A stretch of 57,759 nucleotides of DNA, the filler included, from Diploschistes diacapsis (lineage: Eukaryota), in the NCBI GenBank assembly GCA_023645945.1. It is 4 parts of 4 records of this genome, joined end to end, with 100 filler letters (N's around TTAATTAATTAA, not from the genome) between each part and the next. Parts side by side here need not be neighbours in the genome. Positions count along the whole stretch, not along the records: positions 31,925 to 40,470 come from JALAIB010001133.1; 3 more parts are not named here. One strand, written 5' to 3'. Below are positions 1 through 57,759 of this stretch, piece by piece (position 1 is the stretch's first letter; every line of letters starts with the position of its first letter). The position numbers and the translations under genes were made by a program. The notes beneath the pieces were generated by a model that searched no databases, was not told the origin of the DNA, and saw only the letters and a list, made by a program, of their open reading frames with translations.

Positions 1-19
1 CCCCCATCCTTCCCTCCCC

Positions 20-3000
20 TTACCGCCCATACTCCAAGCTCGGCACAATGACGGGCCCGTACTTAGTGACCCCGCCATGCGCGCCCTCGCTCTGCACCAT
101 GAAATCTGCCGCCAAGCTCAACCGGCCTCCTCCTCCCCTGCCGCCGGCGCCGGCGCCGGCCATCGCGCCCGCTGTGCCGAACGTGCCCTGCACCGCTTCC
201 GGGTCGTACGCGACGACGGCGACGTAGTTGCGCCGGCCCATGAGCTTCTTGAGGTCCCTGGGCCGGCCGTCGGGCTCGGTCTGGAAGATCTCCATCATGT
301 CCTCCTTCGTGTCGGACGGGGTGGCCGCGCCGCCACCACCAGAAGAGGAACGTTGGCCGTTGGGCGGGACGTAGAGGGGCTTGTTGTTGTGCAGCATCTT
401 GATGATGTACGAGGGCGGCGGGGTGTTGACGACGGAAGAGGAGATGAGCTGGTACATTGTTTTGTGGTCCGAGGGCTTGGCCGGGTCGTGGACCAGCCCG
501 GCGCCGCAGCAGTCGACGCCGCCGGATAGGAAGGTCATGCGGATGGAGCGCTGGTAGGATATACCTTGAAGGGTGCGGATTAGGTAGGTGCGCTCGAGAT
601 CCTGGGGGGTGGTTCGGACGTCAGCTTGGTGTGTCTGGCTTGATGGAAGAGAACGATAGTGAGGAGAGGGAGGCGTGGAAAGAAGAAGAAAAAGAAGGAA
701 TGAGGATGGTCAAGAACCAAGAATGGGAAGAACAGGAAGAATGTTTACCTTCGATTCGTGGGTCCACGAGTCTCGGAACTCGTCCATCATGGCGACGTCG
801 CCGAACGGACTTAGCATGCCGCCCATGAGACCCGTCTTGCCCACCGCCTTCTTGACGTGGTCGAAGCCGCTGCCCACAACGCCTTTGGCACCCACCACGC
901 CTGCGACCGAGCTCGTGACTTTGCCCAGCATGTTGTATGCGCCCGTAACTGCCTTCTTGCCCGTAGCGACGGCTTGGCTGATTTGCTCCACGGCCTCCAG
1001 TCTTGGGTATATCAGGGGAACTGAGATCATCCAGATGCAATGCTGTATACTTCGGGGCAGGAGAGCGACCTTCGGGAAGATGCCCTGGTACGTCGGACCT
1101 GCCATTACCTGATGCTGGTTACGTTCCGATCTGCAGTCGGGTCCAACTACGGCAACAGCAGGCCCGAGGAACTTGACAAAGTGCCACCCAGTGCCCGTGA
1201 TTGTGAATATATCGGTGTCGTTGCTGACTTTTCGAAGCATCTCCAAAGTTGTGTGATGCTGAAATAGTAGATATGTGTCGATGCTTATACGTCCAACGTT
1301 CTTGAAGATTTGGGAGAACTGCATGTATTCCGGGTAAGACCCGAAACCATCGAATCTGAAGGAATGTCAGTAGTGTCCAACAAAGAATAGTTGAAGAGGG
1401 GGGGGGAAGGGGGGGACCTCACATGTCATGATCATCAATTTGGAGAACGTAGGGTATCTGGGCAAAGGCCTCCCGTAGGAAGGGCTGATCGAAGTGGCTA
1501 GTGTAGTAATGAAAGTATGCGTGCGTGACATCCGCTTCGTGACTCGGCGTCCACGGCTCGTTCTTGCGGTTATCTTTGCCCTTTATCGAGAGCCACTGTT
1601 TGAGCAAAGGTATCTCTCGCCAGATCCTATCGGCGTAAATTTGGTCGCCCGTGCCCAGCTGTGCATGGAATCCGCCGCATTCCGCGTGCTTGGACATTAT
1701 GTCTTTCCACATGAACCCGATGCCTCCAACCCGTGCCCGCTCGTTCGGACTCACGTTCAGGTCGAAGTCGTTTCCTGATGTTGCGACGAAGCGCCAGTTC
1801 GTATCGTACCACCCTGCTACGAGAAACTCGTAGCGTGTGCAACCTAGGTGAGAAGTGATGGCATAGGTCCATTTCGCGCTACCATGCTCTTCCATCTGAA
1901 GATCGACGTCGTACCTATAGAAAGTCCAACGCTGGTGCTTTGAGATGGGATTAGCCTTGAGCTGCCGAGGATTCGGCGACAAGTCAAGGCTTTGATGGAT
2001 GTGGATCGTGGGGGCTTGCGGCCCATCCGTGACGAGCATTATGGATCCGAGCCAGAGACCACGCTCCAAGTCCATGTTTATGTACCGTAAATATGGGCCA
2101 AAATAAACGCTGTTTGTGGGTGCAACCTTATAGAGGTCGACGCCGCTGGACGGCGGTGGTCCGGAAAAGCCGGTCACCGTGGGCGTTGTAGTCTGAAAGC
2201 TCATCACACTTTCGGCATACCCTGGGCTTTGAGGACCGAATCCTGGCGAGGCTAGCGGTTTGCCGCCGAAGGTGCTCAGCCCGGGTGACTGCAGCCCACC
2301 GAAGTGACTCACAGCAGGCGAGGCAGGCTCGTTGAGATTCAGAGGAGTCGGGCCTTTAGGAAACTCCCACTGTGTCGACTGCGTTGGGAGATGGATGTAG
2401 TAGTATTGTCCGGAGTTAGGATCGATGTGGGCAATCCATCCTTCTGGTAACGGAGGCGGAGATGCCGGTCCCCCGCCGCTGCTTGCTGGAGTCCCGTCCA
2501 TGTACGCTTGCGAGGCCGGCAAAGGATTCTGGTTGGAAAGTTGAGGAGAGGCTTGGCTCGGTCTTGGGTCATTGGCGTATGCCGGATGTCCTTGGGATCG
2601 AGCACCGTCTTGCTGATGGGTAGGTGTACCTGACGTTCCCCCAGCGATCGCACCCGCCACTCCGACTGCGGTTGCAGCTGCGGCAGCACCTGCCCTTCCT
2701 GTTTGCTTCTCATTCGGATACCCCTGCGCTGTAGTGGAACTAGCTGGTTTGTGAACACTAGAATAAGCAGGCGGAGGCGAGCCAGATACGCGCAGTCGCT
2801 GAATATCCTGCTCCAACGCCGATTGACCCGTTGTTCTCCCTACCGGTGAAGCTGTGGGCCGATTCTGCGCGGGTGGAGATGCTTGACCTGGCCCTTGGTA
2901 GACCGTTGGAGGCCCATGCGGAGCGCTTCCTGGCTGTTCAGTAGGAGTCCACGGCCGTTGGGGGGGTTCTTGTTGGGCTTGTTGGGGAGTTGGTCGGTTC

Positions 3001-3797
3001 GAGGGCTGAGGCCCGTACTGGTTTGCCCTTTGGGCTGCAGCATACCTTGCCTCTATGCCACCACCAGGCTGCTCATCAGGCGGTACGATGGGAGTCTCGG
3101 GAGGAGGCGGCGAGCCCCTTTGTGCACGAGTTGTTGATACTGAAGCCACGGACCCAAATCTGTTAACAGCAGCGGGAGCAGCTAGGTTGTTGCTTGGCGT
3201 AGCAGAGCTGGAAGAGCCCCCTGGAGGAGGATAATACTGTTGCTTGTAGTCGTAGCCGGAGGATGGTTGTTGCGGCTTCACCGCAGCCGCAGCAATATTT
3301 GCAGGAGTTCCGTCTCTTCTCGGCGGTTTTTGGAACAATCCTTCCCTATCAGGCGAAACTGATCCGGGGGAATCTGGCAGAGGATTGGGCGCATTTCCTC
3401 TTCGTTCGGCAAGTTTGGAGGTCTGCACTTGAGGGCGAGGGTATTCGGCAATTCTAGGTCTCGAGTTTACGCTCGTGGAGCTAGGTGGAGAGAAGTGAGG
3501 CGAAGGCCTTGATGTAGCCCGAGGCTCCTCGTCCGGATACGGTAGTCGGGAATTGTTTGTTCGAGCAGGACGGTCATCTGGATATGGCAGTTGGCCAGGG
3601 TGGCCAGCACCCGGGGGAGGGGAGTATCTCCTCGGCGGATTCGTGCGCTGGCTTGCGGCAGAAGCTGTGCGAGGCTCTGGGGAAGCTTCGTCCCGCTTGT
3701 TGATGCGCAATGGCTCTATTGTGGGTGAATCCGGTTGGGTAGGCCGGTCAAAGAACATTTCATGTCCCGGACTCCTGGGCAGTCTCTTATTTGACAT
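20..3797 (-). CDS. WW-domain / PhoD-like metallophosphatase-domain protein; 3 exons (3797-1423, 1355-749, 601-20)
   Basis: Pro/Ser-rich N-terminus. WW domain LPEGWIAHIDPNSGQYYYIHLPTQSTQWEFP. PhoD-type motifs GDQIYAD and DDHD-IFDGFGSY, the latter rebuilt across the GTGAGG..CTGAC..TTCAG intron. The second intron (GTAAAC..CTGAC..CCCAG) joins HESK to DLERTYLIRTLQ in frame. Confidence 0.88.
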
Positions 3798-4471
3798 CGT
3801 GGAGGCGGTCGATGTGCGAAGTAGGGGAGCCTTGGTCGGATGCGCTTACGCCTCGAGGTTCCTGCGGAGAAGGCGATGGCGGGTTGAAGTTGACGCTATA
3901 TAGAGCTATAGAAGTCAAAAGTGAGACTCGGACGGGGAAAGGTTGTTGACGCACGAGGTAACTAATGGAAAATGAAGAGTGGCAGCTGCATGCGACTGGA
4001 TCAAAGGGCTGGTCTTTAACTCGTTAAGGGCGGGATGTTTGCTCGTAGACCCCCGTTTTAAGCGCCGTGTCGTTTGGGTTGGGATTTGTCCAACCACCAG
4101 CTTCCAACCTGTCGTGTTCCAAAGTCTCGCAAAAATCCGGAGAGACTAGAGATGAATATCGTGACTTATGAAGCAGCTACTGAGGGGAAGAATCTGAGGG
4201 AGGTAATACAGCTTGTGACTGCTTAATTTTGAAGTTGGAAATGCTTCTCTGGTGAAAGGAAAGCCAAAGGGAGTGTCCATTGAGACAAGATCGAAAGCCG
4301 TACGATGATTTAGGAAGAGCATAACGTATAGAGTAATATACACGGAAGTCATAGCTGCAAGGAAAATAGGTCCCTCAATCTCCAATTTACGTCAAGAGCA
4401 GATCCAAGAATGTCCTGGTCCCTTATAATCGCTGAACGGTCTACCCCTTCAAGCCATTTAAACTTTTCACA

Positions 4472-5162
4472 TCAATTCTGTATCTTTGCCTTTGCCTGAT
4501 TTGTCAATACCTTCGCTTCCTCGACCACATGCTTCCCCTCCTCTTTCAGTTCCGCCACGCCGCTCTTTGCCTGATCCGCCAACCGCGTTTCCCTGCCTCC
4601 TCCACTGTAAGGTAAAGAGTTTCAGTACGAACGTGGGCAAGCGCATCGCTTTGCACATCAAGAGGGGAACTAGCGGGGCCACTTACTACCAGTAGTTCTG
4701 CCACCTGTAGAGCTGCGTGCACTGTGCGCTGAAGTTGGTGAGATGGCAGGCGAGAAGGAGGTAGTTCTTCGGCGTCACGGCCATTGCGTAGCGGGAAAAG
4801 GTCGCAGAGTAGATGGCGAGCGTGCCGGTCATTGTTCCCGAGATGCTGTTGTAGCATGACATATGTTAGCACGAGCTCTCATGCCCCGACACACACCAGC
4901 GCCCTCTTGCGAAGGAAGGGGGGGGGGGGGGGGTGTGGCAACTAACATTTCGGGATCTTTCCGTGTGTCCATGACTGCGGCGATGGGAATACCGAAGTTG
5001 GAGACTGGGCCCCAGAAGTCTTGTGGTGGTCAGCATGCGCCAAATTGGCCATGGGGAGCAGCGGACGATGATGCTGTGGGAACACTGACGGGTCGAGCAG
5101 ACGTAGTCGAGGACCGGGTTTGCTCTTATTTTGGCGTTAATGGCTTTGATTGCGACGGCCAT
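4472..5162 (-). CDS. MPC1: Mitochondrial pyruvate carrier subunit 1; 4 exons
   Basis: Spliced product MAVAIKAINAKIRANPVLDYVCSTHFWGPVSNFGIPIAAVMDTRKDPEIISGTMTGTLAIYSATFSRYAMAVTPKNYLLLACHLTN... carries the MPC signature STHFWGP. Stop TGA at 4472-4474. Confidence 0.95.
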
Positions 5163-5803
5163 CGTTCTAACGAATTCTAGATGGAGCTATCTGGAGGTAG
5201 GTTGCAGAGGTGTTGTTGGTTGCGCCAGTTCCGTTATTTGGGCTTTACTGAGGTCCGTAGTATCTCAGTTTCTTCCTCCGACAATCGGATGCCTCTGCCG
5301 CGTCACGTGCGCGTCTTATTCAACCCTCATTCCTTTAGGGAAACTATCAAGCAAGTTCGCTTGAAGATTTCACAAAAGAGTCTTGGTGTAGTTATCATAA
5401 GCATTCAGTTCAGACGGTCCATTTGAAGCTGCACGAAAAGCCTACAGTTTTCCAACCGAAGTTCTAAAATCAGCTTAGGTAGACACTGACGAGAGTAGCG
5501 TCGGGTCAATAATTGTTAGACCACTAGCTAGATATTCAAAATACCACGACGATATCAATAAAGTGTGTAGCCCAGTATTTTGTCCGCCTCTGCGGCCATC
5601 CGACAAGCTCGTAATTCCGCAACATCCTCCGCGAGCTGTGGGCTGTGCCCTGCAAAGGCCGCCCTTCCTCTCTATCTCCTCTCCATCCCTTCATGTCTTC
5701 CGAGTCCCGGTTAAAGTCTTGTCTGCAGGACGTCTCGATGAGCTTGCGATACTCACGCGCCTAAAGAGCTGATACTACGCTGTACCCGTTGAAGCACATC
5801 TGC

Positions 5804-6773
5804 TTATCGTCCGCCTCCGAACCCAGGCGGGAAAGCTCGGCCACCACCAGGCGGGCCTTGGAATCCAGGCGGAGGTTGAAAGCCTTGCGCTGTAGAGCAG
5901 ATTAGCCACATTGAAAGGTAGAATAGAGGGGAAAGGTTGCTGACGTGGCGCGAATCCAGGCGGCGGTCCTCCAAATCCACCAGCTTGAGGTCTGATCAGC
6001 ATCTCGCGACGTGCACGGCGGGAGTCTCTGAACTTACGTGGTCCTCCAGGTGGCCCTCCACCCCTGCCGGGGAATCCGGGCGGTGGTGCTCCACCAGGGA
6101 ATCCTCCAGGGGGGAACCCGCCGAAGCCTCCAGGCGGCGGCGGTCCTCCAACGCCAGCAGCAGGTCCCGTCAGACCTACCGGCAAGCCTCTGCCCGCCGG
6201 TCTGCTGATCCCGGGCCCAGACGCCAGCGTCGGTGGAGCACCTGCTCCACCCGGCGCACTCGCTCCCAGCCTAGACGCAGGGTCGGCAGGCGGCGGGCCG
6301 TCGACGGAGCAGGAGATGATGTGGGTGCCGCGGACAATGGCCAAGCCCAGCGTTCGCTTTTCTTCCGACTCGACGAGGGCAGGTGCGCTAGCACCGGGGG
6401 GTTGGGTGCCTTTGCCGGGTTTTCGCTTGACGCGACGGAATTCCTCTGTGTCCGCAAGGACAAGATTCATATGCTGCCCAATGTAAGCAAAGGCGAGATT
6501 GCAGAAGCTCAACTTTCTCACCTTGTCGAAAGCCAACATCTGCCCAGTCATCTGGCGCCCATCATTTAACGTAACCCTCATCCTGTAATTGATCTGGATA
6601 CATCTCGTCAGCCCATCGAGATCGGTGGTGTTGGGAAAACGAGCTCAAGCTACGGATCAACAACGTACGAGGTTTGCCTACACCGCCGGTCAGCTATGCG
6701 AGTCAACAAGATGCCATATGAAGGCTGTGGGAGGACGCGTGCTCACCATTTTGCCCTGCTTGTTCGCCGCCAT
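5804..6773 (-). CDS. SMB1: Spliceosomal Sm core protein B/B'; 6 exons including a 9-nt micro-exon
   Basis: MAANKQGKM|ANL|INYRMRVTLNDGRQMTGQMLAFDK|HMNLVLADTEEFRR...EEKRTLGLAIVRG gives the Sm1/Sm2 motifs, followed by a Gly/Pro-rich PPPGF tail ending GGGR-TAA. Confidence 0.95.
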
Positions 6774-7451
6774 TTTTGCGATACTGCCGTGAGAGCGCGA
6801 CTATTTCTCTTGGGGTAACACTGCACAACCCGGATATGCTCGATTGTGGCCTTAAGATTGTGGAATTACAGTTGCACAAATAGGAAGCTTGGATTCTTCG
6901 GCACAAGAAAGCAAGCTGTCGGAGTAAAAAACATCGTGCCAAGCCCGAGCCCTTGCAGAAGGTAGAACTTCCTGGGCTTTCACTTTACCCCATAAAACCT
7001 GATGTATCTTTAGGCTTCATTTCAAGGAGCACTAGACGAGCTGCCAAGGCTCTATTCACAGTTATCTCCGCCTTTACCCATGTTTGCTTCGGTAAGCTGG
7101 GGTCTCGATACGACACTGCGCTGCTTGTGAGAGACATTGGGATGGAGTCAAAGCTTAGAAGAACTCCAAGCCGGATCTACTTCAATAGCGACAGTATTTG
7201 AGGTTAAAGTGAGGTTTTGTTCTATATGTACAGATTGAGGAGGTTAGCCGTGGGGGGTCTGGTGCGGCGACAAGGGGATTCGCGTAGCTTGGCCGCCATT
7301 CCCTAGCAGATGCATCTGAGCTCGAGGCCAGACGAACTCCCAGAGCACACGGGGCAATTCGAGGTATTAGGCCAGACCCTTTGTATTATCCTCTTTTCCG
7401 TCATCCGTCCCTCCCATAACGAGGCCGTGGTTTGTAGAAGTAGTCAATAAT

Positions 7452-8218
7452 CTATTCTATCTTTTCTACCTTCTGTCCACCCTTGGTGTCCTTCCACTCT
7501 GGCCTTTCCTTCGGGTCAGCTCTCGCAATTACTTTCGTCCTATGAGAGGTACGTTAGCAAGGGCCTCTAAAACGTAGGCTTACGAGCGCAATGAGTTCCT
7601 AAAACTTCCAAGATCCGCAAGCCTAGCTGCTTCCGTCTCTTTAAACACAATTCCGTGGGACAAGGGGGACAGGGGGCCAATCCATCCCCAGCTTGGGCCC
7701 CGTCCCCGATAAAAGATGAGTTCACCGGCCAGTCACTAATGAGCCAAATTGAGAACTTTCACATACCCTCCCAGCATTTCCCCCGCCTGGTCCCTGAATT
7801 CCTTATCCCCAAAGCCGGTGCTCCCGTGATTCCTTCCCTTTGCGTTGTGCTGGTCTCCCCTCGGGCTCGCGACGCCTGGGGTGTAGTCCGGCCCGGCACC
7901 GCCGGAGGTGAAGCGCTTCTCTATGTTTGACACGCCGGGCGTCTTGATTAGGTCGGTGGGCTTTCGCTTGCTGGAGCCGGAGAGGGCGTAGGCGCCGTAG
8001 GCGAGCGCACCTGGGGGAATTTGTTAGTTATAAGGAAAGAGAGCGGGTGGAGGAGGGTCGAGGATCAGCAAGGAGTTTGGGGATGGAAACTGTGGTAGAA
8101 AATGCTGTAGCATTTGACAGGTGTCAAGCTGTTGTGGCGTGGAAGAGATGACTAGATTTTTGTTTGGAGCGAGCATACCAATTCCGACTGCGCCAATGAC
8201 CCTGTTCCTTGTTGCCAT
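7452..8218 (-). CDS. Small uncharacterised fungal protein with an N-terminal hydrophobic segment (about 125 aa, 3 exons)
   Basis: MATRNRVIGAVGI|GALAYGAYALSG...KTPGVSNIEKRFTSGGAGPDYTPGVASPRG...EMLG|GTKVIARADPKERPEWKDTKGGQKVEKIE*. Canonical GTATGC/GTATGT donors and CTAAC branch sites keep the frame. Confidence 0.65.
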
Positions 8219-8805
8219 CTTTTAGTGTGAATGGATGACGGCCAGGTGTACCTCGAGAGGTATTGGAAATGAGGGAGAGCTTTCGCAAGCAACAGTCAAG
8301 AAGAATTTAACTCAGCTTCCGTTCATCAACGTCACCACCATCCGTTATAGCAAAAGCTTAGCTGGCTCTAGTGGGGCTGCCGATCATAGCAGTGACCCCG
8401 GGTGGGGGCACGTTTTGGCTGAGGCGGAGATGTTCTGTCCTATCTTATCAATCTGAGCGAGCACGAGAGCACGAGAAGATATATGATATACTAAACTTAT
8501 ACGTTCATTGCACACACTTTCACGGAAAATGTATGTATTTCATGTCTTTGTGACTAGTAATAAAAGAGCTGCAACCGCCCCTGCTATACGCCACCATGCG
8601 AGCAACCAGCGAGCACCACTGTGTGCTCATTGTACCACCCCACCCCACCCGACCTGACCTGACCTTGAACAATGCGATATCGAAGAGGGAAAGGCCAATC
8701 CATAGCCTCGGAACTAGCCCGGTGGTGAGCATCCATAGCGTATGGCATCTCAGCCAAGCACAGCCCACAGCAAGAGACGCCAGCCGCCGATCCGAACCAA
8801 ACACA

Positions 8806-9168
8806 CTACGACCCCTTTGTAAACTTGTTCCACATGGCTCCCAACATCCCAGGCGCTGGCTTCTGGTCGTCCCATGATGCCCTTCTCGCAGCCGCAGCGG
8901 CGTCGGTGGAGTTACGCTTCTGGTTCATCAAGCCGGCATAGCGAGTCGGTGACTTCGGCTCGCCACGGGAGCTAGTAGAAGCCTATGTATGAGGGAGCAG
9001 GGTTAGCATGTGCATGGTGCATGGTAGTCGTGTGGAATGCTAGATGGAGTAGAGCTTGACCGGAAATAGATATGTAGATTGGTACTATCGGCATGAAGAA
9101 CGTACCCGACGCTTGTCACCGCCGAAGCCGTTGATAACGTCCTTGGTAGAGTTGTTTCCGGCAGACAT
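8806..9168 (-). CDS. Small hydrophilic protein resembling the fungal 'conidiation-specific expression protein' family; 2 exons
   Basis: MSAGNNSTKDVINGFGGDKRR|ASTSSRGEPKSPTRYAGLMNQKRNSTDAAAAARRASWDDQKPAPGMLGAMWNKFTKGS*, with intron GTACGT..GCTAAC..CATAG. The QKRNS..RRAS..Q...G..G.MW motif is typical of that family. Confidence 0.75.
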
Positions 9169-10281
9169 TGTTGCTGTAGATAGTCTGATGAAAGGGGTGT
9201 TGTGTGTTGTGTATGGCTGGGCTGTATTGAGTAACAGAGTAGTGTATGTTTTTATAGTCAACTCCACGCTCCAGCTCCAGCTCCAGATTGGTGGGGGACG
9301 AACTTCACTTCGTCATTGACTCCAATTGTCATCGTCATTGCATTATTTATCCGACGGTTTCAAACGGCCCGTGATTGGATCGCTAATCCTATCGCTCTTT
9401 GTCCGCCTCCTGCGTTGGGAGAAAGGTGAGGAGTCTGTGTACATGTATAGCATAGAACGCGCATGAACAGATAAATAGTAGGATTACGGCACCTAGCAGG
9501 CCCGGAGAGGGATGTCAAATTCTATTCTATAGAAGAGACTGATCAAGAGAATTGCCATAAAAAGGGCTCCATAATCATTCCGTATCTGTATAACAGAGAT
9601 AGGTCGAATCGATAAAGCTTCTTTACAACTACGGGAGACAAACGAGGACGTGTTGAAGTATATGCTTTGGAGAAAGTCGTACACACTATGAGGCACATCA
9701 CATTTGATAGTCAGTTCTCACTCGGCACGCACGATACACTGCTATATAACAGTTTGCAATGCATCATAATCTACCACTACTGCTGGTTGGATTAGGTAGG
9801 GTCAAGTGTCCGATGCCAACAAGCAACAACATGGGCAATCCATCATGCACCCCCCTCGACACCAGCGAGTCTGTGTATTGGCAGCAGCGCCAATACACAG
9901 ACGTGCCAAGGTATGGCAGTCAACTGAACTATCAAGTTGGTCGTCCAAAGGGTGATAGTGCCAAAGCAGAACAAACATGCATGCAAGCATAGCCTCAATG
10001 GCCAAACAAGTTGGAACAAAGTGCCGAAGACCGGGACAACTAATGAGCCAGTTAAGGCCCCAGTGTCGACCAAGCCAATGAAGCCGGTGGGTCAACGGTA
10101 GTTCTTGAGAACCAAAGACGCGAGAAAATTCCCCACAGAAGACATCGTGAGCCACTTAAGCACCTTGCTGAAACCGAATTACCACCGAGCGCCTTGATAA
10201 TCCAATCTTGGAAGTAAAACTTGCGCAGTCGAGGAGAAGGCGCACAAAATCGTAGCTGTCAAGGTAATCAGGCAAGTTGCT

Positions 10282-11972
10282 TCAGTTGTCAACCGTGACG
10301 TCGACCCGAGTGTGCACGTTAAACACAAGGCCGATTGGCACGTTGGCACCAGTGTTTGTCACGGTGCTGGGAATGGACACGTTTGCGACATCGTCCATGA
10401 AGTCTTCAGATCCGTGCTCACTCCCACTCTCGATGTAATCGTCGTCGTCGTCGTCCACCTTTGCATAGGCGAGGCGGACATTGTTGAGCAGCTGCATCAT
10501 GTCCACATCGAGAGTGCCATTGAGATGCATGTCACGCATCCAATTGTCGAGCTTGTAAATTGCGTGATCACGGAGCTCATTGAATGGCGACTGATCTGGA
10601 GCGGCCGCCAGAATCTTCGCACGGTGTGCATCCAACTGAGTGGCAGCATCGAAGACGGAATTGCATTCGAGTCGGCGCAGCATTTGTTTAAATGCAATAA
10701 CCGCGTCTGCGGCTAGGTAGGGGACTTCGTAGCATCGTGCAATAAAGTACATGCCGGCATGGTCAGCCAAGGTAAGCTGATCGCGGACACGGTATTGGTT
10801 CCGATACTCAACGGGAGCATTGTTGGCAAACTGGACATCTTGAGCTGTACGAAGCTCGAGAGCCTTCTTCATGGCATCGGAGTAGCTAATGTTATGAATC
10901 CATTGAACAAACGCCTCGACATGGACCCATTGGTTGGCGCAAATGTCAGCGCGGGACTGCAGATCGCTCCAAACCTACATCTGAGATTAGCTGGAACCTC
11001 GAGCTCGTGCTGGGTAACTCACATAATCCGGGTCTTCATCAGCCGCAACGAAATGTCTGCTGAACCAAGCGGAAACTTCAGCCAAGTAAACGCGGTCAAG
11101 TTCCCATTGACGGTCGCTGCACTCCAGAGTGTAGTTGCCGTCTACACCATTTTCGAACATCCTAGGGAAGTCCGCGTAAGTCCAACGTCATCTGATCAGC
11201 GTTACGGCACGACGACTTACTCGAGAGTAGCCTCCTCATGGGGGGGACCCGGCTCCCAATATTCAGACTGCTCAGACTGCTCAGACTCATTGCCGTCAGA
11301 AAGAACATCGACTTCGCCTTCACTCTCATTGGCAGTGGTCTCGCCAGCATCAAGATCTTCGTCCGAGCCGACTTCAGTTTTGTCATCAGACAGAGCGGCT
11401 CCATTACCATCTTCAACGTCCGCGAGAGACTGGCTTGACGAAGCATTTCCAGCTAAGGTAACATCGACTTCACCGTGAATCTGATTGGCGCAGACATGGG
11501 GACCAAAGTCGGGAACAGGAAGGAAAACAGGGAAGTTAGGGTTAGCAATATTGGCGTTGTTGAAGTCAAACGCGAAGTCTGGAGGAGTAATAGTAGAAAT
11601 CGGCGCAGTACGATGCACATCGTAGAGCGTTTCTTGAAGAATCAAGTCAGTCAAGAAGCCCCTGCACGAGGGTTCTCACTTACCGTGCATTGGTGCAATA
11701 ACATTTTGGTTGAACATAGTAGAGTTACCATTTTCGATTGCTCGTTGGGCAGGTGCGAGGCGAGGGGAATGACCGCCCTCTGCCTGCCGTTTTGCGGCTT
11801 TGTTTGCTAAAGCACCATTGAGACATCCAACAGTAACAGGATTAGTGTTGACAGAGAACAATTGATCGTTAGTATTTTTCACGTTGTCGAACGACCATAG
11901 AGGAACAGTGATGGCATTGTCCATTGGGGCACTTCCTTCGGGAGGCGCTGTCTTGGACTCTGCTTCATTCAT
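10282..11972 (-). CDS. Divergent BTB/POZ-like domain protein with acidic N- and C-terminal tracts; 4 exons
   Basis: Three introns (GTAAGT, GTAAGT, GTGAGT) give an open frame. Exon 3, EMFENGVDGNYTLECSDRQWELDRVYLAEVSAWFSRHF, matches the BTB start pattern. Exon 4 has VEAFVQWIH and HAGMYFIARCYEVPYL, which resemble the BTB C-terminal helices. Confidence 0.6.
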
Positions 11973-12722
11973 TTTTTTTCGTGATGCTACACTGATAGCT
12001 TGTTGCAAGATACAAGGACTTGATGCGTTTCTAGCGTGAGACTGACAAGCACTAGAGAGAACAGTTGAACGAGAGCTCTTTGAGAGTTGGTTTGAATACC
12101 GGAAAGGATTTTGGGGGATCGAAGGGTAGGTGAAGAGAAAGAGTTAGGAAAGGAAATTAAGGCCTGAGTTTTATAGTAGAGCTAAATGGGGGTAAACCTT
12201 TTTAGGGCATGGGAATAGGAGATGTTCAGCCTTCGACTGCTCCCGCCCTTGAACCTAATTTGCAAGGTTCATGTGATCCCACAGAAATGACTCCTTCATC
12301 GGAGGTCGACAGCGGGGCGAGCAGGGGGTAAAGCAGATATTTTGATAGGAATGTTGGGGGCCAAACAGGCAAAGACATCCGGTGACACGTAAAAGACAAG
12401 CCGTCTCCGTAAACAGTAAACACTTGGCTGTGGGCGGAGGTGGGACGCACGTTGAACGCACGCTGAACGCACCTGTTATTTACCATGTATGTAGTATGAT
12501 GGCGGGTAGTGTCAGACCTCAAAAGATGACATCAATTGTGTTAGTGGTTGCCGAATTGGGGAGACGTGCGTTTGAAGTTGGCACCCTTAGGACTTGCTGC
12601 CATGTCAACCAAAGCGGTAGCTTCTTTTTCCCCCTATAGTCAAGTCTTCATGTCCAAGAGCTGGAATCCTGGACAGTCTGGATTGCCAAAGTGCTGCCAA
12701 GAGGATAGTTGACAGAAAGAAG

Positions 12723-15700
12723 CTAGGTATCAAAGGTACTCTGGCCTCCAACGCCGACACTCTTGCCCCTTTCCCTTATCCGGCGTCCTTCCATGAGACC
12801 TCGCAGACCTCTCTTTTGCAGGCCAACAACGCAGCTTCTGTCCGCGTTCCAAACCTCCTCTTCAGCTCCTGGGCCACCCACTTCCACGTAACCAGATGAG
12901 TCCTGGAGTCCATCAGCATTAGTTCCACCTTCAATGCTGCTTACATCATCTTCGCTATCCTCAGCGCCCGTGTCTACTGAACCGAGACCATTTAGTTCAG
13001 GGCTGTTACTGCGACCCAGCCGACGAGCGACTCCGTTTGGCCCAGGAACAGACATGGGCTCGGGATCGCCGTTCATATCCGACTCGCTGAGCTGAACGCC
13101 ACCGAAACTCTTGAAGCCCGTGCCCCGGCCACCACCTGCAGCCATGGCGCTGGCGTTGAAAACTGCTGGAGCGTTCCGTCCGTCCATGACCTGATGCAGG
13201 CGCTCCACGACTGCCTCCAGGAGCCCATCGACACAGTACGGTCGTGCTATCTGCAGGAGAGAGCACAAAATTTGTGGTGTACTGAGTGGATGATTTTCCG
13301 GTGGCAGGGACGAAGTGTACAAATAATGAAGCAGAGCTTGGATCGTCAAGGGAGTATGGGGAAGGTAAAGCGTCCTTGAACGAGCTGATGGGGTTAAATT
13401 AGTTGAGTTTGGGGGATAAAAGGGAGTCGGATTGTCGGTCGAACTGTCGTTGGTAGTCGAGCCACCAGGCGCCAGCGTCGAAGAGGTGTAAGCTGTCTGG
13501 ATGGAAGGCGTGATGGTGATTGAAGAGTTCCGCGACGCAGCACCCGCAGTGGCGGGCCGCAACGTTGAGCCATCGCCTCCGCTGTCCCCCGAGTTACCAC
13601 TCGGTGCAGACGATCCTTCACGTAAAAGATGAACAAAATACGGGCCCCACCGCCGAGCGAGAATGTGAGAGTTCACCGGAATCTTCTCACCGGTAATGGA
13701 CAGGACATCCATGTCGGCCAATTCTCTGAGCCCTAGAGCTGCTTGACCAAGCTCGGTCGCGGCTTTGAAGTGAGGGCGTCCGGCAGCCGTCCATGCGGAG
13801 AGCCTCGGCTTCAGTGCAGGAGGCAGATGGGGCGCACTGAAGGAGGAGTACCCAGAAGTTGGATCGGTGTGTCTGGGATTGTCGTAGTAACCAAAAACTT
13901 CCAGCTCGACGAGACAGATGTTGGAGAAATTGATGCGACGGTGGTTGTAGTCGTCTATCAGATTACGCCTTCGATTTCCAAGGACGACAAAGGTATTCCT
14001 TCGAGGCCATAGAACACCCCGGTTCCAGCTGCCCTGACTGAAGACGCTACTGCCCGCATCGATGCGGCTCCATGTCAGGCTTCTCAGGTCGAGAGCCCAC
14101 AGCGCGTACTCTTGCTTGGAAGATGTGAGGAAGGTCCCGCTGATCACGAAGTGATCATCGAGAACTCCACCGTTCGGAAAACGGAGGCCAGGTGGCGTGC
14201 TTTGGCCACCCATCTGCTTCTCGACAAGAGAACCGTCAGGATGGCGGACCTGTAGCTCCAGCTTGACGTCCAGAAAGTTATAGTTTGAGTATATCAGCAT
14301 GGAAGAGGGACCCGCGACCCTGCCGCTGCTCCTTCCGGCCTCGTCCTTTGCTTCTTTAGTGCCCGCAGCAACTCCGAGATGCGAAGCAGGCATGGCTGTC
14401 AAGGGAGCAACGACGCTGCGATAAGCACCGCAGCTTCGCCCCAACGAGTTCGTCGAAGTCCACTTCAGACTCCGCAGGTTGAACACACTGATCTGCTCGA
14501 TATAATGGTTTGCGCTGTCCTGTCCACCTACCACGACCATTTCCGCACCGCCCGTCCCGTCGAGTGCGACGCCTATCGACCCCTGGTTGGGATTCGCCGA
14601 AGAGGGATTGTTGTGGATTGCAGAAAGGGCGGCAGAGGCAGAAGAGAACACTGCCGAAGAAGGCAACACTGTCGCACAATGGGCGTAGCGGCCTTGAGGA
14701 TTATCCTTGGTTTGGATGTGGGTCCAGGTCCGGGTCGGCACGTCGTATATGTGCAAGTCAGACATCACAACAACTTCCGTTGGTTGGTCCGTCGACGTCT
14801 GCGAGGTCTGTGACGACGGCGACTGTGTCGGCGCTGGAGACATGCCGCCATAGCAGATCAACTTGTTGTCGCCCAACGCACATACACTATGGAAGTACCT
14901 CGGAGGCGGCACATCGCCCGCGGTCTCCAGTTTCGTCCAATACCTCCGAACAAGATCCAGTTCGTAGAGATCGGCCGTGAGTTGAGGCCTTCGCCGGGAG
15001 AGCCTCTTTCCTCCAAAAACGTACAACTTGTCCCCCAGGATCGTCGTGGTAGCGCCAACCAGCGCACGAGGCTCCTTGCCAGCGCACCGATGGACGTTGC
15101 ACATGAGACTGGAGAGATTCGTGGATCCTGAGACACCCTGTGACTGCTGCGCATGTGGCTGACTCGTTTGGGATTCGTTGACCGCAGCTTGAGACTGCTC
15201 TACCGGCCTCGAACCCAGGTCGGCGTGGATGCTCGCTTCCAGATTGCCATCCTGGTTCAAGCTGGTCTGGCTTCGGTTGAAGCTGCGCTGGTAGTAGGTG
15301 GGATCAGCCGTTTGCGCCGCGTACGGAGCAGCAGGGGCCCCGTTCACGTTGGAAGCAGTCGAATCAGCTGTTCCCGGCCGACTCGCACCGGCTGCAGAAG
15401 CGGAAGTGTTCATATCGGAGGATCCGTCCACGGAGATGGGGGAAAAGTTCTGATGCGGTGTGGTTTCGCCGCTGCTCGGGGGCGTTGGAAGCGGGAAGGG
15501 ATTGTACGGCTGAGCGAAATCGGGGATGACAATCGGTATATGCCTAGGTCTCCAGGACCTAGGCTGGGGCAGGGGACCGCCGTCTCCAAGGTGATTGAAG
15601 ACCTTTTGTATGTGGCTGACCCTGTCGCCCTCCAAGAGTTCGGGGGAATCGGGCAAACCCTTGAGCACAGAAGCAATAAGCCCCTGTGTTATAACTATTG

Positions 15701-15992
15701 GTACATGTCTTGGCTTTCGGCGCAGCGGTCTGGGTATGGTGTGGTGTTCGCTTGGTCGTCGTCGAAGAGGGATCGGTTCGGCCTCGGAGAGAGGAGGCGG
15801 TACCGTGACGGGTTCTTGGAAAAGCTGACTTGAGGAAAACTGCTTGACAACGCGATTCAGTGGCTGGGCTGTCGATGCTTTCTGGCCGAGTGGCGAAGGA
15901 TGGTAGGTTGTAGAACAAGACCTGTCGAGGTCATACGGAGAAGAGAGGCTGCTCTGAGGCGCTGTCGAAATCATCGTGAGTGGGTCGTTCAT
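12723..15992 (-). CDS. ral2: Kelch-repeat/BTB regulatory protein of the Ral2 (S. pombe) / Mds3-Pmd1 (S. cerevisiae) family
   Basis: 1089-aa ORF with kelch repeats (LYVFGG, PPPRYFHS, LICYGG, GRYAHCA). Conserved segments LIYSNYNFLDVKLEL and PPGLRFP are followed by a BTB-like region (LADMDV...RWGPYF...ALLHYLYT). An alternative start lies at ATG 15413. Confidence 0.9.
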   Translation of the reverse strand: MNDPLTMISTAPQSSLSSPYDLDRSCSTTYHPSPLGQKASTAQPLNRVVKQFSSSQLFQEPVTVPPPLSEAEPIPLRRRPSEHHTIPRPLRRKPRHVPIVITQGLIASVLKGLPDSPELLEGDRVSHIQKVFNHLGDGGPLPQPRSWRPRHIPIVIPDFAQPYNPFPLPTPPSSGETTPHQNFSPISVDGSSDMNTSASAAGASRPGTADSTASNVNGAPAAPYAAQTADPTYYQRSFNRSQTSLNQDGNLEASIHADLGSRPVEQSQAAVNESQTSQPHAQQSQGVSGSTNLSSLMCNVHRCAGKEPRALVGATTTILGDKLYVFGGKRLSRRRPQLTADLYELDLVRRYWTKLETAGDVPPPRYFHSVCALGDNKLICYGGMSPAPTQSPSSQTSQTSTDQPTEVVVMSDLHIYDVPTRTWTHIQTKDNPQGRYAHCATVLPSSAVFSSASAALSAIHNNPSSANPNQGSIGVALDGTGGAEMVVVGGQDSANHYIEQISVFNLRSLKWTSTNSLGRSCGAYRSVVAPLTAMPASHLGVAAGTKEAKDEAGRSSGRVAGPSSMLIYSNYNFLDVKLELQVRHPDGSLVEKQMGGQSTPPGLRFPNGGVLDDHFVISGTFLTSSKQEYALWALDLRSLTWSRIDAGSSVFSQGSWNRGVLWPRRNTFVVLGNRRRNLIDDYNHRRINFSNICLVELEVFGYYDNPRHTDPTSGYSSFSAPHLPPALKPRLSAWTAAGRPHFKAATELGQAALGLRELADMDVLSITGEKIPVNSHILARRWGPYFVHLLREGSSAPSGNSGDSGGDGSTLRPATAGAASRNSSITITPSIQTAYTSSTLAPGGSTTNDSSTDNPTPFYPPNSTNLTPSARSRTLYLPHTPLTIQALLHYLYTSSLPPENHPLSTPQILCSLLQIARPYCVDGLLEAVVERLHQVMDGRNAPAVFNASAMAAGGGRGTGFKSFGGVQLSESDMNGDPEPMSVPGPNGVARRLGRSNSPELNGLGSVDTGAEDSEDDVSSIEGGTNADGLQDSSGYVEVGGPGAEEEVWNADRSCVVGLQKRGLRGLMEGRRIRERGKSVGVGGQSTFDT

Positions 15993-16084
15993 TCAATCCC
16001 GATGGTGCAACCCGACCAGGTGAATAAGTCGACGAAGTCGAAGGGGGAGAACGAGATGAAATGTCAAGAAGCAAAGGAAAGAGT

Positions 16085-16141
16085 GAGGGAGGGGGGAAGG
16101 GGGGGAGAGAGAGAGAGAAAGAGAGAGGGAGAGGGAGAGAG
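16085..16141. repeat. (GA)n/G-rich microsatellite in the ral2 5' region
   Basis: gagggaggggggaaggggggga(ga)n read directly. A similar (GA)n tract lies at about 17548-17587. Confidence 0.8.
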
Positions 16142-17857
16142 GATAGAGCTGCAGGCAGCTGTCGAGTCCTGAAGAAATTCACTCACACCGAGTCTGGAAG
16201 GCTCGATCGTGTCCCTAGTCGCCCACTGCTAGTTCGGCAGCATAGGAGTCGGAAGTGGCAGTCGCGGATGCGGATGCGGAAGCTGGGTAGTCTAGCGTAC
16301 TATCAGCGCACAGCGGAGATTCAATGAGGGCTAGTCATCGGGGTGGACAGCTGCTGAGAGGGTCAGTGTGCGTTTGTGTGTGGGTAGGTCTTGTGCGGCG
16401 AGCCGGCAGGCTGCATGCGTCCGAGTCACTCGGTGACACCCTTGTGTTTGGACGACCGGAGAACCAGTTACACGGGGCAGAAGCAGAGACAGGCGGGAGG
16501 GGCTTCCAGCCTCCAGGTATAATATCCAGGCAAAGACAAATATAGAGAGCGACGATGCTGCTGCTGCTGCTGCCCAGTGATCTCGTTGTCGGTTCAGACG
16601 GTCCAAGTCTATAGAGGAAAGAGGTGAAACGAAGAACGATAAGGCGCTTACAAGGTTGATGTTGACGACAGCCTAAACCCTCCACTGGATTTAACTTCCA
16701 GGCATTCACCATTCACTGGTCACTGTCACAGTTCAGCAATTCAATGGATGTCGTCTGTTGGTGGGATATTTGCAGGCTGTCATTGGTCGACAACGGGTAA
16801 AGAGGATGGATGAATAAGCAGAGGGTCCCCAGCCAGAGCACTTGGAAATGTACTATACAGTACTGCAACTGTATGTACCTGTTTGCACGCCGGAACAGAT
16901 ACGCCTCTGCTGCTCGTTATGGATCCCAATGTGAGGTGATCTAGAGAAAACGTACCAGCGCAGGGATTTGACAGGCTGGCAGGCAAACAGCCGCAGGGTC
17001 AGATGCAGGCCTGGGATGAAGCAAGGCTCAAGGTCTGATACCAGTGCCTTTCCCCTTACGACAGAGCAGCATCGGACATTCTCTATCAAGGTTATCGAGC
17101 TTATCGCGCTTGGAGATAACCTTACTTTCTTTTCACCAATTTTGCGATGTAGGTTGCACACCGTGACCGCTTTCAGTACTTAATGGTACGGCATGTTTCC
17201 ATGATGCACAATCTGCAGCCCTCAACACAACGAGGCAAGGGCTAAGTGAGGCCTGCCCCTCTCAAAGGGATTGGCATGGCCACCTGCTTGATGTACCCAT
17301 TCATCAGGGCCGAGTATGAGCAGGGTCTGTGATGCGGCAAATTAGTCGGCTTTGTTCATGTCAAGATGAAAGATCAGAGATCTTATGGCTTGAGCAAAAT
17401 ATAGCCTAATGTGGAATTAATATGTTCCATTCACAGGGTAAGTGATACCGAGACCATCATTACTCTCGCCTCAGTAATCGTTTGGCCGACTCTTCCTTTT
17501 GCAGCCGGAGAGGACTCGTGTCTAGTATTGCCGATGGGATAGCGAGCAGAGAGAGAGAGAGGAAGAGAGAGAAAGAAAGAGAGAGAGCAAGAACGCACGA
17601 TGCAAGGGGAGCTTTGGATCATCCATCCCATTGACTGTGGCACTGTTGATGTCAGAAGAAATTCGGTGCAGCATTATGTGGCAAACCTAAAGTAAGAAAG
17701 GCTGCTGGACTGGATCACAACAGTGGAAGATTTTTGTCTATGCAACGAATTGCAAGTCAAAGTCCGTTTAAAAAATATAAACAAGGACAGGGATCACTAC
17801 CGGGATTCGATCATGGCGGTGCAGTAAGCAGGAGGGTGGAAATACAGGACGTGCATG

Positions 17858-18190
17858 CACAGTGAATGGACACGCAGAAAGCAGACACCTCCCGCATTCA
17901 CCATCCCGAAGATCACCTTGGGGCGGGTACCTGCCGAGACAGGACAAGACAGTAATGGCATCCTCCGTCCAACAGATGTCTCCCCCCGGCAGCAGCTCTA
18001 TGGGTACTGATCTCACAGAGTAAACGGACAAGCACAAAGCAGACACCTCCCGCAGACACATCCCGCATTCATCATCCCGAAAGATCACCTTGGGGCGGAT
18101 ACCTGCCGAGACAGTACAAGACGGCAAGGGTATCCTTCATCCACCAGATGTCTTCCCCCGGCAGCAGCTCTATAGGGACTGCCCTGATCT
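17858..18190. repeat. Head-to-tail tandem duplication of a ~160-175 bp unit (17858-18013; 18014-18190)
   Basis: Both copies share aaagcagacacctcccgca...catcccgaa(a)gatcaccttggggcggRtacctgccgagacagKacaagac...cagatgtctYcccccggcagcagctctat...ctgatct. Confidence 0.9.
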
Positions 18191-19467
18191 CGTCGGAACC
18201 CGAACAGACCACATAGCGGTATATTTCAAGATCCAAAGCCCTCAGGTTACTATACCAAAACGCAAGCCTAGGTAGTAAGCCAACAATCATCCAGGTTTCT
18301 AACTACAAGACTTGCAGGCCCCAAGCCTTTCCGTCCAGAAACGCAGCACAACACCACAACAAAACTCAACAGCAGCACTCCAGCAAACTCGGCAAACCTC
18401 ATCAACATCACCCATCCCCAAGTCCAATTCCATTACTTAAGGCACGCCTCCTCCCCACGCACAAACGCTAACACGAACACAAATAAGAACCGAGAAACAT
18501 CCGAACCGAACCCTATCCTAGACGGACCGACCGACGGACCGACGGCAACATGCAGCTGCCATCCTCTCACCACGCCGGGAGAGCAACCTGGGGTAACAAG
18601 ACACCAAGCAAGCCGTGAGCGTGAGCGTGAGCGGTCTCGCAGCCTCTGCCCCGCTCATGAAAACCGGGTGCGGGCGTTGGGAGTGATGGACAGTTACTCA
18701 CGTACATATATGTATATATATACCCATATGTGTGTGTGGGTGGGTATGTACATAGTATCTAGTGCCAAACATGTTCCTAGCACAGGAAAAAAAAAATTTG
18801 TTTCGCGAGATGCGGCCGTGGGCTGGTCAGGGACGCGGCTCAGGGGTGGGAAGATGGCATCTGGCATCTGGCATCTGGCAGGGGCTGGGATAGGGGTCAG
18901 GGCAGAGGCAAGGCAGGGTAGAGATAGGGATAGGGCTGGAGGGAGGGTGCAGGGTGAAGTCGTTTTTAATTTGTTTTCTGGGTAGTAGGGGGATTTCCGA
19001 TTCGGGCTGGAGCTAGTACCCGTAGCTGTGGATTAGATCACGGACGCGGGCAGCAAACAGAAAGGTTGCAGGGTTTCGTCTCGTGTACGGGATAGGTTCA
19101 AAGGTCATGTCGTTTAATCTCTGTCTTCCAGCCATTTTTTCTTGAGTTGTGAGGGCTTTGGTGACAACGCACGCACCACGCAAGCAAGCAAGCAACTATA
19201 TGGACAGACCAACTCCCGCAAGTCAAAACGGGCCCCGAGCCCTGACCCCCTCCAGTAAGTTCCACAGTAAACGACAGGTACCATATGAACCCCAGCTCCC
19301 TCCCTCCTGCGAGCTGGATCTATCAAGAGGAACTCAATCCCTCCTCACATCCTCTTCATTTCGGCCTCCGAACTTTTGCCGCGCTCAATGCCGACAAACC
19401 CACAACACCCATCCGGAGGACCCGTCAATAGCGAATCTAGCATGCATGCAAGCACGCTTGCGGGGTT

Positions 19468-20589
19468 TCACGCCGCGCTCGTCTTCTCCTTGGGCAGCGG
19501 CGTGAAGCGAAGGTAGGGCTTGACGACCTTCATGTCCGGGAACATCTCCTTGGCCTGCTCCGTCTTGATGCTGGGGTGGACGATGACGTCGTCGCCTGTT
19601 GTGTGCAAAGGCGTCAGCCCCTTGCAGTTTGGATGTGGTGATTGGGTTACCGCGCGATATTGCCCGAGGAAGGAAAGTGAAGGGTTTATATGGCCAAAAG
19701 GCTGCAACACCCGCACCGAAAACTAACAGAAAATGTGTGTGTGTGTGTGTGAAAGGAGGCGGCAATAATGAAGAAGAGGAGAGATAGATGCGGGAGAGAT
19801 AAGAGAAATGGTATCCTACCAGGCACCCAGTTAATCGGCGTAGTAACCTTATGTTTGTCCCCCGTCTGCAAGCTATCCACCACCCTCAGCACCTCCGCCG
19901 CATTCCTCCCCGTACTCGCGGGATAGGACATGATCAACCTGATCATCTTCTTCGGATCGACGATGAAAACGCTGCGGATCGTAAAGGCAATGCCCTTGGA
20001 ATCCACATTCGTCGTGTCCTGGTGGTCCAGCATGTCGTACAGGTACGCCACCTTCCTCTCCTTGTCGCCGATGATGGGGAAGGCAAGCTTCGAGCCGGAG
20101 ATCTCGTCGATGTCCCGGATCCAGCCGCCGTGCGACTCGATCGTGTTGGCCGACAGCCCGATCAGCTTGACGTTGCGCTTCGTGAACTCAGGCTCCAGCT
20201 TGGCGAAGGCGCCCAGCTCCGTCGTGCACACGGGCGTGTAGTCTTCCGGGTGCGAGAAGAGCACGACCCACGAGTCGCCGACGAATTCGTGGAAGTCGAT
20301 GGGGCCGGTGGTTGTTTCGGCTTGGAAGTTGGGCGCCGTGCTGCCGAGGCGGAGTCTGAGGGGAAGGGGGGGGCAGGTCAGCCATGGCTTGACAAGAGGG
20401 TTCTGGGAAGCGCGTGAGGGGGGAGGACTGCTGCTGCTGCTGCTACTTGTTTTGTCCCGCTTCGCACGCGCTGCCCTCTTGGGCAGGGCAGGAGAAGAAT
20501 GACGATGCGGGGCAGTAGGCCGGCAGTCCACGAGGAGTTTTCGGTGGCTGGGAGAGAACTTACGGTGCGGGGCGTTGTTCCTCTGCCAT
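19468..20589 (-). CDS. PRX1: 1-Cys peroxiredoxin (Prx6/PRX1 type); 3 exons
   Basis: MAEEQRPAP|LRLGSTAPNF...VLFSHPEDYTPVCTTELGAFA...YPASTGRN...TTPINWVPG|DDVIVHPSI...PYLRFTPLP. PVCTTE is the 1-Cys Prx active site. Confidence 0.97.
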
Positions 20590-21641
20590 GTTGTTGTTTT
20601 GGCTGGTGTTATTGACTTCGGTGGCTTGGCTTTGCTGTAGGTCTGAGTATCTATTGAAAGCGTAAAGGCACAAATTCAAGATCAGTTGCTTTTTTCTGTC
20701 CTCCCATTACAAGAGAGGGTGCCGCGCGCCTTATTATATATCATTCTCCCCCCTCCTCTTCACCCTTCACGTAATCCACTGCGTTTTTTCTTTTGATTTA
20801 TCTATTTTTTTTGCGTATCCTGCCAGAGCATTATTCACCTCCAGAGCACGCAATCGCCGCTAGCACCTCCAGGGTTCTGCTGACTGATTCTGATTCACGG
20901 CATCCAGCGGCCCAACAAGGAAAAAGGTGGATACAAGGGACGGGTGTCGCCAATAAAGTGGTTATTATGTATTGTATATATTCTAGTCGCCGTCTTGTCC
21001 GGCTTATACGCAATCCATGTTGCTCCACATAAAGCAACAACGTCGACTCCTTTTCGTATGCTGCCTCATTCCAAAGCTACAGACGAGGCCCAAATGTCTA
21101 TTTCCCCCTTCGAGCGCTACCGTCGTCAATTACTGCCATGCCCCATCGATTCCACCACCGGGCTCCTGTACTAATGCAAGGTTGCACACAGGTCATTGGG
21201 CACTGGAAAGCTCGTGTTATCAATCAATTGCTCAACTGTCCAATCCCTTTTCCAACCCTAGCTAGCGAAGCACTAGCCTCATTGTTCCAAGTACAATAAG
21301 GGGCATGTTTGGTTGCCCTGTATCATAAGATGGATGCCAAAGACCATATGCTCGCCCCCAGTACGCGGGACCGTTACATTGTCTTCAAGACCCAAAACCT
21401 TGAAATATACTGCGTTCGCTTCCATTCCTCCAATCCGTTCTTTCCCCATCTCCATCAATATCTAGTTACAAGACAACGGCTTCGGGCCGTGAAAGTCCAG
21501 ATAATGCTTCGTTCCTATGCAGTATCAAGGGAATGGCTCCTGTAGATGTCGCTTGTGGGGTATCGCGCAGTAAAGAAGAACCTCTCTGGACGCGGCGGTA
21601 ACGCAAAAGTACCGCTGCCGAACCGCGAATATGCATTGCGC

Positions 21642-24600
21642 CTAATAGCTTGGTGAAATGAAAATGGGAATGTCGCTCAAGTCGAGCCCGAAGCCCTTGC
21701 TGACTTCCACGCTCTTTCTGCTGGCCTTGTTGGCCAAGGTCCTGGTTCCTGCGCTGCCACCAACGCCGCAGCCCGGTTCGTACCCATAGTTGAGCCCGCC
21801 GTCGAAGCGCCCAGAAAGCCATGCTACTGTTGCAGCAGGAGTCTTGAGGTTGTCTGGGCGCTGTTCTGCTTCGGCTGTCGCCGACACACTCCTCCTTGAG
21901 GTCGCACAAGAATCTTCGTACAATTGAGCAAACGTCAAGGTTTCATGCGCACCGGGCGGGGGAGTACATCGAACTGGGCTTGTGCGTTCTTCGGTGCGAA
22001 CGGTATCGACTCTGGACCGGTTTGGTGGGGGTTCATCACGCCTTGGGGATGGAAGGGAGTTCCGGGATGGAGGCGTTGGCCGCAATGTTTGAGCATTCGT
22101 GCCAGTAGGAAAAGATGCGTCTGTCAAAGCTTCACCAGCTAACCGCCGATGCGTTGCCCAAGCGTCGCGGGGTGCAGACCAATCGACAACAGGCTGTTCG
22201 GGATGGTCAAAGCTGGATGGTGGAATGATCATGCTGTGAGCTTTTCTTGGTGCTGGTCGTTGTTGACCATCGCTTTCACAAAGGGGTTGCGTCAATTGTG
22301 CCTGTCTCATCTGAACCTGGACAGTAACAGGAATCGGGGGAAGAGGCGGTCGATCTCGATGCATGGGCTCTAATCGAGGCATCTTTCCCGGGATACCGCC
22401 ACGGTCGTTGAACTGTCGCCCACCGGGTTTTGCAGGGGACGGAGGTCGCGAGCTGACGAAGGGTGCTTCCAAGCTTGACCTCTTGTACATTGCCCGCATC
22501 TTCGAGACTTCCGCTGCCTCGTAGTCGTTCATTCCGATTGAGCTTTTTGTCCGTGGCATTGATGGTGAAATCTGGTGGTGGGACCCTTGTGTTTTCGTAC
22601 GGGCGGCCTGCGTTCGTCTGGATTGGGACAAAAAGGCAGCATCGTAGGGACTTGTCCCTAGCGATTGTGTTACATCTCCCAGCGTGGCAATGGTCTCCGA
22701 GTAATCGCTTGTCGTCCCCAGCTCGTAACTGGACCTATGCTGGCTCTTCGAAGATGCGAGCAAGCTTCGTCTCACAGAGCTGCGTCTCGCCTTTCGGGAC
22801 ACGTGTCCTTGAGTTGGCGATGTGTCTTCCAACGTCGGCGTAGGAAATCTGAGAGGAGCAGACAAGGGTGGCGATCGCTTTGTCTCTGGCCCGACCTTTT
22901 CGTGATCGACGCTGGGTAGCGTATGATTCAGAGGCGGAAGGTCCTGGAGCCTTCGAGCATTACGCTCAGCAATATCAAGAGGAACCGGAGGAATAAAAGA
23001 CGCTGCAGTTATATCGAGGTGACTTTGGATGGCTATGCGGTTTGCGGGGGGTGGCTGCGATCTCGGCCTCGGTTTCTGCAGGCGCTTTGACCTAGCAGAA
23101 GGTTCTGAGTTCACTGTGTCTGTTGACAAGACCGTTGGAATAGTCTCGCTAGAGTTTTGGTAGGACCATGTCAATAAAGAGCTTTTGGTGGTTGTCGTGG
23201 GCATGGCCGTGAGCTGTGGCCTTGTCAGGGTAACAAGAGAAGGATTTGTGATCACCGCTGGCGTACTAAGGGCTGCGACGGAGTCAGGACGCTCATTCCT
23301 CTCTTCCCTATCGTCCCGGAGCAGCTGTTTTACAGACCTCAGAGATGAGCCTGAACTGTATCCGCTATCCGGCTTTGTCGTCTCTGAGTGCAGGGTCTTT
23401 CCATGAGTGCCAATTTCTTGCTGTCGCAATCCTCTGCCATACTTCGACGGCTCATCAAAGCTACCGACAAGAGCGTCCTGGACTTGACCGCCCTCACGCA
23501 ATGCATTGTCCCCATCGTATAGATTGACATCTTGTAAAGACGACTTGTGCTTCCAGCCTCGATCTTCAAATAGATCATCATCGACTTCATTCGGCTTCGT
23601 ACTTACTTCGATGGTAAAGGGATTATCGGAAAGGTCCAGCATATAGTTTTCTGCAATCAAAGATGTCCTATCGAACCTGAACTTGGGCAAATGCGGCTTG
23701 ACTTGTCCATGCTGAAGTTCCAGTTGTGGGGCCAGAGATGCTGCCGGACTGTCGTGGCACAGACCCCCTCGACGGCTTGACGGTCTATGGCTTGCGCTAT
23801 ATTTCGAGTCACACCGCGATATTTCTCCGCTTTGCCTTTTCGCATATTCTCGGAAACCATCTGCAAACTCCCCACTTCGCCGCACCTCCTGCAACCTCAA
23901 CAAGCTGGGGCGATGTGCGAGATGTCGCAAATGGGGCAACGAAAAGTATTCGGTCTGATCCCTTGGATCGGCCGAGGTGGTCGACCGGATGCTAGGGATA
24001 GGCGAAGCGACGCCGTTGGTCACCCTCAATGCTCCAAGGCCACCAAGGTTTCCATAATCAACATCCACAGGGGTCGCAGATCGAGCGTCAGGATGCACGA
24101 GCTCATCGGCCAAGTCCAAGGCTGCAAGTCGTGTCAACGGCGAAGTTTCCGAAAGCGTGCGATTATAGTAATACTCATCCTCGGTTTCCACGACCGGCAT
24201 GCGAGGAACCGGTGGCTTCGCAAGCATGTCGGTTGGATTCCGCGTGGCCAGTCCGGGCGTCATCAAAGAGCGTCGACGGATTGGGGAGATGATGGTCTCT
24301 TGGACACCGTCGTCTTCGATAGTCGTATGGAGAGGCTGGTTGAGCGAAGCTAGCTTGTCACGGTAGGCCTTCTGCTTTATCTTGCTCACCACCTCCTGCT
24401 CGTCCTCCGGCTCAAGTGCAAAATCAATCAGTTGGGTAGTCGACGATCTGTTGAGGGCATTGAGAGATCGTCGAAGGCTAGCTCGCTTGGATATTGCTGT
24501 CCCTGATCTTGAGAGGCGCCGGCGCACCGCTCGTGCCGTGTCTGTAACATCCCTGGAGTCATCCTCGTCGGATGCATCGCCCATGTTGCTGGTCGACTCG

Positions 24601-24815
24601 TCCCCAAAAAGATGCTCACGGAGACTTTGGCGGAGCTGTCGTCGACTCATGTTCTCGTCGAGCCCAGCCGAAAGCCCTGGGGATGATTGCTTGGAGGATA
24701 GGGAAGAGCTGAAATCGACCCTTGTTTCGAGAAAGCCGGAGGGGTTAGTCGACGTGAGAGTACGGGGCTTTGAAAGCCGATAACGAGGCTCGGAACACAT
24801 CGAAGCGACCACCAT
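21642..24815 (-). CDS. Large Ser/Pro/Arg-rich disordered protein with a distinctive Gly-rich C-terminal motif; function unknown
   Basis: Single ORF of more than 1050 codons, first ATG at 24815. N-terminal RLSKPRT, internal RRRSLMTPGLATR, C-terminal GRFDGGLNYGYEPGCGVGGSAGTR...ASRKSVEVSKGFGLDLSDIPIF. Confidence 0.8.
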   Translation of the reverse strand: MVVASMCSEPRYRLSKPRTLTSTNPSGFLETRVDFSSSLSSKQSSPGLSAGLDENMSRRQLRQSLREHLFGDESTSNMGDASDEDDSRDVTDTARAVRRRLSRSGTAISKRASLRRSLNALNRSSTTQLIDFALEPEDEQEVVSKIKQKAYRDKLASLNQPLHTTIEDDGVQETIISPIRRRSLMTPGLATRNPTDMLAKPPVPRMPVVETEDEYYYNRTLSETSPLTRLAALDLADELVHPDARSATPVDVDYGNLGGLGALRVTNGVASPIPSIRSTTSADPRDQTEYFSLPHLRHLAHRPSLLRLQEVRRSGEFADGFREYAKRQSGEISRCDSKYSASHRPSSRRGGLCHDSPAASLAPQLELQHGQVKPHLPKFRFDRTSLIAENYMLDLSDNPFTIEVSTKPNEVDDDLFEDRGWKHKSSLQDVNLYDGDNALREGGQVQDALVGSFDEPSKYGRGLRQQEIGTHGKTLHSETTKPDSGYSSGSSLRSVKQLLRDDREERNERPDSVAALSTPAVITNPSLVTLTRPQLTAMPTTTTKSSLLTWSYQNSSETIPTVLSTDTVNSEPSARSKRLQKPRPRSQPPPANRIAIQSHLDITAASFIPPVPLDIAERNARRLQDLPPLNHTLPSVDHEKVGPETKRSPPLSAPLRFPTPTLEDTSPTQGHVSRKARRSSVRRSLLASSKSQHRSSYELGTTSDYSETIATLGDVTQSLGTSPYDAAFLSQSRRTQAARTKTQGSHHQISPSMPRTKSSIGMNDYEAAEVSKMRAMYKRSSLEAPFVSSRPPSPAKPGGRQFNDRGGIPGKMPRLEPMHRDRPPLPPIPVTVQVQMRQAQLTQPLCESDGQQRPAPRKAHSMIIPPSSFDHPEQPVVDWSAPRDAWATHRRLAGEALTDASFPTGTNAQTLRPTPPSRNSLPSPRRDEPPPNRSRVDTVRTEERTSPVRCTPPPGAHETLTFAQLYEDSCATSRRSVSATAEAEQRPDNLKTPAATVAWLSGRFDGGLNYGYEPGCGVGGSAGTRTLANKASRKSVEVSKGFGLDLSDIPIFISPSY

Positions 24816-25915
24816 AGCTCTGGTCGAGGCCGTTGGTAGCGGCGAATCAGCCGAGAGCCCAGAAGAGCGCCAGACCACCCAGTGTATAAAGAAAGCCTAG
24901 ACAGATGGGAAGAAGGAAGCCATGGTGGCGGACAATGATCAAATTTCCACGTTATCTTCTCCGAAATGAATTCTTGATTCCACGTACTGAGACAGGATCC
25001 GCGCTAGCAACAAAGATAAGCTCCGGAATCAGCAAAAGACGGCGACGTGATTGGCGCAACGCGAGTGTACAATTCAGACACTCTCAGTTTCTCGGAAGAG
25101 CACAGCAGCAACAATATGCCAAACAGGACACGTTGAGGTTGGTATAGAGGAAAAATGAGGGAGGCCGTTTCTGGAGAATGGCATCTGAGAAATGAAGAGG
25201 AGGAGGACGACTATGGCGTAGATGGAGGGTGAAACAAGGACAGTGCACACCTTAGTAGGAAGAGGAAGAGGGAGAGGAAGAGGAAACTCCCGTGTGGTTG
25301 GCTGGAGTGCACATCTTGGGTCGTATCTGCCAGATTACTACGAAGTACGTTGTTAGTGGGAGGGAGGTTGAGGTTGTCAGAGCAATCACGGATCCTTTGG
25401 CCGTGGTAGGGAAGCTGCCAAGTAACTTAGTAAATCGGGTCACTTGTGGGGGTGTCATTGGGGGTACGACCGCATGCGCCACAGTCAGCCCTAGCAACTA
25501 GCAACTCACTAGCCACCACTAGCCACTGTATCTGTATCTTTAGTCACCAGCGATGGGCGATGGAGGCGGGGAAAAGCGTCAGTGAGTAAGTGTATAATGA
25601 GGTCATTGGCCAATTGCTTTTCCATTTGTACGAGAGATCAGCCACCAGCCACCAACCACCACACAGGTCCCACCACCACCACCGCAGTAAAAAGTAAAAG
25701 GAGCTCGGGAGGTCTCCACCCCACCTTCGCGTCACTGTGGCAGTGCTTGTGGCGGTGCACTCGTTCTTGCCTTCCGTTGATTGACAGTCGTATAAGCCGC
25801 TTTCGTAAAATCCATGCGTACCTATGGAAGTACTACGAGGTCCGAGTCCGTAGGTAGAGAACAGTTCCAAGGAAACATTCACCGAGCTTGCTCAAATAAC
25901 CTTCTCACGAAACGA

Positions 25916-26911
25916 ATGTCACCTGAGGCTAGCGGTGATGCCATGCTGATGGAGGAATTACCGTTCATTACGTGGACCGAATTCTCTTCCGCATGCCAAC
26001 AGCTGGAAGCAGCTTCGAGACAAATAGACAAGCATGACTTTCAGGTACAGGTCTATGGAGAGGAGCCAAGTGTCGGTCACCAAGGCAGGAAAGATGCTCC
26101 TTGGGTAAGCTCCAGTCGTATTGCTACAATAATCTTGAAAGTAGACCAGGGCTCACGAGGCTTTGACCAGGGGTTTGACCGGTTCCTCAAGATCAGACGA
26201 ACATTTACCACCAGCCCCGTACCACAACCGACGTGCGCTTCTCCAGACGAGGCCGGTCTCGAGGTTGACGAGGAGACGGATAGTGTGCGTATTTTGTGGA
26301 TGAGATTGGAAGCTTTGTTGCTCATGCAGGTCATCGCTCATCAGTCCAGAATGTCATCTACCCTACGAAGCCAGACTCTGAGGAACTCATCGTTGAATAT
26401 GATATTGTTCTCTCCAAAGTTTACCGTGTGCCTGTGCTCTATGTCCATCTCCCTGATGAAGCTGGGAGCGGAATCTTGGGTATGGAATTCATACACCAAC
26501 ATCTCATAGCGAAATCTCTGGCACCAAATTTGGATCAAATGGGCATCATGGGCGGAGTCACGATGACTGTAGGCTCTCAACGACTGTGAGAACAATCTCG
26601 ATAGCCATGGCTGAGCGTCCACAGAATCATCCGATGACCGACGTGCCGTGTTTCTTCGTCCATCCTTGCAGAACGGCAGATGCGCTGCGGGAAATCATGG
26701 GTCCCAGAAAAGTGTCCGAGCTTGAATATCTGCTAACATGGATTGGCCTGATTGGCGCAAGCGTCGGCTTGAATCTGCCCAAGGAGTTGGCTATTCAGTA
26801 CACAAGAAACCAACGTAGCAAATTACCTGGTGAGCCATTTACTCCTGTACCTCGACTCTCTTTACCCGGCCAGGACGAGTGTCTGATCGAGTTGATACTG
26901 CAGATACTTGA
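25916..26911 (+). CDS. ATG10: Autophagy E2-like conjugating enzyme Atg10; probably 5 exons
   Basis: EYDIVLSKVYRVPVLY and NHPMTDVPCFFVHPCRTADAL (catalytic HPC), then YLLTWIGLIG. A last intron at 26830-26903 (GTGAGC..CTGAT..CAG) gives TGA at 26909-26911. Unspliced, the frame would run to 27068. Confidence 0.88.
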
Positions 26912-26934
26912 TGAGTCTGGCCAGCTAGAACCAG

Positions 26935-27643
26935 TTACTCCTCGTCCGACGAGGCTTCCATGGAAACATCCGATTCTTCTTCCATTGGTGCCTCCTCCTC
27001 ATCACTCTCTTCTTCTCTCCTACGTTTCACTCCCTGGGGTCCCTCGTCGCTTGTTTTGGTCCCATTGATGGTAGGATCAGCAGGTTTGGCTGGGAGGGCA
27101 ATGGTTTCAGTAGCAGTGGTGGCTGCTGGTGCGCTAAAGAGCGACTGCCGTGCATCAGGTGCCGTGGCTTCTGCGGCAGCAGCCTGGGGTCGGTATACAC
27201 CCTCTAGTTTCTGGAATACATTCGACCTGCCCTTGGCGTACTGGATTTTCTGTCCATCGTAAGCTCCTCAATGTTGGCTATGGTGTGATACTGGCTTACC
27301 AATTCCTTGCCGAAGAAGTCAAAACCCTGAAGGGCTCTCATAGCCTGTGTGCTCGTTGAAACATCACGGAAAACTACATGCGCCTGGCCACGCATTTTCT
27401 TCGTCTTCATCGCAACCACATCAAGGACCGGACCGTAAGTGGAGAAGAGCGTATACAAGGATAGTCGGAGGTCAGGTTTGTAGAGTTTGTCTGGGAGGTT
27501 TGTGATGTATAGACTGTTTGAAGAATGTCAATCTTGTCACTGCATCCTGATCGTTCGAGTACGCACCTCGCGCTTGGGCTTTCCAAAGGGGTGCCCGTCT
27601 TGGGAGGTGGCCCGTTGTGGGCTGGCAAAGCTTTTGAGGCCAT
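26935..27643 (-). CDS. MSL1: U2 snRNP B''/U1A-family single-RRM protein (Msl1-like); 3 exons
   Basis: LYITNLPDKLYKPDLRLSLYTLFSTYGPVLDVVAMKTKKMRGQAHVVF...ALQGFDFFGKEL|KIQYAKGRS with an acidic tail. The loop DVVAMKTKKMRGQA is closer to U2B'' than to U1A. Confidence 0.88.
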
Positions 27644-28353
27644 GGAGTAGCTGTTGGTCAACGAACAGCCATGAACAGCTTTCGGAGAATGGCAGGTTTG
27701 GATTCGCGCAAGGAAAGGACGTGTGCGTAATGTCTCTCGGATGAGAACACCACAGGAATATTGTATATACTGCAAGATTGAAGTGGGAGAGCTTTGCCAA
27801 GGATGTCAGTGCAGGGGAGGTAGGGCTGACAATTTCAATTTGCGCACACGCTAGATGTAAGCTAAAAAGCTTGGCAGGCACAGTATATATATTTAGAGAG
27901 GGTGCGGAGCAGCTGGTGCTCCTGAGTTCAAAGGGAGTTAGTTAATTTGACTGAAACGTTAGCGCAGCATAGTACTATAGCCGGTAATATTATATTTGGA
28001 AATATTATTATCCTCAATTTCTATTGTAGCTTATGTTATTCCACCCTCTAGGCGCTTTTCTGGCTCATGCTAGGTGGGCTTGACAGCTAAATCCAGTTTA
28101 ACTGATTAAAATGCCTCAGTGTCTTTAAGATATATGCTTCCTATCCAAAATCCAAAGATTTAGGCTAAAGGTAATAAACGGATCGTTTCTGGTCTGAATA
28201 CATACACTACTCTCGGCGGTAGCCGTTGTCGGATGCCTTGTCCCCCACCATAGTATACTTTCACTTCTCATATCCATCGCCTTTGCACAAGAAAGAGGCT
28301 TTGGCGCTCCAGAACGGTAGTAGAGAGCTACTCCTACCGCAGGTTCTTCCGCC

Positions 28354-29603
28354 ATGGCTAATCCGGAAGTTCATCTCCTGTTCCATCACCCAATTGCGGA
28401 TCATTCTTTCTCGGCGGACAAGGACATCTTAGCAGTGGCACGTGATAACAATGTCGAGCTTTATAAGAAATCCGGAAGCAAGTTCACACTTCAGGATGAA
28501 TTGAAAGGACACGACAAGACTGTAACTAGTGTTGATATAGCTCCGCAGACCGGCCGTATTGTCACCTGCTCTCAAGGTATGTAGTTCCAGTAATCTCAAT
28601 GTAACAATATCCAAAAGTTTATTGTATCCAGATCGCAACGCTTATGTCTGGGAACCGTCGCCCTCCGGCTGGAAGCCGACTCTTGTTCTTTTACGCATCA
28701 ACCGTGCTGCTACCTTTGTGCGGTGGTCCCCTTCTGAAAAGAAGTTTGCCGTTGGATCTGGGGCACGTGTGATTGCGGTATGCTACTTCGAAGAAGAGAA
28801 TGATTGGTGGGTGTCGAAGCACTTGAAAAAGCCAATAAGAAGCACTATCACGACAGTGGCATGGCATCCCAACTCTGTCCTCTTAGCCGCCGGCTCCACG
28901 GACTCGCATGCTAGAGTCTTCTCGTCGTTCATCAAAGGTGTTGACGAACGGCCAGAGCCAAGCGTCTGGGGAGAGAGGCTGCCGTTCAATACCGTCTGCG
29001 GTGAATATCTCAACAACTCTGTAGGATGGGTGCATGGCTGCGCTTTCTCGCCGAGTGGTAACACCCTAGCTTTTACCGCACATGACAGCAGTATTACGGT
29101 AGTCTACCCCAGTGGGCCCGAGCAGCCGCCCCTTGCTGTCATCAGCATCAGCACCCAGCTCTTGCCTTTCATGAGCTTGGTATGGAATGGCGAGAGTGAA
29201 ATTATTGCGGCGGGCTATGTAAGAGCTGCGTCGGTCTCGGCAGCGTCCAAACTGATATTCTCTGTAGGACTGTGAAGCGTATCGGTTCCAAGGCAATGAA
29301 CAGGGGTGGCAGATCACCGGCTCGCTAGAATCAAAGGGACGTCCGGGATTGGACGGCCACCGGGAAGAATCCGCTTTGAATATGTTCAAGCAGATGGATC
29401 TGCGTGGCAAAGTGCAAAACGATACCCAGTTGAAAACGGTCCATCAGAACACCGTTTCGACTGTTCGTGAATACGAACGGGCGGGAGGAACTTTACGAAA
29501 GTTCAGTAGTATGTTTGATACTTCATCGCGTATTGCACATTGCCGCTGCTAACGCTCGACAGCCAGCGGCGTTGATGGACGTGTTGTGATATGGTCCGCA
29601 TAG
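28354..29603 (+). CDS. ARC40: Arp2/3 complex subunit ARPC1/Arc40 (WD40); 4 exons
   Basis: HDKTVTSVDIAP..RIVTCSQ|DRNAYVW, WKPTLVLLRINRAATFVRWSP, EENDWWVSKHLKKPIRST, TVHQNT, SGVDGRVVIWSA*. Confidence 0.97.
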
Positions 29604-30635
29604 CCTATCCACAGCAGCATGAAAGTGGATGAGAGGGAATCTGTCCAGCAATGCCTGTGATAATTATTGATAATCGAAGGTCCAATACATGAAATCTCAT
29701 CAATAAGTGTCACACCACCTTCATCCGCTTATCAACAGAACAGAGGAAAGTGCTACCATGCGGCACTCTAGCAACTGAGTCAGGGTATTGGCTCACCATA
29801 TGGCTACCTCTTTTAAAACAATATCCCTCTATAGATCTTGCGTTTGGACTTGATTGGGTTGCGATACCATTCGCAGAGTAATATATTTGTAGCACTGGGG
29901 AGGCCTTTGCTGTTTGTTCTGGAAGACGCTTTTTGTTCACTTTTCACATTAATTATCTCGCATAATCAACTTGGGCATACCGCTCAGGAGCCCGTACCTC
30001 GCAGGAAAGATCTCATGTCCCAGTCGCTCTTCTTCTTTGTCTAATCATCTCATCGCTTCCCTGGCTTTGCAATAACATATCTGTCTCTCACGCATGCCCC
30101 ATTGGTCATCATGGCAGGAAATTTCAAGATATGCTGAAGGTCACATGCTACACGTCTTGAGCCGCAGAGAACCTACGGGGCTCTCATCTCCCTCGACAGA
30201 AACCGGGAGCGAATGTTCGCGTTTGGTCGGTATGGTGAGCAAATGGATCCTCCCTTTTACCAATGGGCCGATCCTTGTTGCTCTTTTCCAGGCTGCACCT
30301 TACAAGTACGGTTTTTCTTCTCGAGACATAGGTCCTAACCTCTTCAAACTTGCAAACATTGATTTCTGGCATCAGCCATATTCGCAGGCTTGAGCGATTA
30401 AAGTTAGCTAGGAAATCAAGCAGTCGTTGAAGCACCTCGATCGATAAGACTAGTCTTTTTCCTCACAGCAAGTTCTTTACCTCAAATCAGGCTACCCTCC
30501 CGTATCGTCGGTCTGTTCGAGGTTCGAAGGCTTTGGGTACAATACCATATTGGCTCAGAAGCAGTTCAATTGAAGGTAATCTATGAGGACCCTGCTATTA
30601 CATCTTTGATTAAGCTTTTCTTATTAGCATTACAG

Positions 30636-31496
30636 ATGCCCTCTTCTTTAATTGCATTGCCGAATACTCCTGACGAAGATGAGCCTTCTGATGTCATGCC
30701 CATTGCTCAGGCATCTGGTTCATCGGTACCTGCCTTACGTGCCCCAACGGCCATGGGACGTTTCGGGAAATTACCTATCGAACTTATGGCCATGATCCTC
30801 CGTATTCTCCACCTTTGTTGTGCAATCTACATCGATATGGACGACTCGGAAAAGTTGCGGTACGTATGTGTGTCGTTCGAGTGCGCCTGCTCAGTCTGGA
30901 AACTTGGTGCATCACTCGAGCACATTAGTCTCCTCGCCCGAGCCAAATATTACAAACCAAGTTCGCCGTGGTCGGTATATGAGACTCACCGTCTGAATCC
31001 GGCCAGATATCTCTATGACCGATCCCGCTTGCACTGCCTCCATGAACCTTGTGGTCACAGGGGTTTTCTAGCCTTATGCTCTCTCGCTCGTACTTCCCAC
31101 CGACTACGCAACGCAACTCTCCCCTTCCAATACGGGTCGGCCGGCCGCGGTGGCCTTGATATAACGTTCATCACACCATTAGCCTTCGGTATCTTTGTCA
31201 CGAAGCTCACCAACGGAGCAAGGAGAATGTTCACGGCGTTGAAAATCTTCAATATCTGTTCACAGCCGTGGAAGGGGGCAATCATGAGGCGCCTCAACCA
31301 CGTCGCATTATTGAGAAACCTCAATACCATCACTCTGCGACTCGATGAGCCTGGAATACCGGAGATGAGCGGAAAAGTCCTGCGCAAAGTACTGAACGGC
31401 CTGACTTTCCATGGTTTGCAAGTGGCAAACTCACGGCCAGTCGCGGACATCCTCGCGGAGGCGAAGGCGGGCGAAGGCCATTACCCAGTACTATAG
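30636..31496 (+). CDS. Hypothetical protein with an F-box-like motif
   Basis: Open frame of about 287 codons from ATG 30636. FGKLPIELMAMILRIL and LCSLARTSHRLR resemble split fungal F-box helices. The CAG just before the ATG could instead be a splice acceptor. Confidence 0.5.
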   Translation: MPSSLIALPNTPDEDEPSDVMPIAQASGSSVPALRAPTAMGRFGKLPIELMAMILRILHLCCAIYIDMDDSEKLRYVCVSFECACSVWKLGASLEHISLLARAKYYKPSSPWSVYETHRLNPARYLYDRSRLHCLHEPCGHRGFLALCSLARTSHRLRNATLPFQYGSAGRGGLDITFITPLAFGIFVTKLTNGARRMFTALKIFNICSQPWKGAIMRRLNHVALLRNLNTITLRLDEPGIPEMSGKVLRKVLNGLTFHGLQVANSRPVADILAEAKAGEGHYPVL

Positions 31497-31824
31497 GCAC
31501 ATGTCGAGATAGCACGGTACTAGCCCAATGACCAGAAGAAATAGTTGCAATAATTCTGCAATAGCCCTTGTGTAAGAAAGGCGTGATTAGTTTTGTAGTT
31601 CTCTCATGTGCCGCATTCGCAGTCGTAAGAAACGCTAGATCAAAACTTTCCTTGGAGTGAGGCGAGAACGTTTATTCTCAGACCGAGAAAAGAAAACAGC
31701 ACAACAACTCCCAGCCCCGGGTCACAAAAATCCAAACAGGAGGCCAAAGCCCAGACCTCAAACGAGACTCCTCCAACCCAAGCACATAGGAAGAACTATC
31801 CTCAATCCCCCCCCCCTCCTCGCT

Positions 31825-31924
31825 NNNNNNNNNNNNNNNNNNNNNNNNNNNNNNNNNNNNNNNNNNNNTTAATTAATTAANNNNNNNNNNNNNNNNNNNN
31901 NNNNNNNNNNNNNNNNNNNNNNNN
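31825..31924. other. Assembly spacer N44-TTAATTAATTAA-N44
   Basis: The 12-mer puts stop codons in all six frames, and the same 100-nt construct occurs three times. Confidence 0.98.
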
Positions 31925-32846
31925 ACCGAAGAAGTACTGGATCCAACTCCGGTTGACCGTCATGCTGGCGACGTCGCCGAGGATGGCGATGTAGGCGGCG
32001 GTCTCGCCGAAGCTGAAGATGACGCCGACGTCGCTGAGGTTGAAGGTTGGATTGGTGGCGTTGGAGGTGTACATGCGGGCCAGGCGGGCGTTGGCGGCCT
32101 GCTGGAGGTTGATAAGGTCGCTGGTGAAGTAGGCGGCGGTCTGGTCGAAGGTGGCTTGGTTGAAGTCGTGGTTGTCGCCGAAGTAAGCGTCGAGGCGGCT
32201 GCGGGTCAGGGTGCTTAGCTCTGATCTTCTGTGGGAAGAAGGGGTACGGGGACGTTTGTTGAGTGGAGAAGGTTGGAGGTTGTGAAATCAGGGAATTGGA
32301 TGAATCAGTCAGAAGGAGTTTGGTGTCGATGAGGGAGGATTTCGATTTAGCGATGGAGAAGGGTGGGAAGGACATACCTCAAGCTCCCATCATGTTCCAA
32401 GATGTTGTGACGGTTGAGATCATCAAGGTCCAGGATGGACGCGTTGGGATATCCAGGCACGGTCGTGAGAGCGAAGTCGAAGAGTTCCGCAGCAAGCGAC
32501 TCGTTGATGTTGAGATACGTCTTGAAGGCGCTGCTCAGCTGGCTTTCGGTAATGTTCTTGCCGTTGTGGTTGAGGAAGCCATGGTTTGCCTTGGTCAGTT
32601 AGAAAGGAATCCCCCACATCTCGCAAGAAGGCAGGCTGCCTTACGAGAGTATTCAGCATAGGACAGGGCGCACGTGCTGTATACAATTAGCAAATCTGTC
32701 ATGGTTGAACCCGGTGCATGGCTGATAATACAATCGCCCGGACCCGCTGGCTTCCAGTGGGCGTAGGGATCATTCCTTGCTGCCAGCGAGGGCATAGCGA
32801 GCGTCTCGCCGACGAGGAAAAGACCAGAGAAGAAGGCGAGCTTCAT
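31925..32846 (-). CDS. Secreted heme-thiolate peroxidase / short-type unspecific peroxygenase (chloroperoxidase family); 3' end lost in the gap
   Basis: Signal peptide MKLAFFSGLFLVGETLA, then WKPAGPGD|SRAPCPMLNTL|ANHGFL (heme-ligating PCP), HNILEHDGSL|SRLDAYFGDNHDFN (EHD-S motif) and FSFGETAAY. Confidence 0.93.
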
Positions 32847-35002
32847 GATGACTATTCTTTCAATTCAAGCAACCTTAATTATTAAGAGAAATCAATAAGC
32901 CACGAGCACCACGAGCCTCTCCATAAGAACAGCGCAGCCGGACACTTTTATATCTCTCGCTTCAAACCCCTTCACCTCCGCCAGTTCTATGGAACCCTGC
33001 TCTTGGGATCCTTCCAAGGGGGCAGTCGGAGCCGAAAAGTATCCCCAATTGCACGGCCGAACATGCAACATGCACGATGTCTCCCTGGACGCGTAAGTCA
33101 GCTTGCAATGCCTGGAGAGCCCCCAGTAGAGCAAGTAATTACCGCAAGCTTGATTGGTGCGTTCGCAAAGATGCCCCAAGCCCCTTCGTATGGTATGGTA
33201 TGGTATGGTATGGTCGTAGGTAGATGCAGGGCTTGGCAGCAACATTCGGGGTTAGGTAGCTGAGGTTCCATTTGACAAGGAAACGGCGTTATCGGTGGTT
33301 GTTTGTGATGACTCGACGTTGCAGTCAAGTTGTATGACAGCTTTGCGATTGGCTGGCGGTACGAGAGAGTACGAGAGCACAAGATAGAAATCGTGGAGTT
33401 CTTGTCATTCGGTCTAGCTAGGTTCGGTTCGAGCTTGTTGATCCCAGGTACACACAGATTACATGTACCTGGAAGGTCTAAGTGTACCTACCTGTCGCGA
33501 GAACTTCCACGAGCTTGAGTGTAGATAATAGACTACTGAAGAGTGTTGAAACATGAAGAAGGATAGTTAATCTTTAGTGCTAAGTAAGCCCTTTCGCGGT
33601 CAGGCTTAATAGTCTGAGGGGCGGAAGGTGCGTATCTTGGCAATACAAATCTCAACATCTTTAATATGGGGGAAGAATATTTTGCCATTTGTCTATTGAA
33701 TGCACTAAATATTATAAATCTTAAAATATAACCGTCGATCGAATCCGACTCGATTTTGATCCAAAGTCCTGACTATCGCGTGGCCTTTTTGAAGCATTTC
33801 ATATCGGAGATATTCTCTAGGGGGGTATAATAAGGCCCCGAGAAAGCTCCGTAGGGGGTCTGAAAGGTACTGAGGAATTCACAATCTGGAGAAATCGTAG
33901 ACAAGGGTGACGGTAGCGTCGGGAGCGGCGTTGGGAGTGCTGGGGGTGCTGGAGGTGCTGGCGTAGGTGGCGCTAGCGCTGGGTAGGTATGGCGGCGACG
34001 GTGGTAATGGGGCTGAGAGTGCATGAGCTGCTGAAGTAGACCTTGATTATAATCGAAAGGTCTAAGTGCGCTGCCGAATGCGCTGTTTTAATAGCTTCGA
34101 AAAGGTGCTGATACTTACATGTTAAATAGACTGGATTAGCGCAAAATTATGCAAAATGTTTTTAAATTTTGGAAGCAAAAGTCAAACAGCAAGACTTTAT
34201 GATTCAGCATTAATCCACAAGGGCTTAAAGGCCTGGAGCATGCTATAACAATGGGAGCTTCTAGAACGCCCGTTGGGACATTCCATTGGAAAATGCCTCG
34301 ATTGAAGTTCGCTAGTCAGCTAGTGCAGTACGGGTACAGCCCCCTCAGGTGCCCTACGTGGCGCCTCGTTGCGGGATATTTGGTGTCAGAAGAAGATGGG
34401 ATAAGGGTATGTAAACTTGACGTTCGATGTTTATCCGTTATCGGATCAAACCCCGAAAGACGTCGTGCTTCAGCATGGAAAACTATTGTAGACTTGCGCC
34501 TCCCCTTCTTCCTGGGGCGGTGTGTAGCAAGGCAACCACGCAACCCTTGATTTTGATTTCCGATACACGTGAATCCAGTACAATAGGACAACCGAGAGCA
34601 GAGATTGAAAGAAAAGATGAATGTGCTTGCTGTATATAACTACAATCATGCTTGCAGTCGCAGAAACGAAATCGCTTCCTTATGCCCCGTAATCGTGCAA
34701 TTAGATTCCTGTCCTATATTCGCTCACGAGGCTGGGTATCGTCCCTTTACCAAAACGCCAATATCCGACCCCTACAAACTCATGGAGCAGCATTGTCATG
34801 ACATGCTGTATCTGAAACAAGCTCGGTGGGACGAAGTGTCCGTGTTTCGAGCCGTGATGACGATCCTCAAACGGGGCGCTAGATCGCAAGCAAAATCTGA
34901 CTTGGCCCGTCTGATGGTCAAAGCTGGTATTACAACGCAGCAGAAACCGCGCATTGGGCATTCAGAGGTGCTAATACCGCACGGCTAGTAACCCCTCTCT
35001 CT

Positions 35003-36637
35003 TCATCCAACGAACCTGCGAGAGATGCGACGGGCTGGCTCTGTCGTATTTGGACTCAACGACTCTGTCGAGTTCGCAAAGTCCGGGCGATGCTTCAGGA
35101 CCCCATCAAAGTACTCACGAAGCCTGCTGCAAATACCCGGCAGCTTCTCTGCAAAGTCTTTGAACTTGTCCTCCAGCTCACACCCTACCCATATGGCCTC
35201 CTCCCACATTTGGCTCTCGACTCCAGGTATCTCGGCGACATTCTCCTCCGGTACCTGGTACGCTGGAGCATCCTCCATAAAAATATCCTTCGTGAGCATG
35301 TACGGCGCAACCGTGTCCAGCACATTCTTAGGGTTCCACTTGGGTGTGTTGGCGTGGAGGAAGAAGGGACGGGCCTTCTCCACCACCTTCCCATGCTTGG
35401 TCCTTTCGTAGTCTTCCAGAGGATCGTACTGGATCATCGCAAAGACGTAGTGTTTTGGTGGGGTGGTCTTGGCGTGCCCGACGGTCTTCACGGCCTCACC
35501 TACTGCGTAGAGAGGTAGGCCGAGCGCGGTAGCTGCTGGATGGAAAGTCTCCTTGTCGCCGATGCCGTTGCCTCCTTGGCACAAAAGGTCATAATAGAGA
35601 TCCGGACCGTGGTAGTTGTAGTAGGAAGAGAGAACAAGCGTCTGGTGGTGCCTTTTCTTCGACACCATGATCTGGCCAGATTCCATTGAGGCGCGTTCGG
35701 AGATCCTGGGAGGTGGTTGATTTGAAATGAGGTAGTATATCGGGGATGTAGAGATAGCCCAGATATCGGGCCAGGTAATCATTCCAGTCTCCTTAAATGG
35801 CGCCGAATCAAACAATGGATCCGGGTTTTGGAGTGGGAAGGAATCCGAGTCCAGGAACAAAACCTCTTCGAATGATGAGAAGAGTATGGAGAAGATCTTG
35901 TATTGAAACTTCACGATGCCTTTGGCCGGCTTGTGAGTTCCATCGCCAGAATTAAAGACGCTGGTCAACGTTATACATTTCGCATTGTACTGCGGAAGTA
36001 TTTCTTCGCACATCTCTGGCTCATAGTCATCTTCGGTTGGCAGAAAGACTTCGATAGGAAGGTTTGTTCCCGTACGCCGGAGCATGCGCAAAGAGACAAA
36101 GAAGATGGGAAAGTGATAACCTCCAGCAACAGTAACGATACCTCGCTTAGGGGCTTTCTGCGTTGGGAAATATGACGGTAATTTTTGGCTCATGTTAGCA
36201 ACGAATTTGGTATGCAGGTCTCGCATCTTTAAGACGTCGGTCGACGGCATTGACAAGCCATCCTCAAAAGGTTTGTCGACTTCTATCTGATCGAAATAGG
36301 GGCTACCGACGTCGTAGTTTTTTGATGGCTTGTTCGCATTAGGCGCATTGTCGTCTAGCATTGGTTGCAGGAGCGTCCACAGGTGGTTCGGAGCTGCTGG
36401 CCATGGCAAGCCCATGGCGCTCTGAAGTTCGCTACCATTAGATTTCGCTTTAACAATCGATAACTTGGAAGGATGTATGTCATCGAGAAAGTGGCCAAAA
36501 TAGAGCCATGTGGCCAGAGCAAAGGTTATCACACCGAGGACCAGCCATTTCAAACGAGCGTGCCGTACAATGGGCTCTAGTATCATGTTGAAATACGTGC
36601 TCGAGACATTGAAGTAAATAGTCAGATACCTAAACAT
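35003..36637 (-). CDS. MNN2: Alpha-1,2-mannosyltransferase, GT71 (Mnn2/Mnn5 family), type II membrane protein
   Basis: N-terminal TM helix, RGIVTVAGG, SLRMLRRTGTNLPIEVF, FQYKIFSILFSSFEEVLFLDSD (DxD), WPDIW, ESGQ, YYNYHGP, GDKETF and FLHAN. An alternative ATG lies at 36586. Confidence 0.92.
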   Translation of the reverse strand: MFRYLTIYFNVSSTYFNMILEPIVRHARLKWLVLGVITFALATWLYFGHFLDDIHPSKLSIVKAKSNGSELQSAMGLPWPAAPNHLWTLLQPMLDDNAPNANKPSKNYDVGSPYFDQIEVDKPFEDGLSMPSTDVLKMRDLHTKFVANMSQKLPSYFPTQKAPKRGIVTVAGGYHFPIFFVSLRMLRRTGTNLPIEVFLPTEDDYEPEMCEEILPQYNAKCITLTSVFNSGDGTHKPAKGIVKFQYKIFSILFSSFEEVLFLDSDSFPLQNPDPLFDSAPFKETGMITWPDIWAISTSPIYYLISNQPPPRISERASMESGQIMVSKKRHHQTLVLSSYYNYHGPDLYYDLLCQGGNGIGDKETFHPAATALGLPLYAVGEAVKTVGHAKTTPPKHYVFAMIQYDPLEDYERTKHGKVVEKARPFFLHANTPKWNPKNVLDTVAPYMLTKDIFMEDAPAYQVPEENVAEIPGVESQMWEEAIWVGCELEDKFKDFAEKLPGICSRLREYFDGVLKHRPDFANSTESLSPNTTEPARRISRRFVG

Positions 36638-37424
36638 TTAAGAAGCGAAACAGCATTATGAAGCCATGCTAGAAGAGTTGTATGTACAAGAAGAGGAAGA
36701 GAAAGAGGGAGAGAAAAGAGGGAGAGGAAGAGGAAATTCAAAAAACGAACGAAACAATTTGTCAAATTCATGAGGCGTAGCTGATGCGCATTACAGGGGC
36801 TGAGGCAGGAATGAATCGCCAGGTGGGCTATGATTAGATCATCAGTGATGCCTCATAGGGCTGATATTCCACGCCGCTGTATCGTTCCAAAGGGTCAAAC
36901 GTTTAACGTTTAACCGTTGGCATCGGGTACCGTTCGCCGACTACGGGAAGAGGGAGTTCGTGAGTGGGGAGAAGGGGACATTGATGCAAAGTGACTCATG
37001 GGCACTCATAGCCTGTCACAATTGACGGAGCATGAGCTGTTGTAAAAACCACTTAGGAGTAGAACATGATAAAGAGGGCCTCTAGAACTATTGCAAATAC
37101 CAACTTTGGGGCTATACTGCCAACGCATACTCTAGAATATTGGTTGTACTTTCTCTGCACAATTCCAAAAAGTGAAGCTATGGCCAAGGCAAGTGGTTCT
37201 GCTCCTTAAACGCCTTCTGAAAAAAGAGATGGATACACATGATTAGACTCCGTTCCCTTGGCCGATAAGGGCAGTGTATAGCCCTGAGCATGAGCCGACA
37301 AACCCCTACCAAGAGCTGACATCGTCTGACAATCTTCTCCTTCCATCGCTCCCTTCCTCAGCACCCGAATCGTTTGCATGGCGCCCGAAGAAGGACATAA
37401 GATGGCTGACAAGTCATGCAATAG

Positions 37425-38129
37425 TTACTGTTTGAGCTTGAGCATCTCCCTCCACGCCGCCGTCTCCGCCTCTTGCCGCGCCAGTCGTAGCTTGAGGTCA
37501 TCTCGCTCACGATTCGCAGCATCGAGTGCATCCTCGAGCTCTTTGATGCGGTCGAGTCGCTTCTGTCGGTACTTGCGTGCCGCTACTGTATTGCGCTGCC
37601 GTTTGAGCGCTGCGTCAGATGATCTGACACCACGCTGCTGGCCATAAGCCGGTGTGGCTGGAGCGTCCACTATGTCGGAGCTGTCGGAGGAAAACGTGGA
37701 GTGAGTGGGTGCCCCTGTTTCTGTTGTGTCGTTGTGGTTGGGCGTATCCGAGGCGAAGTGTGGGAAGTCTAACATCGGTTGGGAAGTCTGAGGCGCGACC
37801 TGCGCCTGGGATGAGTGCATGCTGTCAAGCAATTCGTGCTCTGCTGATATGGTATTCGCGATTGGAAAATTAAGGTGCATCCAAGAGTTGTCGGATGGCC
37901 AGATGGCCGGCGACTGGGTAGGGTCCGTGAAGAAGTACTCGAAATCAAGCGCTGAAGACGACAGGTTCGGGAGAAGTGGTAGCGCGACGGTGCTTTCGGG
38001 ACCGTCTACCGTCCAATTGTAGTCAACCGGGGTTGATTGAAGAGTAGAATTGCTGCGGCTGGAAGGACATGTCGGCGACCTGAATGGCGGGTGCTCCTGT
38101 GGATGAGGTTCCGGTGGGCATGATTGCAG
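37425..38129 (-). CDS. jlbA: bZIP transcription factor of the JlbA/IDI-4 (Gcn4/CpcA-related) group; start uncertain (first in-frame ATG 37880, candidate CUG 38129)
   Basis: C-terminal KRQRNTVAARKYRQKRLDRIKELEDALDAANRERDDLKLRLARQEAETAAWREML, preceded by a PEST-like region. The frame is open from 38183. Confidence 0.8.
   Translation of the reverse strand: MQSCPPEPHPQEHPPFRSPTCPSSRSNSTLQSTPVDYNWTVDGPESTVALPLLPNLSSSALDFEYFFTDPTQSPAIWPSDNSWMHLNFPIANTISAEHELLDSMHSSQAQVAPQTSQPMLDFPHFASDTPNHNDTTETGAPTHSTFSSDSSDIVDAPATPAYGQQRGVRSSDAALKRQRNTVAARKYRQKRLDRIKELEDALDAANRERDDLKLRLARQEAETAAWREMLKLKQ
38023..38121 (-). promoter_or_regulatory. Out-of-frame uORF (32 aa, second AUG at 38070) overlapping the bZIP N-terminal extension
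   Basis: ATG 38121 gives MPTGTSSTGAPAIQVADMSFQPQQFYSSINPG, ending at TGA 38023-38025. Confidence 0.6.
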
Positions 38130-38331
38130 AGTTGTCTCGGCCTCAACCTCGAGGCCGCTTAAGGTATCTTGACAAGTTGAGATTTAGATTTCCAAACACT
38201 CCAAAAAGGTGGGTGGGAGTTGTTTGGGTGTTAGAAGTTGTTGTCTGAAAGCAAAATGGGGAATTTATGGTGTTTTCCCTGGCTTGGCAGTGCCTTTCTC
38301 GGCTGAGCGGAATTGGGTTAGCGTTCCGATG

Positions 38332-38349
38332 TGATTCAGTATGACTCAT
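38332..38349. promoter_or_regulatory. Tandem Gcn4/CpcA/AP-1-type sites (TGATTCA and perfect ATGACTCAT) upstream of the bZIP gene
   Basis: gTGATTCAgtATGACTCATa read directly. ATGACTCAT is the optimal Gcn4 site. Confidence 0.7.
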
Positions 38350-38699
38350 AGTGAGTCCATCAGGCATAATGCACCTTTTGCGGTCTCAAGAACAGTGATC
38401 GAAGATCCATAACCATTCTAGCCAGGGTTTTCCCGTCAATTGGGGATGGTCAAGCTACCGGGTGGCGGCCAATTGAAGCGCCGAAGATGAAGGTTCCAAA
38501 TCGAGCATACGGAAGATATGCGGGGAGGATGCATTTAGATTGCATGGCGGACGATGCAATAGTTCGATGCCAAATTAAGTGCTTGAGGAATGTGAGAGAT
38601 GCAGCGAGGAACAATGGCTTGCCTAGACGGGGCTGCAATAGAGCCGTACTCTGGGAAATCTGTAAGTGCTTTAGATCCTAACAGCATCGCCCTGAATAG

Positions 38700-40070
38700 G
38701 ATCCGCATGCTCAAAGAACTTTGGCCAGTTGCTGGCCGCAAGGGTGTTTAATGGCTTCTTCCCGGTCGCCTGCTCGCTCGGCGCATCCGTCGTTGTCGAC
38801 GTGTTTTTCCTGCATCAGCGCGCGCCGCGCGATGGGAGTCTTCACGGTGCTGACAGTGAATGGGAGCCATATCGTGCCGGTGGGCCGCTTCGGTCAGTTC
38901 CTTGGTTGGCGGTGGTGCTTCAAGTGTGTGGCGATATGTAACGGAATCATGCTGCTGGTACTGTTTTTTGCGTTTCCAGAGACACTGTTCGTGCCAGCGT
39001 CTCGCACAGGACTGACCGCACAGGACCATCCAAGCGAAGATCAAGGTAATGGTATTGGTAGGCTTTCGTTCCGCCGATACGTAAAGCAGTTGAAGCTCTT
39101 ATCCTAAAATCCATCCATCTATCTACGCTGGGACTAATTCGTCCTCCCGTCCCTGAAAATGGCCAAGTACCCCAGCGTCCTCTTCCCAGCGTTATACTTT
39201 AGCACACAGTACGACTTTGCATCTATTTTCCTCGCAGTGACCGTCGCACCAATCTTCTCTGACAGGTACTCCTGGAACACCCTAGAAATAGGCGTAGGCT
39301 ATGGTGCTGCCCTGACAATAGGCGGATCGCTCAGTGAATTGGCGGCTGGCATGGTCCTCGACGCGATAGTCAAACGAAAGACTGGGAAGGGTAACGTCGA
39401 GGCTTCGCCACCAGAGGTGCGATTGAAGGCCTTCTGGATGGGAGAGGTCTTGGTTCCCACTGGGTTGTTGATATATGGGTTTACGATACAGTTATAGGAC
39501 CCAATGGATGGGTCCGCTGATTGAGATGAGGTGTGTTGTGTTTGTCACTTTCTGTTAAGTGGTTTGTTTCTGTTTACTTTCCGGTGATCCAAGTGGTCCA
39601 TTATGGATTTCTTGAAGGTGTCGTTTGCTTTGATATTTCAGGAGGCCTCCAGCCTTTCAGTGTGCACTTTCACAAGAACTCACCCCAAAGATCCCAGACA
39701 ATCTTCAAGGCCTCTCTTATCTCAACTCTTTTTCCCCTTGCTACGACCAGCTTCAGCACCGTTCCTTGACCCTTTTGACATCTTCTACCTCCCCTCTCCC
39801 CAATCCAACCCATATGCCCTCCTCGCCACAGCAATCGCCGCCTTCGCCATCCAACCCATCGCCACGACCAGCTACACCTCAGCATCGACTGCTACCGGCC
39901 GCAGAGCAACGAAGTCCCGCAGCTCACCAACTTCATCCGGTAAGAACTCGGCATGACGTTCGCCTTCTACGCCGTCGCGCTTTGCAACCGCATCGGGCAC
40001 CATGTTACGTTCGTGATCTTCACTGGTGCAGGGGAGCGTGCTTGCTTTTGCGCCGAATATGGGGCTGATG
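38700..40070 (+). pseudogene. MFS transporter (DHA1-like) pseudogene
   Basis: MFS fragments LLAARVFNGF..GASVVVDVFFLHQR / RAMGVF / LGWRWCF..FPETLF / PPEVRL..LVPTGLLIYGFT / IDCYRPQS..NFIR. They are interrupted by frameshifts (about 38825 and 39880) and by stops at 39105, 39135, 39495 and 39941. Confidence 0.85.
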
Positions 40071-40470
40071 TGGAAAGGGAGGGAGTGGTGGTAGAGGGAG
40101 AGGGGGAGGGAGAGGGGGAGCGATATGGCTGCAACGGAGGCTGGGGTTGGGAAGAAAATGACTGAGATGGACGGGGCTTTGTAGATAGCTATATCATAGC
40201 AAAAGCTAGGGGATGAAAGTGTCTGTCGACAGACTCTATGGTAGGGTCCAATTAACGAATGCCATATGCTAATCGCTTTCATCTGATTCCGCCCGGGTAG
40301 TTCTTGCATCCCGCCTTTTGAGCGTCCCTATCAAAGCATGATATTTCTGCTCTTTCCAGCAGAAAAACACATAAGCGTGCACATCATAGCCCGCGTAAGT
40401 TCATCGTCCGTAGGAATACTAGCCGTTATCACCAACAGCCCCTTCATCACCAAAGCCCCCCCCCCGCCGC

Positions 40471-40570
40471 NNNNNNNNNNNNNNNNNNNNNNNNNNNNNN
40501 NNNNNNNNNNNNNNTTAATTAATTAANNNNNNNNNNNNNNNNNNNNNNNNNNNNNNNNNNNNNNNNNNNN
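40471..40570. other. Assembly spacer N44-TTAATTAATTAA-N44
   Basis: Same artificial linker. Confidence 0.98.
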
Positions 40571-40665
40571 TTCCCACGGCCCACGATATACCACCCGCCC
40601 CAGCCATCTTACCTTACCTTACCTTCCCCTACCATCCCCTCCCACCGCAAACTCACTCAAGAACC

Positions 40666-41894
40666 ATGGCGGACACCCAGCACGCCGATCCCGCTCCTTC
40701 CACGACGGCGCAGATGCGAGTGGAAGCGGCACTGCCGCGGGTGGTTATTACCTTCTGCACGCAGTGCCGGTGGATGCTGAGGGCGGCCTATGTACGTGAT
40801 GCGTCCCCCGTCTTGCGTCTGGCGTTGGGCTACGTTCCCCCCCGTTTTCCCCCGGTTTTTTTTGGTCTTGGGGGTTCTGTTCGAGGAGGCTTTGAGGGGA
40901 CCGGGTGTGGGACAAAGCGGAGTAGGGAAGGAGCCCCGGGTATTTATGGAAAGTGTCGGGGGGCGGGGGTTTTATTTTTTAATTTTTTTTTTGTAGAACG
41001 AAACGGGGGCGGTCTGTGCACCCATTTTTGCCTTTTCCCCGTTCCATCGCCCGAATCCGCTCGCTACCCCGCCGACTGACTGCGCCCCGCGGCGCACCGC
41101 AGTACGCCCAAGAGCTCCTCTCCACCTTCGCCCTCGCTCTCGGCGAGGTCTCTCTCCGGCCCGCGACGGGGGGTGTCTTTGCCGTCGAACTCGTGCGTGC
41201 CGGCACGCCTTCGTCGGATCCTGCCTCGGCCCAAGCACGGGCCTCGAACCAGGACTCGGCTTCCGAGCCGGCTTCAGACGGGGGCGTCGAGAAGGTGCTG
41301 ATCTGGGACCGGAAGAGGGATGGCGGGTTTCCGGGTAAGGCCATCTTTTTCTTTTTTTTTCTCTCTTCTTTCGTGTTGTGTGCTTTTTTGTCGGTTGGTT
41401 GCGTGGATGCTAGGTTTTTTGGGGGGGGAAGGAAGGGGTGCCCCTTGTGCACCAAAAGAAACAAGCGATGGGGGGCGGTAGCCGAGGACCGGAAAGGGAA
41501 AAGGAAAAGGAGGGAAACGGGGGAAGACCTTGAATTCGACCTCGCCCGTGAAGAGCTCTCTCCTTGTTTTTTTCGCGAGAAAGATGCACTTCCCGCTGAC
41601 CAACCACAAACAACAGAAACCAAAACCCTCAAGAAGCTCGTCCGCGATATCATCGCGCCGGGCCGGGATCTGGGGCACGTGGATCGCGTGCATGGATCCT
41701 CGGCCGGAGGCGCGGCTGCGGCTGTAGGCCAAGAGCCGGCGACGGCGACGGCGGCAGCAACGGATGCAGAAACGGGGGCAGGGACAGGGACGGACACGAC
41801 GACGGACAAAGAGCTGGACAACAGGCCAGAACCGACGCCGACGACAGGGGGAGGGAAGAAGGTGGATGGCGAGAAGTGCGAGGAGTGTGCTTGA
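40666..41894 (+). CDS. Rdx-family (SelW/SelT/SelH-like) thioredoxin-fold protein, Cys form; 3 exons
   Basis: PRVVITFCTQCRWMLRAAY|YAQELLSTF..LGEVSLRPATGGVF...IWDRKRDGGFP|ETKTLKKLVRDIIAPGRDLGHVD. It has a CxxC motif and a C-terminal CEEC. Confidence 0.92.
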
Positions 41895-43171
41895 GCGATC
41901 CTTCTGTTCCTGGCTGGGGGGTTGGCAGCAGACGATCGCAATGGATGTGAGGGCGAGGGGCGGGTAGGAATAGGATGGAGAGGAGGAAGAGGAAATCAAG
42001 AGCAAAAGGAAAAGGAAAAGGAAAAAGGGAAGGGAGTGAATGCTCGCTAACAAACGACGCAAGAATCAAGACATGGCAACATAAATATTGGCCTCTAGTG
42101 GATAGCATCCGGCCTGGCGAAAAATGGGGGCTTGTAGGAACATGCACTGGAAAAAAAATATGTTCGGATGGTTGTTCACGAGATGGACAAGGAGTGCTAA
42201 GCTAGGAAAATCACGGATAAAACAGCTTCAGCGAGGACTCCACACAAACAGGATGGGACAGCGCAACGAAAAGGGGTTCTCGGAGGATGGCCGAGGTCTC
42301 TGTTTATTCAGCAAGTGGGTCGATGTTCTGCAGGATGGTCACGATAGACACGAGTGCTTAGTTTTTGGCGGGAATCCACAGATAGAGCATGGAGACGGCA
42401 AGTATCTATTGAAGGGGCTCGCGTCCCAAGCTTCCGGTCGAGGTGTGAAGATTGTTGTGCAAGACGCAGCAAAGGCAAGCAACCACACGGTATGGGCACA
42501 AAACAACGAGAACACGGTAGACTAAATTACTGAGGCAAAGCTCTGGATTGAATCCTGCAGCTAAGCTCCATCAAAGCAAGAGAGTAGCCGCAAGCAAAAA
42601 GAGCTCAAGGTGCTGGAGTCAGCAAGATGCACACCTTGGACTTGGACATGCAAGCTCTGGCCTCAATTTTTCCCCCTTCGTTGATGTCTTTTTGATTATT
42701 ACATATAGAGATTTGCGTCCGCTGTCATGCCCGCTGCCCCAAAGAACAAACGAAATGCGCAAAAACCACAAGCCGCTCCACCGGGTTCTTTTTTCAAGAA
42801 ATGCCCACTCGATGTTGAGAACCTCTCATCTTCCAACGGGGTCGAGACTCTTGCCGTGGCTTCGATATGCATTGTCATGCTTGTAGCAGACCGCCGTTTT
42901 CCAGATTCGTGTATGCCAAGTCAAATCCAGGAATACGCTTCGCCAGCCGTGGCCACCAAGGTGATAATTCAGAGAGAGAAGAAAGAATCGTAGGTTGTGG
43001 CCTTCCTTTTACTGGTCTGACGACTAGTGTGAAAGGCTTCAACGAGGCAAGTTGATGTGGAAGTCGTTGCGTCTGATGGCTGTGCGCGGATACCCGAGGA
43101 GGAACACGATAAACAAACCCAATAACAACGCCGTGCTGATGGATCCGAAGAAAAGGGTATCTCGCCCGCTT

Positions 43172-43569
43172 TTACATGCAACTGCAGCATTGGTTTTTCT
43201 GGGGTGGCGAGTAAGGATCTTCACGCCGCTCGACCTGAAGAGGCAGCTTAGCAAGAAGCCGACGTCCGAGAGGGATCAAACTCACGGGTCCCCATAGGGA
43301 TGGCACCATGAAATCTTTGGTGCTATTGCAGTATGTGATGAGACTGTAGGAGACTGGTTAGCAGTGGGTCGCAACACAGATTGAGCACGCGCGCGAAAGG
43401 GTGGCAGGTGGCCGACGTACCTCATCGACGCTTCTGAAACTCGGATGCGGGGACGGTCGAGGTCCTCGCGCAGTCGCAGGTTGAGCTCGTTCAGGCGACG
43501 GAGCTTGAGGTCGGCCATCGACTGTTTTTTGTTTCTGACATCGCCGGCTCGAAGCTCGTAGCCGCCCAT
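43172..43569 (-). CDS. gpgA: Heterotrimeric G-protein gamma subunit; 3 exons
   Basis: [76 protein letters not shown], ending in a CC/CaaX lipidation motif. Confidence 0.96.
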
Positions 43570-43758
43570 TTGGACGGTGGTTGTGGCCTAGATGGTTGGG
43601 AGTTGGTGTGACGAACGCGACCGTTGTAGCGGGTGAGAGGCGGTTTGTCTCCCCGGCTGACAGGAGATGAGCGTTGAGTGATGGAGAATGTCTTGTAGAA
43701 CGCGCAAGTTGAGATGAATGCGAGAGAATCGATGTGAATGAGGCTGATAAATCAATCA

Positions 43759-43812
43759 GGTAAGGTAAAGGTAAAGGTAAAGGTAAGGTAAGGTTTGGTA
43801 AGGTCAGGTAGG
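43759..43812. repeat. (GGTAA[A])n short tandem repeat upstream of gpgA
   Basis: ggtaaggtaaaggtaaaggtaaaggtaaggtaaggtttggtaaggtcaggtagg. Confidence 0.75.
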
Positions 43813-44814
43813 TTGATGTGGTGTGTGGTGATGGCGGTAACCCTTTTCTTGCGGTCTTCGGGGTGTAGGATAGAGTACTAGGTAGGGGGAAAGATAGCAA
43901 GTTAGTACTATCGGGGGGGTCTGGGAAGGTGGTGCGTGTCCTTGGGTTTTGCCCGGGCAGGCCGCGGAATTTCTGATTCGCCGGTATTAATCTCGCCGAC
44001 CCCAGATAAGCATCAGGTGACTGCAAGAGGAGTCCAATCACCTTGCACAGGAGGTAAAGACTAGTAAAGACGCTTGTTCCTTTGGACAGTAGAACTACAA
44101 AGTAAACCCTTACTTCGTAGGAGGTAGAGTTTGACCGTGCGCTGAGAAAATCAAGGGATGGCGCAAGAAGACTTAATTAAAGCTAGAGGAAACCCCTATG
44201 GGCGGTGAACTGCAGCCTGCTGTGCAGTGTGTAGGAAGAAAGGCTGAACTCTACTCTGACTGACTTCACTATGGCCGAGGAACACTTGAAGGTGCCCGGC
44301 TGCGGTGTGCTCGTCTTTACTGCGGGCTCCAGCCGGGGCTTAGCTATTAGACCATTCGCCTGTAAGCATACTTTCATTGGCTTGTTATATGATTCACGCT
44401 ATGGAATGTATGTGCGCTAGGGGTTTTTGCTAGCAGCTGGTATGGCTAGGCGTACTAGTAATTTACCGGACGTAAAAAAAACTAACGAGATTCAGCAGTG
44501 CCTCAACTCCGGTAAATCCGCAGTCGGCAAAAGCAGCCCGGTGCTAGCCCTGACGCAGCCTAGCCCTAATTGTACAACTCGGCGCACAGCACCAAATCTT
44601 TTACGGAGCACCGTTTGGTCATAGTCCTGACAATCTCTTACTTGACCGACGCCCATCAAACGAGCGTTTTGCACAACTTGCAAGTGAAGCCTGTCCAGTG
44701 CAGAAGACAGAGCAGGCGAAGCAGAACAAGCCATCTTCGCATCGCCAGACCTGGAACAAGGACGGCCTACTGAACCTCTCATAATCGCGTCCAGTTAGAA
44801 GGGCGGCAGCAACC

Positions 44815-47800
44815 ATGCCTCCACCACCTCATACCAAGCCCGAGAATGTGCTCAAGGTATGATACCACAATAGAGTGAACATATAACAGGCGACTAATAC
44901 TTTTCTAGCGAGCGCAAGAGCTCATCGCCGTGTCCCAGTCCTCAGCGGCTCTCAATATTCTCCACGAACATGTCACCTCCAAGAGATCGAGAAACAGCCC
45001 CATTGCCTCTCTGGAGCCTGTGATGCTGCTATTTATCGAGCTCTGCGTTGACCTCAAGTACTTTAATAATTTGCATGCCAACTTAATCTAAATGCTAATA
45101 TCATACAGGAAAGGGAAGCTAGCCAAGGACGGGCTATATCAGGTTCTTGTTATACCGACCATGTCAAATTATCACATTACTAACTGTATGATAGTATAAA
45201 AATACCGCGCAAAACACCAACGTTGGCACCATCGAGCTTGTACTAAGAAAATTCATCGACTTATCGGGTAAGCAGCATTGCCAAAACACAGACACATGGA
45301 TCTAACATGAGACAGAGGAGAAAGTCACCGAAGCTCAAGCCAAGGCCACTCAGGTGCAGTCGTCTCTGGAGGGGGCCGCTGACAGCGGGACAAACGTCGA
45401 CGACCTCGAGGCTACGGAAACACCCGAATCCATCCTTCTTTCGACAGTCTCGGGGGAGGATTCCAAAGATCGAACAGATCGCGCCATTGTCACGCCATGG
45501 CTCAAATTCCTCTGGGAAACGTACCGCACCGTCCTCGAGATCTTGAAGAACAATGCCCGCCTCGAAATCATGTACCAGACCACAGCGCTCCAGGCGTTTG
45601 GTTTTTGCCAGAAATACACCCGCAAGACCGAGTTCCGTAGGCTCTGCGAGCTGCTCAGGAACCATGTCCAGAGCGCTGCCAAATACCAGTCGCAGATGCA
45701 TGCCATCAACCTCAGCGATCCAGACACTCTGCAGCGGCATCTGGATACTCGATTCCAGCAGCTTAATGTCGCAGTCGAGCTGGAGTTGTGGCAAGAAGCC
45801 TTCCGCAGTGTCGAAGATATCCACACACTTCTAAGCCTGTCAAAACGACCTGCCAAGAACATTATGATGGCCAACTACTATGAGAAGCTTACCCGTATCT
45901 TTATGGTCAGCGAGAACTATCTCTTCCACGCCGCTGCCTGGAGCCGATACTACAACCTCCTTCGCCAATCTGCCAACCTTGTTGCTTCGGGAACAGGCTC
46001 GAAAAGGGACAATCCTACGGTTACCGAAGCGCTTCTCACCCAAGCGGCTTCTTTCGTTCTCTTGTCTGCCTTGGCCATTCCTGTCATCAGTACGTCTCGA
46101 TCGCGAGGTGCTCTGATAGACGTCAGCGAGGCTGGTCGGAATAAGAACCAACGCCTCACAAATCTGCTTGGCATGTCGACGCCGCCAAGCCGAACCATCC
46201 TTTTCAAGGATGCAATGAACAAGGGGATTCTCAAGCGCGTAAAGCCCGAGATTCGCGAATTATATCAGGCTTTGGAGGTCGACTTTCATCCACTTAACAT
46301 CTGCAAGACCATCTCACCGATCCTCACTAAGATTGGCCAAGATTCGGACATGGAGAAATACAGTAAGTAGTGCTCCGTCCACCAAAATATATCTATCGTT
46401 AACGTCTATCCAGTACGTCCCTTGCAGCAAGTTATTCTCACCCGCCTCTTCCAGCAGCTCAGTCAAGTTTTCGAGAGTGCCCAGCTGGAGTTCATTTACG
46501 GGCTTGTGGGCGAGTTTCCCGAAGAGTTCAAGATCACGACCGGGACCATTGAGAAATTCATAATGAACGGAGCCAAGAAGGGGGACCTTGCCGTCAGACT
46601 CGACCATAGCAGTGGAGTGCTGACGTTCGACTCGGATGTCTTTTCTTCGGCCAAGGCACTGCATGCTGGATCTGCCGCTGGATCGGCGGAGGGGGAAACA
46701 AGCTCTGTACAACGGTTACAAAGCACGCCGGCCGAGATAATAAGGTCCCAGCTTACCCGTCTGGCCAAAACCCTGTACGTTACTTGCCAGTACGTCGATC
46801 CTTCGTTCAACGCCGTCCGTCAACAAGACAAGATTGCTGCTTTTCAACGAGCTGCCGAAGGTGCTGAGCAGGAGCACCAGAGCACACTCGCCCGGCGAGC
46901 CATTATCGAAAAGAAAAAGGAGCTGGCTACCGAGGCTCAACAGAAGAAGCAACGAGAGGATGAAACGAGAAAGAAGCTGCAAGCTCAGCAGCTCGCCGAG
47001 CGAGAGCAGGAGCGTCTCAAGGAGGAACAAGCCATGCGGGATCGCAAGCGAGTCCAGGAAGAGCAACGAAAGGCCAAGCACGAGACTCTTGTGAAGGAAG
47101 TAGAGGAAATGAAGAAGCACAAGAACTTCAACCTCGAAGGCATCGACATCGATGATCTCGACAGTGACCGCTTGCGAGCTCTTCGCATTGAACAAATGAC
47201 CAAGGAGAAGAACGAGCTCAACAACGTCCTGAGGATCACCGGAAAGAGAATCGACCACCTCGAACGGGCCTTCCGCAAGGAGGAGCTCAGGTTGCTGCCT
47301 GCCGATTACGAGGCTCAGCGTCAGCGAGACCTTGCTGACTACGAGGCTACCAAAGAAGAGTCGCTCAGCAAGGCCGCGCAGAAGCACAAGGAAGATGTTT
47401 CGCTCAAGCATAGGCTCGGTCGACTGGTGCCGACCTACGAGCAGTTCAGCAAAGATCTGAAGGAGAGGCGTCACGATCAATTCGAGAAGCGTCGCAAGCA
47501 AGCTGATCGTGAGCTTGAGAATGCCATCCAGAAGCGCAAGCGTGACGTTCGCGAAAAGAGAGCCAGGGAGCGCCGCGAGAAGGAGGAAGCCGAGAGGCGT
47601 CAGCACGAAGAAGAGGAGAGAGTTGCTCGCGAGGTAGAAGAAAAGGCAGCCGCGGAAGCCGAGCGGAAGCGAAAGATGGCCGAAGACAAGGCGGCAAGGG
47701 ACAGGGAGCGCAAGTGAGTGCTACGGCGTTGTCGCCACAAAGCCTAGATTGCTAATATGCGTACAGGGAATTGGAAGAAAAAGCCGCGCACCAACGACAA

Positions 47801-48355
47801 AGGGAGGCCGAGGCCGAGGCCCGCGCCCGAGAACGAAAGACCGGAGGTACAGCACCGACCCGCATCCCAGACCGAACAGCTGCCCCTGTCCGAGCCGATA
47901 ACGACAAGCCTGCCGGAGGGCCACCGGTCCTCGCCCTCGCAGGCAACAAGCCAAGCTGGCGCGACCGTCAAGCCTCCAGTGGTGCTGCCGCCGCATCCGG
48001 CAGTCCAGCGCCAGCTTCCGCCGACGAAAAGCCAGAAGCTTCCGCCGCCGCCGCACCACCTACCGCAGAAGCACCCAGGAAGAGCGGGTATGTTCCACCT
48101 CACCTGCGTGGCCGTCAAGACAACCAAGCGCCTCCATCGAGCGGTGGTGCCAGGGACGATAGCGCTAGCAGTGGAGCAGACAGGTGGCGCCGTCCACAGG
48201 TACCTCGTGATGGCTCGCCGGCTGATGCTCCCGCCGGCAGGGGCTATTCGCCTCGTCCTCCAGTCAAGGCTAATGGACCGCCGGCTGATGGTGCGGATAC
48301 GGCCAAGACGGGTGGAGGGAGGTATGTGCCGCCTTCTATGAGGAATAGGGGCTAA
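44815..48355 (+). CDS. TIF32: Eukaryotic translation initiation factor 3 subunit A; 7 exons
   Basis: [67 protein letters not shown], a PCI region, [10 protein letters not shown], a charged coiled coil and [14 protein letters not shown] tail repeats. Confidence 0.97.
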
Positions 48356-49115
48356 TCCTGTTGGCGGTGCTGAGGTTGTGGAAGGTGGAGTAGTAGGGAG
48401 AATTGAACGGGCGGTTGAGGGGGGGCGAGGGTAGAAGAAATTGCAATGCAGTCCCGTCGCTCGTTAGAGAGAGAAGTTTGGTTCGACTTATTGTTATTAG
48501 TAAGGTAGCCTTTGCCGGTGTTCGTGTTCGTGCGTTCTCGTTGCAGTACTTGTAAATACACAATGGATCGGCTGCAAAGCACGGAAGGAAGGCATTTCAA
48601 GGGGGAGTAGGAGGGTTAGGGGCTAATTTAGGTAGAGATTGAAAAATGCATTTGTTTATTCGTCTAATACTGGACATACGATGCCTCCACGCTGTTAACT
48701 GCCTATCGCTTTCCTCCTCCCCCTCTAGTAGATTCTTCACTACCTCCTGTGCCCTTCTCCGTGTCTTTATTTTACTTTGCCTCGAGTTCCTTTCTTTCTT
48801 TTAGTTCGGAAGAATGCAACGCTTGATGGGGGGGGGGTTCACTAGAAAAAAAACACTACCTACCCTTCCAGCCAGGAAGCGCCATAATATTGCAGTGGCG
48901 GATCCGCTTAACCAAATGACATTATCTCGTTTTCATCTGTGTGATTGCTCCTGTTCGTAGATCTCGCTCTCTCCACCTCTTCCTTGCCTTTACACCCTGA
49001 AAAACCATTTCTCCCCTCCCTTTCCTTTCCGTCTTTTTCCCCCCCCCCCCCTTTATTTTATTTATTTTTCAATCTCTCGCCTTACTTCTTCTCCCTCCAG
49101 CGCTTTTCTCACAAC

Positions 49116-49215
49116 NNNNNNNNNNNNNNNNNNNNNNNNNNNNNNNNNNNNNNNNNNNNTTAATTAATTAANNNNNNNNNNNNNNNNNNNNNNNNNNNNN
49201 NNNNNNNNNNNNNNN
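49116..49215. other. Assembly spacer N44-TTAATTAATTAA-N44
   Basis: Same artificial linker. Confidence 0.98.
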
Positions 49216-49609
49216 CGTAAAGAACACGCGCTTTATCACGATATAGCTTATATAATTCGTACGAACACACTGCCCGTACATACTCGCAACGTTATTGTAT
49301 TAATTAAATAAAAGAAATTTGATTATAACCTAAATTAATTATATTATAAGGTTAAAAACATGAAGAAGGAGGGGTAGGTGGGCGGATGACTTATGTAGGC
49401 GGATGACTTGTGAAAGACGTTAGAAGACGGCTGTTATAAATCGGTCTTAAATGAATTTGCGATTGTACAAAACATGGCTCCTGAGACACAGTGTTTGTAA
49501 TGCTTACATGGTCTTTCGACCCTGAAAATAGGCTACAAAGATTTCATGTAGAGAACTGAAAATAAAAGACATAAAAGATGTATAACATTTGAATGTCACA
49601 GCCTACGCT

Positions 49610-51298
49610 ATGCTTGTTTCGAGTCCTTGTTCAACGCAGAGCTCAGCCCCAATTTTCAAGTATAACTGTCTGTTCACTACCGACTTCATTCGCAAGCAGA
49701 AACGTTGGCATGATGGATTTTTATGCTTTCACACGTTCAATAAGAGAATCATGGTCTATGATGTCTCGAGCAACTTCGTCGGCGATATGCATTGGCGAGA
49801 TTCGGGTCTTGTTCAGGTAGGACACGAGCTACAGCTTGATAGGGGAGTTCTGGTACAGATTGGTGAAGAAATAGAGCGAAAAGAACAAGATTTGTCTGAG
49901 CTATTGGACAGAAAGACTGTATCAGGAGGAAAAGCGCCGCCGCCACCATCGTTTCCGAGACAACGGCAATTTCGGCAATATCAATTGTTACAATCGCCAG
50001 TGTTACCGTCTGCTGCGAGGATTAGCCACAAAGAACCTAAATCCCTGAATGCTATACTTGAGTTTACCACTTTTTATTCCGGTAGGGGGTCTCTTAATCT
50101 TGAAGACCCTCTTCCGGAACGACACCGGATTCTTGCCACTGGCCGAAAAACCCCGGAGCTGTCAAAAAGACACAGATTAGCCCACAGAAACTATTCAAAG
50201 TCCGACATACAATTTTCAGCAACCCAGGAGCGGAAGAAACAAAACCCTACACTAACGGCAATCGGAAGTGCACCCACAGAACTCAGCATTGATACAATCG
50301 GAGAGGAGAACGGGCAACGGTCGTCTCTATCCACTCTTGATCCACAGATTCAAATTTCCTGCAATCAATCGGGTGACGATCCCACTCATCGTCATGCTGG
50401 AGATGAGAGAGGAAACCAGCTATTAAGACTTGGCCGGCGCGGTAAGCATCAAGATTCTGAAGCAGCTCCCCACCGTCGATCACGACATATGGTAAGCTCA
50501 GCTCAGGCGGAAGATGCGCGTCCCTTGAATACCACGGTCCGCAGATTTCCACAAATGTTGGTCTCAGCGAAAGCTAAGAGAAGGAAATTGATATGTGAGG
50601 ATATAGGAGAAAAAGGTACCTGCGTTGGGTCAGGAGCACTTTCTAGCCTTCTAGAGAGCATGAAGTATGGACATTCGGCCACGCACAAGGCCAGTAGAGG
50701 TTCTCTTGACATGCTTTCTAGCTACAATAATCTGGATCCGCATGGCCAACCCTTCGGGGAAATCACCTATTCGAAACATAAGGACTATTTACCACAAGCG
50801 ACTGAAAACAAGATACTAACAGCCTCGACTCATAGTAATCTGGTGGAGGATTCAAATGCATACTACGGTTCTCCTCTGCTCCAAGTAAGAGGCTCATATG
50901 GCGAGAACAAGGGAGGAAAGGCGAAGAGACTAATACCAACATCAATAATCCACGAGCCTAACGTTGCTCGGTTAGCAACCAATACGCATTCTCAAGGTTC
51001 ACACACTAGCATAACGACCAACGTATCGAGAGCTTCCGAAATGCAATCACTCCATTCGGGGAGTGAGGCCCTTCAACAGACGTCGGAGGAGTCGTTTAAC
51101 GAAACATTAAGAAAGCCAGAATTATACCTAAAAACTTCAAGAAAGTCAAGATCCGACATGACAGCATCCACACAAATAACAATCCATGACGGACTGAACG
51201 ATGGTCCTTGGAGTGAAGAGGCTTTTGACTTGTTCGGATGGAGGCCGGGTGAGCTGAAAGGCACTGGAGCTCTAGCAAAGACAATTGACATTCGCTAA
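49610..51298 (+). CDS. DUF2439 (ZGRF1/Mte1-like N-terminal domain) protein
   Basis: YNCLFTTDFIRKQKRWHDGFLCFHTFNKRIMVYD...GHELQLDRGVLVQIGE, a disordered middle, and C-terminal GPWSEEAFDLFGWRP. Confidence 0.85.
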   Translation: MLVSSPCSTQSSAPIFKYNCLFTTDFIRKQKRWHDGFLCFHTFNKRIMVYDVSSNFVGDMHWRDSGLVQVGHELQLDRGVLVQIGEEIERKEQDLSELLDRKTVSGGKAPPPPSFPRQRQFRQYQLLQSPVLPSAARISHKEPKSLNAILEFTTFYSGRGSLNLEDPLPERHRILATGRKTPELSKRHRLAHRNYSKSDIQFSATQERKKQNPTLTAIGSAPTELSIDTIGEENGQRSSLSTLDPQIQISCNQSGDDPTHRHAGDERGNQLLRLGRRGKHQDSEAAPHRRSRHMVSSAQAEDARPLNTTVRRFPQMLVSAKAKRRKLICEDIGEKGTCVGSGALSSLLESMKYGHSATHKASRGSLDMLSSYNNLDPHGQPFGEITYSKHKDYLPQATENKILTASTHSNLVEDSNAYYGSPLLQVRGSYGENKGGKAKRLIPTSIIHEPNVARLATNTHSQGSHTSITTNVSRASEMQSLHSGSEALQQTSEESFNETLRKPELYLKTSRKSRSDMTASTQITIHDGLNDGPWSEEAFDLFGWRPGELKGTGALAKTIDIR

Positions 51299-51621
51299 AA
51301 TATGCAAAGCGAAGCTGCTGCACATGTACACGTACACGATAGACCCTGATCACTGAAGGAATTCAGTGAAAAGGATAAGTGAACCAATAGTATCGCATCA
51401 CCTATAAGGAAAGCCGGGTGCCAGACCAATTGATGTTAATGTACCCCTACACCATTAGCAAACGGCCGTGTGCTCGTCTTTTCGCCCTTGTCCTTCTGAT
51501 TTGTCTTTCCTAACCTTCTTACTGTGGATAGGTCTAGAAGAAAAGGGCCTTGGACACAGAATATCGCTTCGCCCAGGAAACAAGCGGCAGGTCGTTATCA
51601 TGGTCAGCTAAATGAAGCAAT

Positions 51622-54600
51622 TTATTTACGAGTGTTACTGCTTAGTCGCCTAGTGGCTTGTACCCGCCTACTTAAGGATCCAACGTCGTGCTTACCTAAG
51701 TAATAAAAAAGACGTCAGTATTATTATAACAAAAGAATGCGGAACGTAATGGCCTACCGTCACAGCAAGCCCTCACATTTTCCACCTTATCCGATTCCTG
51801 CTCTTCCCTCTCCAGAACCTGGCGAAGATCCTCTGCACTATCGTTGACCATATTGGCATTGTAAATGCTTCCTGTAGAGGAATTGGTAGTACCTTGCATG
51901 GTGTTTGTCGTTGGCGTCCGAGTAGGCCGCCAATAGCTGCTGATACGAGATCCAATGGATGCATGATTCGCCTGAGAAAAGCGTGAAGATGTTGCGTGAG
52001 GCGTGGGTGGTATACGCCGAGCGTAGTTCTTGGTTGGTGAAGCACTTCTGTTTGATATAACGCTTTGCCGTGTGGTGTTCGTCCGCGAATGATAAGAAGA
52101 CAACGACACACGAGAACCCGTAGGACGGACGAACCCCGGGTTAAACTCGGCAACATCCTCGGGTGTGATGTGATTGTGATCGGAGGCGTCAGGACCTGAG
52201 CGAAGAAGGAGGTAGGAAAGTGCGTTGAACCAAGTCTCATGGCGCTGCCCAGTAGACGCTGTAAACTTAATGTCCCGTCCAGGTGTGATCACTATGAGAG
52301 ATTTGCGGTGCAGACCTGGAGGCATGGGGTTATCATCAACGACTACACGGACAGCTTCAATCGCCACAGATTTCGCTTTGAGTTGTATTCGACCGGCTGT
52401 GGAGGGATCTTGATCGCTCCAATACAACGTGCGCGTGTATGGATGAACCCAAAAGAAGCGTCGATGTCGCTTATCCGACATCTCACCCCGTCCTGCTTTG
52501 CGCGTATACTTCCATAGGTATTCGCCAATCATTGTTTGCGTAATTGCCTGAATCATCCGTGGATCAGTATTGTTATCAAAACCTTGTGGCACCGGTAGCC
52601 CGTCTGCGCGGATATTGAACCGCGCATCAAGTTCTGATTCAAAGGAGGAAACGGATGATCTTCGGGACCGACTACTTCTTGCAGCTGAATACTTCGCACG
52701 AGGAGTCGCAGACGTAGGGGTTTGAGGTATAGGGTCATTGGGGGTTTGAGGTCTCTTAGCAGTAAGGCGATAAGCAGAAGCAGGTGCGATTGGCGGTTCC
52801 ATGCTGCCCTCGGTCTTAACCTCATTTTTGTCTCTTGGAGGTGCTTGCTGAGCCGCAGCGATTGCTTGGCGATGGTCTGCGGGAAGTGGTGGTATCTCTG
52901 AACTAGACAGGCGGACACTTGAAACACTACCCAGTCTTTTGACAGTTCTAGCAGTTAAAGTACTCTCACGTCCAATGTTAGGAGCTGTTGACAAGACAAA
53001 GCTTGGCTGAGACGATACTGGCGATATCGATATCGCCTCCGGTTTTGGTCCGACATTGGCGATAGATGGATGTCCAACTGTATACCCAGCAGCGTTTCTA
53101 GCCAATAGGAGGTTATCGATATGAGAGGATGAAAGTGTTGTCTGCGAAGCTCGATCTGTCTTCTCAAGTCCTGTAGGCTTTCCCGACATATCATTCGACC
53201 TTGGTGCCTCGTGCATGCTGTTTGGCGAAACCTCTTCGAATGTTCGTTTAGTTTCAGGGATACGTACGGTGCCATGCCGCCGCTCACTTGCTGTGTCTTC
53301 AACACCATCAGAAGGATCATGGGATTTCTTGCCGATTGCCCATCCAAGGACCGATCCCAGTCCTCCAACTCTAATAGGGCTTTCCGTCTTGTCCTGTTCA
53401 GAGGACGTGAACTTGAATTCATCATGTATTGCTGTAAGAGGTCTACTTAACGGCGTTTCTCGAATTTCAGGAGCTCCCGACGGAACAATAGTCTCAAGGA
53501 TACTGATCGGCGAAAAACTTAGCCTTGATTGACCGTCTACTACACCGATCTGGCCTTTGACATAGGTATGTTGCGTCGTACTAGGGTGACAATAACTGGA
53601 TTGGGACGCCTCTACCGGTACTTGTTGCATATCATCTGTTCGGCTTTCTGTCGGGACCATAATCAAGGTCCCTGAGTGCCGAAATGCTTGTTCATCTGTA
53701 CTTACTGTTTGGTTAGGTGTTGCAGATGAAGGGATCCAAGGATCAGTCATCATTCCAGAGTCGACTGTGGAATCAGAGTGTGTTGCAGACTCGCCAGTCA
53801 CCACGTCCTCGCAAGACTGACTTCTTGAATCTGCCACAATATCGTCGTCGTCGCTTTGGCGCCTCTCTAGCTCTCCTAGTTCGGCGAAAAGGCTTTGGCC
53901 TTTTGGGCCCCTGTTACTCACAAAGCTTGCTGGAGAGTCTTTTAGAGTTGCGGGAGAACTGCTAGGCTCTTCGCTTCCAATCTTGGACCTACGCGAGCCC
54001 TTTCCAAGACGCATGCGATACTTCATGGGTTGCTGAACTGGAGTCTTGGCCTCTCGATATTGCTCATCATCAGATGTGGATGCCGTGCTGATGAATGAAG
54101 ATCGCTTAATTGGAGCGAAAGGCGAATTTTTCCTCTGCCTGATCTTTCCATTGCCAATAGTTGCACTTTCCGTTTCTGTCAAATCGCCACTGCTTTCTCC
54201 AGCTAGGCTCTCATTTCCAGTCTGGAATGCCTCCGTCTCAGTGCCAGTTTCGTGTTCATTGGCTGTCTCAAAAGCATCCTCCGTTTCCGTCGCGATCTGG
54301 TTCGCATCACTTATTTCCGTTTGTGGAGGGACATTTCCAAGACTTTCAATTATCGATGCCCTTGTTGGAGAGGCTCCTCCATCGTGAGCCTCCCATTCGG
54401 GATCTTCGATTTGCATATCTATCCGAGTTTGCCGATCAGCTCCTAACTGGTGTAGCTTTAGAGTTCTCTTGGGGAAATCCGTCTGTGGCTTGGTTCTCGA
54501 TCGTTTAGCCGTGCCCACGGCTCCAGATTGGGCCTGCCGAGCTTCTAGCTCGTCTCTTGATTCTTGCAGTATGCGCTTGAGCTCCAGCTTTTCCGACTTT

Positions 54601-55919
54601 TCTCGATGTATGCTACTTTTCAGGTTCTGGATCATTCGGTGTGCATGATGAAGCGAGCTCTTCAAGGTTTCTGATTCGAGGACGGAGTTTCGTGCTGCCC
54701 CTTTTGATGGTGATGGGGGAGGGGAGTGGTCAGTATCGGATCTATCCTGTAGCAAGTCCTCGGGATCGGAACCTGCTTGTGCAACGGCCAAGGTTGATTC
54801 CGCACGGACTTTTTCTGCGACGGCCTTTGCAAGGTCTTGATTTTGAGAAGTCAGCTCAATGACTTTGCGATGCAGCATATCACGCTCTTTTTCCATTCCT
54901 AGTATTGTTTTCCGAAGGGCACCAGCCTCCGAATCGTGAGCCTTTCGAAAGCTGTGGTAGTCGTCGCTGAGCTTTCCGTGGGCTTGCTTGACGTCATCCA
55001 ACTCCCTTTGGGCGGCAGTCCTCTCCGCAGTAGTAACTGCCAAAGCTTGTTGCAGCCGCTGGGCCTTGGAAGCACTCTCGGATGACGCTGCGAGTAATTC
55101 ATGAGTACGGGTTTCCAAGCTCCAATTTTCATCTTTGTAACGCTGCTCGCTTTCATCCAATGTCTTCAAGCGATCTGTGAGATTCTCCACATCCAGTTCC
55201 AGTTGTGATTTTTCGAGATTCAAGGTCTTAGAAGCCTCGTCTCGTTCAGCGAGAACCCCCTGTAGTTGACGGACTTGTAAAAGGAGGGAGGTACTGATCT
55301 CAGTTACAAACTCAATGTCGTCCACTCTACTGGCCGGCTGATTACGTTGCCTACGCGAGGGAACGGCAAGCTTGGAAGGGGAGTCTGTGGCCTGAGTCGA
55401 GAATTTTGTGGGGCTGGGTGGCCTCTGAGACACGTGCGATTAGTCTGGGGAGATTCTTTAGTATATGTTAATTACCTTGCCATCCAAAACGGAACTGGCG
55501 CTCTGGCTCTCGTCGGCGGTTGAGCCTCTAGACTTATAGGAAAGGAAAGCTCTCGCACTGTCACGTCCAAGCTCGTTATATTCCCTTTGGACTTCAACCA
55601 GTTTCTGTCGCAGCTCAGGCCCTAATTCTTGACGATCATGACGTTCTTCAACCTCCCTTAGTCGTTCAACAAGTTCTTCTCGCTGTTGTATGAGAGCAGT
55701 GCCTAGTCTTGATGCTTCTTCTAAACGGCGATCGGTTTCGGAAAGGTGAGCTTCGAGCGCTCGTTTGGCAGTTGCTGGGGACGCAGGTATTTGATAATTG
55801 GCAAAAAGGTGAGTGTCGAAAGCTGAATAACGATGTGACACCCTTCGAGCATTCACGTCTTGGGGCGGTAGAGATGCAACAGGGTCGTCATTCGGGCTAG
55901 TTGTGTCCTGCATTTCCAT
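51622..55919 (-). CDS. apsA: Nuclear migration / cortical dynein anchor ApsA/Num1/AMI1; 3 exons
   Basis: N-terminal coiled coils (DIEFVTEISTSLLLQVRQLQ, SEQRYKDENWSLET, TLKSSLHHAHRMIQNLK). C-terminal PH domain TDPRMIQAITQTMIGEYLWKYTRK...RHRRFFWVHPYTRTLYWS. Spliced end ENVRACCD|GKHDVGSL. Confidence 0.95.
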
Positions 55920-56294
55920 ACCACCAGTATTTGAAGGCAACAATCCCTTAGCTAAAATGCGGTCGTTCCTAGGTCCTCCTGATCTTGATCTAGCTTCAAA
56001 AACTGCTTAGAGGCAGCACGATGGTAACCGTAACCAAACGCTTTTTGATTGACCTGTGCAATGCGGGGGATTTGTGGAGGAAGTTTTATGGCGAGCAGGA
56101 CGCAGCCTCGGTATGGAATTGCATGGGTTCACTTTCAGGAAGGATAGTTAGCTTGTGAATTCGATAAAGATAGTGATCTTTGACATAAGATGGTCTATAA
56201 ATCAAGACTGTGGTGACATCTGCGACGCGCTCAGCCCTAGATTATCAAACGACCTTTGGTGCACGCGCGGTTTCCAAATAGAGTCGTGACCCTA

Positions 56295-56502
56295 ACGTGT
56301 TCCACCAGGAAACGGGTTACACCACGAAGCGGGTTACTCATTATAATGTAGATACGCTAGATAGTTTTAAGCGAGCTTCTGAGCCCCACAACCTCACATA
56401 AAATTATCGTACGAAAGGTGAAAATGTTAAGAAATCCATTTTACGAAGGTGCAGGGATTATAACCCGCTTCGTGGTGTAACCCGTTTCCTGGTGGAACAC
56501 GT
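56295..56502. mobile_element. 208-bp MITE of the Tc1/mariner superfamily (Fot1/pogo type)
   Basis: Perfect 42-bp TIRs ACGTGTTCCACCAGGAAACGGGTTACACCACGAAGCGGGTTA (56295-56336 and 56461-56502), each with an internal 17-bp imperfect direct repeat. Flanked by a TA target-site duplication. No ORF. Confidence 0.95.
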
Positions 56503-56705
56503 TAGTGCCCGAGCGGACTTTTAGTAATCGAACACATTTTAATTCCCTAAGCGAAGCGCAGGACTACAGTTGCAGATAGAAAAAACCGTGGATAATGTCA
56601 GAATATTAACCTACATAGGTTAGTCAGATTGCTTAATAAGCTTCTAGTATATTTCGAATATTCTAGAACATATTAAAATATCATCGAAGAGAATATCGAA
56701 TATTA

Positions 56706-56891
56706 ACGTGTTTCACCACATAACGGGTTACACCACAAAGCGGGTTACAATCCTGCACCTTCGTAAAATGTATTTCTTAACATTTTCACCTTTCGTACAA
56801 ATAATTTTATGTGTGGCTGTAGGGTTCAAAAGCTCGCTTTAAACTATCTAGCGCATCTACATTATAATGAGTAACCTGCTTTGTGGTGTAA
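56706..56891. mobile_element. Second, inverted and truncated copy of the same MITE
   Basis: TA-ACGTGTTTCACCACATAACGGGTTACACCACAAAGCGGGTTA, then the reverse complement of the copy-1 interior (roughly 85-90% identical by eye). The distal TIR is broken after ...gtggtgtaa. Confidence 0.92.
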
Positions 56892-56893
56892 AC

Positions 56894-57759
56894 TAGGCTG
56901 GCCGTTACTGACATTGATACTGCCGGTGTCAGTGTCACGGACACCGCAGTGTCAGTGTCAATGTTTTAGATTTTTAGCTGCAATGTCCGTGCCCGTGCTT
57001 TCATTACAATGCAGTGTCCGTGTTAGTGTCCGTGCCGAGAAATTTTTTACTACAATGTCCGTGTCCGTGCTTTTATTATAATATAATATCCGTGTTAATG
57101 TCCGTGCCGAGAAATTTTTTACTACAAGATCCGTGTCCGTGCTTTTATTATAATATAATATCCGTATTAATATCCGTGTCGAGAATATTTTTATTACAAT
57201 ATCCGTATTAGTGCTTTTATTATAATATAATATTCGTATCAGTTTCCGTACCGAAAAATATTTAACTACGATATCCGTATCCGTATTTTTATTATAATAT
57301 AGTATCCGTGTTAGTGTCCGTGTCGAGAAAATTTTAATTACGATATCCGTGTTCGTGTTTTTATTATAATATAGTATCCGTATTAGTATTCGTGCCAAAA
57401 AATTTTTAGCTACGGTATTCGTATTCGTGCTTTTATTATAATATAATATCCGTATTAATATCCGTGTCGAGAATATTTTAATTACGGTATCCGTGTCCGT
57501 GCTTTTATTATAGTATAGTATTCGTGTTAATATCCGTGTTAAAAATATTTAGCTACGGTGTCCGTGTTCGTGAATATATTACGATATAGTGTCCGTGATT
57601 TCGTATTTATAAAAAAATGGCCGAAAATATAGCGATAAATATAATAAAATATAATATTAATGTCGATATATTATAACTTATAAATATATTTAATGAATTT
57701 ACGAATATCATCTATAACGGGTTTTTATAAATAAAAAAATCATGTTAAAAGATATACGT
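56894..57759. mobile_element. End of a RIP-mutated repetitive element with a subterminal array of 8-9 x 72-bp units (putative DNA transposon, hAT-like)
   Basis: Begins TAGGCTGGCCG where the MITE is interrupted. Units recur at 57029, 57101, 57173 and onward to 57533, each with several TCCGTG hexamers. CA>TA and TG>TA changes separate the units, and the tail is extremely AT/TpA-rich. Confidence 0.7.

Follow-up and report, generated by a model that had tools for sequence, protein, structure and literature searches.

A conserved near-cognate codon beside an overlapping uORF is the probable start of a bZIP factor in the lichen-associated fungus Diploschistes diacapsis

A CUG start codon has been proposed for the Podospora bZIP factor IDI-4 and is conserved in Neurospora, according to a passage in Ivanov et al. 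2017 (PMC5487733). The Neurospora idi-4 homolog ZIP-1 (NCU08055) is described in the relevant passages of Castillo et al. 2022 (PMC10241597) as having a 'poor CUG start codon' and as depending on eIF2alpha phosphorylation for its translation. In A. fumigatus, ER stress raises the translation of the jlbA/IDI-4 mRNA, as stated in a passage of a polysome study (PMC3943501), while Fedorova et al. 2005 (PMC1325252), in the passage concerned, treat IDI-4 and JlbA as orthologs that occur once per genome in filamentous ascomycetes.

A second described system is cpc-1, for which the corresponding passages of Ivanov et al. 2017 (PMC5487733) report two uORFs in Neurospora and in Pezizomycotina homologs, namely uORF1 of 3-6 codons and uORF2 of 35-70 codons. 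The main frame carries an AUG-less extension of at least 160 codons, with conserved CUG, AUU and ACG starts upstream of the inhibitory uORF2. The latter, read in the -1 frame, partly coincides with the extension, and in the region of overlap selection was found on the main frame, not on the uORF frame. The original prediction for the locus studied here had referred to cpc-1 and its homologs as combining uORFs with non-AUG N-terminal extensions, in agreement with these passages.

Gene layout and integrity of the sequence

We analyzed a window of 57,759 nt from Diploschistes diacapsis (GCA_023645945.1), in which positions 31,925-40,470 come from JALAIB010001133.1. All coordinates count along this window and all gene features are read on the minus strand, unless marked otherwise. 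The bZIP frame is closed upstream by an in-frame TAA (38184-38186) and stays open from 38183 until it reaches a second TAA at 37427-37425. The first AUG in this frame (37878-37880, with U at -3) is preceded by 101 AUG-less codons. Among these is a CUG (38127-38129; acaactCTGc) with A at -3 and C, instead of the favoured G, at +4. Starting from this codon, the proposed full CDS (37425-38129) comprises 234 codons plus the TAA without need of an intron, and the predicted full-length protein (38129 to 37428) has 234 residues. The AUG-less N-terminal part, which extends from the CUG up to but not including the first AUG, accounts for 83 codons (37881-38129).

A uORF of 32 codons (33 with the stop; MPTGTSSTGAPAIQVADMSFQPQQFYSSINPG) opens in another frame 5 nt past the CUG, at an AUG with A at -3, and spans 38023-38121. 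It ends with CCC GGT TGA C, the TGA being at 38025-38023, and skipping one base after the stop leads into the bZIP frame (GAC TAC AAT TGG). On all of these points the original prediction is borne out by sequence reading: the frame open from 38183 with its first AUG at 37880, the in-frame CUG at 38129 with A at -3, the two out-of-frame AUGs (38121 and 38070) opening the uORF with its CCC-GGT-TGA-C end, and the effect of the one-base skip.

At the C-terminus, Pfam and homolog alignment together identify a bZIP domain (37449-37616), consisting of the basic region KRQRNTVAARKYRQKRLDRIKELE and a zipper. The Pfam scores are 20 bits for bZIP_1 (E 7e-4), under the 27.6-bit cut-off, and 17 bits for bZIP_2, also under the curated cut-off, while 28 basic-region/zipper columns are invariant with 10 homologs that carry PF00170/PF07716. 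At E <= 1e-3 the search returned 235 homologs; most are bZIP proteins of Sordariomycetes, and the similarity is mainly in the bZIP domain. Profile matches include proteins from Podospora, Cercophora and Apodospora (E 1e-42 to 1e-53). The names IDI-4 and JlbA do not occur among the 120 matches listed in each of the homolog and profile searches, and the ESM Atlas returned generic bZIP clusters only.

The gene shows the combination that marks IDI-4, ZIP-1 and JlbA, i.e. a full ORF without an AUG together with a conserved CUG as the proposed start. It is therefore plausible to label it a bZIP factor of the IDI-4/ZIP-1/JlbA type, with presumed orthology; this assignment draws on the shared CUG feature and the Podospora/Cercophora profile matches, not on a direct comparison. 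Further upstream, 193 nt from the leader hairpin described below, lies the strandless palindrome ATGAGTCAT (38341-38349), which we take to be a GCN4/CPC1/AP-1-type site and which is likely a promoter element. The motif ATGASTCAT occurs once in the 57.8-kb window (0.46 expected), and of 14 relatives examined, 4 carry a TGASTCA site between -161 and -228 relative to the hairpin. Members of the IDI-4/ZIP-1/JlbA family are characterized by induction under starvation or incompatibility and by translational control through eIF2alpha. In D. diacapsis, the promoter site gives a hint of cross-pathway control.

The original prediction had offered a mundane alternative, namely that the run of four C's (38029-38032) contains one base too many, in which case reads would show only three. 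Among 9 runs listed, five carry this stretch, none of them an RNA run. We compared four (X1-X4), as assembled contigs and not as raw reads, and three of these give the following picture. In a separate assembly of a lichen metagenome that is the probable source run (X1), one contig with a depth of 92.9 matches 37400-38300 exactly. In a sample from another study (X2), the major contigs (depth 67-68) are gapless over 37968-38073, and a contig from a rock metagenome (X3) shows 10 substitutions and 0 gaps over 37701-38122. Since X1, the X2 major contigs and X3 are all free of insertions and deletions across the C4 run and the TGA, the four-C form is real in three samples and an extra-C artefact is excluded.

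A related possibility is that the layout reflects a sequencing error or a recent inactivating frameshift, i.e. a pseudogene. In its favour, a minority of X2 consists of two contigs that are one base shorter each, one with a depth of 8.0 (37968-38042) and the other with a depth of 6.1 (38014-38073). Set against the depth of the four-C form (93 in X1, 67-68 in the X2 major contigs), its presence in X3, the recurrence of the same layout in 16 other lineages and the state of the main ORF, this explanation is scarcely credible. The main ORF is under purifying selection, with 10 synonymous and 8 nonsynonymous changes between D. diacapsis and samples X2-X4, compared with 4/14 and 3/15 in the other two frames.

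Judged from the D. diacapsis sequence by itself, the AUG-less open stretch is mildly unusual and suggestive, no more: the probability of 101 open codons given the base composition is about 0.04, and 186 of 5000 shuffles were free of in-frame stops. The weight of the argument comes from the conservation of the layout in relatives.

The leader cassette in relatives

A scan of JGI metagenome contigs yielded 31 homolog loci, many of which have bZIP-frame AUG-less extensions of 60 to 174 codons; no poly(A) tails were found on the 1-kb intronless contigs. D. diacapsis and 16 further lineages from these contigs (17 in total) share the same 5'-leader cassette, in which a GC-rich hairpin is followed by 7-10 unpaired bases (13-14 in L011/17) and then by the in-frame near-cognate codon. 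In 14 lineages, the uORF AUG begins 5 nt after that codon (CUG CAA NNA UGN). The layout and its conservation, like its occurrence in three assemblies, were read directly from the sequences.

In D. diacapsis, the hairpin (38138-38157; cGGCCUC-GAGGUU-GAGGCCg, 6-8 bp) is present in the minimum free energy fold of the leader, and its 3' GGCC end lies 9 nt ahead of the CUG at 38129. The strict motif, with the core GGCCUC / GAGGCC, was detected in 21 of 32 sequences (the 31 loci plus D. diacapsis); in the remaining 11 the upstream region is cut off or behind an intron, or the stem is a variant. A hairpin occupies the equivalent place in 17/17 lineages, and all six core pairs are standard in every one of them. 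Pairing is kept through compensatory changes, as expected of a structured RNA: L018/19, L013 and L031 have double compensatory changes in the stem (pairs 1-5), L027 and L031 contain G-U pairs, and the loops (3-9 nt) vary in sequence. It should be noted that this tally was counted by script on a hand alignment of few sequences. When the cassette was aligned with MAFFT, the 5' arm of the stem was broken up; a model-made alignment had reverse-strand palindrome matches, and neither was used for pair counts. The covariance model of the cassette (R1) has a single match in the 57.8-kb window, at the hairpin site (51.6 bits), and no Rfam family matches the leader hairpin. Folding energy alone is unexceptional for the D. 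diacapsis hairpin region (z -0.92).

The identity of the start codon differs between lineages within the near-cognate set (CUG in 10, AUA in 3, GUG in 2, UUG and AUC in 1 each; n=17), and its -3 position is a purine in 12/12 and 5/5 of the loci tabulated. The original prediction had proposed that conservation of the CUG be checked in orthologs, and a near-cognate start is kept in all 17 lineages, as a CUG in 10. In-frame stops lie shortly upstream of this codon in several lineages, at 5 codons in L006/7 and L018/19 and at 2 codons in L031. Downstream, the frame is free of in-frame stops up to the bZIP domain in 12/12 single-exon loci. Furthermore, the relative frame of the uORF AUG and the bZIP domain is constant in the same proportion of single-exon loci (12/12), notwithstanding many N-terminal indels, which is expected only if the intervening stretch codes.

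In seven further loci, no stop interrupts the frame for 110-170 codons until a canonical GT donor is reached, and removal of a candidate intron brings the bZIP exon back in frame; the intron of L012 is clear (GTACGT...CTAAC...AG). Such introns between the N-terminal part and the bZIP exon in some relatives lend a measure of plausibility to an unrecognized intron in D. diacapsis as well, one that would connect the bZIP frame with the AUG at 38121 or with an exon further upstream. Reading the sequence for GT at 38079, 38068 and 38027 and AG at 38006 and 37993, we found no plausible intron that removes the uORF stop. The combination of GT 38027 with AG 38006 belongs to the right length class (1 mod 3) but spans only 22 nt. 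Joining GT 38068 to AG 37993 (76 nt) would use a poor donor (GTCCTT) and a poor acceptor (AAAG), and it would delete the conserved NWT patch of the N-terminal part. Since the bZIP frame can be read from the CUG to its end without any splicing, an intron of this kind is highly improbable.

Initiation at the CUG beside the overlapping uORF, as put forward in the original prediction, is supported by the fixed place of the codon in the cassette, the exchanges among near-cognate codons, the purine at -3 and the passages on IDI-4 and ZIP-1. The full-length bZIP protein most likely starts at the conserved CUG at 38129, and not at an AUG.

Reading frames in the N-terminal extension and the uORF

The AUG-less N-terminal part contains acidic/aromatic patches (NWT, LDFEYFF and WPSDNSW). 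It aligns with the AUG-less N-terminal regions of relatives, with shared D-F and W patches, and in the aligned lineages the D-F patch is upstream of the first in-frame AUG. Between L011 and L017, 18 synonymous and 13 nonsynonymous changes are counted in the bZIP frame of the AUG-less part, compared with 6/25 and 1/30 in the other two frames. Likewise, D. diacapsis and samples X2-X4 differ over 37881-38022 by 4 synonymous and 5 nonsynonymous changes in the bZIP frame and by 2/7 and 2/7 in the others. Of four pairwise comparisons covering the N-terminal part, three, in which the alignments are gapped, gave no frame signal. GC3 is 0.71 in the AUG-less part and 0.62-0.64 in the main ORF. Local blastp against 120 homologs returned nothing below E 0.1 for either the N-terminal part or the uORF peptide, regions that are too divergent for such a search.

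These data bear on a simpler explanation, according to which the locus is an ordinary uORF-regulated gene whose sole product, of 151 residues, starts at the AUG at 37880 behind a GCN4/ATF4-style reinitiation gate, the upstream open frame being a relic or due to chance. The AUG at 37880 is indeed the first in any frame past the uORF stop, 143 nt downstream, and the probability of the open stretch at a single locus, given above, leaves some room for chance. In addition, database gene calls for relatives begin at internal AUGs, and many entries (139-206 residues) at internal methionines. On inspection, however, the database AUG start is an internal residue in L001 (..PLPFGQAWE..) and lies behind the intron in L012. 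The position of the first in-frame AUG is also not conserved, since it varies from 71 to 169 codons past the near-cognate start in relatives, and the one in D. diacapsis has a U at -3. Since the AUG-less part contains conserved motifs, shows a coding signal and keeps its frame relation to the leader cassette in 12/12 loci, initiation solely at 37880 is unlikely. Where the start is instead the CUG, this AUG could still give rise to a short form of 151 residues.

Within the overlap with the uORF, the picture is different. Over 38121-38026, the uORF frame has a GC3 of 0.69 and the bZIP frame one of 0.50; pairwise synonymous and nonsynonymous counts, from gapped alignments, are equal among the three frames (22/51, 21/52 and 26/47); and three polymorphisms are nonsynonymous in both frames. 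None of these tests (GC3, pairwise counts, polymorphisms) favours the bZIP frame in the overlap. Openness of the bZIP frame does not discriminate either, as 12 of 14 lineages have an open third frame as well. The check for synonymous-site bias suggested in the original prediction thus comes out in favour of the bZIP frame past the overlap (L011/L017 and X2-X4), but not within it.

As for the uORF itself, its length in relatives ranges from 19 to 37 codons. The AUG at 38070 is AUA in X3 and in the major form of X2, so that only the AUG at 38121 is conserved. We also considered the MSF encoded at 38070 as the counterpart of the homolog start 'MSFGQSWT' (P0005), and dropped this candidate in view of the AUA in X2/X3 and the internal position of the motif in L001.

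The uORF peptide carries a core motif, S19-F20-Q21-P22-Q23-Q24 (38050-38067; Pro22 at 38058-38056), and most uORFs follow the family pattern [FY][FYW]-x-P-x-[QR]-[RQ]. In X2/X3, the peptide reads I-F-F-Q-P, nearer to this pattern than the S-F-Q-P-Q-Q of D. diacapsis. Nine of 12 representative lineages have Pro at codon 22. Its codon keeps an invariant CC with G, T, A or C as the third base, and the amino acid encoded across it in the bZIP frame is variable (R, L, Q, P or H); the invariance of the Pro holds partly by construction because the alignment was anchored on it. Moreover, F/Y in the uORF frame is read as S/T in the bZIP frame, and mean identities of 0.29, 0.21 and 0.32 do not separate the frames. 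With these limits, the motif and its codon usage may hint at selection on the uORF peptide.

The original prediction had also raised programmed +1 recoding at CCC-GGU-UGA-C, in which translation would start at the AUG at 38121 and shift at GGU-UGA-C into the bZIP frame. The model for this is antizyme, which is made by +1 frameshifting at a UGA. The D. diacapsis locus resembles it in having an AUG-started short ORF that ends at a UGA and a main ORF without an AUG in the +1 frame. The layout permits such a shift, UGA-C is a weak stop context, and GC3 over 38121-38026 is highest in the uORF frame. In relatives, we did not find the conserved shift site at the ORF1 stop that characterizes antizyme. 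Apart from their variable length, the uORFs end in TGA C, TAG T, TGA G, TAG C, TAA C, TGA A or TGA T, and their last sense codons are unrelated (GGT, ACC, CTT, CTC, TGG, AGA, GCT, GCA and others). Because neither stops nor contexts are conserved, a +1 recoding site is not supported. Furthermore, GGU is unable to re-pair in the +1 frame (GUU), and a shift would leave the conserved near-cognate start and its good context unexplained. We regard this mechanism as very unlikely, and the layout most likely represents neither a sequencing error nor a frameshift.

Possible translational control and comparison with described systems

Taken together, the features of the locus would fit a scheme in which start-codon choice determines the outcome. 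Scanning ribosomes would first pass the conserved GC-rich hairpin. Nine bases past it they would meet the weak CUG, and five bases further the strong AUG of the 32-codon uORF in the other frame. Most ribosomes that miss the CUG would be captured by the uORF, so that the amount of full-length factor would depend on the frequency of initiation at the CUG. Past the uORF, a fraction of the ribosomes may reinitiate at the AUG at 37880 and produce the 151-residue form, which would lack the acidic/aromatic N-terminal part.

Going beyond CUG initiation as such, it is possible, and we propose it tentatively, that the hairpin, the near-cognate start, the uORF AUG and the Pro22-containing uORF form an undescribed, Pezizomycotina-wide translational switch. 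By one route, the hairpin would refold at the mRNA exit of the ribosome when the CUG is in the P site; by another, which could act in addition or instead, ribosomes would queue behind a stalling uORF peptide. These routes would set the frequency of CUG choice and with it the dose of a cell-death/stress bZIP factor, with putative roles for the hairpin, for the spacing of 5 nt between CUG and AUG and for the uORF peptide. Stalling on the uORF peptide is pure conjecture.

In the open-access literature on idi-4, jlbA and zip-1, within the passages that concern these genes, no description was found of an overlapping uORF, a Pro motif or a hairpin, and the hairpin and uORF-peptide details may be undescribed. 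The locus illustrates the wiring for translational control of a stress/cell-death bZIP factor in filamentous fungi, here in a lichen-associated one. In practical terms, gene callers that demand an AUG would truncate the CUG-started members of this bZIP family. The fixed spacing of hairpin, CUG and uORF AUG in 17 lineages offers a compact cassette for studying near-cognate start choice, and it could be tested by mutation in Neurospora zip-1, for which reporters already exist, as passages of PMC10241597 indicate.

Several described genes resemble this arrangement in part. The animal C/EBP alpha/beta mRNAs bear no sequence relation to the D. diacapsis gene outside the bZIP domain. They reportedly contain a small out-of-frame uORF and yield a long form initiated at a CUG as well as shorter forms from AUGs further downstream, in a ratio said to be set by initiation-factor activity (Calkhoven 2000). 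In D. diacapsis, by comparison, the short form is putative and its AUG is unconserved. For AZIN1, ribosome queuing at an upstream conserved coding region has reportedly been described (Ivanov et al. 2018). The likeness would lie in a weak near-cognate start that is possibly boosted when ribosomes stall on a conserved upstream peptide containing proline. Whereas the AZIN1 peptide is said to start at a near-cognate codon, the peptide here starts at an AUG just after one.

Closer still is cpc-1, which, as far as the passages on it go, shares with the D. diacapsis gene a bZIP domain, a conserved AUG-less extension and a near-cognate start upstream of an overlapping uORF. The differences are in the details. 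There is one uORF (19-37 codons in the family) instead of two, with no ATG between 38280 and 38122 on the minus strand. A single near-cognate start, at a constant distance of 5 nt from the uORF AUG that follows it, takes the place of several. The extension comprises 83 codons from the CUG (101 from the stop) and is thus shorter than the 160 or more of cpc-1. Finally, a hairpin 7-10 nt upstream of the start sets the present family apart, as may selection on the uORF peptide, of which there is a hint.

The closest match is with IDI-4, ZIP-1 and JlbA, which, in the passages that describe them, are likewise Pezizomycotina bZIP proteins with a full ORF that lacks an AUG and a conserved CUG as the proposed start. 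A CUG start has, according to the same sources, already been proposed for Podospora IDI-4 and Neurospora ZIP-1, and the D. diacapsis gene is probably a new member of that family.

Constraint on the cassette in close relatives

Constraint is stronger on the cassette of leader hairpin (38157-38138), near-cognate start (CUG 38129) and uORF AUG (38121) than on its flank. Contigs closely related to the window, from runs X2 and X3 (the latter a rock metagenome), carry indels upstream of the cassette, at window positions 38218, 38257 and 38277. These are an 18-base deletion in X3, an insertion of G or GG in both X2 and X3, and a 1-base deletion in part of X2, all with respect to the window. Across 38100-38160, X2 shows no difference from the window.

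X2 also contains a minority form, seen as two low-depth contigs within window 37968-38073 that are each 1 base short relative to the window. Their depths are 8.0 and 6.1, whereas the major form stands at 68 and 67. One of the two also carries G>A at 37998. If the missing base falls inside the uORF, the AUG at 38121 would be fused to the bZIP frame in this minority genotype.

Spacing and N-termini across the family

The most divergent lineages (L027, L028 and L029) have GUG as the near-cognate codon that follows the hairpin, and their uORF AUG is separated from it by 27 to about 40 nt, versus 5 nt elsewhere. Hairpin-to-start spacing is better kept than start-to-uORF spacing.

Many database entries for the bZIP family are truncated calls whose first residue is an internal methionine (among the matches listed: P0005, P0006, P0002, P0007, P0010-P0013 and others). 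The entry start 'MSFGQSWT', for example, corresponds to internal ..PLPFGQAWE.. in homolog locus L001, and in L012 an intron precedes the 'MDFT..' forms. Among the Fusarium entries, some bear the name 'GAF domain' protein despite matching a bZIP profile.

Elements upstream of the leader hairpin

Two homolog contigs from different samples, L011 and L017, both start (positions 1-25) at the same palindrome, A6-CGGA...TCCG-T8, which precedes the leader hairpin by about 55 nt. This shared start may reflect either a genuine 5′ end of the transcript or a break in the assembly.

In the window, an ATAAAT motif is found at 38268-38263, and the palindrome ATGAGTCAT is found at 38341-38349, 193 nt upstream of the hairpin. 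The latter is the single occurrence of ATGASTCAT in the whole window (expected, 0.46). Of the 14 relatives examined, 4 (L002, L003, L006 and L024) have a TGASTCA site, at positions between -161 and -228 relative to the hairpin. The window palindrome is a GCN4/CPC1/AP-1-type site.
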